Source of the DNA: a virus | Lineage: Duplodnaviria; Heunggongvirae; Uroviricota; Caudoviricetes | Direction: 5' to 3' (one strand) | Virus record (IMG/VR): IMGVR_UViG_2579778652_000012 | Span: 1-34,410 of that record | Length of the DNA: 34,410 bases | Part shown: positions 1-34,410 of the stretch, piece after piece | Layout of the letters: each line of letters opens with the position of its first letter | Numbering within the stretch: position 1 is the stretch's first letter | The notes under the pieces: model-generated | The model's input: the letters and a program-made list of their open reading frames with translations, nothing else | What the model was told of the DNA's origin: nothing | Databases searched by the model: none | Made by a program: the position numbers and the translations under genes

Positions 1-10977: not shown

Positions 10978-10994
10978 AATGCTCTAATAAATTT
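10978..10994 (+). promoter_or_regulatory. C1-repressor operator-like 17-mer upstream of c4-icd-ant
   Basis: AATGCTCTAATAAATTT, one mismatch to the P1 C1 operator consensus ATTGCTCTAATAAATTT (recalled); a weaker second copy follows at about 11008-11024. Confidence 0.5.
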
Positions 10995-11180
10995 GTATTT
11001 TTAAGTCGCGAATGCTATCTTTTCGCATCATATTGACCTTTTAATCGTTCAGGCTTATAGTTCCGCCGTCGTAGCAAATTCTGCGACCGGGTTTAGCAGC
11101 CTGAATACTTACGCGGACAACCGCAGATTTCCGATATTGCGGTATTTTTGTGTCCGTAAACCACGTTACGCCCGAATTAT

Positions 11181-11257
11181 GGTGGGGCGTGATGGGGAGG
11201 CTTCGGCCTGCTGGTTTCGTAAGTGCCAGTCTGCTAACCCCGTCACGTCCTGCCACC
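11181..11257 (+). ncRNA. c4: c4-like antisense repressor RNA (immunity I)
   Basis: 77-nt segment closed by GGTGG...CCACC with an internal UUCG-loop hairpin. It carries TCGTAAG (11218-11224) and CTGCTAA (11231-11237), complementary in antiparallel order to TTAGCAG/CTTACG copies both upstream (11092-11098, 11108-11113) and downstream at the icd RBS (11261-11267, 11289-11295). Confidence 0.5.
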
Positions 11258-11306
11258 TGTTTAGCAGCGGGTCGCAGGTTGTTTATCAACTTACGAGGCC
11301 GTAACT

Positions 11307-11528
11307 ATGGTTAATGCCAATCCTTGCGCACGCCAAGAATTCATCTGGCGTTTCTATTCCTGTAAAAAACACCACTATCACTTCGTTATCGCAGCAACAG
11401 AAGACGAAGCACGCTCTCAATTGCCTGATGGCCCCTGCATTTTTACTGCCCGTTTTTCAACTAACTCGCGCAATTCACTTAGTTACTGGAGCCTCCCCTT
11501 CTCTGCCGACGTTCAGGGGGGTTTATGA
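11307..11528 (+). CDS. icd: Icd-like small protein (interference with cell division), translationally coupled to ant
   Basis: 73-aa ORF immediately after the c4-like RNA; its stop overlaps the ant start (ATGA). Confidence 0.5.
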   Translation: MVNANPCARQEFIWRFYSCKKHHYHFVIAATEDEARSQLPDGPCIFTARFSTNSRNSLSYWSLPFSADVQGGL

Positions 11529-12571
11529 AAACACCTCTCGTCACCCGTAATGAAATAGCCGAAGCGATCGCCTTGCATACTGCCTGTATGCCGACACGGG
11601 AGATCCCCGGCGCAATTGCTAACTATTTCATGATAACCAGACGTTTTTATACCCGAACAGATAAGGCTGTGATCAACAGGCTACTGATAGCCGAGATCAG
11701 GGATTATTTGATTGAACAAGGACGTCTACGTTACGCAACAGTGGCAGCAGAAATGAGAAAGGAGGCACATAGAATGACCGGTAATAATTTAAATGTTGAA
11801 AAACCAGCACCTGTTGCTTCAGCTACGCCAGCACCAGCCGTGAATATTATCCCCAACACCGGAGACACAATCGACAGCCTGACACTGTTAAAGATGGTCA
11901 ATGAGGCACGGAAATTATGTAGCGAAAAACCAGTTCGCAACAATGATTTCATTGCCAGAGTTAAGGATGAGCTTGATGGGGAGGGTTACGAAATCTTCGT
12001 AACCCCTATGGATAAGAAAAAAGGTGGAGCGGATCAGGTAGTTATAGTAATGACATACAAACAAGCCCTGCGCGTTGCTGCTCGCGAATCGAAAGCGGTC
12101 CGCCGTTCGCTGATCGACAAACTGGAAGAATTGCAGCAGGCAAACTCCCCTACCCCATCGATCCCCCAAACATTACCAGAAGCTCTACGCCTGGCTGCCG
12201 AGTTGGCAGAACAGAAAATGCAGTTGGAACAACAGCTGGTGGCCGCAGCCCCTAAAGTCGATTTTGCCGACCGGGTATCAGCGGCTAATGGAATCCTGAT
12301 CGGGAACTTTGCAAAGGTCGTTGGACTTAAGCAAAACGCCCTTTTCTCATGGTTGCGCCAGAACGGCATTCTCATGGCTTTTGGTGCGCGCAAAAACGTA
12401 CCGCGCCAGCAGTACATTAACGCCGGGTATTTCACGGTGAAAGAAGTGGTGCTGGATGATGAAAATGGCTACCAGATACGGCTGACGCCCCAATTAACGG
12501 GTAAAGGCCAGCAGTGGTTAACTCGCAAGCTACTTGATGCTGGTTTGTTAAAACCAGTAGCAATAGGTTAA
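11525..12571 (+). CDS. ant: antirepressor Ant (KilA-C/ANT C-terminal domain)
   Basis: 348-aa ORF; the C-terminal roughly 150 aa (LPEALRLAAELAEQK...APKVDFADRV...GKGQQWL...LLDAG) are paralogous to the KilA C-terminus; position after c4-icd matches P1 immI. Confidence 0.7.
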   Translation: MKTPLVTRNEIAEAIALHTACMPTREIPGAIANYFMITRRFYTRTDKAVINRLLIAEIRDYLIEQGRLRYATVAAEMRKEAHRMTGNNLNVEKPAPVASATPAPAVNIIPNTGDTIDSLTLLKMVNEARKLCSEKPVRNNDFIARVKDELDGEGYEIFVTPMDKKKGGADQVVIVMTYKQALRVAARESKAVRRSLIDKLEELQQANSPTPSIPQTLPEALRLAAELAEQKMQLEQQLVAAAPKVDFADRVSAANGILIGNFAKVVGLKQNALFSWLRQNGILMAFGARKNVPRQQYINAGYFTVKEVVLDDENGYQIRLTPQLTGKGQQWLTRKLLDAGLLKPVAIG

Positions 12572-12583
12572 CAAAAGAAAAAA

Positions 12584-12607
12584 CCTGCCAGCAAACTGGC
12601 AGGTTTC
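12584..12607 (+). terminator. rho-independent terminator after ant
   Basis: Hairpin cctgccag-caaa-ctggcagg followed by TTTCT, 13 nt past the ant stop. Confidence 0.6.
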
Positions 12608-12648
12608 TGAGCAGATCGACCAACCCGATCTGGATCGAGTCAGAAAAA

Positions 12649-12665
12649 TTTGCTCTAATAAATTT
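12649..12665 (+). promoter_or_regulatory. C1 operator-like 17-mer upstream of kilA-repL
   Basis: TTTGCTCTAATAAATTT, one mismatch to consensus, followed by the conserved GTTTTCTAAGTG promoter-like extension; 70 bp upstream of kilA. Confidence 0.5.
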
Positions 12666-12734
12666 CGTTTTCTAAGTGCAAAGAATCACCATTTCGAGCT
12701 GGTGATTGAAGGTTGATGCAAATTTGGAGAAAAA

Positions 12735-13535
12735 ATGCAACAAACATTCAATGCGGATATGAATATATCAAACCTTCATCAAAATGTCGATCCTTCAACC
12801 ACTCTGCCCGTTATTTGTGGTGTTGAAATTACGACCGACCGCGCTGGCCGTTACAACCTTAATGCTCTACACAGAGCGAGCGGACTCGGTGCCCATAAAG
12901 CGCCAGCTCAATGGCTAAGAACGCTGTCAGCAAAACAGCTCATCGAAGAGCTTGAAAAAGAAACTATGCAGAATTGCATAGTTTCGTTCGAAGGCCGTGG
13001 CGGCGGCACTTTTGCCCATGAATTGCTCGCTGTGGAGTACGCAGGCTGGATTTCTCCCGCGTTTCGGCTGAAGGTAAACCAGACATTTATCGACTATCGA
13101 GCCGGAAGATTACAACCTGCTATTCCGCAGAGTCTCCCTGAAGCTCTCCGTTTGGCTGCCGACCTGGCAGAGCAAAAGCAACGGCTGGAGCAAAAAATGC
13201 TTATGGATGCACCTAAAGTCGAATTCGCCGAACGCGTTGCTACCGCCAGCGGGGTTCTAATCGGCAACTATGCCAAAGTGCTCGGCCTGGGCCAAAACTA
13301 TCTCTTCACCTGGTTGCGTGATAACGGAATTCTGATCGCAACCGGTGAACGCAGGAACGTCCCCAAACAAGAATACATATCCCGTGGGTATTTCACCCTT
13401 AAAGAAACCGTGATCGATACAAGCAATGGAAGCAGGATTTCTTTCACGACTCGTATAACCGGCAAAGGTCAGCAGTGGCTGATGAAGCGATTGCTTGATG
13501 CTGGTGTGCTGGTACCTGTCGCGGCAACGCGCTAA
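12735..13535 (+). CDS. kilA: KilA (KilA-N domain plus ANT-like C-terminal domain)
   Basis: 266-aa ORF; N-terminal KilA-N-like region (...RYNLNALHRASGLGAHKAPAQWLR...GTFAHELLAVEYAGWISPAFRLKV); C-terminus paralogous to Ant. Confidence 0.65.
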   Translation: MQQTFNADMNISNLHQNVDPSTTLPVICGVEITTDRAGRYNLNALHRASGLGAHKAPAQWLRTLSAKQLIEELEKETMQNCIVSFEGRGGGTFAHELLAVEYAGWISPAFRLKVNQTFIDYRAGRLQPAIPQSLPEALRLAADLAEQKQRLEQKMLMDAPKVEFAERVATASGVLIGNYAKVLGLGQNYLFTWLRDNGILIATGERRNVPKQEYISRGYFTLKETVIDTSNGSRISFTTRITGKGQQWLMKRLLDAGVLVPVAATR

Positions 13536-13564
13536 CAGACGTAGTAAGAACCACCAGCATTGTA

Positions 13565-14410
13565 ATGCTGGCTAAAGTCACTTTCCTGAGCTGTATAACG
13601 ATGAGCGATTTTACTTTTTCTGGCTATGAATTGGCCTGCTTTGTAACACACTCCGGTCTATCCCGTAGCGCCGGGCATATCCTGTCGCAATGTGCAAATC
13701 TTGCGGCAACAACCAGTGAATACTTCATTCACAAGCCTCACCGCATGATCGCGGCAGAAACTGGTTATAGCCAATCAACCGTCGTTCGTGCATTCCGTGA
13801 AGCTGTAAACAAAGGAATCCTGACGGTAGAGATTGTTATCGGCGATCACCGTGAACGTCGCGCTAACCTGTACCGGTTTACACCATCCTTTTTGGCCTTC
13901 GCACAACAAGCCAAAAATGCGCTGATTGAAAGCAAATTAAAGATCTCTTCAGCGGCAACCAAAGTTAAAGCGGTTCTCGCTAAGACATTGGCTTTATTTA
14001 ATTTTTTATCCACACCCCCATGTCAAAATGATACCCCCTCCCCCTGTCAGGATGACGTGGCAATAAAGAATAAGAAGTCACAAGTTAAAAAAACAAAAAG
14101 ATCAGTTTCCGGCGGTGCCGGAACGAGCAGACTCAAAAAATTGACTTCATGGATCGCTGAGGCAAAAGCAAAGGCTGACAATCTGCGGTTATCCAAAAAA
14201 CGCGCTCAAAAACATGAGTTCAAGCAGAAAGTAGAGGCGGCAGCGCGGAAATATACTTACCTGAAGAACAAGCGTTCTCCTGATATTGGCGGGATATCAA
14301 ACTTCGATAATCTGCCGCATTGCATGACGGTAAACGAAGCTCTTAATGCGGTTTTAGCCAAAAATAAAGATAACGAACAATGGGGTATACCGGCAGGATT
14401 CAGAGGGTAA
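13565..14410 (+). CDS. repL: lytic replication protein RepL-like
   Basis: 281-aa ORF directly after kilA, as in P1. The start codon lies within a hairpin (ccagcat-tgta-atgctgg); an alternative ATG at 13601 is possible. Confidence 0.5.
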   Translation: MLAKVTFLSCITMSDFTFSGYELACFVTHSGLSRSAGHILSQCANLAATTSEYFIHKPHRMIAAETGYSQSTVVRAFREAVNKGILTVEIVIGDHRERRANLYRFTPSFLAFAQQAKNALIESKLKISSAATKVKAVLAKTLALFNFLSTPPCQNDTPSPCQDDVAIKNKKSQVKKTKRSVSGGAGTSRLKKLTSWIAEAKAKADNLRLSKKRAQKHEFKQKVEAAARKYTYLKNKRSPDIGGISNFDNLPHCMTVNEALNAVLAKNKDNEQWGIPAGFRG

Positions 14411-14578
14411 TGAATTGCTCTAATTATAACCATGCATACTTTCAACACCTCTAGTTTGCCATGAGGCAAACTCATAGGTGTCCTGGTAAGAGGACACTGT
14501 TGCCAAAACTGGACGCCCCATTATTGCAATTAATAAACAACTAACGGACAATTCTACCTAACAATAAGTGGAGTTAAC

Positions 14579-15283
14579 ATGTTGAACCGAAGAACATTTA
14601 ATGTATTCTGCGATGAATCCTGTCACCTACTAAATGATCATAATAAAGTCATGGTATTGGGTGCGCTTTGGTGTCCTGGCACTATCACAAAAAAAATTGC
14701 TAGAGACATCAAGGAATTAAAATTAAAACACAATCTAAAACCTGATTTCGAAATCAAGTGGACTAAAGTATCTGCGTCCAAAGTTGAATTTTACTTAGAT
14801 GTCGTAGATTACTTCTTCAGCAACCCAGCATTGCGCTTTAGAGGTGTTGTTGTTCCTGATAAAGAGCAACTGGACCATGCTCGATTCCATCAAGATCATA
14901 ATACTTTCTATTATAAGATGTTTTTTTATGTCTTAAAAAACATAATAGAAAGTAACAACACATACAATATCTACCTAGATATAAAAGATACTTTAGGTAT
15001 TGAAAAAATTGAGAAATTAAGAGGGGTTCTTCACAATGATCGCTATGATTACAATCATGAGTCGATAAACAGAATTCAACATATACGATCTCATGAAGTG
15101 CAACAATTGCAGCTAACGGATCTTTTCATTGGTGCATTAGGCTACGTTCATCGAGGAATGAATAGCAACGCGGGAAAAATCCAAGTCATAAACAGGATAA
15201 AATCACATACAAACAGGGAGTTACTAAAAAGCACTCTTCCAACAGAAAGTAAATTTAATATTTTCGTGTGGGAGGCTCGCTGA
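14579..15283 (+). CDS. DUF3800-like protein (FCDES motif), AT-rich accessory gene
   Basis: 234-aa ORF; N-terminal TFNVFCDESCHLL resembles the DUF3800 D-E-S signature (recalled); visibly AT-rich relative to flanking genes; this is the position P1 assigns to rlfA. Confidence 0.45.
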   Translation: MLNRRTFNVFCDESCHLLNDHNKVMVLGALWCPGTITKKIARDIKELKLKHNLKPDFEIKWTKVSASKVEFYLDVVDYFFSNPALRFRGVVVPDKEQLDHARFHQDHNTFYYKMFFYVLKNIIESNNTYNIYLDIKDTLGIEKIEKLRGVLHNDRYDYNHESINRIQHIRSHEVQQLQLTDLFIGALGYVHRGMNSNAGKIQVINRIKSHTNRELLKSTLPTESKFNIFVWEAR

Positions 15284-15747
15284 TGCTTCAAATGCCAGAT
15301 TTATTGTACTTCAATGGAAGTTGGCAAGAGTATATAGACGATGTATATGATATTGTCAGAGAAGACATTTTAATCTCTAATATAACGTTTAAGGGTCTCC
15401 CTGTTCGATTACGTTATTCACCGGAATATGATGGGAAAGAGTTCGGATTTTGGCATTTAGTATCAGAGGGAAAAAAAGAAGAAGAACGTATACCCGATCT
15501 TGAACGGTGCAAGCGAATTCGCTGGATCGCGCATATGATAAGGAATTATAACCATTGCGATATATCATGTTGGTCTGAAAGACGAGGACCAACTGAAGAG
15601 TGGGTAATCTGGAATGAGTGTGAAAACTACGTTGTTGTGCTATCCGCACGTAGAGACTATTGGCTTCTCAAAACAGCCTATGTTGTAACCTATGACAGTA
15701 AAATCAGAACACTCAAACAAAGCAGAAAAAGAGCACTTGGGACATAA
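15283..15747 (+). CDS. hypothetical protein translationally coupled to the DUF3800-like gene
   Basis: ATG overlaps the upstream TGA (TGATG), so the likely start is MLQMPDLLYF at 15283 rather than the track start at 15268; AT-rich; no recognised domain. Confidence 0.45.
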   Translation: MLQMPDLLYFNGSWQEYIDDVYDIVREDILISNITFKGLPVRLRYSPEYDGKEFGFWHLVSEGKKEEERIPDLERCKRIRWIAHMIRNYNHCDISCWSERRGPTEEWVIWNECENYVVVLSARRDYWLLKTAYVVTYDSKIRTLKQSRKRALGT

Positions 15748-15913
15748 AAAAGCTGAACCCGACACATATTGCTATGTATCGGGTTCGATCGCTCTTTCTA
15801 CACATGGTAGATGAGTAAGTCAAATCTAACCGATCTACTTTAGCTTTTCAATAGCTAGCTATAACTTTCCGCATATATTCTTCTGATAATTCCTGGAGAG
15901 CGGTTGGGTTTTC

Positions 15914-16210
15914 TCATGCTTTTCTGCGCAGAGAAGCACACTTATTCAGCAATAATAAATGCAATTCTTTGTTATCACTAAGTATTTCTACACACCAATA
16001 TCGTAACGTGTTCACTTCAAGTGTAGCCAGCACCTTATGTCGAAAAGCCCCCTCCCCTACACATAACGATGGCTGACATTCTGCTAAGGCACATAACCAT
16101 GTATTGGCATCATAGAGAACCCAATAATGCTCATCTGAAATAGTTATGCATCCAATTATTTCGAATCTTCTTTCTATCGTCTCAGGAGAGTATGAAAAAT
16201 CAATTTCCAT
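15914..16210 (-). CDS. hypothetical small protein
   Basis: 98-aa ORF convergent with the DUF3800 cassette; Cys-rich. Confidence 0.4.
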   Translation of the reverse strand: MEIDFSYSPETIERRFEIIGCITISDEHYWVLYDANTWLCALAECQPSLCVGEGAFRHKVLATLEVNTLRYWCVEILSDNKELHLLLLNKCASLRRKA

Positions 16211-16250
16211 AACATGCTCAAAATCTATCTATACCGGCATAATTTAAGCA

Positions 16251-16272
16251 CAAAAAAGCTCCCGAAGGAGCT
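16251..16272 (-). terminator. rho-independent terminator after the structural gene block
   Basis: Hairpin agctcc-cgaa-ggagct followed on the minus strand by a six-T run; 22 nt past the stop at 16294. Confidence 0.55.
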
Positions 16273-16293
16273 TTAAAATACAAGGGATGACTC

Positions 16294-16803
16294 TTAATCC
16301 CACTCAATCCAGTTGTAAACGATACGAAGTGACGGGCGCACAGCGGCAGTCACATCTTCAGTACTAAAGTCGATTGCATCACTGTAGATTTTGCAGTCCA
16401 ACATTTCAATTGTTGTAGCAGCTTTTGTCACAGCGTTAACCCCGGAAGATTTGGATTCAGGGGTCGCAGCCATCGTGATATCAACATAGTCCTTCGCCGC
16501 AATGCGATCTTTAATGAACTGAAGAATATCGCCTTCGATAGTCTCCACGCACTGGACCTGGATTTCCCCGGAGTTACGGATTGGACCGTGCTGGTTGAAC
16601 TTCACACCATTCGGACCATAGTCCTCCACATCCTCACGGGTCATTTCAGGGATCTGCGACGTGCGGACCAGTACGCTGATATCTTCATGGCCTGCAAAAG
16701 TGAGCTGGAATTCAGAAGATACGAGTCGTTCGCCTTTGGCCGCGTTGGCAGTATAGCGGCCCTTAATAAATTTACGGTTTCCCTTAGTGTTATTGTGCCC
16801 CAT
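16294..16803 (-). CDS. phage structural protein (tail tube or baseplate class, uncertain)
   Basis: 169-aa ORF, last gene of the minus-strand sheath/head block; assigned by size and position only. Confidence 0.4.
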   Translation of the reverse strand: MGHNNTKGNRKFIKGRYTANAAKGERLVSSEFQLTFAGHEDISVLVRTSQIPEMTREDVEDYGPNGVKFNQHGPIRNSGEIQVQCVETIEGDILQFIKDRIAAKDYVDITMAATPESKSSGVNAVTKAATTIEMLDCKIYSDAIDFSTEDVTAAVRPSLRIVYNWIEWD

Positions 16804-16814
16804 ATAAAATCCTT

Positions 16815-17396
16815 TTACTGGAAGGCCCGAACAATATCGGAACTGTTATATATCGATGAACCGGTCAACTGGAGGTTGACGGTGTTTTTCAGGAAATGCC
16901 CATTACTATCCCTGGGGGCATCGAGATCGAAACTTAGGTCCTGGATAGCGACATCAATGATGTTGATCCGGCGACCAATGTTTAGCGTCACACGCTCCGG
17001 GATTCGACCACCAATACTGGCGTCTTTAAGTTCCGGGCTAATCATTGCTGACAACGCGGCGATAGCACCTGAAACTTCCGTATATGGGTTAAACAAAGCA
17101 ATGAAAGTTACTGGCAGCGTGAAAGTCGGCGGTGTTCCCCCCTCCCAAACCATTAAGCTGTTCCAACGGGCCACCGACGTTGTTTCAGTACCAACCTGCG
17201 CAAAACCACTAAATGCACCAGCAACAGAACCCATAGACATGCCGGTAAACGGCGCTTCCCAATTCTGGGCCAGATTCATTGCCGCCCCCTGGCTGATATA
17301 TCCGGTAACCTGGTACTGAGAGTTCGTTAAAGTAACTTTCAGAAATGGCGATACACCGTCAGCCTGGCTGTAAACCCCAAAAGGTATAGGTGCCAT
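16815..17396 (-). CDS. phage structural protein (uncertain)
   Basis: 193-aa ORF in the same block. Confidence 0.4.
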   Translation of the reverse strand: MAPIPFGVYSQADGVSPFLKVTLTNSQYQVTGYISQGAAMNLAQNWEAPFTGMSMGSVAGAFSGFAQVGTETTSVARWNSLMVWEGGTPPTFTLPVTFIALFNPYTEVSGAIAALSAMISPELKDASIGGRIPERVTLNIGRRINIIDVAIQDLSFDLDAPRDSNGHFLKNTVNLQLTGSSIYNSSDIVRAFQ

Positions 17397-17431
17397 TCAA
17401 GTTAAAGGCCGGAGTTCTCCAGCCTCCTCCT

Positions 17432-18247
17432 TTAGCCGAGGCGCTTACGGCGCAGTTTCATTGACTTTTTGCGGGCCAGTTTTGCCGCGCCGGTCTGGGC
17501 TTTACGACGCGCTTTTTTCAGCGCCGATTTTTGAGCCGCAGTCAGACGTTTTTTACGCAGACGTTTACGGATGAGTTTGATCTCACCGTTACGAACAACC
17601 TTCTTAAATGCTTCAGTCAGCATTTCATCAGAAGTGCCAGCAACAACAAACGCCGCTTCCAGTTCGTCACGGTCGTCGCTATCTAAACCAGCGATAGAGG
17701 CACCAACATCAGCAGCAGCGTCGTCGTCTTCATCGTCAGCCAGTGCTTCGATCAGGTCATCATCTACACCGCATGCTGCGAGGAAGTCAGCAACATTTGC
17801 CCATGCTTCGTTATAGGCATCGTCCTGTTCTTCTGTAACTTCGGAGTCGTCGTCATCAGAGATACCAGCGATAGCCTGAACGAAACCATCAAGGGAGTCG
17901 AAAGTCAGATCACCGCTATCAGCCCAGGAGAAAACGGCGTCGGCCGCATCACTCAACGCATTCTGCATAGCACTTCGATTTGCAGCTTCCAGAATCATCT
18001 GGTGCGCCTGTTCGACGGTCCATTCTTTACCGTCTTTCCCTTCCAGGATTTGCTCTGGAGCCGGGGCAGATGGAACGTTATCGTTAGTCTGTGCCGCCGG
18101 TTCCGGATTATTATTAATAACCGGATCTGTTGGCGGTTCGGCGCTTGCTCGGGCAGACTCCATCAGCTGCACAGGATCAGAGTTCAAAGCGAAACGGGAC
18201 AGTCCATTCCCCAAAAATGCCCCGGATTGAAAAAAGTTTTTGCTCAT
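17432..18247 (-). CDS. highly acidic protein with a basic C-terminal tail
   Basis: 271-aa ORF; central Asp/Glu-rich tracts (ADDEDDDAAADV, SDDDDSEVTEEQDD) and a C-terminal Lys/Arg-rich tail (KLIRKRLRKKRL...KLRRKRLG). Confidence 0.5.
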   Translation of the reverse strand: MSKNFFQSGAFLGNGLSRFALNSDPVQLMESARASAEPPTDPVINNNPEPAAQTNDNVPSAPAPEQILEGKDGKEWTVEQAHQMILEAANRSAMQNALSDAADAVFSWADSGDLTFDSLDGFVQAIAGISDDDDSEVTEEQDDAYNEAWANVADFLAACGVDDDLIEALADDEDDDAAADVGASIAGLDSDDRDELEAAFVVAGTSDEMLTEAFKKVVRNGEIKLIRKRLRKKRLTAAQKSALKKARRKAQTGAAKLARKKSMKLRRKRLG

Positions 18248-18256
18248 TGTATTCCC

Positions 18257-19846
18257 TTACTTAATAAGCAGCGGTACGCCCTGGATACGACGGGCTACGC
18301 CAGTCGGGCAGCAGGCCCAGACTACTTCCCATTTATCGAATTCCGCCTGCGTAACTTTCAGCACATACGGTTCTGTACCGTCAGCATCAGGATCACGAGG
18401 AGCCACCAGAGCGCCGGAGGCGACAAAGCGATCTAAAAGTTTGGTCATCCCTTTAGTCAGGCCAGCCGCAGTAATACCGTCCGGGCTATGCTTCATCTGT
18501 CGGGCTAACTGGACAAAGAAACGGCTGATTGCATTCATCAGGGATGGGACGTGCTGGAAGTGCAGATAGTTATCCTGCGTGCAGCAAGTTAAAGCATCGT
18601 CGATGATCATCTGGCCAGAGGTGCCAACAGATACTTTATTGAGACGGCCCTTGACCATTGCTTCTTCGTCCGGGGTATCTTCCGGATACAGCGGTTGAAT
18701 TGACGCACGAGCAATGACGGCACGTTCTTCACCAGCCGGTGAGTAATGCCAACCGCCGACATCAGAGTTTTTCTTGACGCCACGAGCTTTCGCCGCATAC
18801 GCCGCGCCAGACAGACCGAAGACCACACGGGATTGGGTCCATTTGTCTTTGCAGGAGAACGGGAAGTGATAGACAGCACAGCTTACATAATCGGTACCAA
18901 GTAAACCGGTATCTTCAACAGCAGAGAGCGCTTCCGTATACGTCAATGTCGGTTTGACATCAAAGAAGCCATCAATCAGGCGATCAGAACAGATATTACC
19001 TAACGCGGTGATCGCCGCATTGTCATAGCAACCCAGGCCGAGAACAGCGGTGTACATGTACGGCGCATTATTCAGCACTTTAACCGCACGCAGGTACGCA
19101 GCGGTTGAGATTTTCGACTGATCGCCGTTGGTACCGCCAGTGAACGCCAACGATTTTTTGTTTGTTACTTTCGCTGTCGAAATCAGCTCTTCATTAACAA
19201 CCGCGCGCAGATATTTAGAACGGGCTTCCAGAGCCGTAGGCAGATAACACAAGCGGCCCATGTCATCTTTCGCTTCTTCCGCCAAAGACACAGTGTGTGT
19301 CTCCAGGGTCGTTACCACGCCGAGCGAAGTCGTCTGGGTCAGTTTTAAGAGGAAGCGTTCATTACCCGCGCTGTCCGCTGTTGCCGTTTCGATGGTTAAC
19401 TCACGGGTAGGTGAAATACACGGATCACCATCATCAACGTAGATAGCAAAGGCTTCGCCACTATCAAGTTCAATTTCAGAACCGTATGGCAACGCACTGT
19501 AAGCCGGTTCGCCTGATTCATCGAACATAATAATCGGGAACTTCGCATCATCCGGAACAGCGCGAACAACATAACCAGACGTTTGCTGAATAGCTTCGTA
19601 TACATGGCGAATTGGTTCGAACTGTGAGCCGGAAGACGGCTTCAGCGGTTCGCCGAGAACATCTTCGTAATTGGACTCAGTAACCGCAAGAACAGTAAAC
19701 GGCTTGCCACGCGCAAATACGCCAATACCAGCCCATAAGCTGCTATTTAATGCAACACCGGTAGATAACGTCGCATCGGCATTGATCGGGCTAACCGCGA
19801 CGCCGGATGCATTACCTAATGACTGTTGAATTGAATATTGAGACAT
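18257..19846 (-). CDS. probable tail sheath protein (P1 gp22-like by size and position)
   Basis: 529-aa ORF between the head-like gene and the downstream tail genes; call rests on synteny and size. Confidence 0.45.
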   Translation of the reverse strand: MSQYSIQQSLGNASGVAVSPINADATLSTGVALNSSLWAGIGVFARGKPFTVLAVTESNYEDVLGEPLKPSSGSQFEPIRHVYEAIQQTSGYVVRAVPDDAKFPIIMFDESGEPAYSALPYGSEIELDSGEAFAIYVDDGDPCISPTRELTIETATADSAGNERFLLKLTQTTSLGVVTTLETHTVSLAEEAKDDMGRLCYLPTALEARSKYLRAVVNEELISTAKVTNKKSLAFTGGTNGDQSKISTAAYLRAVKVLNNAPYMYTAVLGLGCYDNAAITALGNICSDRLIDGFFDVKPTLTYTEALSAVEDTGLLGTDYVSCAVYHFPFSCKDKWTQSRVVFGLSGAAYAAKARGVKKNSDVGGWHYSPAGEERAVIARASIQPLYPEDTPDEEAMVKGRLNKVSVGTSGQMIIDDALTCCTQDNYLHFQHVPSLMNAISRFFVQLARQMKHSPDGITAAGLTKGMTKLLDRFVASGALVAPRDPDADGTEPYVLKVTQAEFDKWEVVWACCPTGVARRIQGVPLLIK

Positions 19847-19906
19847 AACTTTCCCTGTTATGCGCCCCGCACGGGGGCGCTATGTTAAACGGAGAACTTC
19901 CCCTGA

Positions 19907-28657: not shown

Positions 28658-28738
28658 GTCATCACCAATGATTTGCTCTGATTTTCGTTATTTTAACTTA
28701 GGTTATTTGTGGTCTGTGTGGCGTTTACTTATTGCAAA

Positions 28739-28755
28739 ATTGCTCTAATAAATAT
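28739..28755 (+). promoter_or_regulatory. C1 operator-like 17-mer upstream of the uhr-hrdC-dmt operon
   Basis: ATTGCTCTAATAAATAT, one mismatch to consensus, followed by the conserved TGTTTTTTATGTCG promoter-like extension shared with the ant and kilA sites. Confidence 0.5.
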
Positions 28756-28826
28756 TGTTTTTTATGTCGTGTTTTCGGTACCATTCAGCCATCGCCCTTC
28801 AATGGGCATTTGTTTGGAGTCGTCAG

Positions 28827-29111
28827 ATGCAGATGGAGCTAATAAGCCGCAAGGAGTTCGATAGCCGTGTAACCAGCGGTGAACTCGACAACTTGCAGGC
28901 TATCAAGGTGAAAGAAGGCTTTTGCCTCATTGGGAATCAGAGCGGAACAAATCGCGTTTTTATGCTTCGCCGTACGGATTTGAAGCCATTTGTCTGGAAG
29001 AACGAAATTGGTCCCAGCTCATACGCTCAAACGAGGGGGTGCCACAACCTGGCCTTTTTCTACAAAGACGAGCTTTCTGTGGTTGATATTCAAGGGTTAC
29101 AACATGTTTAA
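28827..29111 (+). CDS. small hypothetical protein upstream of hrdC (Uhr-like position)
   Basis: Track ORF is 28755..29111, but its start coincides with the operator; GGAG lies 7 nt upstream of the ATG at 28827 ([11 protein letters not shown]...). Confidence 0.4.
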
Positions 29112-30009
29112 GCACTGGAAAAACATTACTATTTATAAACTTTCTCGTGAGGCGGATCTGACCGACTTAGAAGATAAAAAGAAAATGCTCCTTTTCACGC
29201 CATGCGGTAGTCAGGATATGGCCAAGTTCGGTTTTGTATCTCCATTTGGTGATAATTCCGAAGTTATCGCTATGCATGGAAATGGTTTTATCCTTGTTGA
29301 AGCAAAGCGCGAAACAAAAATTCTTCCCCCGCCGGTTATCCAGCGAGCTATTCAAGAAAAAATTGAAAAACTTGAGCAAGAACAAGCGCGTAAACTGAAG
29401 AAAACAGAGAAGGACTCCCTGAAAGACGAAGTTCTGCATTCTCTTCTGCCACGGGCTTTTTCAAAGTTTTCTGTTATCCAGGCGATCTACGACGGTTCAA
29501 CTAAACGTATCTATATCAATGCCAGCGCGCGGCAGGCAGAGGATATGCTCGCGCTTATGCGTAAGTCTCTGGGTTCTCTTCCTGTTGTTCCCCTGAGTGT
29601 TGAAAATCCCATTGCATTAACGCTGACCGACTGGGTACGTGATGGTAGTGCTCCACAGGGATTTCAAATGGGGGATGCGGCAGAACTCAAGGCAGTGCTT
29701 GAGGATGGCGGTATTGCCCGAGTGAAAAAGCAGGATTTGGGAAGCGATGAAATTTCCACACACCTGGAAGCTGGCAAGCTCGTCACTAAGTTGGCACTCG
29801 ACTGGCAGAACCGCATTAAATTTACACTGGACCATAACTTCAGCCTTACCAGCGTCAAATTTGCGGATGAATTGCTTGAGCAGAACTCTGATATTGATAG
29901 TGAAGATGTTGCGCAGCGACTGGACGCAGATTTCTTCCTGTTGACCAGTGAAATTTCGTGCCTGGTTGATGCTCTGGTAAATGCCCTTGGCGGAGAGGCT
30001 AAGCAGTGA
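29104..30009 (+). CDS. hrdC: RdgC-like recombination-associated protein (P1 HrdC-like)
   Basis: [16 protein letters not shown]...[17 protein letters not shown]... closely parallels the E. coli RdgC N-terminus (MLWFKNLMVYRLSRE...[11 protein letters not shown]..., recalled). The internal ATG at 29104 gives 301 aa, the RdgC size; the track start at 28990 adds 38 non-homologous residues. Confidence 0.75.
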
Positions 30010-33000
30010 AAGAGCTGTGCTATGGATCTGTTTGCAGTGGAATTGAAGCCGCGAGTATTGCCTGGGAACCGTTGGGTATGCGTCCGGCGTGGTTTGCTGA
30101 AATCGAGCCTTTTCCATCGGCCGTTCTTGCGCTCCGCTGGCCCCATGTTGTCAACCTTGGCGACATGACAAAACTTGCCAAAAAAGTCTTGGCTGGGGAA
30201 ATCGAATCCCCTGACGTGCTCGTCGGGGGAACACCATGTTTTACCGCGGGGCATATGGTTCTTTGTAAAAATGGCTATAAACCAATAGAAGATGTTTGCC
30301 CTGGCGATTACGTAGTCAGTCATCTCGGGCGGTTACAACAAGTAAAAAGAGTTGGTTCAAAAATAGCTAATACGGGGTTACTTAATGCCGTTGGGCAGCC
30401 TTTAGGTATAAGAACAACCAATGACCATCCCTTCCTGGCTGTTCGGTGGAAAGCCCAAAACACCCGGAAAAATGGCACATATTTTAAGAGAGAGTTGTTG
30501 TCTGAACCGGAATGGCGAGCAGCATGTGATATGCCGGGATATCAATGGTGCGCTCTAACTAATTTCAATATTGCATCTCCAGATATTTGTTCTCGGTTCT
30601 TGTCTGAAGAACAGGCTATGTATCTTGCGGGCGCTTATGTTGGCGATGGATATATTAGGAGATGGAGAGGTAAATCTAAGAAGGCGGTTGTTTTTGGCAT
30701 AAATTGCCAGAAATTGAGAAAGTTTCATTGCCGCATACCAGAAAACATATTTTCCGTGGCAAGCGAAATCCGAGGGAGCATCAAAGTAACCTTGAATGAT
30801 ACGTGTTATGCCAATTGGCTTAATGAACATTTTGGCGAGTTAAGCCATGCTAAGCGTATCCCTGCATGGGTGATGTCGCATCCATTGCGTCATGTGTTTT
30901 TACAAGGCTATCTTGATACTGATGGGACACCAAGTGGTAAAGCGGGATTTAGAATTAATAGTGTTAGTCCTGCGCTTGCTTGGGGCGTTGCGGGGTTGTC
31001 ACAGACTTGTGGTTATGTTTCTTCGGTCAGCTTTATTGAAGTTGAGCCCAAAAAAGTGATCGAGGATCGCGTGGTAAATCAACGGAATTATTATCAGGTA
31101 ACAATCTGCCCGCAGAAATTGTCACGTAAATCAAGATTGGCTCATGGAATGCTTTTACGAACAGTCAAAGAGTTTAAATCGGTAGGCCTAGATACTGTAT
31201 ACAACATAGAAGTCGAAGGTGATCATTCCTATATCCTCAATGGTGCGGTGGTCCATAACTGTCAGGCATTCAGTATCGCGGGATTACGTGGTGGGCTTGA
31301 TGATGAGCGTGGCGCGCTAACTTTAAAGTATGTGGAGCTTGCAAATGCAATTGACGACAAACGGGCTGAGTCATTTCTCAAACCAGCCGTTATCGTCTGG
31401 GAAAATGTCCCAGGAGTCTTGTCATCGGCAGATAACGCCTTCGGATGTTTCCTTGCCGGATTGGCTGGAGAAGATGTGCCATTTGAACCAGGTGATCGAC
31501 CTGAATCAGGAAAAAGCAACGCGTTCTGGCGGTGGGATGGCAAAACCGGTTGCCATGTTCCAAAGTGGCCGCAGTGTGGTTGTATTTATGGACCGCAGCG
31601 AAAAGTGGCCTGGAGAATCCTTGATGCCCAATACTTCGGAGTGGCACAACGACGCCGACGCGTGTTTGTTGTCGCAAGTGCTCGAACAGACCTCGATCCC
31701 GCAACGGTACTTTTTGAGTTCGAAGGCGTGCGCCGGGATATTGCGCCGAGCAGAGGCGAGGGGAAGGAAGTTGCCGGAAATGTTGGAAATGGCATTAAAA
31801 GCGGGAGCCATTGGGATAACCCTGTAAATCCTCACCCGACACTTAACCAGTCACACAATACTGGTGGGATTGGTGCAAGTAACCAAGAGATTTTTGCGCA
31901 GCGAGGCAGCGGACTTGTGTATTGCATGGCGCATGGGCAAGGGGGGGCAGAAATAAAAAATGATGGGACATCACCTACTCTTACTTGTAATCATGAAGCT
32001 CCAATTGTGTTTTCTTGCAAGAAAGCTATTGCGTTTACAAGCAAAAATTATGGGCAGGATGCGGGTGTTGAGATTTCCCCAACTTTACGAGCTGGTAACT
32101 CTGCTAATAGCAATCAAAACGCGGGATGCCCACCAGCTGTTGCGTATTCGCTACAACATGCACAAATTGGGCGAAAAGATGATGCTGGACCGCAGGGTAA
32201 AGGGTGGCAAAAAGAGATAAGTTTTACTCTTGATTCCCGCGCAACAGCTGACGCCGTTGCGTTATCTTTTTGGGGGCAGGAAAGTATTGAAAAAGGCGAA
32301 TTAGGTGAGAATGGTTACTTACCTCATATGATGAGCGTTCGCCGTCTGACTCCTGTCGAATGTGAAAGGCTGCAAGGTTTTCCTGATGGACATACGTTGA
32401 TTCCAACGGGAAAGCGTAAGAAAGTTACTTCAGATGAACTTATATACCTTCGCAATCACGATCCTGATTTAAGTGAAGAAGAGGCCGCCATGCTTGCAGC
32501 TGACGGACCTCGTTACAAAGCTATCGGCAATAGTATGGCGATACCAGTAATGCGCTGGATTGGCGAGCGGATTACCAAGGCTGCATGTCGGCAGAAAGAA
32601 GGAAGTGAAACAAAAGAGCGAAAAGTTAAACCAGCGGCAGAATTCGAACGGTCCATATTCAAATGGGCTGGTGGAAAATTTGGTGTTCTGGAACAAATCT
32701 TTCGCTATTTGCCAGAAGGGAAGCGCCTGATTGAACCTTTCGTTGGTGGCGGAGCTGTCTTCATGAATGCCGGATACCAGGAAAATCTGCTAAATGATGT
32801 GAATGCTGACCTGATTAACTTTTACAAGACTCTGCAACGCGAGGCGCATTCACTTATCACTCTGGCACATCGTTTCTTCCAGGACTACAACACACAGGAA
32901 GGATACCTGGCAGTACGGAATGCGTTTAACAAACAAGTCTATGATGATTTACATCGCGCAGCGGCGTTTTTGTTCCTGAACCGACATTGTTTTAACGGAT

Positions 33001-33452
33001 TGACGCGTTACAACCAGGCCGGTGAGTTCAATGTCGGTTATGGGAAGTATAAAACTCCGTATTTCCCATTACAGGAGATGGAAGCCTTCCTCGGTGCGGA
33101 AGGGCGGTCTGAGTTTGTATGCGGTGATTTTGCAGCGGTGATTGAAGCTGCCGGAGAAGGAGATGTCATCTTTTGCGATCCGCCGTATGAACCGCTTCCA
33201 AATACAGAGGGATTCACGAACTATTCCGGTCATGACTTTAAGTTTGAAGAGCAAAAACGCCTGGTGTCTCTGTTGACGGATGCTCATCGTCGAGGTGCAA
33301 AAGTTCTCATTACTAACAGTGGCGCGCCAAACATCAGAGAGCTTTATCATGACAGTGGCTTCAGAGTGGAACCTCTTTTTGCCAGACGTTCTGTGTCTTG
33401 TAAGGGAGACACTCGAGGTGTTGCTCATGACGTTATAGCAATATTGCACTAA
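30006..33452 (+). CDS. dmt: bifunctional DNA methyltransferase Dmt: N-terminal C5-cytosine MTase (intein-interrupted) fused to C-terminal Dam-type N6-adenine MTase
   Basis: GTG start overlapping the hrdC stop, with GGAGAGG 7 nt upstream. C5-MTase motifs: [12 protein letters not shown] (PCQ, split by the intein), [23 protein letters not shown]. Dam-type domain from about nt 32613: [27 protein letters not shown] and catalytic DPPY, collinear with E. coli Dam. Confidence 0.85.
30237..31259 (+). mobile_element. intein (341 codons) with LAGLIDADG-type homing endonuclease domain, inserted in the PCQ motif of the Dmt C5-MTase domain
   Basis: Starts with Cys (CFTAGHMVL, block A-like); TTNDHPFL (block B T-x-x-H); [10 protein letters not shown] and GYLDTDGT (two LAGLIDADG-type motifs); ends ...[10 protein letters not shown] followed by +1 Cys (CQAFSIAG). 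In-frame removal restores [12 protein letters not shown]. Confidence 0.75.
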
Positions 33453-33466
33453 TAAATTTATTAGTG
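33443..33466. promoter_or_regulatory. bipartite (palindromic) C1 operator-like element overlapping the dmt stop codon
   Basis: ATTGCACTAATAAATTT (33443-33459, one mismatch to consensus) overlaps the perfect 20-bp palindrome CACTAATAAATTTATTAGTG (33447-33466), i.e. two inverted overlapping half-operators. Confidence 0.5.
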
Positions 33467-33636
33467 TAATATCGACTCAATGAATCGTGATTTATAGAGC
33501 GATTTAGCTGTTAGCCGCGACAGGCGCGGCGGCAAGTATGGCGGGGTAGTGACTCCTTCCCCATCATGACGCCGAGTTGCCAGGTTGACCATACGCCTAA
33601 GTGGCAACACCGAAGTGCGTTACGAGCTTCCAGTTT

Positions 33637-33662
33637 GCCCATCTTCGGGTGGGCGTTTTTTC
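33637..33662 (+). terminator. rho-independent terminator of the hrdC-dmt operon
   Basis: Hairpin gcccatc-ttcg-ggtgggc followed by a six-T run, about 185 nt after the dmt stop. Confidence 0.6.
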
Positions 33663-34126
33663 AGGGTTTTCGTCATGGTTAGCGACTTTGCGGCGGTTTA
33701 TAAACTGACCATTAAAGTAAATGCAAACGATGATCTGATGATGGTAGCGGCCTAAGAAGCCAGACGCCACGGGGTATGAGTCGTCCCCCGTCAAAAAATC
33801 GACCGCAGAGTGTCCCCGTCTGTGTATTAGGGAACGGGGAGGCACAACAGGTAAGGGCGCTGGTGTGATTAACCAGATGAACGAGAAGGGGCCATCTGTT
33901 GGTCAGCGTCCTTTCCTGTTGCGTCTTCTTTTCAGCGTAACAGCGGTGCTTAACAGCACTTTGGGTACAGTTCCACGAATTTACGGGTATATCCCGTCAT
34001 GCTGAAGGCGCTAATCACGCTGGAAGCCAGGGTTGTGCATCCCCTGTTACCGAATTGCAGCCAGGGCGCGGTGCGCCGAAAAGCATACGGAGGTGGAAGC
34101 CCTCGCCGGAGACGTACCCGGCAAGT

Positions 34127-34202
34127 GATGGTGTAGCTCAGCGGTTAGAGCGGTTGACTGTTAATCAACGGGTCGATGGTTCAAATCCATCCACCATCGC
34201 CA
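34127..34202 (+). tRNA. tRNA-Asn (anticodon GTT)
   Basis: Manual cloverleaf: acceptor GATGGTG/CACCATC, D-arm GCTC-AGCGGTTAG-AGC, anticodon arm GTTGA-CTGTTAA-TCAAC (GTT), T-arm GATGG-TTCAAAT-CCATC, discriminator G, encoded CCA. Confidence 0.85.
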
Positions 34203-34204
34203 AT

Positions 34205-34280
34205 GCCGGTTTAGCTCAGTTGGTAGAGCGCCTGCCTTGTAAGCAGGATGTCAGCGGTTCGAGTCCGTTAATCGGCACCA
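34205..34280 (+). tRNA. tRNA-Thr (anticodon TGT)
   Basis: Manual cloverleaf: acceptor GCCGGTT/AATCGGC (one G-U), D-arm GCTC-AGTTGGTAG-AGC, anticodon arm CCTGC-CTTGTAA-GCAGG (TGT), T-arm AGCGG-TTCGAGT-CCGTT, encoded CCA; 2 nt after tRNA-Asn. Confidence 0.85.
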
Positions 34281-34288
34281 GCACAACA

Positions 34289-34363
34289 GGTAAGGGTATT
34301 TTGCGACGTCGGAGATCGCCGAGCTTGGCAGAGGGTTCGAATCCCTACGAAGTACCCTTACCG
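34289..34363 (+). other. non-canonical tRNA-like element (canonical T-arm inside a long extended stem; possible degenerate third tRNA or structured RNA)
   Basis: Canonical T-loop GGTTCGAATCC at 34333-34343; 10-bp perfect closing stem GGTAAGGGTA/TACCCTTACC, extendable to about 20 bp over 34282-34368; the 25 nt between acceptor-like and T-arm cannot form both D and anticodon arms. Confidence 0.35.
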
Positions 34364-34410
34364 TTGTGATGAATGCGCAGGCTGATGCGCGAAAGACATT
34401 GCAGCTATTG

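What the first reader, a model, noticed from the sequence alone, without database searches (positions are those of the whole stretch)
10978..11528. c4-like antisense RNA with duplicated target boxes flanking it (immunity-I architecture)
A 77-nt segment (11181-11257), closed by GGTGG/CCACC and containing a UUCG hairpin, carries TCGTAAG and CTGCTAA. These are complementary, in the antiparallel order expected for an antisense pairing, to TTAGCAG...CTTACG copies both upstream (11092-11113) and downstream (11261-11295, reaching the icd Shine-Dalgarno). This reproduces the P1 c4 logic: self-processed antisense RNA, a1/b1 decoy sites upstream, and a'/b' sites masking the icd RBS to control the coupled antirepressor. 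The minus-strand ORF 11041-11289 overlapping this region is most likely non-coding.
Basis: partly seen in the sequence, partly recalled or inferred. Interest (0 to 1): 0.5.

Follow-up and report, generated by a model that had tools for sequence, protein, structure and literature searches.

The report
P1-type c4 antisense immunity RNA
This is the well-known c4 antisense RNA switch of phage P1-like plasmids, which keeps the antirepressor gene silent; it is ordinary, except that its recognition boxes differ from those of the two studied phages, P1 and P7.

Summary
The window is a P1-family phage-plasmid, about 99% identical to SJ46-type plasmids at this locus and about 95% to P1 and P7. Rfam finds C4 antisense RNA (RF01695, 70.8 bits against a cutoff of 45) at 11175-11260. 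It also finds the c4-a1b1 target motif (RF03163, 56.2 against 46.7) at 11055-11107. The 77-nt segment 11181-11257 aligns base for base with the annotated P1 c4 RNA. The C1 operator, both promoters, a1/b1, a2/b2, icd and ant1/ant2 all sit at the P1 positions. The composite box pattern occurs three times in the window, against 0.02 expected by chance. In 113 related loci the three copies of each box always change together, giving two "a" alleles and six "b" alleles. The window carries the P7 "a" allele and a "b" allele (ACTTACG) found in neither P1 nor P7, so it is predicted to be heteroimmune to both. The overlapping ORFs are not conserved. Processing is by host RNase P, not self-cleavage. The "decoy" role of a1/b1 is only a published hypothesis. 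The closing helix is in a register 3 nt away from GGTGG/CCACC. This is a known system and of low interest.

The parts
10978..10994 (+). C1 repressor operator Oc4 (formerly Op51), AATGCTCTAATAAATTT
   Evidence: Identical to the annotated P1 operator at L001 1579-1595.
10993..11021 (+). Promoter P2c4 (formerly P51a), overlapping the operator
   Evidence: Assigned by position from the P1 annotation, L001 1594-1622; the sequence is identical in the window, P1 and P7.
11033..11061 (+). Promoter P1c4 (formerly P51b): TTGACC, 17-nt spacer, TATAGT
   Evidence: P1 annotation L001 1634-1662. It is the only sigma-70-like site found by the scan of 10900-11600, matching 10 of 12 positions.
11055..11107 (+). 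c4-a1b1 structured leader motif: two hairpins, with a1 in the loop of the second
   Evidence: Rfam RF03163, 56.2 bits against a gathering score of 46.7, E = 8.5e-12. The hairpins are reproduced by the fold.
11093..11099 (+). a1 box, TTAGCAG (P7-type allele)
   Evidence: Aligns with P1 a1 at L001 1694-1700. Complementary to a' over 7 nt.
11107..11113 (+). b1 box, ACTTACG (an allele found in neither P1 nor P7)
   Evidence: Aligns with P1 b1 at L001 1708-1715. Complementary to b' over 7 nt.
11181..11257 (+). c4 antisense RNA, mature 77-nt form
   Evidence: Rfam RF01695, 70.8 bits against 45, at 11175-11260. Aligns without gaps to the P1 misc_RNA c4 at L001 1782-1858. MFE -45.7 kcal/mol, z = -5.2.
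11215..11224 (+). b' loop, UUUCGUAAGU (core CGUAAGU at 11218-11224)
   Evidence: Forms 10 contiguous pairs with b2 plus the SD, two of them G-U. Duplex energy -14.4 kcal/mol.
11231..11237 (+). a' box, CUGCUAA
   Evidence: Forms 7 contiguous pairs with a1 and with a2. Duplex energy with a2 is -9.3 kcal/mol.
11261..11267 (+). a2 box, TTAGCAG
   Evidence: Aligns with P1 a2 at L001 1862-1868.
11289..11298 (+). b2 box ACTTACG fused to the icd Shine-Dalgarno GAGG
   Evidence: Aligns with P1 b2 at L001 1891-1898. The icd ATG lies 8 nt downstream.
11307..11528 (+). icd, 73 aa, cell-division inhibitor and translational coupler for ant
   Evidence: 96% identical to P1 Icd. Its stop codon overlaps the ant1 start in ATGA at 11525-11528.
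11525..12571 (+). ant1, 348 aa antirepressor; ant2 is the in-frame internal start at 11774
   Evidence: 99% identical to P7 Ant1 and 90% to P1 Ant1. Pfam ANT/KilAC domain, E = 6e-31. The ant2 start is placed by analogy with P1 ant2, with AGGAGG at 11760-11765.

Best explanation
This is the immunity-I (immI) module of a P1-family phage-plasmid.

Transcription starts at two promoters, one of which overlaps a C1 operator. It produces a single leader-c4-icd-ant precursor RNA. Host RNase P cuts the 5' end of the tRNA-like c4 domain, and a stable 77-nt RNA results (11181-11257). Its two exposed boxes are a' (CUGCUAA) and b' (UUUCGUAAGU). They pair in trans with a2 (11261-11267) and with b2 plus the Shine-Dalgarno (11289-11298) on the same kind of transcript, and this blocks ribosome entry at icd.

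The icd stop overlaps the ant1 start (ATGA), so ant depends on icd translation. Blocking icd therefore silences the Ant1/Ant2 antirepressor and keeps C1 repression, and hence lysogeny, intact. It also represses the ant of a superinfecting phage carrying the same boxes.

The upstream a1/b1 copies, held in a two-hairpin leader, are a second binding site for c4. They most likely modulate how much free c4 reaches a2/b2.

This element carries the P7 allele of the a box and a b allele (ACTTACG/CGUAAGU) present in neither P1 nor P7. Its c4 should therefore not silence P1 or P7 ant, and theirs should not silence this one.

Shown here: the sequence homology, the structure, the box complementarity and its covariation, and the gene order.
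Inferred from work on P1 and P7: transcription, RNase P processing, translational block and coupling.
Predicted only: heteroimmunity.
For: - Rfam C4 scores 70.8 bits (gathering score 45) and c4-a1b1 scores 56.2 bits (gathering score 46.7).
- The alignment to the curated P1 and P7 c4 is gap-free, and every annotated immI feature sits at the corresponding position.
- The 77-mer fold has z = -5.2.
- The box pattern occurs 3 times against 0.02 expected.
- In 113 P1-like loci there are 2 a alleles and 6 b alleles, with 11 of the 12 possible combinations seen. All three copies of each box agree in every locus.
- Two more distant loci, L065 and L107, carry yet other box sets that are also self-consistent.
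- Sequence variation between 11064 and 11310 is concentrated in the boxes, while the c4 stems are invariant.
- Cognate b':b2 duplexes are -14.4 to -15.3 kcal/mol and non-cognate ones -4.2 to -10.3. The window's b boxes against those of P1 or P7 give -4.2 to -5.0, in both directions.
- Icd is 96% identical to P1 Icd and Ant1 is 99% identical to P7 Ant1. The icd/ant1 overlap is ATGA.
- Literature: RNase P processing to 77 +/- 1 nt, b' occluding the ribosome-binding site, and a 4-nt P1/P7 difference being enough to prevent cross-reaction (PMC5320573). c4 is needed for full repression of ant (PMC8198154).
Against: There are no expression, processing or immunity data for this element; everything functional is transferred from P1 and P7. 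The c4 stems do not vary in the sample, so this data set gives no covariation support for the fold, which rests on the Rfam model. 25 nt of c4 (11194-11218) were the search anchor and are invariant by construction. A second, independent anchor did return essentially the same population, however. The MFE fold of the unprocessed precursor does not contain the c4 fold; it pairs a1/b1 with a'/b' in cis. The precursor's behaviour is therefore not settled by thermodynamic prediction.
Confidence: 0.9

Rival explanations
1. The region encodes a small protein, and the RNA features are incidental. Candidates are the minus-strand 82-aa ORF 11041-11289 and the plus-strand 54/55-aa ORFs 11137-11304 and 11150-11314. 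The plus-strand ORFs correspond to the reading that was historically annotated as a 'c4 protein'.
For: These ORFs exist in the window. An old P1 GenBank entry, X15639, annotates c4 as a CDS.
Against: The minus-strand ORF is intact in 13 of 91 unique haplotypes and each plus-strand ORF in 14 of 91. The rest carry frameshifts or stop codons. Variable columns are not enriched at third codon positions: 32, 42 and 38 at positions 1, 2 and 3. There are no Pfam hits. The current P1 and P7 annotations list c4 as an RNA.
Confidence: 0.02
2. The a1/b1 boxes are not a trans-acting decoy. They act in cis, pairing with a'/b' inside the unprocessed precursor. This would keep c4 inactive, or guide its folding and processing, until RNase P releases it.
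For: The MFE structure of the 253-nt precursor 11068-11320 pairs a1 with a' and b1 with b' intramolecularly (-105.2 kcal/mol, z = -5.1). a1/b1 covary with a'/b' as strictly as a2/b2 do, so pairing is under selection, but covariation cannot tell cis from trans. The a':a1 duplex can extend further than a':a2 (-13.8 against -9.3 kcal/mol).
Against: That MFE structure has an ensemble frequency of only 0.002. The Rfam c4-a1b1 motif supports local hairpins that present a1 in a loop, the kind of conserved local structure Weinberg et al. note for other antisense-RNA targets. The only published proposal found here is competition between a1/b1 and a2/b2 for c4.
Confidence: 0.3
3. The locus is an inactive relic in a defective plasmid prophage. 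The sequence is retained but no longer controls lysogeny.
For: Many P1-like plasmids are rearranged or defective in the immI region (PMC6906374). No functional data exist for this element.
Against: Operator, promoters, c4, all six boxes, icd, ant1/ant2, kilA and repL are intact and collinear with P1. The boxes are perfectly concordant. Five independent contigs are identical to the window from the operator to the icd start (10978-11310), and 11 are identical over 11055-11310, one of them matching phage SJ46 in length.
Confidence: 0.05

Closest known systems
Phage P7 c4 / immI operon (AF503408, c4 at 51057-51133)
   Same: The c4 stems, tetraloop and a' box (CUGCUAA, targets TTAGCAG) are identical. 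Ant1 is 99% identical. Operator, promoters, spacing and gene order are the same.
   Different: The b' box is CGUAAGU here and ACAAUC-type in P7, with b1/b2 ACTTACG against GATTGTG; this is 4 changed positions in each of the three copies. There is a 1-nt deletion and a few substitutions in the a2-b2 spacer. Upstream of the operator the window carries the P1-type sim genes, not the P7 upf50 genes.
Phage P1 c4 / immI operon (NC_005856, c4 at 48343-48419)
   Same: The c4 scaffold is 77 nt in both, and every annotated immI feature aligns. Icd is 96% identical. simA/B/C lie upstream, with SimC 95% identical.
   Different: Both boxes differ: a' is CUGUCAA in P1 and CUGCUAA here, and b1/b2 are GTTAGTG in P1 and ACTTACG here. 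Ant1 is only 90% identical, with a divergent central segment.
Salmonella phage SJ46 and SJ46-like phage-plasmids (KU760857 / NC_031129; many E. coli, E. fergusonii and Shigella plasmids)
   Same: 99.4% identical over 10980-11600. The contig whose length matches SJ46 (L081) is identical to the window over 11055-11310 and has the same a and b alleles. 66 PLSDB plasmids are at least 99% identical.
   Different: The SJ46 match stops at the operator, so the sequence upstream differs. In the SJ46 record only the antirepressor gene is annotated under the match; no c4 feature is listed there.
Rfam families C4 (RF01695) and c4-a1b1 (RF03163), Weinberg et al. 2010
   Same: Both models match above their gathering scores over their full length.
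   Different: Nothing structural. The family is broad, spanning Proteobacteria and phages, and many members sit in other gene contexts.

Membership tests
C4 antisense RNA (Rfam RF01695) | Covariance-model score at or above the curated gathering score, over the full model | tested here: met
   70.8 bits against 45, model positions 1-87 of 87, E = 4.7e-12.
C4 antisense RNA (Rfam RF01695) | Long closing stem enclosing a tetraloop hairpin (P2) and a second hairpin whose loop is b', with a' single-stranded between P3 and the 3' half of P1 | tested here: met
   The MFE and centroid folds of 11181-11257 give exactly this architecture, with a UUCG tetraloop. It agrees with the Rfam structure line.
P1/P7 immI c4 system | a' and b' complementary to a2/b2 immediately downstream, with b2 overlapping the ribosome-binding site of the first downstream gene | tested here: met
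   7 pairs for a':a2 and 10 pairs for b':b2 plus the GAGG SD. The pattern is far above chance.
P1/P7 immI c4 system | A second a1/b1 target set upstream of c4 on the same transcript, within the c4-a1b1 motif | tested here: met
   RF03163 at 56.2 bits against 46.7. a1 is at 11093-11099 and b1 at 11107-11113, each complementary to c4 over 7 nt.
P1/P7 immI c4 system | Operon context: C1 operator and tandem promoters upstream; icd translationally coupled to ant1/ant2 downstream | tested here: met
   Operator and promoters are identical to P1. Icd is 96% identical to P1 Icd, Ant1 is 99% identical to P7 Ant1, and the genes overlap in ATGA.
P1/P7 immI c4 system | Complementarity maintained by compensatory change among relatives | tested here: met
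   113 of 113 loci are concordant across 2 a alleles and 6 b alleles. L065, L107, L126 and L127 are also concordant.
P1/P7 immI c4 system | Processed from the precursor to a stable RNA of about 77 nt by host RNase P | not testable with these tools
   Only the sequence requirements can be checked. The 5' GGU at the cleavage site and the acceptor-like stem with a 3' ACC overhang are identical to P1 and P7.
P1/P7 immI c4 system | Represses ant in trans and confers superinfection immunity | not testable with these tools
   This needs genetics; see the decisive next steps.
P1 immunity-specificity group (homoimmune with P1 at immI) | a and b boxes identical to those of P1 | tested here: not met
   The a box differs at 2 positions and the b box at 5 of 7. 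The cross-duplex between the b boxes is -4.2 kcal/mol, against -14.4 for the cognate pair.
P7 immunity-specificity group (homoimmune with P7 at immI) | a and b boxes identical to those of P7 | tested here: not met
   The a box is identical, but the b box differs at 4 of 7 positions in b1, b' and b2. Cross-duplexes are -4.2 to -5.0 kcal/mol.

The most novel reading that the evidence does not exclude
P1-like phage-plasmids may carry a combinatorial RNA 'immunity barcode'. There are at least two a-box and six b-box alleles, with more in distant relatives. They assort almost freely (11 of 12 combinations seen), although each allele must be written identically at three separate sites (leader, c4, icd RBS) only 6-21 nt from the other box. 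This window carries one of the alleles not represented by P1 or P7. If this has not been described already, it implies many natural immI heteroimmunity groups. It also poses a question: how do three-site concerted switches arise so often, when a recombinant of two existing types would need three crossovers within very short conserved intervals, or viable mismatched intermediates?
Probability: 0.3. Interest if true: 0.4.

Novelty: already known. Interest (0 to 1): 0.18.

Why it matters
The immI system of P1 and P7 is a classic, already well-described example of a trans-acting antisense RNA controlling a phage antirepressor. Finding it in a P1-like plasmid adds nothing conceptually. Its practical value is for annotation. 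c4 and its targets go unannotated in the SJ46 record and in most of the phage and plasmid records listed, which name only protein-coding genes under the match. The overlapping ORFs should not be called as genes. The one modestly useful point is that the box alleles give a sequence-readable predictor of which P1-like phage-plasmids should be mutually immune at immI. This bears on co-residence and superinfection among plasmids of this family, some of which carry resistance genes.

Tried and rejected
- **Chance complementarity:** rejected. The pattern occurs 3 times against 0.02 expected.
- **Coding ORFs on either strand:** rejected by their lack of conservation and the absence of Pfam hits.
- **First box-extraction regex:** it read b2 out of register and was replaced.
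- **Genome-contig scan:** only 3 loci. One is a 2.9-kb contig of a MAG labelled Bacillota, most likely a binning contaminant.
- **Second viral-contig scan with an icd-start anchor independent of c4:** done to test for anchor bias. It returned essentially the same loci plus 4 new ones. The two complete new loci differ only by UUCG to CUCG in the tetraloop, and their boxes are concordant.
- **Primary papers:** not held in the library. These were Citron & Schuster 1992, Lobocka et al. 2004 and Gilcrease & Casjens 2018. I therefore could not establish whether the multi-allelic box diversity has already been published. Full-text searches for it found nothing relevant.
- **Covariation of the c4 helices within the P1-like sample:** not informative, because the stems do not vary.

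Full report
**What is in the sequence**

- The 77-nt segment 11181-11257 begins with GGTGG and ends with CCACC. It contains a UUCG tetraloop (11202-11205).
- It carries TCGTAAG (11217-11223) and CTGCTAA (11231-11237).
- The complementary pair TTAGCAG...CTTACG lies upstream at 11093-11113 and downstream at 11261-11295.
- The downstream copy runs straight into GAGG (11295-11298), 8 nt before the ATG of a 73-codon ORF at 11307.

The composite pattern TTAGCAG-N(5-30)-CTTACG occurs three times in the 34.4-kb window, twice on the + strand and once on the - strand (the c4 boxes). Shuffles give 0.02 expected, and no shuffle reaches three. The 77-mer folds to -45.7 kcal/mol, 5.2 standard deviations better than dinucleotide shuffles. 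The fold has a long closing stem, a UUCG hairpin, and a second hairpin whose loop holds the b' box, with the a' box single-stranded.

**What it is**

A scan of the whole window against Rfam at curated thresholds gives four hits. Two are tRNAs at the far end. The other two are:

- C4 antisense RNA (RF01695) at 11175-11260 on the + strand, 70.8 bits against a gathering score of 45;
- 'a1, b1 targets of C4 antisense RNA' (RF03163) at 11055-11107 on the + strand, 56.2 bits against 46.7.

The window is a P1-family phage-plasmid. Region 10900-11600 is 94.6% identical to phage P1, 95.5% to P7 and 99.4% to Salmonella phage SJ46. It matches 601 PLSDB plasmids, mostly from E. coli, 66 of them at 99% or better.

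Aligned with the curated P1 and P7 records, the 77-mer coincides base for base with the annotated c4 RNA (P1 48343-48419). Every other annotated immI feature maps as follows.

| Feature | Window coordinates |
|---|---|
| C1 operator Oc4/Op51 (identical sequence) | 10978-10994 |
| Promoter P2c4/P51a | 10993-11021 |
| Promoter P1c4/P51b (TTGACC-17-TATAGT) | 11033-11061 |
| a1 | 11093-11099 |
| b1 | 11107-11113 |
| a2 | 11261-11267 |
| b2 plus SD | 11289-11298 |
| icd | 11307-11528 |
| ant1 | 11525-12571 |
| ant2 (internal start) | from 11774 |
| kilA | 12735-13535 |
| repL | 13565-14410 |

P1c4/P51b is the only promoter-like site found by the scan of 10900-11600. Icd is 96% identical to P1 Icd. 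Ant1 is 99% identical to P7 Ant1 and 90% to P1 Ant1, and carries the Pfam ANT/KilAC domain. The icd stop and the ant1 start overlap in ATGA (11525-11528), the arrangement expected for translational coupling.

**Test of the antisense logic across relatives**

Using a 25-nt anchor in the c4 core (window 11194-11218) I collected loci from IMG/VR and GTDB. I extracted the six boxes from 113 parsable loci, counting the window, P1 and P7 among them.

There are two 'a' alleles: TTGACAG as in P1, and TTAGCAG as in P7 and the window.

There are six 'b' alleles:

- GTTAGTG (P1)
- GATTGTG (P7)
- ACTTACG (the window)
- ACGAATG
- GTACATG
- ACTTGTG

Eleven of the twelve possible a x b combinations are seen. 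In every one of the 113 loci, a1, a' and a2 agree with each other, and so do b1, b' and b2. That gives 7 contiguous pairs for a':a1, a':a2 and b':b1, and 10-11 for b':b2 plus the SD. Two more divergent loci, L065 and L107, carry still other box sequences, again self-consistent at all three sites.

Each allele class contains several distinct flanking haplotypes, so the classes are not just clonal copies. Between 11064 and 11310, variation is concentrated in the boxes:

- b boxes: mean column entropy 0.96;
- a boxes: 0.27, all of it in two positions;
- c4 stems: 0.006-0.065.

The anchor forces 25 of the 77 nt to be invariant. However, a second scan with an anchor in the icd start, independent of c4, returned essentially the same population. 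The only complete new loci differ by one tetraloop base and keep concordant boxes. This is strong comparative evidence that the pairings are under selection.

**This element's allele**

The window has the P7 a allele and the ACTTACG b allele. That combination accounts for 17 of the 113 loci, making it the second most common in the sample. It is the combination carried by the contig whose length matches SJ46 (L081), which is identical to the window over 11055-11310.

Predicted b':b2 duplex energies are -14.4 to -15.3 kcal/mol for cognate pairs and -4.2 to -10.3 for non-cognate pairs. The window's b boxes against those of P1 or P7, in either direction, give -4.2 to -5.0. A 4-nt difference between P1 and P7 c4 and their targets is reported to be enough to prevent cross-reaction (Citron & Schuster 1990, as cited in PMC5320573). 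The window differs from P7 at 4 positions of the b box and from P1 at 5, plus 2 in the a box. I therefore predict that it is heteroimmune to both at immI. This is an inference and was not tested.

**Mechanism**

Shown here: homology, fold, box complementarity and covariation, operon layout.

Transferred from work on P1 and P7:

- Transcription from the C1-controlled promoters yields a leader-c4-icd-ant precursor.
- Host RNase P cuts at the 5' GG of c4 to give a 77 +/- 1 nt RNA (Hartmann et al. 1995, as cited in PMC5320573 and PMC11143913).
- The b' loop occludes the ribosome-binding site, while a' binds upstream.
- c4 is required for full repression of ant (PMC8198154).

From my own knowledge of the P1 literature, not retrievable here: blocking icd translation also leads to premature transcription termination upstream of ant (Biere, Citron & Schuster 1992).

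The role of a1/b1 is unsettled. The published idea is competition with a2/b2 for c4 (Weinberg 2010 supplement, citing Citron & Schuster 1990). The MFE fold of the 253-nt precursor instead pairs a1/b1 with a'/b' in cis, which keeps open a role in folding or autoinhibition. Covariation cannot distinguish the two.

1. 'Self-processed' is wrong. Processing is by RNase P.
2. The 'decoy' role is a hypothesis.
3. Both the Rfam consensus and the MFE fold pair G11181 with C11254. This leaves ACC-3' unpaired, like a tRNA acceptor end, rather than pairing GGTGG with CCACC end to end.
4. The locus does not simply reproduce P1. Its recognition boxes are a different allele.

It is intact in only 13 of 91 unique haplotypes. 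The two plus-strand ORFs over c4 are each intact in 14 of 91. There is no third-position bias among variable columns and no Pfam hit.

**Novelty and verdict**

This is a known system in a known family of elements. It is detected by existing Rfam models and lies in DNA that is 99-100% identical to many public records. I rate it 'already known' and of low interest.

The only part that might be new is the extent and near-free assortment of box alleles across P1-like phage-plasmids. I could not check this against Gilcrease & Casjens 2018 or Lobocka et al. 2004, because neither is held in the library. Full-text searches found no description of it.

Noticed in passing
window 11093-11298 and loci L001-L128: The box alleles assort almost freely: 2 a alleles x 6 b alleles, with 11 of 12 combinations observed. 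Yet each allele has to be present at three sites, and the a and b boxes lie only 6-21 nt apart at each site. A recombinant of two types would need three crossovers in very short conserved intervals. How these combinations arise is unexplained.
   Followed up: partly
window 11215-11224 versus ACTTGTG-type b2 (e.g. L054, L110): Through G-U wobble, this window's b' loop could still form 10 contiguous pairs (-9.6 kcal/mol) with the ACTTGTG-type target. The reverse combination pairs poorly (4 pairs, -6.1 kcal/mol). This suggests a possible one-way cross-immunity between two allele classes.
   Followed up: no
window 11068-11320: The MFE fold of the unprocessed leader-c4-icd precursor does not contain the mature c4 fold. 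It pairs a1 with a' and b1 with b' in cis. The ensemble frequency is only 0.002, so this is a weak lead.
   Followed up: partly
window about 10978-10980: There is a mosaic junction at the C1 operator. SJ46 and P7 similarity (95.5-99.4%) begins at about 10980. To the left, the window carries P1-type simA/simB/simC (9624-10908; SimC 95% identical to P1), where P7 has unrelated upf50 genes.
   Followed up: partly
window 34127-34280: Two adjacent tRNA genes, tRNA-Asn (GTT) and tRNA-Thr (TGT), on the + strand.
   Followed up: no
L004 (JAFAFU010000019.1, 2867 bp): A short contig binned into a MAG labelled 'Bacillota bacterium' carries a c4 locus identical to the window type over the 255 nt examined. 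This is almost certainly a binning contaminant from an enterobacterial P1-like plasmid.
   Followed up: no
L107 (about 3360-3620) and L065: These are more divergent c4 loci with the same core, different stems and further box alleles. L107 has b = GTTCAAG. L065 has a = TTAGTCG and a longer b' loop. In both, the gene downstream of b2 does not begin like icd. The c4 switch is thus attached to other cargo while keeping three-site concordance.
   Followed up: partly
L066 (about 1230-1461): The icd start region appears duplicated, next to a run of N. This is probably an assembly artefact rather than a real tandem duplication.
   Followed up: no

What the first reader, a model, noticed from the sequence alone, without database searches (positions are those of the whole stretch)
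14413..15747. AT-rich two-gene cassette (DUF3800-like plus coupled partner) downstream of repL
The two translationally coupled genes (TGATG overlap) are visibly AT-richer than the flanking kilA-repL and structural genes, suggesting horizontal acquisition. The first begins with the DUF3800-like FCDES signature; the second (about 154 aa, Cys/His-containing) has no domain I recognise. A truncated operator-like motif, ATTGCTCTAATTATAAC at 14413-14429, lies upstream. The cassette occupies the position of the functionally uncharacterised rlfA/rlfB pair of P1 and may be a two-component exclusion, defense or toxin-like module.
Basis: partly seen in the sequence, partly recalled or inferred. Interest (0 to 1): 0.55.

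Follow-up and report, generated by a model that had tools for sequence, protein, structure and literature searches.

The report
P1 rlfA-rlfB candidate defence cassette
This AT-rich two-gene cassette is the long-known but uncharacterised rlfA/rlfB pair of phage P1; comparison with relatives suggests it is a swappable, horizontally mobile nuclease module that elsewhere usually sits inside restriction-modification operons, so it is a plausible but untested anti-phage defence system rather than a replication function.

Summary
Two overlapping genes lie at 14579-15283 and 15283-15747. The segment is 36.9% GC against 45.9% for the window. The first protein is DUF3800.

The cassette is rlfA/rlfB of P1 (98.7% identical) and rapA/rapB of P7 (99.1%). 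The low-GC island runs from 14425 to 16251 and also contains pmgF. It fills a variable slot between repL and the bplB terminator. Only 98 of 680 matching plasmids carry it; others hold hokD, Ail/Lom or unknown genes.

The pair matches PADLOC's untested candidate PDC-M04. It is strictly conserved as a pair across phyla. In 15 of 43 non-P1 loci it sits beside type I RM genes, in the three gene-called cases between hsdS and hsdR. None of these loci has repL.

Best reading (about 0.6): a lysogen-carried defence or abortive-infection nuclease module. The genes are already known; the function is unproven.

The parts
14414..14430 (+). C1 operator-like site ATTGCTCTAATTATAAC (P1 Orlf, former Op55). 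The left junction of the variable slot falls inside it, after base 14424.
   Evidence: P1 and P7 annotation. The first 11 nt equal the consensus and the 3' part does not. Cargo variants are identical up to ATTGCTCTAAT and then diverge.
14453..14498 (+). Two hairpins in the leader (14453-14472 and 14477-14498), upstream of the module's own promoter. Their function is unknown.
   Evidence: Read from the sequence. The RNA fold of 14411-14600 has z -3.6. There is no U-tract and no Rfam match. P7 shows one two-sided change in hairpin 2.
14524..14552 (+). Sigma-70-like promoter PrlfA: TTGCAA, 17 nt, GACAAT.
   Evidence: Predicted in the P1 annotation. Both hexamer blocks are conserved upstream of chromosomal rlfA homologues in Citrobacter, Scandinavium, Biostraticola, Cronobacter and Vibrio, whose further-upstream DNA is unrelated.
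14579..15283 (+). rlfA (rapA in P7): 234-aa DUF3800 protein, predicted RNase HII/H2-like nuclease.
15283..15747 (+). rlfB (rapB in P7): 154-aa partner protein of a family with no Pfam model.
15755..15786 (.). 14-bp-stem hairpin between the convergent rlfB and pmgF genes. The T-run lies on the minus strand and the A-run on the plus strand, so it probably terminates in both directions.
15914..16210 (-). pmgF: 98-aa ORFan inside the same swapped low-GC segment. It is not part of the conserved rlfAB module elsewhere.
   Evidence: 38.4% GC. Lost together with rlfAB in the other cargo variants. No homologue in 38 non-P1 rlfAB loci. Only two protein clusters, both from P1-like elements.
16252..16274 (-). 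bplB terminator hairpin AAAAAAGCTCCCGAAGGAGCTTT. This is the right junction of the variable slot.

Best explanation
rlfA-rlfB is a self-contained, horizontally mobile two-gene nuclease module. It belongs to PADLOC's candidate family PDC-M04. P1-like phage-plasmids carry it as optional cargo in a variable slot between repL and the tail/baseplate operon.

Proposed working (inferred, not shown):
- The pair is transcribed from its own sigma-70 promoter.
- The two proteins are made in fixed proportion through the TGATG overlap and act as a complex.
- RlfA, an RNase HII/H2-like metal-dependent nuclease with an intact set of acidic residues, is the catalytic effector. Its likely substrates are the RNA strand of RNA:DNA hybrids (primers, R-loops) or structured RNA.
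- RlfB, which evolves faster, is the specificity or sensing subunit, and may be a His/Arg ribonuclease in its own right.
- When another phage infects, the module cuts nucleic acid and stops that phage or the cell.
- In most non-enterobacterial relatives the pair sits between hsdS and hsdR of type I RM operons. That is the topology of the PrrC anticodon nuclease, which suggests a back-up role when restriction is disabled.
For: Shown here:
- Both proteins hit PDC-M04A and PDC-M04B at 1e-95 and 2e-52.
- RlfA sits directly upstream of RlfB on the same strand in 37 of 38 non-P1 loci from many phyla. The exception is cut off by a contig end.
- Gene overlaps of 1 or 4 nt occur in all 8 gene-called loci.
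- RlfB has H58 invariant and R69, R75 and R78 kept in at least 90% of 149 cluster representatives.
- RlfB diverges faster than RlfA: 31-47% against 45-53% identity across phyla, and 12 PADLOC models against 2.
- In loci from Bacteroidota (Algoriphagus), Nitrospirota and Methylomonas the order is hsdM-hsdS-RlfA-RlfB-hsdR, with overlapping genes.
- 15 of 43 non-P1 loci have hsdM or hsdR in their flanks. The commonest families among 118 neighbouring genes are HsdR, HsdM, HsdS and SymE.
- One locus fuses the RlfA domain to an Eco57I-type methylase, next to an MZB/SNF2 helicase and two Cas13a genes.
- Other loci lie in integrase islands or at tRNA-Sec, tmRNA or smpB sites.
- In P1-like plasmids the slot is swappable: 98 of 680 records hold rlfAB, and others hold hokD or Ail/Lom.
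- The segment is low in GC.
- The module's own promoter is conserved with chromosomal homologues.

From papers: DUF3800 is an RNase H-fold nuclease associated with retron type VII and with Cas12a2, Cas12a3 and type VI-F loci (PMC7736814, PMC10910872, PMC12669027).
Against: - No experiment exists. PDC systems are 145 explicitly untested candidates found by guilt-by-embedding.
- In P1 the pair is co-oriented with kilA-repL, sits behind a C1 operator, and is grouped with early lytic replication genes in P1vir RNA-seq. It may therefore be expressed mainly in lytic growth rather than in the lysogen.
- No trigger is known.
- The RlfA active site is inferred from sequence and secondary structure, not from a superposition.
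- Embedding in RM operons could also reflect an accessory role in restriction-modification.
Confidence: 0.6

Rival explanations
1. Toxin-antitoxin-like addiction module that stabilises the plasmid prophage. One partner, most likely RlfB, is toxic and the other neutralises it, so cells that lose the plasmid are killed.
Against: RlfA is a 234-aa enzyme with invariant putative catalytic residues, not a small labile antitoxin. Most relatives are chromosomal and lie inside RM operons, where post-segregational killing makes little sense. The fold evidence for RlfB is weak. This rival overlaps with abortive-infection defence and does not exclude it.
Confidence: 0.15
2. Accessory of P1 lytic replication, as the names 'replication-linked function' and 'replication-associated protein' imply. 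An RNase H-like enzyme would process the transcript or R-loop at oriL into a primer.
For: The pair lies immediately downstream of repL/oriL on the same strand, behind a C1 operator. RlfA has an RNase H2-like fold. It is induced together with repL in P1vir infection.
Against: None of 44 non-P1 rlfAB loci encodes RepL, KilA or BplB. About 85% of plasmids with the same repL lack rlfAB. Among 50,697 phage records, only 8 P1-like records and one Bifidobacterium phage have RlfB. The P1 lytic-replicon fragment used in PAC vectors ends 4 nt before the rlfA ATG (annotation); that these vectors amplify without rlfAB is my own knowledge. CRISPRi knockdown gave efficiencies of plating of 1.3 and 0.88, but the same screen missed repL, so this point is weak.
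Confidence: 0.08
3. Counter-defence or selfish element. Either a phage nuclease destroys host immune nucleic acids such as retron msDNA or guide RNAs, or the cassette is a self-inserting mobile nuclease with no benefit to its carrier.
For: DUF3800 co-occurs with RNA-based immune systems. The cassette has sharp insertion junctions and a spotty distribution.
Against: The pair is mostly chromosomal and is co-transcribed inside RM operons. It is very rare in phages. No terminal inverted repeats or convincing target duplications flank the cassette. The best structural matches are RNase HII/HIII, not transposases.
Confidence: 0.05

Closest known systems
P1 rlfA/rlfB and P7 rapA/rapB
   Same: 98.7% and 99.1% nucleotide identity over 14413-15900. 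Same neighbours: repL, Orlf/Op55, pmgF and bplB.
   Different: Nothing of substance; this is the same locus. The published label, 'possibly associated with lytic replication', is positional only.
PADLOC candidate system PDC-M04 (Payne et al. 2024, bioRxiv 10.1101/2024.01.29.577857)
   Same: Both proteins match its A and B models over nearly their full length, and the genes are adjacent on the same strand. Relatives are embedded in type I RM and DISARM-like loci, which is how PDC systems were found.
   Different: PDC systems are untested, and no mechanism has been proposed for them. The P1 copy stands alone with its own promoter and is not embedded.
PrrC and RloC anticodon nucleases embedded in type I RM operons
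   Same: Relatives share the topology hsdM-hsdS-[module]-hsdR. That PrrC has this topology is my own knowledge. The logic of a latent nuclease guarding a restriction system is plausible here too.
   Different: Different proteins. PrrC is a single ABC-ATPase-nuclease polypeptide. Here there is an RNase H2-like enzyme plus a 154-aa partner with no ATPase. The window holds no type I RM genes next to the pair.
DUF3800 proteins of retron type VII and the TPR-DUF3800 accessory proteins of Cas12a2, Cas12a3 and type VI-F CRISPR loci
   Same: Same Pfam family and RNase H2-like fold, in an immune context.
   Different: The window has no reverse transcriptase, non-coding RNA, TPR domain or cas gene beside the pair. 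The RlfB partner is specific to this clade. Retron type VII DUF3800 lacks the conserved Q of the QxxD motif, whereas RlfA keeps Q178-x-x-D181.
RNase HII / RNase H2A / RNase HIII
   Different: No sequence-level relationship. Substrate specificity is unknown. The 2'-OH-sensing motif of RNase HII was not identified.
RelE/ParE, YoeB, YafQ, HigB, colicin D and CdiA-CT ribonuclease toxins

Membership tests
Pfam DUF3800 (PF12686) | HMM score above the gathering cut-off | tested here: met
   54.2 bits against a cut-off of 21, E 3.5e-14, covering profile positions 1-148 of 149.
Pfam DUF3800 (PF12686) | N-terminal DE motif and C-terminal QxxD motif | tested here: met
   D12-E13 and Q178-x-x-D181 are invariant in alignment A2 and in 39-40 of 40 diverse homologues. 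The motif definition comes from PMC7736814.
PADLOC PDC-M04 | Adjacent genes on the same strand matching both the A and the B models | tested here: met
   PDC-M04A 1e-95 (residues 5-233) and PDC-M04B 2.2e-52 (residues 3-150). The genes overlap by 1 nt.
PADLOC PDC-M04 | Anti-phage activity | not testable with these tools
   PDC systems are described as 145 untested candidates. No paper in the library names PDC-M04.
RNase H2/HII-like nucleases | RNase H fold with HII-type topology | tested here: met
RNase H2/HII-like nucleases | Four catalytic carboxylates placed in the active site | tested here: inconclusive
   D12 and E13 lie near the C-terminal end of strand 1, D134 follows strand 127-133, and D181 lies in helix 175-192. 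All are invariant. No superposition on a solved active site could be made.
RelE / colicin D-type RNase toxins (for RlfB) | Significant structural or profile similarity | tested here: inconclusive
Type II toxin-antitoxin system | A small labile antitoxin encoded upstream of, and neutralising, a small toxin | tested here: not met
   The upstream gene encodes a 234-aa enzyme-like protein with invariant putative catalytic residues. Neutralisation itself cannot be tested here.
PrrC/RloC RM-embedded anticodon nucleases | ABC-ATPase domain plus C-terminal anticodon nuclease domain in one protein | tested here: not met
   No ATPase or PrrC/RloC model hit in Pfam or PADLOC.
PrrC/RloC RM-embedded anticodon nucleases | Location between hsdS and hsdR of a type I RM operon | tested here: not met
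   Not in this window, where the flanks are repL and pmgF/bplB. It is met in relatives L050-L052, and 15 of 43 non-P1 loci have hsdM or hsdR nearby.
P1 lytic replicon (RepL/oriL) components | Co-occurrence with repL and requirement for oriL replication | tested here: not met
   0 of 44 non-P1 loci have repL. 582 of the 680 plasmid records that match the repL-to-bplB query lack rlfAB, and many of them keep repL. The PAC-vector replicon fragment excludes rlfA. The requirement itself was not testable.
DUF3800-associated RNA motifs (DUF3800-I to XI, drum, skipping-rope) | Match to one of the Rfam models next to the gene | tested here: not met
   No such match in window 13500-16500 at E up to 10, nor in the window and 9 related loci at gathering score.
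Retron type VII | A reverse transcriptase and msr/msd RNA adjacent to the DUF3800 gene | tested here: not met
   No reverse transcriptase gene is annotated beside rlfAB in the near-identical P1 and P7 records, and there is no retron RNA match.

The most novel reading that the evidence does not exclude
RlfAB is the founding, experimentally tractable member of a new class of immune nuclease. An RNase H2-like enzyme pairs with a previously unnamed His/Arg protein family (at least 1780 clusters). The pair normally guards type I restriction systems from within their operons, and P1 has captured it as lysogenic-conversion cargo. It would act by cutting RNA:DNA hybrids or RNA of an invading phage once it is triggered.
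Probability: 0.3. Interest if true: 0.7.

Novelty: already known. Interest (0 to 1): 0.4.

Why it matters
rlfA and rlfB have carried a 'replication-linked' label in one of the best-studied phages for two decades, without evidence. RefSeq calls RlfB an 'oxidoreductase' or a 'replication protein', and nothing found here supports either name.

Linking them to an RM-embedded candidate defence family places an untested, phylum-spanning system in the most tractable setting available: E. coli and P1. It also identifies the repL-bplB interval as a cargo slot of P1-like phage-plasmids, which are clinically relevant carriers of resistance genes.

If the module is validated, it would add an RNase H2-type effector and a new partner family to bacterial immunity. 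It might also explain why DUF3800 recurs next to retrons, Cas12a2/a3 and Cas13.

Tried and rejected
- **Rfam.** An E-value search of 13500-16500 and a gathering-score search of the window plus 9 related loci found no DUF3800-associated or other relevant RNA family. The idea that the structured leader is a known DUF3800 RNA motif is dropped.
- **NCBIfam.** No match for either protein.
- **PDB sequence and profile searches.** No relatives for either protein.
- **Foldseek against PDB for RlfB.** Nothing significant.
- **Pfam on 149 diverse RlfB representatives.** No consistent family. The longer members with N-terminal extensions showed no informative fusion.
- **pmgF as a third component.** Rejected. 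It has no homologue near any non-P1 pair, no Pfam or PADLOC hit, and is an ORFan of P1-like elements.
- **Transposon-like structure.** There are no terminal inverted repeats. The only flanking direct repeat, TATACCGGCA at 14386 and 16230, is at the length expected by chance.
- **Literature.** No paper names PDC-M04. The DUF3800 papers give no functional test. The phage-plasmid survey read here does not mention rlfAB. The Lobocka 2004 P1 genome paper is not held.
- **Promoter scan.** The simple consensus scan did not call PrlfA. Support for that promoter comes from cross-genus conservation instead.

Full report
**1. What is in the sequence**

Two plus-strand ORFs lie downstream of repL: 14579-15283 (234 aa) and 15283-15747 (154 aa). 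The stop TGA and the start ATG share base 15283, giving TGATG. Each ORF has its own Shine-Dalgarno site, GGAG at 14570-14573 and GGGAGG at 15270-15275. The ORF listing also offers a GTG start at 15268, but every homologue begins at the MLxMP methionine.

The finding's interval is 36.9% GC. The window mean is 45.9%, with sd 4.0 for windows of equal length. Only 3.4% of such windows are as low, and all of them lie here or at 9108-10096. GC3 is 0.34 for both genes, against 0.44-0.53 for ant1, kilA, repL, bplB, pmgG and gene 21.

**2. Identity**

The interval 14413-15900 is 98.7% identical to phage P1 and 99.1% identical to P7. The two genes are rlfA/rlfB in P1 and rapA/rapB in P7, and the motif is the annotated C1 operator Orlf (former Op55). 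More than 100 P1-like plasmids carry the same DNA. So do 121 of 5426 complete E. coli genomes, almost always on plasmids, and one plasmid is 100% identical.

The published description, 'possibly associated with lytic replication', rests on position only. Other database labels for RlfB, 'replication protein' (PHROG 16230 and RefSeq) and 'oxidoreductase', have no support in Pfam or NCBIfam.

**3. A swappable cargo slot**

A query spanning repL to bplB matches 680 plasmid records at 95-99% identity, but only 98 contain the middle part. The others keep repL up to window position 14424 and bplB from 16252 onward. Between those points they carry one of these alternatives:
- an 81-aa protein plus hokD;
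- an 81-aa protein plus a 198-aa protein;
- an Ail/Lom outer-membrane protein plus the 198-aa protein.

IS421 or TnpB insertions occur in some records.

The left junction falls inside the operator. All variants share ATTGCTCTAAT and then diverge. The right junction is the bplB terminator hairpin. The variable segment, 14425-16251, coincides with the low-GC island. It contains rlfA, rlfB, a probably bidirectional terminator (15755-15786) and pmgF on the minus strand.

An earlier paper on P1-like elements had already noted replacements of rlfA-rlfB-pmgF (PMC6906374). No terminal inverted repeats flank the segment.

**4. RlfA**

- Pfam DUF3800: 54 bits against a cut-off of 21.
- AlphaFold2 model built on a 28-sequence alignment: pLDDT 88, pTM 0.88.
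- D12-E13 near the C-terminal end of strand 1, D134 and D137 after strand 127-133, and Q178 and D181 in the following helix are invariant.
- In 40 homologues from many phyla only one departs from this pattern.

This agrees with published structure-based statements that DUF3800 is an RNase H2-like nuclease (PMC7736814, PMC10910872, PMC12669027). I could not superimpose the active site, so catalytic competence is inferred.

**5. RlfB**

RlfB has no Pfam, NCBIfam or PDB sequence relative, even when 149 diverse representatives are scanned one by one. The family is nevertheless large: 1780 representatives of 50%-identity clusters at E up to 1e-3. Across 149 representatives H58 is invariant. P5, F56, W57, R69, R75, R78, W81 and W97 are kept in at least 90%.

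**6. The pair elsewhere**

*Pairing.* In 37 of 38 non-P1 loci an RlfA homologue lies directly upstream of RlfB on the same strand. These loci come from Gammaproteobacteria, Saccharibacteria, Planctomycetota, Verrucomicrobiota, Dehalococcoidia, Thermoanaerobaculia and other groups. The single exception is cut off by a contig end. Wherever genes were called, the two overlap by 1 or 4 nt. RlfA is 45-53% identical across phyla and RlfB 31-47%. pmgF never accompanies the pair. None of 44 such loci encodes RepL, KilA or BplB.

*RM context.* Three distant RlfA homologues chosen only for having long contigs, from Bacteroidota (Algoriphagus), Nitrospirota and Methylomonas, all show hsdM-hsdS-RlfA-RlfB-hsdR. 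One of these also has a reverse transcriptase upstream and a Piwi protein downstream. Overall 15 of 43 non-P1 loci have hsdM or hsdR in the flanks held here. The commonest families among 118 immediate neighbours are HsdR, HsdM, HsdS and SymE.

*A fusion.* One metagenomic locus fuses a full RlfA domain to the C-terminus of a 1556-aa Eco57I-type methylase (35% identity, E 3e-38). In that copy position 12 is N and position 134 is E. RlfB follows, and an MZB/SNF2 helicase and two Cas13a genes lie alongside.

*Enterobacterial copies.* These sit in islands at tRNA-Sec, next to a P4-like satellite, in an integrase/DUF927 element, or at smpB at the end of a prophage, often beside SymE and RhuM.

*Phages.* Among 50,697 phage records, only 8 P1-like records and one Bifidobacterium phage encode RlfB.

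**7. Link to a catalogued candidate**

Both proteins match PADLOC's PDC-M04A and PDC-M04B nearly end to end (1e-95 and 2e-52). PDC systems are 145 candidates derived from genes embedded in BREX, DISARM and type I RM systems, and their authors state they are untested. No paper in the library names PDC-M04, or links it to P1.

**8. Regulation in the P1 context**

A promoter predicted in the P1 record, TTGCAA-17-GACAAT at 14524-14552, is conserved in both hexamer blocks upstream of chromosomal homologues in five other genera, although the DNA further upstream is unrelated. The module therefore travels with its own promoter.

That promoter lies about 95 nt downstream of the Op55 site and is not overlapped by it. 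Op55 matches the operator consensus only in its first 11 bases, while four of the five other operator sites in the window have 1 mismatch and the fifth has 2.

I infer that the pair can be expressed in the lysogen independently of C1, and that read-through from kilA-repL adds expression after induction. The second point is consistent with rlfA/B being grouped with early replication genes in P1vir RNA-seq. Neither point is shown.

Two hairpins at 14453-14498 lie between the operator and the promoter. The fold z-score of the leader is -3.6. There is no U-tract and no Rfam match. They are unexplained.

**9. Best explanation and rivals**

*Best explanation (confidence about 0.6).* A mobile two-gene nuclease module with a defence or abortive-infection role, carried by P1-like elements as optional cargo. 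I commit to the following, all inferred:
- RlfA is the catalytic effector, acting on RNA:DNA hybrids or RNA.
- RlfB is the faster-evolving specificity or sensor subunit, possibly a His/Arg ribonuclease itself.
- The two act as a complex.
- In RM-embedded relatives the topology equals that of PrrC in the EcoprrI operon (my own knowledge), which suggests a back-up role when restriction is inhibited.

*Rivals.*
- A toxin-antitoxin-like addiction module (0.15). It is supported by hokD as alternative cargo and by SymE neighbours. It is weakened by the enzyme-like upstream partner and by the chromosomal RM contexts.
- A lytic-replication accessory (0.08). It is contradicted by the absence of repL elsewhere, by the 85% of repL-bearing plasmids that lack the pair, and by the PAC-vector replicon fragment that stops 4 nt before rlfA. 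The CRISPRi non-essentiality result is weak, because the same screen missed repL.
- Counter-defence or a selfish element (0.05).

**10. Novelty and score**

The sequence feature is already known: P1 rlfA/rlfB, family PDC-M04. Three things were not found stated in the literature searched:
- the explicit link between the classic P1 genes and an RM-embedded candidate defence family;
- the delineation of the repL-bplB cargo slot, with its junction inside Op55;
- the description of RlfB as a large unnamed His/Arg family.

Function remains unproven. Interest is 0.4: the object itself is ordinary, but it offers a clean and cheap experimental route to an untested, widespread system.

Noticed in passing
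window 14453-14498: Two strong hairpins (AGTTTGCC-ATGA-GGCAAACT and GGTGTCC...GGACACT) lie between Op55 and the rlfA promoter. The fold z-score of the leader is -3.6, there is no U-tract and no Rfam hit. P7 shows one two-sided (compensatory) change in hairpin 2. They are absent from chromosomal rlfAB loci. They may form a 3' end or insulator of the kilA-repL transcript.
   Followed up: partly
window 15914-16210 (minus strand): pmgF is swapped together with rlfAB, is equally AT-rich (38.4% GC), and is an ORFan restricted to P1-like elements (two protein clusters). It never accompanies rlfAB elsewhere. Its 'morphogenetic' label looks positional only.
   Followed up: yes
L047 3321-8471: A 1556-aa Eco57I/N6-methylase carries a C-terminal RlfA domain in which D12 is N and D134 is E. 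RlfB follows, and an MZB/SNF2 helicase and two Cas13a genes lie alongside. This may be a variant with an inactivated nuclease domain in a DISARM-like setting.
   Followed up: partly
L050 3183-14617: A dense defence island on an integrative element: hsdM/S fusion, reverse transcriptase, RlfA, RlfB, hsdR, an unknown gene, then a Piwi protein.
   Followed up: no
window 14414-14424 and loci L006-L008: The recombination junction of the cargo slot lies inside the C1 operator. Three of the four cargo variants compared (rlfAB, hokD and the three-hypothetical-gene variant) keep only the consensus half, ATTGCTCTAAT. The Ail/Lom variant (L008) has diverged in this stretch and was not resolved. Whether C1 still binds any of these sites is unknown.
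   Followed up: partly
window 14386-14400 and 16230-16244: A direct repeat, TATACCGGCAGGATT and TATACCGGCATAATT, brackets the variable segment. Its length is what chance would give in 2 kb, so it is probably meaningless.
   Followed up: partly
window 15283-15747 (database labels): RefSeq and PHROG name RlfB 'oxidoreductase' or 'replication protein'. No profile library supports either name.
   Followed up: yes
window 10978-11260, 12649, 28739, 33443-33470, 34127-34277: Other known P1 landmarks are present: C4 antisense RNA and its a1b1 targets, four further C1 operator positions (one of them bivalent), and two tRNA genes. Other low-GC islands lie at 1-750, 9108-11000 (by position upstream of c4, probably the sim region) and 21500-22250.
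   Followed up: no
PMC10695390: The P1 CRISPRi screen that scores rlfA and rlfB as non-essential also failed to detect repL, a known essential gene in the same region. Its negative calls there should be read with caution.
   Followed up: no

Follow-up and report, generated by a model that had tools for sequence, protein, structure and literature searches.

An intein-split dmt allele of a P1-like phage-plasmid, predicted to encode a two-methylase fusion with a cassette-bearing variable region

The window studied here, i.e., the whole stretch of viral DNA analysed (34,410 nucleotides), very probably belongs to a P1-like phage-plasmid, with the open reading frame (ORF) at 30006-33452 as its dmt gene. 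With high confidence, this allele encodes a C5-cytosine methyltransferase that is fused via a charged linker to a Dam-family GATC methylase, is split by an intein, and carries four cassettes in its variable region. The fusion of C5 and Dam domains is already known, as it is annotated for P1 Dmt; the points of interest are the intein and the cassettes. We tentatively propose that the cytosine half is a multispecific C5 methyltransferase built from shufflable cassettes, and that a homing intein spreads independently among dmt alleles and gates only the cytosine activity, with the Dam half staying active. In the searchable literature, no paper was found on cassette-built specificity or a homing intein in P1-like elements, nor any experimental report of splicing, homing or m5C methylation by any Dmt.

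Over this region, identity with P1, RCS47 and related phages amounts to 97-98%, and the gene order is unchanged. The features of the locus are as follows.

28739-28755, + strand: Odmt (formerly Op68), operator of the C1 repressor, with the sequence ATTGCTCTAATAAATAT unchanged from the operator annotated in P1 AF234172
28755-28784, + strand: promoter Pdmt of the uhr-hrdC-dmt operon, -35 TTGTTT and -10 TACCAT, 100% identical to the annotated P1 promoter
28827-29111, + strand: uhr, first gene of the operon, with the length and position of P1 uhr and an 8-nt overlap with the hrdC start
29104-30009, + strand: hrdC, RdgC-family protein (PF04381, NF001462) of 301 aa when read from the P1 start codon, an ATG, annotated as hrdC/rdgC in P1 and RCS47
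29992-29998, + strand: Shine-Dalgarno sequence GGAGAGG for dmt within the 3' end of hrdC, read from the sequence, 7 nt upstream of the GTG
30006-33452, + strand: dmt, bifunctional DNA methyltransferase precursor of 1148 aa with a GTG start (ORF and domain searches)
33443-33470, + strand: divalent C1 operator Obanab of the next operon, overlapping the dmt stop (33450-33452), from P1 annotation and an alignment with one substitution relative to P1

The synteny of uhr, hrdC and dmt, together with Odmt, Pdmt and the overlap of the dmt start with the hrdC stop, is that of the P1 Dmt locus, and dmt is the final gene of this C1-repressed operon. P1 Dmt (AAQ14041, AF234172; 754 aa) shares the locus, the operator and promoter, the GTGA overlap and the fusion of C5 and Dam domains. 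A consensus promoter scan missed Pdmt, and uhr had no match in Pfam or NCBIfam. An earlier note on this DNA had described a GTG start overlapping the stop of an RdgC homologue, and both parts of that description hold: the GTG at 30006-30008 overlaps the hrdC TGA at 30007-30009 (GTGA, 4 nt; the sequence reads ...GCTAAGCAGTGAAAGAG), and the hrdC product matches RdgC in Pfam (PF04381, 6.8e-98, 328 bits, cut-off 25) and NF001462 in NCBIfam (376.8 bits, cut-off 330). The 4-nt overlap and the Shine-Dalgarno sequence suggest that dmt is translationally coupled to hrdC. The exact protein is RefSeq WP_029396074.1, and the identical 1148-aa ORF was found in independent plasmids (e.g., CP100532, CP148408, CP071390), with no frameshift.

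Within the precursor, the following regions were distinguished.

30006-30236, + strand: N-extein, aa 1-77, with C5 motif I (SVCSGIEAA), motif II (AEIE) and the GGTP of motif IV (alignment with intein-less P1 Dmt)
30237-31259, + strand: intein of 341 aa (aa 78-418) containing a LAGLIDADG homing endonuclease with two motifs (Pfam, NCBIfam, P1 alignment, AlphaFold2, Foldseek)
31260-31751, + strand: C-extein C5 core with catalytic Cys419 (CQAFS), motif VI ENV and motif VIII QRRRR (alignment, Pfam)
31752-32339, + strand: variable (target-recognition) region between motifs VIII and IX (allele comparison, cassette matrix)
31803-31919, + strand: cassette A
31926-32009, + strand: cassette C
32031-32147, + strand: cassette D
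32148-32264, + strand: cassette E
32340-32645, + strand: C5 motifs IX and X (GNSMAIPV), then the charged linker; near-invariant in a four-way Dmt alignment and matching the C-terminal stretch of Pfam DNA_methylase
32646-33443, + strand: Dam-type (D12 class) N6-adenine methyltransferase domain, aa 881-1146 (PF02086, TIGR00571, E. coli Dam alignment)

The fusion of two methylases claimed in the earlier note was borne out by domain annotation, which supported both the C5 domain (Pfam PF00145) and the Dam domain (Pfam PF02086; NCBIfam TIGR00571). PF00145 DNA_methylase scored 106.1 bits in the precursor (3.3e-30, cut-off 22); splicing in silico raised the score to 126.7 bits and made motifs I-VI contiguous, with profile positions 5-119 matching aa 8-135 of the spliced protein. 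The NCBIfam model dcm TIGR00675 scored 93.3 against the unspliced precursor, below its cut-off of 100.65. C5 motifs I, VI (ENV, 466-468), VIII (QRRRR, 548-552), IX and X (IGNSMAIPV) are present and conserved in the family, motif I (SVCSGIEAA) being a CxGxx variant of FxGxG. Of the four C5 motifs named in that note, ENV, QRRR and GNSM (841-844) were thus located as such, but PCQ is not contiguous in the ORF, the 341-aa intein lying inside it. The conserved C5 core of the C-extein gave a confident AlphaFold2 model. Apart from the intein and the variable region, almost every column is invariant in an alignment of four Dmt sequences, and the catalytic cores are nearly identical to those of the P1 reference.

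As for the C-terminal part, its collinearity with E. coli Dam was likewise confirmed: 266 aa align with Dam residues 4-267 of 278 (PDB 2g1p, 4rtj; E 2e-57), and FxGxG, DPPY and the NGL-R-YN loop are shared, although the Dam half belongs to a larger fused polypeptide and E. coli Dam stands alone. KWAGGK lies at 886-891 and a further 13-residue motif at 991-1003; the AdoMet motif PFVGGGAVF (FxGxG) at 911-919 and the catalytic DPPY at 1058-1061 are collinear with the solved Dam. PF02086 MethyltransfD12 matched aa 887-1119 (2.3e-56, 191.8 bits, cut-off 22) and dam TIGR00571 scored 249.9 bits (cut-off 114.85), whereas the equivalog model for host Dam, NF008152, reached 244.2 bits against a cut-off of 441; judged by these scores, the Dam half is a member of the Dam subfamily and not an orthologue of the host type. 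Two residues of E. coli Dam (2G1P) that we take to contact GATC are changed here, P134 to G and R137 to K. P1 Dmt, which is reported to methylate GATC, has the same G and K at these positions and a Dam half almost identical to that of the window, and on the basis of this near-identity we infer that the window's Dam half methylates GATC. In its GenBank note, P1 Dmt is described as a bifunctional DNA methyltransferase acting on N6 of adenine in GATC and "perhaps" on C5 of cytosine.

In motif IV, the intein is inserted after Pro77 and directly before the catalytic Cys419, so that the ORF reads GGTP-[CFTAGH...VVHN]-CQAFS and the GGTPCQAFS found in P1 forms only when the intein is removed; Cys419 doubles as the +1 nucleophile of splicing. 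The junctions are exact when compared with the P1 reference Dmt, which has no intein. Hint_2, LAGLIDADG_3 and Intein_splicing (Pfam) and intein_Cterm (NCBIfam) were all recognized. The residues of a class 1 intein, i.e., Cys1, the block B TxxH, the C-terminal His-Asn and the +1 Cys, are present. Across 13 homologues C1, T61xxH64, D137/G138, D229/G230, N341 and the +1 Cys are conserved, and in precursor numbering C78, T138-x-x-H141, H417-N418 and C419 are invariant or nearly so. The LAGLIDADG motifs, LAGAYVGDG and LQGYLDTDG, both have their acidic residue. The AlphaFold2 model of the intein (pLDDT 93.4) matched the TliVMA intein (5.5e-16) and PI-SceI best in Foldseek, and PI-PfuI as well, within a range of 5.5e-16 to 3.5e-10. 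With TliVMA (7qsu) and PI-SceI (1vde; 5.5e-16 to 6.8e-16 for the two, TM about 0.6), it shares the Hint fold, the inserted two-motif LAGLIDADG endonuclease and the splicing residues. However, sequence identity to them is only about 15%, and unlike theirs its host is a DNA methyltransferase, the catalytic cysteine of which is the +1 residue.

Removal of the intein leaves 807 aa, the length of the natural intein-less pE2-2 allele, from which the result differs at 12 residues, and the 90% cluster of WP_029396074.1 holds both 1148-aa and 807-aa forms. With Pro77 and the catalytic Cys419 kept apart by the intein, it is plausible that the cytosine activity depends on splicing. The Dam domain could, on the other hand, work in the unspliced precursor, because it begins about 460 residues downstream of Cys419, past the charged linker.

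The same intein occurs at the same site in the Dmt of RCS47 (CDN90818, 1095 aa) and of the P1 isolate OP279344 (UYD72463, 1013 aa). In the four alleles compared, the intein DNA, including that of RCS47 and OP279344, is 99.4-99.9% identical, whereas the extein flanks are 96.9-98.8% identical, and this excess of intein over flank identity points to a recent active spread. It was found in 133 of the 498 dmt plasmids of PLSDB, in 152 of 5426 complete E. coli genomes, and together with at least three types of variable region. The window's own version of the variable region is present in just 15 of the 498 dmt-bearing PLSDB plasmids, 3 with the intein and 12 without. These patterns are consistent with an intein that may home into intein-less dmt alleles.

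The variable region is a mosaic of cassettes of about 30-40 aa, and it differs between the P1 reference and RCS47 (which share one type), OP279344, CP027575 and the window. The distance from QRRRRVF to RRLTP is 171 aa in the P1 reference, in which cassette B was the sole one detected of 12, and 224 aa in the window, which carries A, C, D and E; OP279344 has cassette C only. A matrix of the 12 cassettes against about 120 homologues gave one to six per protein, in varying sets and orders, with the flanking motifs intact. This pattern fits what is expected of multispecific phage enzymes, namely tandem modules between motifs VIII and IX that can be independently gained, lost and reordered, and the cassettes are shuffled among stand-alone phage C5 methylases too. 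The C5 methyltransferases of the Bacillus temperate phages SPR, phi3T, rho11s and H2 likewise have tandem short modules between motifs VIII and IX on one core; these multispecific enzymes are encoded by phages, are made upon induction and guard against several restriction systems (PMC12707154, PMC8936443). The likeness to Dmt is one of layout, and Dmt has in addition a Dam half and an intein.

It is quite possible, however, that the variable region forms a single large recognition domain with one target specificity, in which the cassettes are swappable structural segments rather than recognition modules. AlphaFold2 shows no modular fold and models the cassette region with low confidence (pLDDT 27-45), and in a sequence search of the PDB only the last segment before motif IX aligned with the TL region of M.HhaI, a non-significant match (E 0.8). 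On the other hand, single cassettes can be found alone, C only in OP279344 and A only in the homologue P0092, where A is accompanied by sequence matching none of the 12 cassettes. Moreover, their number varies from one to six and their order changes (C precedes A in P0118) while motifs VIII and IX are kept, a variation that parts of a compact domain are not expected to tolerate. Every cassette also has an (S/T/C)-L-x-(A/S/C/G) core, like the cores of target-recognition domains in C5 methylases.

The Dam half had been linked in the earlier note to control of the plasmid origin through a dense cluster of GATC sites. The cluster is real.

26393-26486, - strand: oriR GATC cluster of 6 GATC, five in AGATCC-type repeats, by a DnaA box and iterons upstream of repA (25324-26244)

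Its six sites in 94 bp make it the densest 100-bp stretch of the window, in which GATC is overall not enriched (145 found vs. 129 +/- 11 expected). The Dam half could accordingly be imagined as a part of plasmid replication control, methylating this cluster in the prophage-plasmid state, and the titles of Abeles & Austin 1987 and Abeles et al. 1993 show P1 oriR to be in need of adenine methylation. However, since Odmt and Pdmt are conserved in full (100%), dmt is expected to stay silent as long as the element lives as a plasmid and oriR is active. Dam is supplied by enterobacterial hosts, and mini-P1 replicons without dmt replicate in dam+ and not in dam- cells, so host Dam is sufficient. The reported role of P1 Dmt is the methylation of pac for packaging, required only in Dam- hosts (PMC12707154), and dmt was non-essential in a CRISPRi screen of P1 (PMC10695390). 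A role in replication control is thus unlikely and the link drawn in the note is weak; the oriR cluster is probably not a Dmt target in the plasmid state, and oriR and Dmt share the GATC mark, with host Dam as its likely writer at oriR.

It appears very unlikely that the intein has ceased to splice or that the C5 half is inactive for some other reason, which would leave a Dam-only enzyme with a large inert N-terminal extension. Such an allele could persist for some time, as dmt is dispensable in Dam+ hosts, and the P1 annotation is itself guarded about C5 activity. However, the splicing residues (C1, TxxH, the terminal Asn with the His before it, and the +1 Cys) and both LAGLIDADG aspartates are intact, as are all six C5 motifs looked at (I, IV, VI, VIII, IX, X), the ORF stays open, at ≥99% identity, in over 150 genomes, and recent active spread is indicated by the intein's excess identity.

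For a splicing, cassette-built Dmt, the following sequence of events could be proposed. When C1 repression is lifted by infection or induction, the operon would be transcribed, and dmt would be translated from its own Shine-Dalgarno sequence, aided by the GTGA overlap with hrdC. The precursor would then splice to give the 807-aa enzyme and a free endonuclease able to copy the intein into intein-less dmt alleles. The Dam half would methylate GATC, an activity shown for P1 Dmt and needed for pac cleavage without host Dam, while the C5 half would methylate one or more motifs that the cassettes determine, most likely protecting against restriction.

The public annotation "Dam family methyltransferase" hides the C5 methylase, the intein and the hypervariable recognition region, and this gap affects phage-plasmids of E. 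coli and Salmonella that number in the hundreds and in many cases carry resistance genes. With its intein, the allele is a natural setting in which to test whether splicing gates the activity of one domain in a two-enzyme fusion, in a genetically tractable E. coli phage, and the intein also supplies a new predicted LAGLIDADG endonuclease with a defined target. If the cassettes set the m5C specificity, they would shape which restriction systems are crossed, Type II systems and, in the opposite direction, those of the McrBC type, and hence the host range. If the cytosine half is multispecific, P1-like phage-plasmids would differ from one another in combinatorial anti-restriction methylomes.

The gene dmt (30006..33452, plus strand) encodes 1148 aa with GTG as its start codon, and the earlier reading of it as a C5-cytosine methylase and a Dam-type methylase in one ORF was borne out by domain searches with Pfam, which gave MethyltransfD12 at aa 887-1119 (2.3e-56) and DNA_methylase (3.3e-30). 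The NCBIfam dam profile (TIGR00571) scored 249.9 bits against a cut-off of 114.85. The last 266 aa aligned with residues 4-267 of the 278 of E. coli Dam without large gaps (E 2e-57), in agreement with the collinearity that had been claimed, and KWAGGK, the FxGxG motif, a 13-residue loop and DPPY were all found in this half. However, its score against the equivalog for host Dam (244 bits) was below the cut-off of 441 and therefore it belongs to the Dam family without being orthologous to the host enzyme; the corresponding half of P1 Dmt is almost identical to it. In the C5 half, motif I (SVCSGIEAA), GNSM and others between them were present. The C5 motifs listed in the earlier note (PCQ, ENV, QRRR and GNSM) were thus recovered, with the exception of PCQ, which is interrupted in the ORF.

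The window comes from a P1-like phage-plasmid: the region 29000-34410 shared 97-98% identity with P1, RCS47, P7 and relatives, and the gene order of P1 is kept from gpR to the tRNA-Asn/Thr pair. The upstream gene, hrdC, is indeed an RdgC homologue, matching PF04381 (6.8e-98) and NF001462 (376.8 bits against a cut-off of 330), and its stop overlaps the dmt GTG as proposed (GTGA at 30006-30009, context …GCTAAGCAGTGAAAG…). A GGAGAGG Shine-Dalgarno sequence ends 7 nt 5' of the GTG, which is the credible start since the next in-frame one, Met25, would drop methylase motif I. The possibility that dmt is a pseudogene or an assembly artefact was rejected, since many independent assemblies carry the intact ORF.

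The order uhr-hrdC-dmt with the 4-nt overlap is also annotated in P1, RCS47 and further records, and the GenBank note on Dmt in AF234172 (P1) reads 'bifunctional DNA methyltransferase; methylates DNA at N6 adenine in GATC sequences and perhaps at C5 cytosine…'. The fusion and the hrdC overlap are therefore already known features of P1 Dmt, and the finding as such is ordinary. The 1148-aa protein is exactly WP_029396074.1 (90% cluster, n=260). An HMMER scan of 1.84 billion representatives placed fusions of C5 and D12 domains in eight or more clusters (50% identity), so that the architecture is a small family and not a one-off. Public names in the WP_029396074.1 cluster were only 'Dam family site-specific DNA-(adenine-N6)-methyltransferase', reflecting neither the C5 domain nor the intein described below, and one fragment was wrongly entered as 'multidrug DMT transporter permease', an apparent mix-up with the gene name dmt.

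When the four Dmt proteins (1148 aa here, 1095 aa in RCS47, 1013 aa in the P1 isolate OP279344 and 754 aa in the P1 reference AF234172) were aligned, a 341-aa block was present in the first three and absent from reference P1.
30237..31259, plus strand: intein, aa 78-418 of the Dmt precursor.
The block matches the Hint_2, LAGLIDADG_3, Intein_splicing and intein_Cterm profiles, and its junctions are exact (GGTP|CFTAGH…VVHN|CQAFS against GGTPCQAFS); the intein-less dmt site reads …GTCGGGGGAACACCT|TGTCAGGCATTCAGT…. Among the conserved residues are those for splicing (Cys1, T61xxH64 of block B, the His-Asn at the C terminus and the +1 Cys) and the acidic positions in both LAGLIDADG motifs. Sequence comparison with the PDB was weak (best E 0.0014) and the intein was placed by fold search instead: the AlphaFold2 model (pLDDT 93.4) was closest to TliVMA (5.5e-16), followed by PI-SceI and PI-PfuI, all of them endonuclease-bearing inteins. 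Removal of the intein in silico left 807 aa and a DNA_methylase score of 126.7 bits, against 106.1 bits with it in place; intein-less alleles of exactly this length also occur naturally, among which that of pE2-2 has 12 residue differences.

As the junction lies at motif IV, the catalytic cysteine doubles as the predicted +1 splicing nucleophile, and the unspliced protein cannot assemble the C5 active site because the intein parts Pro77 from Cys419. The Dam domain, preceded by a charged linker, starts about 460 residues past the intein and makes up a complete fold of its own, which could be active in the unspliced protein or following C-terminal cleavage. No internal promoter able to express the Dam half alone was found, the scan giving 2 promoter-like sites where chance alone would give 7.4.

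Of 498 dmt-bearing PLSDB plasmids 133 carried the intein, as did 152 of 5426 complete E. coli genomes, and all matches listed from these two sets were inside genes with the annotation of Dam-family or DNA cytosine methyltransferase. Among four compared alleles, identity was 99.4-99.9% in intein DNA against 96.9-98.8% in the extein flanks, and the intein was paired with three or more distinct variable regions. The codon directly 5' of the insertion was CCA in all four intein-bearing alleles and CCT in all three intein-less ones, a small sample (n=7); over 30192..30236 and its equivalents in these alleles (L001-L007), the pattern was GAC…CCA (4/4) against GAT…CCT (3/3). Reference P1 has three further changes there (TGG GGT ACG), including Gly74 to Trp. 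This pattern could possibly be a co-conversion tract or a polymorphism of the homing-endonuclease target site. Taken together, the uniformity of the intein, its spread and the codon pattern fit recent spread by homing, although they are not proof of it.

Relatives of the intein (24-53% identity) occupied the same site in other C5 methylases, including those of Mannheimia and Pseudonocardia. Motif IV appears to be a site of repeated intein insertion in C5 methylases, for which documentation was not found. Such Hint/LAGLIDADG insertions at the motif-IV position were seen in distant C5 methylases (among the HMMER representatives P0156, P0169, P0199 and P0238 and the homologues P0011, P0018, P0021 and P0022); P0156 is another C5 and Dam fusion with such an insertion, 54% identical and likewise 1148 aa long. 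A Parvibaculum protein carried a related intein and had no C5-methylase Pfam match.

From QRRRRVF to the boundary on the side of motif IX, Dmt alleles are completely different. Twelve cassettes, about 22-40 aa long and all sharing an (S/T/C)-L-x-(A/S/C/G) core, were defined in this region and scored over about 120 homologues, in which one to six cassettes occurred per protein, in changing sets and orders, with motifs VIII and IX intact.

Variable region of dmt alleles: length and cassettes detected
Window allele: 224 aa; A, C, D, E
P1 reference and RCS47: 171 aa; B
OP279344: 89 aa; C
CP027575: 279 aa; A, B, C2, D, E

The window-type region was present in only 15 of the 498 dmt plasmids of PLSDB, and only 3 of these 15 had the intein too. 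The layout matches that described for multispecific C5 methylases of Bacillus temperate phages, with tandem recognition domains on a single catalytic core (PMC12707154; PMC8936443); one target per cassette is putative here. AlphaFold2 on the C-extein fragment gave a confident catalytic core and an uninformative cassette region (pLDDT 27-45, no secondary structure), and the sole PDB match of the variable region was to M.HhaI around motif IX, which was non-significant (E 0.8). In the protein searches with Dmt, no source or database name gave an m5C recognition sequence. OP279344.1 (L001, 'Escherichia phage P1 isolate del res del mod'), a laboratory P1 derivative, has the intein and a one-cassette region in dmt, unlike the reference AF234172, which has neither; strains called 'P1' therefore differ at this gene.

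As for regulation and the neighbouring plasmid origin, the features concerned are as follows.
33450-33452, plus strand: dmt stop codon, inside Obanab (33443..33470), the divalent C1 operator of the next operon, by P1 annotation and alignment.
24222..25031, minus strand: 269-aa ORF with a T5orf172 domain (PF10544, 9e-6), between parA (22857..24053) and repA.
25324..26244, minus strand: repA, 306 aa, with weak Rep3_N/Rep3_C matches, in the replicon at 25324..26500.

P1 has no annotated gene in the space between parA and repA, in contrast to the T5orf172 ORF here; a paper on P1-like plasmids mentions, for one element, '2 orfs inserted between repA and parA'. The replicon is not the P1 one. Direct repeats of the TTGACTnTnCGCGATTT type lie upstream of repA at about 26300-26390, and presumably they are unlike the P1 iterons. 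The DnaA box and five-GATC arrangement of the origin is retained near repA, and the dense GATC cluster reported earlier is real: six GATC in 94 bp (26393-26486), beside the DnaA box and iterons and upstream of the Rep3-type repA. The P1 origin, oriR, is reportedly dependent on adenine methylation.

Host Dam is, however, the likely writer of GATC methylation at oriR. The function ascribed to P1 Dmt is to methylate pac for packaging, which is essential only where the host is Dam- (PMC12707154), and dmt was non-essential in a P1 CRISPRi screen (PMC10695390). With the C1 operator Odmt (28739-28755) and the promoter Pdmt identical to P1, and the dmt stop within the C1 operators of the next operon, uhr-hrdC-dmt should moreover be repressed in the prophage-plasmid state. 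For these reasons the proposed tie between the Dam half and replication control is weak, and probably the wrong emphasis.

Obanab has one substitution compared with P1 (ATTGCACTAA against ATTGCTCTAA), by which the last Dmt residues are altered too (…VIAILH against …VLGILL). In a hairpin 3' of dmt (about 33540..33575), where the dicF-like region of P1 begins, both arms are changed (GGGG…CCCC against CTGGG…CCCAG in P1); it is followed by a strong intrinsic terminator (33636..33655, 8-bp stem and T run). Rfam gave only two tRNAs downstream of dmt and nothing above threshold at the hairpin or terminator.

Literature searches on the Dmt intein, P1-like inteins, RCS47 dmt and prophage multispecific methylases returned nothing on the window allele. 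For two features of it, the homing intein at the catalytic cysteine and the cassette-built, allele-specific recognition region, the searchable literature yielded no description in P1-like elements, and they are slightly above the ordinary; both are of known kinds, namely active-site inteins and multi-TRD phage methylases.

What the first reader, a model, noticed from the sequence alone, without database searches (positions are those of the whole stretch)
30237..31259. Intein with LAGLIDADG homing endonuclease splits the catalytic PCQ motif of the Dmt C5-cytosine methyltransferase
The N-extein ends ...DVLVGGTP; the insert begins with Cys ([20 protein letters not shown]), carries a block-B-like TTNDHPFL, two LAGLIDADG-type motifs ([18 protein letters not shown]) and ends ...[11 protein letters not shown], followed by [12 protein letters not shown]. 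Deleting the 341 codons in frame gives [12 protein letters not shown], the canonical motif IV of C5-MTases, so the +1 nucleophile of the intein is the catalytic cysteine of the methylase. The methylase would therefore be inactive until protein splicing occurs, and the homing endonuclease would target intein-less dmt alleles in co-resident P1-like plasmids. I do not recall an intein in P1 dmt, so this may be an undescribed intein/host-gene combination in a phage-plasmid.
Basis: partly seen in the sequence, partly recalled or inferred. Interest (0 to 1): 0.85.

Follow-up and report, generated by a model that had tools for sequence, protein, structure and literature searches.

The report
Intein inside phage P1-type DNA methylase
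The Dmt DNA methylase of this P1-like phage-plasmid is interrupted, exactly at its catalytic cysteine, by a textbook self-splicing intein carrying a homing endonuclease; it is real and occupies about 30% of P1-like dmt genes, but it belongs to a large family of phage cytosine-methylase inteins, so it is a well-supported new example, not a new kind of element.

Summary
Window 30237-31259 is a 341-codon in-frame insert in the 1148-aa Dmt ORF (30006-33452). It starts with Cys and ends His-Asn, and Cys-Gln follows. Removing it gives GGTP|CQAFS, which is exactly what intein-less P1, P7 and SJ46 alleles read.

Profiles, a confident AlphaFold model (pLDDT 92) and a fold search (PI-SceI, E = 7e-17) identify a canonical class 1 intein with a LAGLIDADG endonuclease. 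All splicing and nuclease residues are intact.

The insert is a presence/absence polymorphism: 152 of 5,426 complete E. coli genomes carry it and 337 have the empty site. Three Dmt backbone classes each exist with and without it. A laboratory P1 stock (OP279344) has it.

It is not unique. At least 120 protein clusters, from phages of E. coli, Mannheimia, Lactobacillus, Propionibacterium and metagenomes, carry related inteins at the same Pro|Cys position of C5-methylases. A 2025 survey lists C-5 methylases as known intein hosts. I found no paper on the P1 Dmt intein.

Splicing and homing are inferred, not shown. Linkage decay around the intein equals background recombination, so it does not prove endonuclease-driven homing. 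The Dam half may work unspliced.

Verdict: a new member of a known kind, of moderate interest.

The parts
28739..28784 (+). C1 repressor operator Odmt (28739-28755) overlapping the sigma-70 promoter Pdmt (28755-28784) of the uhr-hrdC-dmt operon
   Evidence: The sequence is identical to the annotated P1 features in AF234172 (annotation, alignment). Function is taken from the P1 record's annotation and was not tested here.
28827..30009 (+). uhr (28827-29111) and hrdC/rdgC (29104-30009), the genes upstream of dmt in the same operon
   Evidence: Synteny with P1 AF234172, and coordinates transferred from its annotation. ORFs listed.
30006..33452 (+). dmt precursor ORF, 1148 aa, GTG start: C5-cytosine methylase, then the intein, then the Dam-type N6-adenine methylase
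   Evidence: One search lists the ORF. One search gives PF00145 at 106 bits and PF02086 at 192 bits. One search gives TIGR00571 dam at 250 bits. The DNA is 96-99% identical to P1-family dmt outside the insert.
30006..30236 (+). N-extein, 77 codons: C5-methylase motif I region ([10 protein letters not shown], 30027-30056) up to the Pro of motif IV (CCA, 30234-30236)
   Evidence: All 27 intein-containing alleles read CCA at the last codon and all 37 empty alleles read CCT.
30237..31259 (+). Intein, 341 codons, class 1, with an internal LAGLIDADG homing-endonuclease domain
   Evidence: AF2 model pLDDT 92.2 and pTM 0.89. The top 16 PDB fold matches are all bifunctional LAGLIDADG inteins, including PI-SceI, the Tli and Pho VMA inteins, PI-PfuI and PI-PkoII. 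Presence or absence is precise.
30237..30275 (+). Splicing block A ([13 protein letters not shown]); Cys1 (TGT, 30237-30239) is the first nucleophile
   Evidence: C1, F2, A4 and G5 are invariant in the family alignment A2, down to 23% identity. Cys is the first residue in 138 of 138 representative relatives.
30414..30434 (+). Splicing block B (TTNDHPF) containing the TxxH motif (Thr61, His64)
   Evidence: T61 and H64 are invariant in A2.
30618..30656 (+). First LAGLIDADG motif ([13 protein letters not shown]) with the catalytic Asp137
   Evidence: G132 and G138 are invariant and D137 is at least 90% conserved in A2. In the model a helix spans 124-137 and is followed by a strand.
30846..30929 (+). 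Conserved Lys206 (in HAKRIPAW) and the second LAGLIDADG motif ([12 protein letters not shown]) with the catalytic Asp229
   Evidence: K206, G224 and G230 are invariant and D229 is at least 90% conserved. PF14528 LAGLIDADG_3 matches intein residues 221-284.
31197..31259 (+). Splicing blocks F and G ([21 protein letters not shown]), with Asp329, penultimate His340 and terminal Asn341
   Evidence: TIGR01443 scores 25.9 bits. V321, N323, V339 and N341 are invariant and D329 is at least 90% conserved. This stretch aligns to the C-terminus of the Spl DnaX mini-intein 7cfv. HN is the last dipeptide in 124 of 138 relatives.
31260..33449 (+). C-extein, 730 codons. Cys+1 (TGT, 31260-31262) is the catalytic Cys of motif IV. 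It continues with C5 motifs VI (31398-31415) and VIII (31647-31667), the variable target-recognition region (about 31755-32339), motifs IX and X (32340-32549), and then the Dam domain (32646-33443, DPPY at 33177-33188)
   Evidence: The spliced protein gives a continuous PF00145 match over residues 8-135 at 126.7 bits, against 106.1 bits in three stretches for the precursor.

Best explanation
Window 30237-31259 encodes a canonical class 1 intein with an embedded LAGLIDADG homing endonuclease. It sits between Pro77 and the catalytic Cys of motif IV (PCQ) of the C5-cytosine methylase half of the bifunctional P1-type Dmt protein.

How it most likely works:
1. Transcription. The uhr-hrdC-dmt operon is transcribed from Pdmt when C1 repression is lifted. 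This is inferred from the P1 annotation and the identical operator sequence.
2. Translation gives a 1148-aa precursor in which the C5 active site is split. The Dam domain is intact and may already be active.
3. Splicing. The intein folds. Cys1 makes the N-S acyl shift, the thioester passes to Cys+1, Asn341 cyclises, and an S-N shift restores the Pro-Cys peptide bond. The products are the 807-aa Dmt with an intact PCQ loop and a free 341-aa intein.
4. Homing. The free intein acts as a site-specific endonuclease on intein-less dmt alleles around ...GGAACACCT|TGTCAGGC... whenever two P1-like genomes share a cell. Repair then copies the intein into the cut allele.

What is shown: the anatomy, the fold, the conservation of catalytic residues, the precise empty sites and the spread across backbones. 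What is inferred: splicing, endonuclease activity and homing.
For: - **Anatomy.**
- **Profiles.** LAGLIDADG_3, Hint_2 and intein_Cterm all score above their curated cut-offs.
- **Fold.** The model has pLDDT 92.2. Its best PDB matches are PI-SceI (E = 7e-17), the Tli and Pho VMA inteins, PI-PfuI and PI-PkoII.
- **Catalytic residues.** C1, T61, H64, D329, N341 and Cys+1 (splicing) and D137, K206 and D229 (nuclease) are invariant or at least 90% conserved down to 23% identity.
- **Precise empty sites.** These occur in P1, P7, SJ46 and hundreds of plasmids.
- **In-silico splicing.** It restores a continuous PF00145 match, 126.7 against 106.1 bits.
- **Backbones.** Each of three Dmt backbone lengths exists in both forms: 672/1013, 754/1095 and 807/1148 aa.
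- **Copy integrity.** All 153 E. coli copies are full length and at least 99% identical. None of 29 copies has a stop codon, and none of the polymorphisms touches a catalytic residue.
- **Diversity.** Intein diversity (pi = 0.005) is lower than that of its flanks (0.013-0.024).
- **Family.** Of 138 relatives, 126 have Pro at -1 and 134 have Cys at +1. All are 323-363 aa, so all keep the endonuclease domain.
Against: - No experiment shows splicing or cleavage.
- The intein-SNP association decays with distance exactly like background SNP-SNP linkage in this region. Spread by ordinary homologous recombination therefore explains the population pattern as well as homing does.
- The polymorphic codons in the intein split 14 synonymous to 15 non-synonymous. 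That is only moderate purifying selection, on small numbers.
- An open reading frame through the intein could be maintained simply because the Dam domain lies downstream. ORF integrity is therefore not proof of splicing.
- Pro at -1 is reported as unfavourable for several engineered inteins (my own recollection, not checked here). The family-wide Pro at -1 argues that this lineage is adapted to it.
- One intein-containing allele (L015) has a nonsense codon in the N-extein, and the Mannheimia phage copy has a degraded C-extein. Broken hosts are therefore tolerated.
Confidence: 0.85

Rival explanations
1. It is a splicing-competent intein whose endonuclease is no longer active, or only marginally so. 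It persists and moves between P1-like plasmids only through ordinary homologous recombination and vertical descent.
For: Linkage between the intein and flanking SNPs is indistinguishable from background linkage. The dmt region is clearly a recombination mosaic, with several target-recognition variants on otherwise near-identical flanks. Across the wider family, intein and extein divergence are correlated (r = 0.81), which suggests long co-descent and not frequent jumping. Within-population polymorphism in the intein is half non-synonymous.
Against: Both LAGLIDADG aspartates and the conserved lysine are retained across relatives as low as 23% identical. None of 138 representative relatives, and none of 153 E. 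coli copies, has lost or truncated the endonuclease domain. Under the usual homing-cycle model, a dead endonuclease would be expected to decay.
Confidence: 0.2
2. It is a splicing-defective or very inefficient intein that knocks out the C5-methylase half. This is tolerated because C5 methylation is dispensable and the downstream Dam domain works inside the unspliced precursor.
For: The Dam domain is a separate C-terminal domain. The P1 record itself calls the C5 activity only 'perhaps'. One intein-containing allele has a nonsense codon in the N-extein, and the Mannheimia phage copy has a degraded C-extein. Pro at -1 is unfavourable in some model inteins (own knowledge).
Against: All residues needed for the four splicing steps are present and conserved. 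Pro at -1 is the native context in 126 of 138 relatives. The C5 motifs IV, VI, VIII, IX and X are all intact in the window's C-extein. Among intein-containing alleles the C-extein shows more synonymous than non-synonymous polymorphic codons, 22 to 14.
Confidence: 0.1
3. It is not an intein but a colinear accessory domain of the methylase, for example a domesticated DNA-binding LAGLIDADG module, that stays in the mature protein.
For: LAGLIDADG folds have been domesticated as DNA-binding modules. WhiA structures appear among the weak fold matches.
Against: The insert sits inside the PCQ catalytic loop, which could not form with 341 residues in it. The insert is flanked by complete Hint splicing blocks. 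It is precisely absent from otherwise 97-99% identical alleles. The best fold matches are full inteins and not free-standing LAGLIDADG proteins.
Confidence: 0.02

Closest known systems
PI-SceI (Saccharomyces VMA1 intein) and the archaeal VMA, PI-PfuI and PI-PkoII inteins: class 1 inteins with an embedded LAGLIDADG homing endonuclease
   Same: The two-domain architecture is the same: a Hint splicing domain split by a LAGLIDADG nuclease. So are Cys1, TxxH, the terminal HN and Cys+1, the two LAGLIDADG motifs each with an acidic residue, and a lysine between them. These are the best fold matches (E = 7e-17 to 5e-9).
   Different: Sequence identity is only 11-17%. The host protein is different, a DNA methylase and not a V-ATPase, polymerase or RNR. 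This intein is shorter (341 against 454-537 aa), so it presumably lacks some of the extra DNA-recognition regions. Its activity is untested.
Inteins of actinobacteriophage DNA methylases (Kelley et al. 2016, PMC5050341, DNMT-1/2; Gosselin et al. 2023, PMC9957025; 2025 survey, bioRxiv 10.1101/2025.01.02.630785)
   Same: They are phage-borne LAGLIDADG inteins in orphan DNA methylases, with patchy distribution and conserved insertion sites. The mycobacteriophage Pacc40 gp60 intein is a detectable relative, at 27% identity over the full length. The 2025 survey lists C-5 methylase (IPR001525) as an intein host.
   Different: The inteins described in detail sit in N6/N4-type methylases at a different site (Pacc40...QMHV|C...KN|CPLQFD). 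None of those papers mentions enterobacterial phages, P1 or Dmt, or the catalytic-cysteine insertion point.
Same-site inteins in other phage C5-methylases: Mannheimia phage 587AP2, E. coli jumbo phage A4 (Asteriusvirus), Propionibacterium phage B22, Lactobacillus phage Nyseid, and many metagenomic phage contigs
   Same: The insertion point is identical (P|C...HN|CQ), the length is similar (312-346 aa), and identity is 27-58%. This is the family the window's intein belongs to.
   Different: The host methylases are single-function C5 enzymes, without the fused Dam domain of P1 Dmt. They are annotated only as methyltransferases or hypothetical proteins, and none is characterised.
Intein-less Dmt of reference P1 (AF234172), P7 and SJ46
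   Same: The exteins are 96-99% identical at DNA level, the operon and C1-controlled promoter are the same, and the SJ46 Dmt has the same 807-aa length as the predicted spliced product.
   Different: They lack the 1023-bp insert. Their Pro codon before the site is CCT and not CCA.

Membership tests
Class 1 intein (Hint-fold protein-splicing element) | In-frame insertion inside a conserved host protein, with homologous alleles that lack it precisely | tested here: met
   Alignment A1. 37 of 37 empty alleles read CCT|TGTCAG and 27 of 27 occupied alleles read CCA|TGT...AAC|TGTCAG. There are 337 empty and 152 occupied complete E. coli genomes.
Class 1 intein (Hint-fold protein-splicing element) | N-terminal nucleophile (Cys/Ser at position 1) and the block B TxxH motif | tested here: met
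   Cys1, Thr61 and His64 are invariant in the family alignment. The Hint_2 match covers residues 1-49 at 28.5 bits against a 28.4 cut-off.
Class 1 intein (Hint-fold protein-splicing element) | C-terminal His-Asn followed by a Cys/Ser/Thr +1 nucleophile, plus the block F Asp | tested here: met
   The sequence reads ...[15 protein letters not shown]|C. TIGR01443 scores 25.9 bits against a 15.6 cut-off. N341 is invariant and D329 is at least 90% conserved. Cys+1 occurs in 134 of 138 relatives.
Class 1 intein (Hint-fold protein-splicing element) | Hint (horseshoe beta) fold with the N- and C-terminal halves forming one domain | tested here: met
   The AF2 model has pLDDT 92.2, with beta-rich stretches at residues 1-107 and 260-341 around a helical core. 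Full-length Foldseek matches are to solved inteins, with TM 0.53-0.62. The basis is a predicted structure, not a solved one.
Class 1 intein (Hint-fold protein-splicing element) | Actual protein splicing: ligated exteins plus free intein | not testable with these tools
   This needs expression and a western blot or mass spectrometry. Only in-silico splicing was done. It restores a continuous PF00145 match, 126.7 against 106.1 bits.
LAGLIDADG (DOD) homing endonuclease, intein-borne (PI- type) | Two LAGLIDADG motifs, each ending in a catalytic acidic residue, in a pseudo-dimeric alpha-beta-beta-alpha-beta-beta-alpha core | tested here: met
   The motifs are [13 protein letters not shown] (D137) and [12 protein letters not shown] (D229). 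PF14528 scores 35.1 bits against a 22.5 cut-off. D137, D229 and K206 are conserved. Secondary structure between residues 124 and 267 fits the core, and there are fold matches to I-SceI, I-OnuI and I-AniI.
LAGLIDADG (DOD) homing endonuclease, intein-borne (PI- type) | Site-specific cleavage of the intein-less allele, followed by homing | not testable with these tools
   Only indirect population data exist. The intein occurs on three backbone classes and has lower diversity than its flanks. Its linkage decay equals the background, so homing is not demonstrated.
C5-cytosine DNA methyltransferase (PF00145), the host protein | Motifs I, IV (PCQ), VI (ENV), VIII (QxRxR), IX and X in order, with the catalytic Cys in motif IV | tested here: met
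   After in-silico splicing, all the motifs are found in order and PF00145 scores 126.7 bits. In the precursor, motif IV is split between Pro77 and Cys419.
Motif-IV intein family of phage C5-methylases (defined here from the data, not a curated family) | Related intein sequence inserted between Pro and the catalytic Cys of motif IV | tested here: met
   About 123 of 138 representative relatives read P|intein|C[QT]xxSxAG, mostly with ENV within 120 aa.

The most novel reading that the evidence does not exclude
The intein is more than a passenger, in one of two ways.

(a) Dmt fuses two methylases in one chain, and only the C5 half needs splicing. The intein could therefore act as a post-translational delay or condition-sensitive switch, for example through a Cys1-Cys+1 disulfide under oxidative conditions. 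That would uncouple C5 methylation from Dam methylation during P1 lytic growth.

(b) P1-like plasmids are mutually incompatible and meet only transiently. The endonuclease, which is made only after C1 derepression, could then work as a weapon that cuts the dmt region of a rival intein-less phage-plasmid. That would bias inheritance of neighbouring markers, as homing endonucleases do in T-even phage marker exclusion.

Nothing in my data excludes either idea, and nothing supports either beyond opportunity.
Probability: 0.1. Interest if true: 0.6.

Novelty: new member of a known kind. Interest (0 to 1): 0.4.

Why it matters
- **A native intein in a classic system.** P1 is a classic genetic tool, and E. 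coli is usually treated as an intein-free expression host. Yet about 3% of complete E. coli genomes, and at least one laboratory P1 stock, carry a native and apparently intact intein that annotation pipelines label simply as 'Dam family methyltransferase'.
- **Consequences for work on Dmt.** Anyone studying P1 Dmt, whose C5 activity has never been firmly established, should know that a third of alleles need protein splicing to form the C5 active site. So should anyone reading methylomes of strains that carry P1-like plasmids.
- **A tractable model.** The system offers both allele types, a culturable phage and an easy host. It can be used to measure intein homing between phage-plasmids, and to study an intein that natively splices after a -1 proline using the host enzyme's catalytic cysteine as the +1 nucleophile.
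- **A candidate nuclease.** It also supplies a candidate rare-cutting endonuclease with a known approximate target.
- **Not a new kind.** It is not a new kind of element. It is one branch of a large, under-described family of inteins at motif IV of phage C5-methylases.

Tried and rejected
- **Literature.** I ran ten full-text searches: intein with Dmt, bacteriophage P1, P1-like, phage-plasmid, cytosine methyltransferase, cytosine-specific, DNA methylase and Dcm, plus the accession OP279344. None found a description of a P1 Dmt intein. Several apparent co-mentions were read and were unrelated. Novikova et al. 2016 does not mention methylases in its main text.
- **Co-conversion as proof of homing.** The intein-SNP r2 falls from 1.0 at -1 bp to about 0 beyond 300 bp. 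At first I read this as co-conversion tracts. The control showed the same decay for ordinary SNP pairs, so I withdrew it as evidence for homing.
- **Search for a donor lineage.** I looked for the source of the flank variants private to intein-containing alleles (-22C, -48T, -118T, -132G, and the distinct GTGCTGGTGGGAGGGACACCA flank of L019, L020, L023 and L025) among the divergent loci. None matched.
- **Intein against extein divergence.** Across the wider family, identities are correlated (r = 0.81) and inteins evolve faster. Only one pair (L038/L040) has an intein clearly more similar than its extein. There is therefore no strong sign of recent transfer between methylase lineages.
- **Sequence search of solved structures.** This gave only weak hits: Spl DnaX mini-intein at E = 0.0014 and PI-PkoII at E = 0.027. 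The fold search was needed.
- **N-extein polymorphism count.** The count of 11 synonymous to 54 non-synonymous codons is an artefact of the poly-C assembly error in L022 and was discarded.
- **Pro at -1 as an argument against splicing.** This is weakened by the finding that 126 of 138 relatives share it.
Full report
**1. What is in the sequence**

The window is a P1-like phage-plasmid (genus Punavirus). Its first 25 kb is 96.7% identical to phage P1 over 90% of its length. The dmt region is 100% identical to E. coli plasmid NZ_CP027199.1.

The ORF at 30006..33452 (+) encodes 1148 aa. It matches the C5-cytosine methylase family PF00145 in its N-terminal two-thirds and a Dam-type N6-adenine methylase (PF02086, TIGR00571) at residues 881-1146. 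This is the bifunctional Dmt of P1.

The insert begins with Cys (TGT) directly after ...DVLVGGTP. It ends ...VVHN (AAC) and is followed by CQAFSIAG.

**2. It is an intein with a LAGLIDADG endonuclease**

- *Profiles.* The insert alone scores above the curated cut-offs of LAGLIDADG_3 (35.1 against 22.5 bits), Hint_2 (28.5 against 28.4) and the NCBIfam intein C-terminal model TIGR01443 (25.9 against 15.6). It scores below the cut-off for PF14890.
- *Fold.* An AlphaFold2 model built on an 11-sequence alignment is confident (pLDDT 92.2, pTM 0.89). Beta-rich N- and C-terminal parts surround a helix-strand core. Foldseek against the PDB returns full-length matches to PI-SceI (E = 7e-17), the Thermococcus and Pyrococcus VMA inteins, PI-PfuI and PI-PkoII. 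Free-standing LAGLIDADG enzymes match the central part only.
- *Conserved residues.* In an alignment with relatives down to 23% identity, the conserved positions are the functional ones. For splicing these are Cys1, Thr61 and His64 (block B), Asp329 (block F), Asn341 and Cys+1. For the nuclease they are Asp137 and Asp229, which end the two LAGLIDADG motifs, with Lys206 between them.

**3. Empty sites exist and are exact**

- *Phage records.* P1 (AF234172), P7 and Salmonella phage SJ46 lack the 1023 bp. SJ46 Dmt is 807 aa, exactly the predicted spliced length, and has the same central region as the window.
- *Junction sequences.* In 64 P1-like alleles, all 27 occupied alleles read CCA|TGT TTT...CAT AAC|TGT CAG. 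All 37 empty alleles read CCT|TGT CAG.
- *In-silico splicing.* Removing the insert raises the PF00145 score from 106.1 bits in three pieces to 126.7 bits, with one continuous match across motifs I-IV.
- *Motifs.* All later C5 motifs (ENV, QRRRR, RRLTPxECxRLQGFP, GNS) are intact.

**4. Distribution**

- In PLSDB, 126 of 500 matching plasmids carry the insert. The rest show a contiguous 600-bp empty site.
- Among 5,426 complete E. coli genomes, 152 carry the intein. Every copy is full length and at least 99% identical, and 148 of the 153 copies are on plasmids. A further 337 genomes have the empty site. About 31% of alleles are therefore occupied.
- The insert also occurs in Salmonella, E. albertii and E. 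fergusonii plasmids and in phages RCS47 and vB_EcoM-Ro157c2YLVW.
- It is also in the P1 stock sequenced as OP279344, which has been used in published Argonaute experiments.
- Dmt comes in several backbone lengths that differ in the central target-recognition region. The 672-, 754- and 807-aa backbones each exist with and without the extra 341 residues. The 862-aa backbone was seen only without (5 alleles).

**5. Is it moving by homing?**

- *Diversity.* Among occupied alleles the intein is less diverse (pi = 0.0053) than the 700 bp upstream (0.0237) or the 480 bp downstream (0.0132).
- *Association with flanking SNPs.* It is perfect at -1, about 0.6-0.8 out to about 130 bp upstream and about 0.3-0.4 out to about 130 bp downstream. 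It is about zero beyond 300 bp. Several upstream variants are private to occupied alleles.
- *The control.* I first read this as co-conversion. The control says otherwise. Ordinary SNP pairs in the same region show the same decay: mean r2 of 0.53, 0.35, 0.11 and 0.09 by distance bin, against 0.49, 0.31, 0.13 and 0.06 for the intein.
- *Conclusion.* The data show a single-origin insertion that has been recombined onto many backgrounds. They do not separate endonuclease-driven homing from general recombination.
- *Case for an active endonuclease.* The case rests on conservation. The catalytic residues are kept across the family. No copy among 153 in E. coli or 138 representative relatives has lost the nuclease domain. 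No copy has an internal stop codon. Polymorphic codons within the intein split 14 synonymous to 15 non-synonymous, which indicates moderate and not strong constraint.

**6. Expression context**

The C1 operator Odmt and the promoter Pdmt annotated in P1 upstream of uhr-hrdC-dmt are identical in the window, at about 28739-28784. If the P1 annotation holds, the precursor, and so the endonuclease, is made mainly when C1 repression is lifted. That means during lytic growth or induction, which is also when two P1-like genomes can coexist. This step is inference.

**7. Caveats on function**

The Dam domain lies entirely in the C-extein and may function in the precursor. A maintained reading frame through the intein is therefore not evidence of splicing on its own.
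- Pro at -1 is, as I recall, unfavourable for some engineered inteins. However, 126 of 138 relatives have Pro at -1, so this lineage is evidently adapted to it.
- One occupied allele (L015) has a TAG codon in the N-extein. L022's apparent disruption is a poly-C assembly artefact.
- The Mannheimia phage and prophage copy has a degraded C-extein.

**8. Comparison with what is known**

- *The family.* The intein is one branch of a large family. An exhaustive search of 1.84 billion representative proteins found 192 clusters at E ≤ 1e-30 and 1,619 at E ≤ 1e-10.
- *Junctions.* Of the best 138 clusters with both junctions visible, about 123 read P|intein|C[QT]xxSxAG, mostly with the ENV motif downstream. 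That is the same Pro|Cys point of C5-methylase motif IV.
- *Named examples.* These include E. coli jumbo phage A4, Propionibacterium phage B22, Lactobacillus phage Nyseid and Mannheimia phage 587AP2, plus thirteen IMG/VR contigs.
- *A relative at another site.* A more distant relative, mycobacteriophage Pacc40 gp60, sits in an N4/N6 methylase at a different site. It corresponds to the DNMT inteins of Kelley et al. 2016.
- *Literature.* Inteins in actinophage methylases are documented (PMC5050341, PMC9957025). A 2025 preprint lists C-5 DNA methylase (IPR001525) among intein hosts already reported. I found no paper that mentions an intein in P1 Dmt, in any enterobacterial phage-plasmid, or specifically at the catalytic cysteine. 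That search covers open-access text only.
- *Database annotation.* Records mostly label the gene 'Dam family methyltransferase'. A few fragments are called 'Hint domain-containing protein' or 'LAGLIDADG family homing endonuclease'.

**9. Verdict**

The element is a canonical class 1 LAGLIDADG intein, most probably splicing-competent and probably still encoding an active homing endonuclease. It is a new, apparently undescribed member of a known kind: inteins of phage DNA methylases, and specifically a large same-site family in C5-methylases.

Its value is practical. It offers a native intein in a classic and tractable E. coli phage, with both allele types and a lab stock available. It also bears directly on how Dmt's C5 activity should be studied. 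Interest is moderate (0.4).

Noticed in passing
window 31755-32339 (Dmt residues about 584-778); loci L001-L081: The central target-recognition region of Dmt is hypervariable among otherwise 96-99% identical P1-like elements. There are at least four length classes (spliced lengths 672, 754, 807 and 862 aa) with unrelated sequence between the conserved GVRR[DN]IAPSR and [15 protein letters not shown] blocks. This suggests frequent swapping of C5-methylation specificity by recombination.
   Followed up: partly
OP279344.1 (locus L003), dmt at 1501-4542: A laboratory P1 stock (del res del mod, used in Argonaute studies) differs from the reference P1 genome AF234172 in dmt. It carries the intein and a different, shorter central region (1013 aa against 754 aa). 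Lab 'P1' stocks are therefore not uniform at this locus.
   Followed up: partly
empty-site alleles, positions -7 and -4 relative to the insertion point (window equivalents 30230 and 30233): Intein-less alleles split about evenly into two synonymous haplotypes next to the insertion site: GGAACACCT (18 of 37) and GGTACGCCT (19 of 37). Occupied alleles always have ACA CCA. The GGTACG haplotype could be a cleavage-resistant target variant, but this was not tested.
   Followed up: no
L019, L020, L023, L025 (intein-containing), the 21 bp upstream of the intein: Four occupied alleles have a distinct upstream flank, GTGCTGGTGGGAGGGACACCA, with four synonymous differences from every other P1-like allele, occupied or empty. 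No source lineage was found among the fetched loci.
   Followed up: partly
L015:2501-2755 and L022:2501-2770: L015 (intein-containing) has a TTG to TAG nonsense change at Dmt codon 62, 16 codons before the intein, so it is a possible pseudogene. L022's apparent frameshift is a poly-C run typical of an assembly artefact.
   Followed up: yes
L085 (Mannheimia phage vB_MhS_587AP2) 964-2800; protein P0011: The Mannheimia copy of the same-site intein is followed by a degraded C-extein (CQSDKGGTVKASGGGFEWRE, then a stop). The rest of the methylase is annotated as a separate ORF, and an HNH endonuclease gene lies just downstream. This is a decayed host gene with an intact-looking intein, present on 578 contigs.
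   Followed up: partly
window 1-1437: The first 1.4 kb of the window does not match P1 in the megablast alignment, which starts at 1438. It holds a 144-aa ORF (628-1062, minus strand) next to tail-fibre-like ORFs. This is probably the variable host-range part of the tail-fibre region.
   Followed up: no
window 34127-34280; L001 5461-5707: tRNA-Asn (GTT) and tRNA-Thr (TGT) lie downstream of dmt, as in P1. Phage Ro157c2YLVW has an extra tRNA-Tyr between them.
   Followed up: no
E. coli genome hits, e.g. NZ_CP007393.1 2210227-2211249: Five of the 153 intein copies in complete E. coli genomes are on records labelled as chromosomes and not plasmids. They may be integrated P1-like elements or assembly joins.
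   Followed up: no
window 30237-31259 against its flanks: The intein is more AT-rich than its host gene. GC is 43.1% against 54.5% for the N-extein and 48.3% for the C-extein, and GC3 is 37% against 52% and 40%. This is compatible with a foreign origin.
   Followed up: no

What the first reader, a model, noticed from the sequence alone, without database searches (positions are those of the whole stretch)
33443..33466. Perfect 20-bp palindrome forming a bipartite operator that overlaps the dmt stop codon
CACTAATAAATTTATTAGTG is a perfect palindrome whose left half extends into an operator-like 17-mer (ATTGCACTAATAAATTT) and whose right half is the inverted copy. It sits exactly on the dmt TAA TAA stop and ahead of the operon terminator and the tRNA cluster. 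Such overlapping inverted operators bind repressor more tightly and can loop; here it could gate read-through from dmt into the tRNA region or serve a promoter for the tRNA genes.
Basis: partly seen in the sequence, partly recalled or inferred. Interest (0 to 1): 0.4.

Follow-up and report, generated by a model that had tools for sequence, protein, structure and literature searches.

The report
Known P1 ban-operon C1 operator (Op72ab)
The palindrome is the long-known double binding site for the phage P1 C1 repressor, which shuts off the promoter of the ban operon (tRNAs plus a DnaB-like helicase) in a P1-like plasmid prophage. It is ordinary except for a rare single-base change that happens to make the palindrome perfect.

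Summary
CACTAATAAATTTATTAGTG (33447-33466) is a perfect 20-bp palindrome, the only one of that length in the window (0.027 expected). It consists of two inverted 17-mers matching the P1 C1 operator consensus: 33443-33459 (+), 1 mismatch, and 33454-33470 (-), 2 mismatches. It lies on the dmt TAA TAA stop.

The window is a P1-like phage, about 97% identical to P1, P7 and RCS47. The site is the ortholog of the feature the P1 record annotates as [quoted passage not shown]. That operator overlaps promoter P1ban (-35 33444-33449, -10 33467-33472). P7 is annotated the same way and names the tRNAs among the controlled genes.

The 28-bp operator is almost invariant in 95 relatives, while its flanks are polymorphic. 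The perfect symmetry is not conserved. All 95 relatives, and all 454 E. coli records found by a control query, carry T at 33448 (the exact consensus a-site). The window carries A, which also changes the last Dmt residue from Leu to His. This allele was found again only in one NCBI assembly, probably the window's source. A at that operator position occurs in 4 of 19 annotated P7 operators, so binding is probably retained.

Verdict: already known, low interest.

The parts
33443..33459 (+). C1 operator half-site a (Op72a / Obana): ATTGCACTAATAAATTT, 1 mismatch to the consensus
   Evidence: Orthologous to the AF234172 protein_bind feature 68667-68683.
33454..33470 (-). C1 operator half-site b (Op72b / Obanb): ATTACACTAATAAATTT, 2 mismatches. 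It overlaps site a by 6 bp (AAATTT).
   Evidence: Orthologous to AF234172 68678-68694, complement strand. Identical to P7 ban_b.
33447..33466 (.). Perfect 20-bp palindrome (the finding)
33441..33472 (.). Full inverted repeat: 16-nt arms, 94% complementary
   Evidence: repeat I1.
33448..33448 (+). Rare T->A substitution. It is position 6 of site a and position 5 of the P1ban -35 hexamer. It changes the last Dmt codon from CTC (Leu) to CAC (His) and makes the palindrome perfect.
33444..33449 (+). P1ban -35 hexamer, TTGCAC (TTGCTC in P1)
   Evidence: Coordinates transferred from the AF234172 minus_35_signal 68668-68673 through alignment A1.
33467..33472 (+). P1ban -10 hexamer, TAATAT, with a 17-bp spacer. 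Invariant in 95 of 95 relatives.
33427..33458 (+). P2ban, a promoter predicted in the P1 record: -35 ATGACG 33427-33432, -10 TAAATT 33453-33458, with a 20-bp spacer that makes it weak
   Evidence: Transferred from AF234172 68651-68682.
33450..33455 (+). dmt stop codon TAA plus a second in-frame TAA. Both are supplied by the invariant CTAATAA core of the operator.
33473..33661 (+). Leader of the Pban transcript. Its 3' part (about 33570-33671) corresponds to the P1 'dicF-like region'.
   Evidence: Rfam gives no DicF match.
33636..33661 (+). Intrinsic terminator (TGCCCATCTTCGGGTGGGCG followed by TTTTTT) downstream of Pban
   Evidence: Invariant in the relatives.
34127..34202 (+). tRNA-Asn (GTT), first gene of the ban operon
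   Evidence: P1 and P7 annotation.
34205..34280 (+). tRNA-Thr (TGT)
28739..28755 (+). Monovalent C1 operator Odmt (Op68), which controls uhr-hrdC-dmt, the operon that ends inside Op72ab
   Evidence: Maps to P7 Op(dam) and to P1 Odmt at 65145-65161.

Best explanation
The site is the bivalent C1 operator Op72ab (Obanab) together with the promoter Pban of a P1-like plasmid prophage. Two asymmetric 17-bp C1 sites lie in inverted orientation and overlap by 6 bp. Together they cover the -35 hexamer, the spacer and most of the -10 hexamer of P1ban. In the lysogen, C1 occupies both sites and excludes RNA polymerase; established P1 biology adds that the co-repressor Lxc/Bof helps. This keeps the ban operon off: the leader or 'dicF-like' RNA, tRNA-Asn, tRNA-Thr, tciABC, tRNA-Ile and the DnaB-like helicase Ban. 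When C1 is inactivated by Coi or Ant1/2, or early after infection, Pban fires. The palindrome is a geometric by-product of two inverted, overlapping asymmetric sites. Symmetry itself is not what is selected. The window's T->A at 33448 is a rare, probably tolerated operator allele that makes the central 20 bp perfectly symmetric. Shown here: orthology, sequence anatomy, conservation and the rarity of the allele. Inferred from P1 annotation and literature: C1 binding, repression and operon extent.
For: The window is 97% identical to P1, P7 and RCS47 over 33200-34410 and collinear with P7 41.5-71.8 kb. The P1 record annotates the orthologous 28 bp as 'divalent C1-controlled operator Obanab; former Op72ab; controls expression of ban', with P1ban overlapping it. 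P7 is annotated likewise and names the tRNAs as controlled. Alignment shows 27 of 28 operator bases identical to P1 and P7. Using flank-anchored retrieval, which does not bias the operator itself, positions 33443-33472 are invariant or nearly so in 95 relatives. Positions 33435-33440 just upstream, the last Dmt codons, are highly polymorphic, including non-synonymous changes. Positions 33473-33476 are also polymorphic. Three other C1 operators sit at their canonical places in the window (Oc4 at 10978, OkilA/rep at 12649, Odmt at 28739), so a C1 regulon is present. A at operator position 6 occurs in 4 of 19 annotated P7 operators, including ban_b. A weight matrix built without the ban sites scores the window's a-site at 24.4 bits, against 26.4 for the consensus and 20.7 for Op72b. 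Literature confirms a 17-bp asymmetric consensus, 22 operators and the roles of Lxc, Coi and Ant (PMC8546580). It also confirms that ban is C1-controlled and induced on lytic induction (PMC4713147).
Against: No binding or expression data exist for this particular sequence. The c1 gene lies outside the window, so the presence of a cognate repressor in this genome is inferred only from the other operators. The generic sigma-70 scan did not call P1ban, because its -35 hexamer matches only 3 of 6. A strong intrinsic terminator lies between Pban and the tRNAs. Expression of the tRNAs and ban from Pban therefore requires read-through or processing, which I could not test. The original Op72 papers (Lurz 1987; Heinzel 1989) were not readable here, so I could not check whether T->A at this position was ever isolated as an operator-constitutive mutation.
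Confidence: 0.93

Rival explanations
1. The palindrome acts at the RNA level, as a 3' hairpin that stabilises or terminates the dmt mRNA, rather than as a protein-binding site in DNA.
For: The RNA 33441-33475 can form a 14-bp hairpin with an MFE of -13.4 kcal/mol. It sits exactly at the end of dmt.
Against: The stem is almost entirely A-U and no U-tract follows it, so the terminator scan does not call it. All 95 relatives and 454 E. coli records keep a U-U mismatch in that stem; the T allele gives -9.2 kcal/mol. Selection therefore preserves the exact C1 consensus at site a rather than base pairing. The same 17-mer recurs at three other promoter-proximal sites in the window with no partner arm.
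Confidence: 0.03
2. The main role of C1 bound here is as a transcriptional roadblock that stops dmt-operon transcripts from running into the tRNA/ban region.
For: The operator lies at the 3' end of dmt on the same strand. A tightly bound double repressor could in principle block elongation.
Against: The dmt operon has its own C1 operator and promoter (Odmt/Op68 at 28739). It is therefore repressed under the same conditions, leaving little to block. A strong intrinsic terminator 170 nt downstream already handles read-through. The P1 record marks an overlapping promoter as 'sigma 70 promoter P1ban', without the 'predicted' qualifier it gives P2ban, which explains the operator's position.
Confidence: 0.05
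3. The A at 33448, and hence the 'perfect' palindrome, is a sequencing or assembly error or a neutral private mutation with no functional meaning. The real element is the standard imperfect Op72ab.
For: The non-T allele was found 0 times in IMG/VR (0 of 93), GTDB genomes and JGI metagenomes. A 45-mer with A found 0 records in complete E. coli genomes, while the T control found 454. The closest relative has T.
Against: The same allele, with the matching Dmt ...AILH C-terminus, is present in NCBI assembly GCA_016735905.1, on a contig recorded for 2 samples. It is therefore at least reproducible in deposited data, although the two may share reads. 'Neutral' cannot be separated from 'functional' without binding data.
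Confidence: 0.5

Closest known systems
Bacteriophage P1 operator Op72ab / Obanab with promoter P1ban (AF234172 68667-68696)
   Same: The genomic position is orthologous: it spans the dmt stop codon, upstream of the dicF-like region, tRNA-Asn, tRNA-Thr and onward to ban. 27 of 28 operator bases are identical. The geometry is the same: two inverted 17-mers overlapping by 6 bp, and -35 and -10 hexamers 17 bp apart.
   Different: The window has T->A at position 6 of half-site a, so the centre is a perfect 20-bp palindrome (26 of 28 symmetric positions against 24 of 28 in P1). The last Dmt residue is His instead of Leu. The upstream dmt allele is 394 aa longer because it contains an intein.
Phage P7 Op(ban[a]) / Op(ban[b]) (AF503408 70972-70999)
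   Same: Same site and annotation. The record states explicitly that it controls the tRNAs. The flanking leader haplotype is the same as in the window.
   Different: P7 has the consensus T at the variant position.
Monovalent P1/P7 C1 operators (Op51/Oc4, Op53/OkilA, Op68/Odmt and others)
   Same: They share the 17-bp asymmetric consensus and promoter-proximal placement. Three are present in this window.
   Different: They are single sites with no inverted partner, so they form no palindrome.
Symmetric operators of dimeric phage repressors (lambda CI, 434, P22 type)
   Same: They look like palindromes overlapping a promoter.
   Different: The unit of recognition here is an asymmetric 17-mer that also works alone. 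Symmetry arises only from juxtaposing two units, and the conserved state is imperfect. That C1 binds as a monomer is from my own knowledge of the P1 literature and was not checked here.

Membership tests
P1-type C1 repressor operator, bivalent class (Op72ab/Obanab) | Match to the asymmetric 17-bp consensus ATTGCTCTAATAAATTT | tested here: met
   33443-33459 (+) has 1 mismatch and 33454-33470 (-) has 2 mismatches. There are 5 matches in the window against 0.27 expected. Weight-matrix scores are 24.4 and 20.7 bits, within the range of annotated operators.
P1-type C1 repressor operator, bivalent class (Op72ab/Obanab) | Two sites in inverted orientation overlapping by 6 bp to give a 28-bp incomplete palindrome | tested here: met
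   Coordinates, the inverted repeat, and identical geometry to the P1 features 68667-68683 and 68678-68694.
P1-type C1 repressor operator, bivalent class (Op72ab/Obanab) | Overlap with a sigma-70 promoter (P1ban) so that bound repressor occludes -35 and -10 | tested here: met
   By transfer of the P1 annotation through alignment A1: TTGCAC, 17 bp, TAATAT at 33444-33472. The generic scan did not call it independently.
P1-type C1 repressor operator, bivalent class (Op72ab/Obanab) | Orthologous position in a collinear P1-like genome, between dmt and the tRNA/tci/ban operon | tested here: met
P1-type C1 repressor operator, bivalent class (Op72ab/Obanab) | Purifying selection on the operator relative to its flanks | tested here: met
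   In 95 relatives, 33443-33472 is invariant or has at most 2 variants per column, while the flanks are polymorphic.
P1-type C1 repressor operator, bivalent class (Op72ab/Obanab) | Physical binding of C1 (with or without Lxc) and C1-dependent repression of ban | not testable with these tools
   This needs EMSA, footprinting or reporter assays. c1 is outside the window. For P1 itself, ban is reported to be C1-controlled (PMC4713147).
Rho-independent terminator (as a reading of the palindrome itself) | G+C-rich stem followed by a U-tract | tested here: not met
   The stem is A-U rich (-13.4 kcal/mol) and is followed by UAAUAUCGAC. The terminator scan does not report it.
DicF sRNA (Rfam RF00039), for the downstream 'dicF-like region' | Match to the Rfam covariance model | tested here: not met
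   No DicF match at E <= 1 in 33300-34410. The label comes only from the P1 record.

The most novel reading that the evidence does not exclude
The rare T->A that perfects the palindrome could be a natural operator mutation with a phenotype. It might change C1 affinity or cooperativity at half-site a, or the strength of the P1ban -35 hexamer. The lysogen carrying this plasmid prophage would then express the leader RNA, the tRNAs and Ban at an altered level, as a natural analogue of the laboratory 'bac' (ban-constitutive) or operator-up alleles. The evidence neither supports nor excludes this. Position 6 tolerates A in other operators, yet site a is T in every other relative examined.
Probability: 0.12. 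Interest if true: 0.25.

Novelty: already known. Interest (0 to 1): 0.1.

Why it matters
It matters little beyond correct annotation. The site should be labelled as the Op72ab/Obanab operator and Pban promoter of a P1-like prophage. The downstream terminator, tRNAs and hairpins should be read as parts of the C1-controlled ban operon, not as a separate unit behind dmt. The comparative data add a small point. Across hundreds of natural P1-like elements, the a-site keeps the exact consensus and the palindrome stays imperfect. This argues that selection acts on two independent asymmetric sites rather than on symmetry. The window's allele gives a ready-made natural variant for testing position 6 of the C1 operator.

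Tried and rejected
(1) Chance palindrome: rejected by shuffles.
(2) Terminator or RNA hairpin for dmt: rejected. The stem is A-U rich, there is no U-tract, and relatives conserve a mismatch in it.
(3) I looked for the A allele elsewhere. There were 0 non-T matches in IMG/VR, GTDB genomes and JGI metagenomes. No plasmid or E. coli record reached 99% identity over 141 bp. A 45-mer designed so that only the A allele can seed found nothing, while the T control found 454 records. The allele turned up only through an exact-protein look-up of Dmt, in GCA_016735905.1.
(4) Literature: the P1 genome paper (PMC523184) is not held, and 'Op72' occurs in none of the papers returned by the one search that included the term. 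I therefore could not read the original promoter mapping or operator mutagenesis and relied on GenBank feature tables plus three open papers.
(5) Rfam search for DicF in the leader: no match.
(6) The whole-leader fold is not more stable than shuffles, z = -1.2, so I make no claim of a structured sRNA. Two haplotypes of a central hairpin do look compensatory.
(7) D6, a more distant relative, was checked for an equivalent operator upstream of its tRNAs. None matched the P1 consensus, so it gives no deeper comparative test.

Full report
**Observation.** The sequence is as described. 33443-33459 reads ATTGCACTAATAAATTT, and 33447-33466 reads CACTAATAAATTTATTAGTG, which equals its own reverse complement. 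The long dmt ORF ends with TAA at 33450-33452 and a second in-frame TAA follows.
- It is the only perfect palindrome of 20 bp or more in the window. Dinucleotide-preserving shuffles give a mean of 0.027 per window.
- The P1 C1 operator consensus ATTGCTCTAATAAATTT matches five times at 3 or fewer mismatches, against 0.27 expected.
- Two of those matches form the finding: 33443-33459 (+), 1 mismatch, and 33454-33470 (-), 2 mismatches.
As an inverted repeat it spans 33441-33472.

**What it is.** The window belongs to a P1-like phage or plasmid prophage.
- 33200-34410 is about 97% identical to P1, P7, RCS47, JL22 and others, and the whole window is collinear with P7 41.5-71.8 kb.
- In the curated P1 record (AF234172) the orthologous 28 bp, 68667-68694, are annotated as [quoted passage not shown]. 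It is built from Obana (+) and Obanb (-).
- The same record places the sigma-70 promoter P1ban, and a predicted P2ban, over the operator.
- Alignment transfers these features to the window. The P1ban -35 hexamer is TTGCAC at 33444-33449 and the -10 hexamer is TAATAT at 33467-33472, with a 17-bp spacer.
- P2ban has ATGACG at 33427-33432 and TAAATT at 33453-33458. Its 20-bp spacer makes it unconvincing.
- The generic promoter scan misses P1ban because its -35 hexamer matches only 3 of 6.

**Conservation.** I retrieved relatives with a pattern anchored only in the flanks, so the operator itself was not constrained. I then tabulated 95 sequences: 93 IMG/VR contigs plus P1 and P7.
- Columns 33443-33472 are invariant or carry at most two variant sequences.
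- The six columns immediately upstream (33435-33440) are highly polymorphic. They change the last Dmt residues non-synonymously (…VIAIL… against …VLGIL…).
- Columns 33473-33476 are also polymorphic.
- The constraint therefore falls on the operator and promoter, not on the Dmt C-terminus.

**The perfect palindrome is a rare allele.**
- All 95 relatives have T at 33448, so their a-site is the exact consensus and the palindrome has a central mismatch. The window has A.
- A pattern allowing any non-T base there found nothing in GTDB genomes or JGI metagenomes.
- A 45-mer that can only seed on the A allele found no record among 5,426 complete E. coli genomes. The T control found 454 records.
- The closest relative, plasmid NZ_CP122822, also has T.
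- The A allele, with the matching Dmt ending …AILH, was recovered only in NCBI assembly GCA_016735905.1, contig JADPVP010000021.1 (95.9 kb). That contig is recorded for two samples and is probably the source of the window.
- The substitution also changes the fifth base of the P1ban -35 hexamer. Neither T nor A matches the TTGACA consensus there.
- It changes the last Dmt residue from Leu to His.

**Is the variant likely to bind C1?** Among 19 full-length C1 operators annotated in P7, position 6 is T in 14 and A in 4 (mat, ban_b, 26, hdm). A weight matrix built without the ban sites scores the window's a-site at 24.4 bits. The consensus scores 26.4 bits, Op72b scores 20.7 bits, and most annotated operators score 17-25 bits. 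Binding is therefore probably retained. Whether affinity or cooperativity shifts is untested.

**Mechanism.**
- Shown here: two inverted asymmetric sites overlap by 6 bp and blanket the -35 hexamer, the spacer and four bases of the -10 hexamer.
- From P1 literature: C1 recognises a 17-bp asymmetric consensus at 22 dispersed operators. Lxc strengthens binding through a ternary complex, and Coi and Ant1/2 inactivate C1 (PMC8546580).
- From P1 literature: ban is C1-controlled and rises on lytic induction (PMC4713147). The genes of this operon were scored non-essential in a genome-wide CRISPRi assay on phage P1 (PMC10695390).
- Inferred: in the lysogen the doubly occupied operator occludes RNA polymerase at Pban. 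On derepression, transcription starts near 33479.
- The window also holds three monovalent C1 operators at canonical positions: Oc4 at 10978, OkilA/rep at 12649 and Odmt at 28739. A C1 regulon is therefore present even though c1 itself lies outside the window.

**Downstream context.**
- It closes a 189-nt leader whose 3' part the P1 record calls a "dicF-like region". Rfam does not recognise DicF there.
- Transcripts from Pban, as well as any read-through from dmt, meet this terminator. Expression of the tRNAs (34127-34280) and of ban from Pban needs partial read-through.
- P1 and P7 annotate one operon, but I could not test read-through.

**Rival readings.**
- An RNA hairpin at the dmt 3' end is unlikely. 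The stem is A-U rich, no U-tract follows it, and every relative keeps a mismatch in it.
- A roadblock role is unnecessary, because dmt has its own C1 operator and a terminator follows.
- The single-base variant could still be a neutral mutation or an error shared by two records.

**Comparison with known systems and novelty.** All testable defining features of the bivalent P1 C1 operator are met: consensus match, inverted 6-bp overlap, promoter overlap, orthologous position and selective constraint. Only physical binding cannot be tested here. The element is already known and annotated in the P1 and P7 reference records. The only new item is a rare operator allele. Interest is low.

**Limits.** The primary Op72 papers and the P1 genome paper are not in the library. 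Statements about monomeric binding, two repressor molecules per Op72ab, the bac mutants, and looping (which as far as I recall was described for the c1 operators, not Op72) rest on my own recollection and are marked as such.

Noticed in passing
window 30006-33452 (+), especially aa 77 to about 470: The dmt allele is 1148 aa, against 754 aa in P1 and 672 aa in P7. It has Pfam Hint_2 and LAGLIDADG_3 matches upstream of the C5-methylase and D12 Dam domains. The insert begins and ends like an intein and sits exactly in the catalytic PCQ motif of the cytosine methylase: GGTP|CFTAGH...VVHN|CQAFS. Long alleles also occur in RCS47, Ro157c2YLVW and a P1 isolate (OP279344).
   Followed up: partly
window 33836-33935 and 34278-34372 (+): Two long, very stable RNA hairpins flank the tRNA-Asn/tRNA-Thr pair: -48.4 kcal/mol with z -5.5, and -42.7 kcal/mol with z -5.7. 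Each starts with the same 16-mer, GCACAACAGGTAAGGG (33842-33857 and 34281-34296). The second contains a T-arm-like GGGTTCGAATCCC. Both are conserved in relatives, and hairpin 1 has one doubly compensated pair (CG 9, UA 7 of 22 variants). Neither is annotated in the P1 record. They may be processing sites or tRNA-like remnants in the ban-operon transcript.
   Followed up: partly
window 33473-33661 (+): The Pban leader exists in 29 variants among 93 relatives. A central hairpin has two haplotypes that look mutually compensated: GGU..CUGGG..CCCAG..ACC against GGC..CGGGG..CCCC..GCC. The whole leader is not more stable than shuffles (z -1.2), and Rfam finds no DicF despite the P1 'dicF-like' label.
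   Followed up: partly
window 10978-10994, 12649-12665, 28739-28755 (+): Three further C1 operator matches, each with 1 mismatch, map to P7 Op(c4), Op(rep)/OkilA and Op(dam)/Odmt. The window therefore carries the immI region and the dmt operon control sites of the C1 regulon.
   Followed up: yes
window 21783-26398: This stretch has no BLAST match to P7, although the flanks are collinear. It corresponds to the par/rep plasmid-maintenance region, so the window probably carries a different partition or replication (incompatibility) allele from P7.
   Followed up: no
L105 (phage D6) 1-1560: D6 shares the leader terminator and the tRNA pair with the window, but a pmgS-like gene lies upstream instead of dmt. 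There is no P1-type C1 17-mer at 3 or fewer mismatches anywhere in the 3.7-kb stretch examined. The operator-promoter module is therefore not conserved at that distance.
   Followed up: partly

What the first reader, a model, noticed from the sequence alone, without database searches (positions are those of the whole stretch)
34282..34368. Third element of the tRNA cluster is not a canonical tRNA: T-arm and acceptor-like stem embedded in a long hairpin
Immediately after tRNA-Asn and tRNA-Thr comes an element with a canonical T-loop (GGTTCGAATCC) and an acceptor-like stem, but only 25 nt where the D and anticodon arms should be. The whole element is enclosed by a roughly 20-bp extended stem (34282-34303 pairing with 34348-34368, one bulge). 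It could be a degenerate or armless tRNA, a tRNA-like processing signal (RNase P / RNase E substrate), or a decoy for tRNA-targeting factors. P1 is described as encoding three tRNAs, so the third copy here may have diverged.
Basis: seen in the sequence. Interest (0 to 1): 0.5.

Follow-up and report, generated by a model that had tools for sequence, protein, structure and literature searches.

The report
tRNA-like cap on conserved phage hairpin
The element after the two P1 tRNA genes is not a tRNA but one member of a large, unannotated family of phage-encoded long RNA hairpins; this one carries a conserved tRNA-like tip with no anticodon arm, and its function is still unknown.

Summary
Window 34282-34368 folds into a 21-bp stem with one bulged A. 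The stem encloses a canonical T arm, a D-arm-like hairpin and a 3-bp mini-hairpin. No tRNA finder or Rfam model calls it a tRNA.

That tRNA (trnI, anticodon CAU) lies about 1.4 kb downstream in P1, beyond the window end.

The element is a module of a widespread family. More than 70 distinct hairpins in enterobacterial phages share the stem CACAAC-A-GGUAAGAGCAUUG...CAGUGCUCUUUCCGUUGUG and carry hypervariable apical "cargo". The stems covary. G-U outnumbers A-C by 119 to 10, so one strand is the functional one. The hairpins point the same way as the flanking genes.

The P1 cargo recurs nearly unchanged inside quite different, compensated stems in non-P1 phages. It is therefore under selection and is not a decaying pseudogene.

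It sits in long untranslated operon leaders, among tRNAs, STnc100-like units and a tmRNA-like tag module.

My best reading is a transcribed structured RNA module: a duplex that acts as a processing and stability scaffold and displays a mimic of the tRNA elbow. The mechanism is inferred, not shown.

The parts
34282..34303 (+). 5' arm of the long stem (CACAAC-A-GGUAAGGGUAUUUUG). A34288 is the bulged base that is conserved across the family.
   Evidence: Covariation is shown. The bulged A is present in 63 of 70 family members.
34303..34319 (+). D-arm-like hairpin GCGA/UCGC with the 9-nt loop CGUCGGAGA (GG at 34311-34312). It is an alternative to the mini-hairpin fold, because the two share G34318 and C34319.
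   Evidence: It is invariant or nearly so in 26 distinct homologues. Because it does not vary, covariation gives no evidence for or against the pairing.
34318..34329 (+). Mini-hairpin GCC-GAGCUU-GGC (3 bp, 6-nt loop), standing where an anticodon or variable arm would be. Its loop is the only variable part of the interior.
   Evidence: RNAalifold predicts it. The G41-Y53 pair is G-U in 14 sequences and G-C in 11. The loop varies among homologues.
34332..34346 (+). T arm: stem AGGG/CCCU with the loop UUCGAAU, which matches the tRNA T-loop consensus.
   Evidence: It is invariant in every homologue found. That is true by construction for the T-arm scan. Besides loci already held, it added one cut P1-type copy (L261), one truncated copy without a T arm (L263) and unrelated GC-rich sequence, so it found no T-arm variant.
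34348..34368 (+). 3' arm of the long stem (CGAAGUACCCUUACCGUUGUG).
34369..34395 (+). Conserved tail AUGAAUGCGCAGGCUGAUGCGCG. It is the start of the next, STnc100-like, spacer unit, which runs off the window end.
   Evidence: In RCS47, GUUGUGAUGA also pairs with a downstream UCAUCACAAC (I9). The spacer unit occurs in 845 of 5426 complete E. coli genomes.
34205..34280 (+). tRNA-Thr (UGU). Its encoded CCA ends one base before the hairpin.
34127..34202 (+). tRNA-Asn (GUU).
33840..33926 (+). Paralogous family hairpin ('HP0') with the same stem motif (CACAACAGGTAAGGGCGCTG / CAGCGTCCTTTCCTGTTGCG) and an unrelated interior.
   Evidence: (I1).
34105..34122 (+). Small hairpin GCCGG-AGACGUAC-CCGGC just upstream of tRNA-Asn. 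In RCS47 and P7 the same kind of hairpin (GCCGGAGAUCAGCACCGG + CAYCACAAC) precedes other units of the array.
   Evidence: Sequences.

Best explanation
**What it is.** The element is a transcribed, non-coding, structured RNA module in the long untranslated leader of the P1 ban operon. That operon runs Pban, DicF-like RNA, tmRNA-like tag module, hairpin HP0, tRNA-Asn, tRNA-Thr, this element, further hairpins, tciABC, tRNA-Ile and ban.

**Anatomy.** A sequence-conserved duplex of about 21 bp, with a bulged A, is shared by a large phage family. On top of it sits a tRNA-like 'elbow' cap. The cap has a D-arm-like loop with GG, a stub where the anticodon arm should be, and a canonical T arm stacked on the stem. 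It has no anticodon and no free CCA end, so it cannot decode.

**Proposed mechanism (inferred).**
- The duplex serves as punctuation and as a stability scaffold in the polycistronic ncRNA/tRNA transcript.
- The helix begins one base after the CCA of tRNA-Thr. An endonucleolytic cut in it is therefore needed to free the tRNA-Thr 3' end. RNase III on the 21-bp duplex is the obvious candidate, possibly followed by RNase P, which measures 12 bp from the T loop.
- The released stable hairpin presents a tRNA-elbow mimic to an unidentified factor that recognises tRNA.

**Shown:** the structure, its conservation, the functional strand, family membership, the genomic contexts, and that it is not a tRNA.

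**Inferred:** transcription, the processing enzymes, and the decoy or ligand role.
For: **Structure**
- z = -5.7 for the fold.
- Among 26 distinct homologues of the same interior, the outer stem has 13 of 21 pairs with changes on both sides and 92% of cells paired. 0 of 500 shuffles reach this, and slid controls give 30-53% paired.
- Across 54 distinct family stems, 11 of 18 pairs have double changes, again 0 of 500.

**Selection on the interior**
- GCGAYGYCGGAGAUCGCC-N8-10-AGAGGGUUCGAAUCCCUAC recurs almost unchanged inside stems of quite different sequence, for example L225, L114 and L230.
- 464 of 5426 complete E. coli genomes carry the P1 form at 95% identity or more.

**A single-stranded sense form**
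- Stems hold 119 G-U against 10 A-C appositions. The + strand folds better in 62 of 70 hairpins (p = 2e-10).
- Hairpins are co-oriented with the flanking long ORFs: 80 of 91 downstream and 90 of 109 upstream.

**Context in untranslated, strongly transcribed leaders**
- The P1 Pban leader.
- Directly after cI in lambdoid phages.
- Between Q and the holin.
- The tRNA region of an Ackermannviridae phage.
- Family hairpins abut tRNA 3' ends in P1, P7 and L010.
- Neighbouring units match the expressed sRNA family STnc100 at 48.8 and 38.3 bits.

**Not coding and not a terminator**
- The RCS47 plp annotation stops short of the element.
- Plp and Upl have no Pfam family.
- PGAP annotates nothing over it.
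- There is no U tract.

**From my own knowledge, not tested here**
- The phage T4 tRNA cluster encodes stable non-tRNA RNAs (species 1 and 2), and RNase III cleaves species 1.
- P1 C4 RNA is matured by RNase P.
Against: - No expression or end-mapping data were available, so transcription and processing are inferred from context.
- The interior helices never vary, so covariation cannot confirm the D-like arm or the T arm. The T arm's invariance is partly an ascertainment effect of the search pattern.
- Two interior folds are mutually exclusive: the 4-bp D-like stem and the GCC/GGY mini-hairpin.
- The acceptor-like helix is buried in a longer duplex and has no single-stranded NCCA. That is unfavourable for direct RNase P cleavage.
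- The strong sequence conservation of the stem, beyond what pairing requires, is not explained by RNase III, which has little sequence specificity.
- Strand asymmetry would also fit a single-stranded DNA form.
- No binding partner is identified.
Confidence: 0.55

Rival explanations
1. It is a decaying tRNA pseudogene: a tRNA, possibly a tRNA-Thr duplicate, that lost its anticodon arm and now has no function.
For: - A local alignment to the adjacent tRNA-Thr spans the D arm, part of the anticodon loop and the T arm (score 11 against a shuffle mean of 7.5, sd 1.5).
- The T loop is canonical.
- P7 lacks this interior and is still a viable phage.
Against: - The interior is nearly invariant in at least 26 distinct contexts, while the enclosing stems change and compensate. 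That is the opposite of neutral decay.
- It is embedded in a purpose-built family stem shared with non-tRNA interiors.
- The alignment score lies within the range of shuffles (maximum 13).
Confidence: 0.08
2. It is a DNA-level element. The conserved inverted repeats would be recombination or cassette-boundary sites, or single-strand DNA hairpins in the style of integron attC sites or primosome sites, which shuffle interiors between phages. The tRNA-like content would be incidental cargo.
For: - Mosaic breakpoints fall at the stems. P1 equals RCS47 minus the stretch between the HP1 and HP2 3' arms, and P7 equals RCS47 minus the stretch between the two 5' arms.
- Hybrid stems exist (L027, L155).
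- Stem sequence is conserved beyond what pairing requires.
- A conserved extrahelical A, AAC...GTT ends and a variable centre recall attC sites (from my own knowledge).
- Strand asymmetry also fits a single-stranded DNA form.
Against: - No shared recombinase is apparent across the P1-like, lambdoid and Ackermannviridae hosts of the family (contexts).
- The core-site consensus GTTRRRY is not matched, as read from the sequence.
- Hairpins follow the transcription direction.
- They sit among tRNAs and sRNA-like units with tRNA-type T loops.
- Ordinary homologous recombination between repeated stems explains the mosaicism without any dedicated site.
Confidence: 0.12
3. It is the tRNA-like (acceptor/T-arm) piece of a phage-encoded, split tmRNA-like system. 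The messenger piece would be the tag module at 33664-33755, which encodes ANDDLMMVAA.
For: - A 10-codon frame starting at GCA and ending in a hydrophobic ...VAA...AVA...MAA or ...AAA, with one ...VAP exception, is kept at the amino-acid level across diverged modules. Examples are ANDDLMMVAA, ANDEQFLAVA, ANEEMYLAVA and ANDNTFLAVA.
- Rfam tmRNA_permuted matches it at 20-26 bits.
- The beta_tmRNA model aligns end to end from the T arm of this kind of hairpin to the tag in L141 (17.8 bits, E = 0.0016).
- This interior lies within 330 nt of a tag module in 11 of 19 non-P1 loci.
Against: - All tmRNA matches are far below the gathering scores (47 and 84), and none reaches threshold in 12 loci.
- ARAGORN calls no tmRNA.
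- There is no G3-U70. The wobble at the equivalent position is U-G.
- There is no free ACCA end.
- 12 of 14 tag modules in the unbiased sample lack this interior nearby.
- In P1 the two parts are 620 nt apart, with two tRNAs between them.
- The 9-bp complementarity between the P1 tag-module 5' end and the hairpin's 3' arm is about what chance gives, by my estimate.
Confidence: 0.08
4. It is a cis-acting leader element that protects transcription. Dense structure would keep Rho off a long untranslated transcript, or a put-like RNA would make RNA polymerase resistant to terminators.
For: - The family sits in leaders that must be read through terminators. P1 has an intrinsic terminator at 33636-33662, upstream of the tRNAs and ban.
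- Lambdoid hosts carry it right after cI, where nutL or putL would be, with no N gene annotated.
Against: - There is no sequence similarity to the HK022 early (PL/put) region.
- put RNAs are two-hairpin, roughly 70-nt elements (PMC9378689), not a single 21-bp stem.
- No second copy was seen within about 1.3 kb downstream of cro in mEp460.
- A generic anti-Rho role does not explain the invariant tRNA-like interior.
Confidence: 0.1
5. It is the 3' end of the minus-strand gene plp, as annotated in P1, or a bidirectional terminator between convergent operons.
For: The P1 record annotates plp across the element and 30 nt into tRNA-Thr.
Against: - In RCS47, and in this window's variant, the plp ORF ends before the element.
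- Plp and Upl match no Pfam family.
- RefSeq annotation lists no feature there in the 40 records shown out of 473.
- The ORFs overlie covarying hairpins.
- There is no T run on either strand.
Confidence: 0.02

Closest known systems
tRNA (Rfam RF00005)
   Same: It has the canonical T-loop sequence UUCGAAU on a G-C-rich stem, a D-loop-like GG, and a 7-bp acceptor-like helix stacked under the T arm. It lies inside a tRNA gene cluster.
   Different: It has no anticodon arm or anticodon and no variable loop. The acceptor is buried in a 21-bp duplex with no free 5' end and no NCCA. ARAGORN and Infernal both reject it.
mascRNA / MALAT1 3' tRNA-like element, and the MHV68 TMER tRNA-like-plus-hairpin units (from my own knowledge)
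   Same: These are tRNA-like folds with a poor or absent anticodon arm that serve as RNase P or RNase Z processing signals. They yield small stable RNAs and are placed inside longer transcripts. The mascRNA model gives a weak full-length alignment (14.9 bits, E = 2.2).
   Different: They are eukaryotic or herpesviral. There is no significant sequence match. Those elements have a free acceptor end after cleavage, whereas here a long extra duplex encloses the acceptor.
Bacterial Y RNA YrlA (RF02553)
   Same: A long terminal stem plus a tRNA-like domain with T and D arms and no anticodon. YrlA is also found in some phages (PMC4201824).
   Different: The order of the arms differs: in YrlA the T arm follows the 5' strand and the acceptor is a closed hairpin. 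The Rfam model does not match the element. Its only hit, at 25.6 bits, covers the two real tRNAs.
tmRNA tRNA-like domain, and two-piece (permuted) tmRNAs
   Same: A T arm and acceptor without an anticodon arm. A tmRNA-like tag frame is encoded in the same leader and often lies next to this kind of hairpin in other phages.
   Different: There is no G3-U70, no ACCA end and no pseudoknots. All tmRNA models score far below threshold.
Phage RNase III processing hairpins (T7 early sites, lambda N-leader and sib) and T4 tRNA-cluster stable RNAs species 1 and 2 (from my own knowledge)
   Same: Duplexes of about 20 bp with conserved irregularities that punctuate polycistronic phage transcripts. They occur as a family of related sites within one genome. 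In T4, non-tRNA stable RNAs are co-transcribed with the phage tRNAs.
   Different: No cleavage data exist here. The stem sequence is conserved across several phage groups (P1-like, lambdoid, Ackermannviridae), and the apical part is a swappable, sometimes tRNA-like, cargo.
STnc100 / PasD prophage sRNAs (RF02076; PMC13192938)
   Same: They share the same genomic islands: Q-S and tRNA regions of enterobacterial prophages, next to TerB-like genes. The units flanking the hairpins match RF02076.
   Different: The element itself does not match RF02076. It has no terminator and no U tail.

Membership tests
tRNA | A cloverleaf with an anticodon arm, recognised by tRNA gene finders. | tested here: not met
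   ARAGORN default, pseudogene, intron and mitochondrial modes are all negative. Rfam RF00005 gives no match at E <= 10. Only 27-28 nt stand where the D and anticodon arms need about 40.
tRNA | T arm with the consensus loop UUCRANY. | tested here: met
   AGGG-UUCGAAU-CCCU lies at 34332-34346.
tRNA | A 7-bp acceptor stem with a free 5' end and a 3' discriminator plus CCA. | tested here: not met
   The 7 bp continue into a further 14 bp of duplex. The bases after the stem position are CCCU and they are paired.
P1 'third tRNA' (trnI) | Identity with the annotated third P1 tRNA. | tested here: not met
   trnI lies at P1 70933-71008, about 1.4 kb downstream. A local alignment of the element to trnI scores no better than shuffles.
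tmRNA (one-piece or permuted) | A tRNA-like domain with G3-U70 and an ACCA end, linked to a tag reading frame. | tested here: not met
   The equivalent pair is U-G or C-G (columns 22-76) and there is no ACCA. ARAGORN calls no tmRNA. Rfam tmRNA models score 18-26 bits against thresholds of 47 to 84. A tag-like frame does exist 620 nt upstream.
YrlA / Y RNA | A match to RF02553, with arm order stem, T arm, closed acceptor, D arm, stem. | tested here: not met
   There is no RF02553 match over the element, and the arm order differs, as read from the sequence.
Intrinsic terminator | A G+C-rich hairpin followed by a U tract. | tested here: not met
   The scan finds terminators only at 33633-33655 and none at the element on either strand.
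RNase III substrate | About two turns (20 bp or more) of mostly regular dsRNA. | tested here: met
   The stem is 21 bp with one bulge.
RNase III substrate | Cleavage by RNase III in vivo or in vitro. | not testable with these tools
   This needs end mapping in rnc+ and rnc- hosts.
HK022 put antiterminator RNA | A two-hairpin RNA of about 70 nt, homologous to putL or putR. | tested here: not met
   There is no motif or BLAST similarity to the HK022 early region. The architecture also differs (PMC9378689).
STnc100 (RF02076) | A match to the covariance model. | tested here: not met
   No match covers the element. The matches lie in flanking units of the array (L002 4156-4276 at 38.3 bits; L014 3997-4211 at 48.8 bits).
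Phage long-hairpin family defined here | The stem CACAAC-(A)-GGUAAGRGYAUUG / CARUGCYCUUWCCGUUGYG, followed by GUGAAUGC. | tested here: met
   The window element matches it. Model R1 scores it at 107 bits on the + strand and 21 bits on the - strand, although the element is itself a member of the training alignment. The family stems covary.
Protein-coding (plp) | A conserved ORF with family support. | tested here: not met
   The ORF end differs between P1 and RCS47. It has no Pfam family. RefSeq genomes leave it unannotated.

The most novel reading that the evidence does not exclude
Temperate enterobacterial phages may carry a modular 'RNA display' system. A conserved long-stem scaffold, repeated in arrays within operon leaders, would present interchangeable small structured RNAs. 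Many of these mimic parts of tRNA or tmRNA: elbow-only tRNA-like caps such as this one, and 10-codon ssrA-like tag modules. They would be swapped between phages by recombination at the stems. Their role would be to manipulate or decoy host tRNA- and ribosome-rescue machinery or tRNA-targeting defences. In the strongest version, this cap and the tag module together form a phage-encoded split tmRNA-like device.
Probability: 0.15. Interest if true: 0.9.

Novelty: new variant of a known kind. Interest (0 to 1): 0.68.

Why it matters
If the reading holds, a piece of the classic phage P1 genome that is annotated as the tail of a doubtful lipoprotein gene is really a conserved structured RNA.

It would also be the entry point to a large unannotated family of phage RNA modules:

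- The P1 form is present in about 9% of complete E. coli genomes.
- The neighbouring spacer unit is present in about 16%.
- Related hairpins occur in Klebsiella, Salmonella, Cronobacter, Citrobacter and Shigella phages.

The family combines a conserved scaffold with hypervariable cargo, some of it tRNA-like. It lies next to phage tRNAs and an ssrA-like tag module. It therefore bears directly on two open questions:

- why phages carry tRNA clusters and how those clusters are processed;
- whether phages use RNA mimics against tRNA-directed host systems.

It also flags likely mis-annotation of plp and upl.

Tried and rejected
**Ideas tested and rejected**
- **tRNA:** relaxed ARAGORN modes and Rfam at E <= 10 gave nothing credible.
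- **Diverged third P1 tRNA:** rejected, because trnI lies elsewhere.
- **Terminator or plp coding sequence:** rejected.
- **Homology to HK022 put RNA:** none found.
- **Long-range pairing of the P1 tag-module 5' end (GGGUUUUCG) with the hairpin's 3' arm:** 9 bp plus a bulge is about what chance gives over 700 nt, and it is absent in non-P1 homologues. I dropped it as evidence.
- **T-loop-like hit at window 1661-1671 (minus strand):** no hairpin surrounds it, so I did not pursue it.

**Searches that gave little**
- **Literature:** Pas sRNAs (PMC13192938), svsR (PMC12803456), the csRNA catalogue (PMC10690425) and a P1/ban/tRNA search describe neighbouring sRNAs but not this hairpin family. The P1 genome paper is not held in the library.
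- **T-arm variants:** Beyond copies already held it returned mostly unrelated GC-rich coding matches, one cut P1-type copy (L261) and one truncated copy (L263), and no T-arm variant.
- **Covariance model R1:** on 100 loci it found mainly other family stems and only two more true homologues.
- **Species-representative genomes:** the scan gave a single hit.
- **Rfam at gathering threshold on 12 loci that hold the interior, nine of them with an adjacent tag module:** only one tRNA was found.
Full report
**Origin of the window.** The window is a P1-like phage-plasmid. Rfam finds the P1 C4 antisense RNA and its targets at 11055-11260. The last 511 bases are 99.2-99.6% identical to phages RCS47 and P1. 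The finding lies at the extreme 3' end of the window.

**1.

- ARAGORN and Rfam find tRNA-Asn (34127-34202) and tRNA-Thr (34205-34280), and nothing further.
- From 34282 the sequence reads CACAAC-A-GGTAAGGGTATTTTG ... CGAAGTACCCTTACCGTTGTG. This is a 21-bp stem with A34288 bulged.
- The stem encloses GCGACGTCGGAGATCGCC, GAGCTTGG and AGAGGGTTCGAATCCCTAC.
- The fold energy is -42.7 kcal/mol, z = -5.7, and none of 200 shuffles folds as well.
- The T-loop pattern GGTTCRANTCC occurs four times in the window against 0.17 expected, and three of the four are in this cluster.
- ARAGORN in pseudogene, intron and mitochondrial modes still finds no tRNA.
- Rfam at E <= 10 gives no tRNA match. The only hits are chance-level ones, such as mascRNA at 14.9 bits.

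**2. It is not P1's third tRNA**

The P1 record places the third tRNA (trnI, tRNA-Ile2, anticodon CAU) at 70933-71008. That is after tciABC and just before ban, about 1.4 kb beyond the element. In RCS47 it is about 1.9 kb beyond. The window ends first. The element shows no similarity to trnI above shuffles.

P1 annotates the minus-strand ORF plp across the element and 30 nt into tRNA-Thr. Several results argue against that ORF:

- In RCS47, whose sequence this window follows to its end, plp stops short of the element.
- Plp and Upl match no Pfam family.
- RefSeq annotation lists no feature over the element in any of the 40 records shown, out of 473 E. coli records that carry it.

**3. The stem is a repeat family**

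- The same arms recur in the window at 33840-33926 and several times downstream in RCS47 and P1.
- P7 keeps the stem after tRNA-Thr, with a compensated change (GGGUA/UACCC becomes GGGCA/UGCUC), but carries an unrelated 29-nt interior.
- RCS47 has both hairpins, separated by a 130-nt spacer.
- P1 and P7 look like the two reciprocal deletions between the repeated arms.
- Fragments of the array match lambdoid, P22-like, Sashavirus, SSU5-like and Ackermannviridae phages of Escherichia, Klebsiella, Salmonella, Cronobacter, Citrobacter and Shigella.
- From these I extracted 70 distinct hairpins with outer stems of 15-27 bp and interiors of 24-93 nt that are mostly unrelated to one another. A crude T-loop-like pattern matched 24 of them.

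**4. Structure, strand and context of the family**

- Over 54 distinct stems, 11 of 18 pairs show changes on both sides. No shuffle out of 500 reaches the observed values, and slid registers give 39-54% pairing against 84%.
- G-U appositions outnumber A-C by 119 to 10. The sense strand folds better in 62 of 70 cases, p = 2e-10. The functional form is therefore single-stranded and of one sense.
- The hairpins point the same way as the nearest long ORFs: 80 of 91 downstream and 90 of 109 upstream.
- The contexts are long untranslated leaders:
  - the P1 Pban leader;
  - directly after the cI repressor in mEp460 and an Stx2a phage;
  - between antiterminator Q and the holin;
  - a 3.3-kb non-coding tRNA region in Klebsiella phage K751.
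- Units between the hairpins match the prophage sRNA family STnc100 at 48.8 bits in K751 and 38.3 bits in RCS47.
- The spacer that starts at 34369 is found in 845 of 5426 complete E. coli genomes. It is unannotated in every record listed.

**5. The interior of this hairpin is itself conserved**

- Scanning IMG/VR for its T arm gave 117 loci. Apart from three ordinary tRNAs, all hits have the same interior, GCGAYGYCGGAGAUCGCC-N8-10-YAGAGGGUUCGAAUCCCUAC.
- In non-P1 phages this interior sits in stems of different sequence. Examples are CCCACCAAUGAGAGCACUG.../...CAGUGCUCUCAUUCGUGGG and AUUGGCGAGGAUACUG.../...CAGCGUCCUCACCAAU.
- On 26 distinct sequences the outer stem has 13 of 21 pairs with double changes (0 of 500 shuffles). 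The pair closing the interior runs through U-G, A-U, G-C and C-G.
- The interior helices never vary. They are consistent with a D-like arm, a mini-hairpin and a T arm, but covariation does not prove them.
- The only variable part is the loop of the mini-hairpin.
- RNAalifold prefers the GCC...GGY mini-hairpin plus the T arm. The 4-bp GCGA/UCGC stem is an exclusive alternative.
- The P1 form is in 464 of 5426 complete E. coli genomes, almost all on plasmids, at 95% identity or more, and in 522 PLSDB plasmids.

**6. What it most likely is and does**

Shown: a conserved, strand-specific, non-coding structure with a tRNA-type T arm and a GG-containing D-like loop, but no anticodon arm and no free CCA end. 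It sits on a scaffold stem shared by a large phage family, inside transcribed leaders rich in tRNAs and sRNA-like units.

Inferred:

- It is an RNA module.
- The duplex is a processing and stability element. The helix starts one base after the CCA of tRNA-Thr, so an endonucleolytic cut in it is required before exonucleases can finish that tRNA. A regular 21-bp duplex is the classic RNase III substrate.
- The excised hairpin would display a tRNA-elbow mimic. RNase P, TruB, TrmA, the CCA-adding enzyme and tRNA-directed toxins all read that part of a tRNA (from my own knowledge).

What RNase III does not explain is the sequence conservation of the stem and of its bulged A and U-U mismatch. That points to a sequence-specific partner, or to recombination.

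**7. Rivals**

- **Neutral pseudogene.** This is contradicted by the invariance of the interior across changing stems.
- **DNA-level cassette or recombination site.** The breakpoints at the stems and the hybrid stems (L027, L155) keep this alive. However, no common recombinase is evident, and the orientation and content favour RNA.
- **Put-like or anti-Rho leader function.** This fits the locations but not the architecture, and there is no similarity to HK022.
- **Split tmRNA-like device.** This is the most striking rival.
  - The leader encodes at 33723-33755 a 10-codon frame, ANDDLMMVAA, preceded by a tmRNA-like 5' region.
  - The frame length and the ssrA-like pattern are kept in diverged homologues (ANDEQFLAVA, ANEEMYLAVA, ANDNTFLAVA).
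  - Rfam tmRNA models hit it below threshold.
  - This tRNA-like hairpin lies next to such a module in 11 of 19 non-P1 loci.
  - Against it: there is no G3-U70 and no ACCA, no model reaches threshold, and most tag modules lack this interior nearby.

**8. Comparison with known families**

The element works most like the tRNA-like processing or mimic elements (mascRNA, TMERs, YrlA, the tmRNA tRNA-like domain) and like phage RNase III punctuation hairpins. It fails the membership tests for tRNA, tmRNA, YrlA, STnc100, put RNA and terminators. Rfam 15 has no family for it, and the papers I could search do not describe it.

I rate it a new variant of a known kind (tRNA-like structured RNA). There is a modest chance that the scaffold-plus-cargo family is something categorically new.

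Noticed in passing
window 33664-33755 (tag frame 33723-33755): A tmRNA-like module follows the DicF-like terminator. Its 5' region AGGGUUUUCGUCAUGGUUAGCGACUUUGCGG resembles a tmRNA 5' end. It is followed by a 10-codon frame, GCA AAC GAU ... UAA, encoding ANDDLMMVAA. Homologues in other phages keep the length and an ssrA-like pattern (ANDEQFLAVA, ANEEMYLAVA, ANDNTFLAVA, ANDDLMLMAA). Rfam tmRNA_permuted and beta_tmRNA match only below threshold, and ARAGORN calls nothing.
   Followed up: partly
window 33840-33926: A second member of the hairpin family ('HP0') has the same stem motif and an unrelated interior. It lies upstream of the tRNAs.
   Followed up: partly
window 34369-34410 and L002 3464-3598: The spacer after the element begins GUGAUGAAUGCGCAGGCUGAUGCGCG. 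In RCS47 it closes on itself: GUUGUGAUGA pairs with UCAUCACAAC 115 nt downstream. The same GUUGUG can therefore pair either upstream or downstream. The unit is 95-98% identical in lambdoid prophages, occurs in 845 of 5426 E. coli genomes, and is unannotated in every record listed. Related units match STnc100.
   Followed up: partly
L001 3352-3921 (P1 plp and upl); L002 3506-4117: The annotated minus-strand genes plp and upl lie over an array of covarying plus-strand hairpins. The plp ORF end differs between P1 and RCS47 and overlaps tRNA-Thr in P1. Neither protein has Pfam support. Both are probably not real genes.
   Followed up: partly
L003 3828-3914 (P7), L005 3764-3850 (D6), L010 2681-2767: ARAGORN calls an 87-nt tRNA-Ser(UGA)-like gene inside the array in P7, D6 and a Salmonella plasmid. 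It is not listed among the Rfam matches at gathering threshold for P7 and D6, and the D6 record notes that tRNAscan-SE did not call the amino acid.
   Followed up: no
window 33930-34010: Another tRNA-shaped unit has the closing stem UUCAGCGU / GUCAUGCUGAA, with a hairpin ACGGGUAUAUCCCGU next to its 3' strand. The motif recurs in L201. Several family interiors share a related motif, ACGGGUUCAUAUCCCAAUCUAC.
   Followed up: no
L014 about 2125-2205 (Klebsiella phage K751): A further tRNA-like element without an anticodon arm (GGCGAAG ... AUGGUUCGAUUCCAU ... CUUCGCCA) lies in a 3.3-kb non-coding region. That region also holds a tag module, a family hairpin and an STnc100 match.
   Followed up: no
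window 33441-33472 and 33633-33662: The C1 operator palindrome of Pban is followed, after the DicF-like region, by a strong intrinsic terminator that lies upstream of the tRNAs and ban. Transcription must therefore read through it to express them.
   Followed up: no
window 1661-1671, minus strand: An isolated exact T-loop-like 11-mer, GGTTCGATTCC, has no surrounding hairpin or tRNA call. It is probably a chance match inside a coding region.
   Followed up: partly
L027 5257-5351, L155 2931-3025: These are hybrid hairpins. Their 5' and 3' arms come from different stem variants, so the lower stem no longer pairs. They look like recent recombinants within the interior.
   Followed up: no
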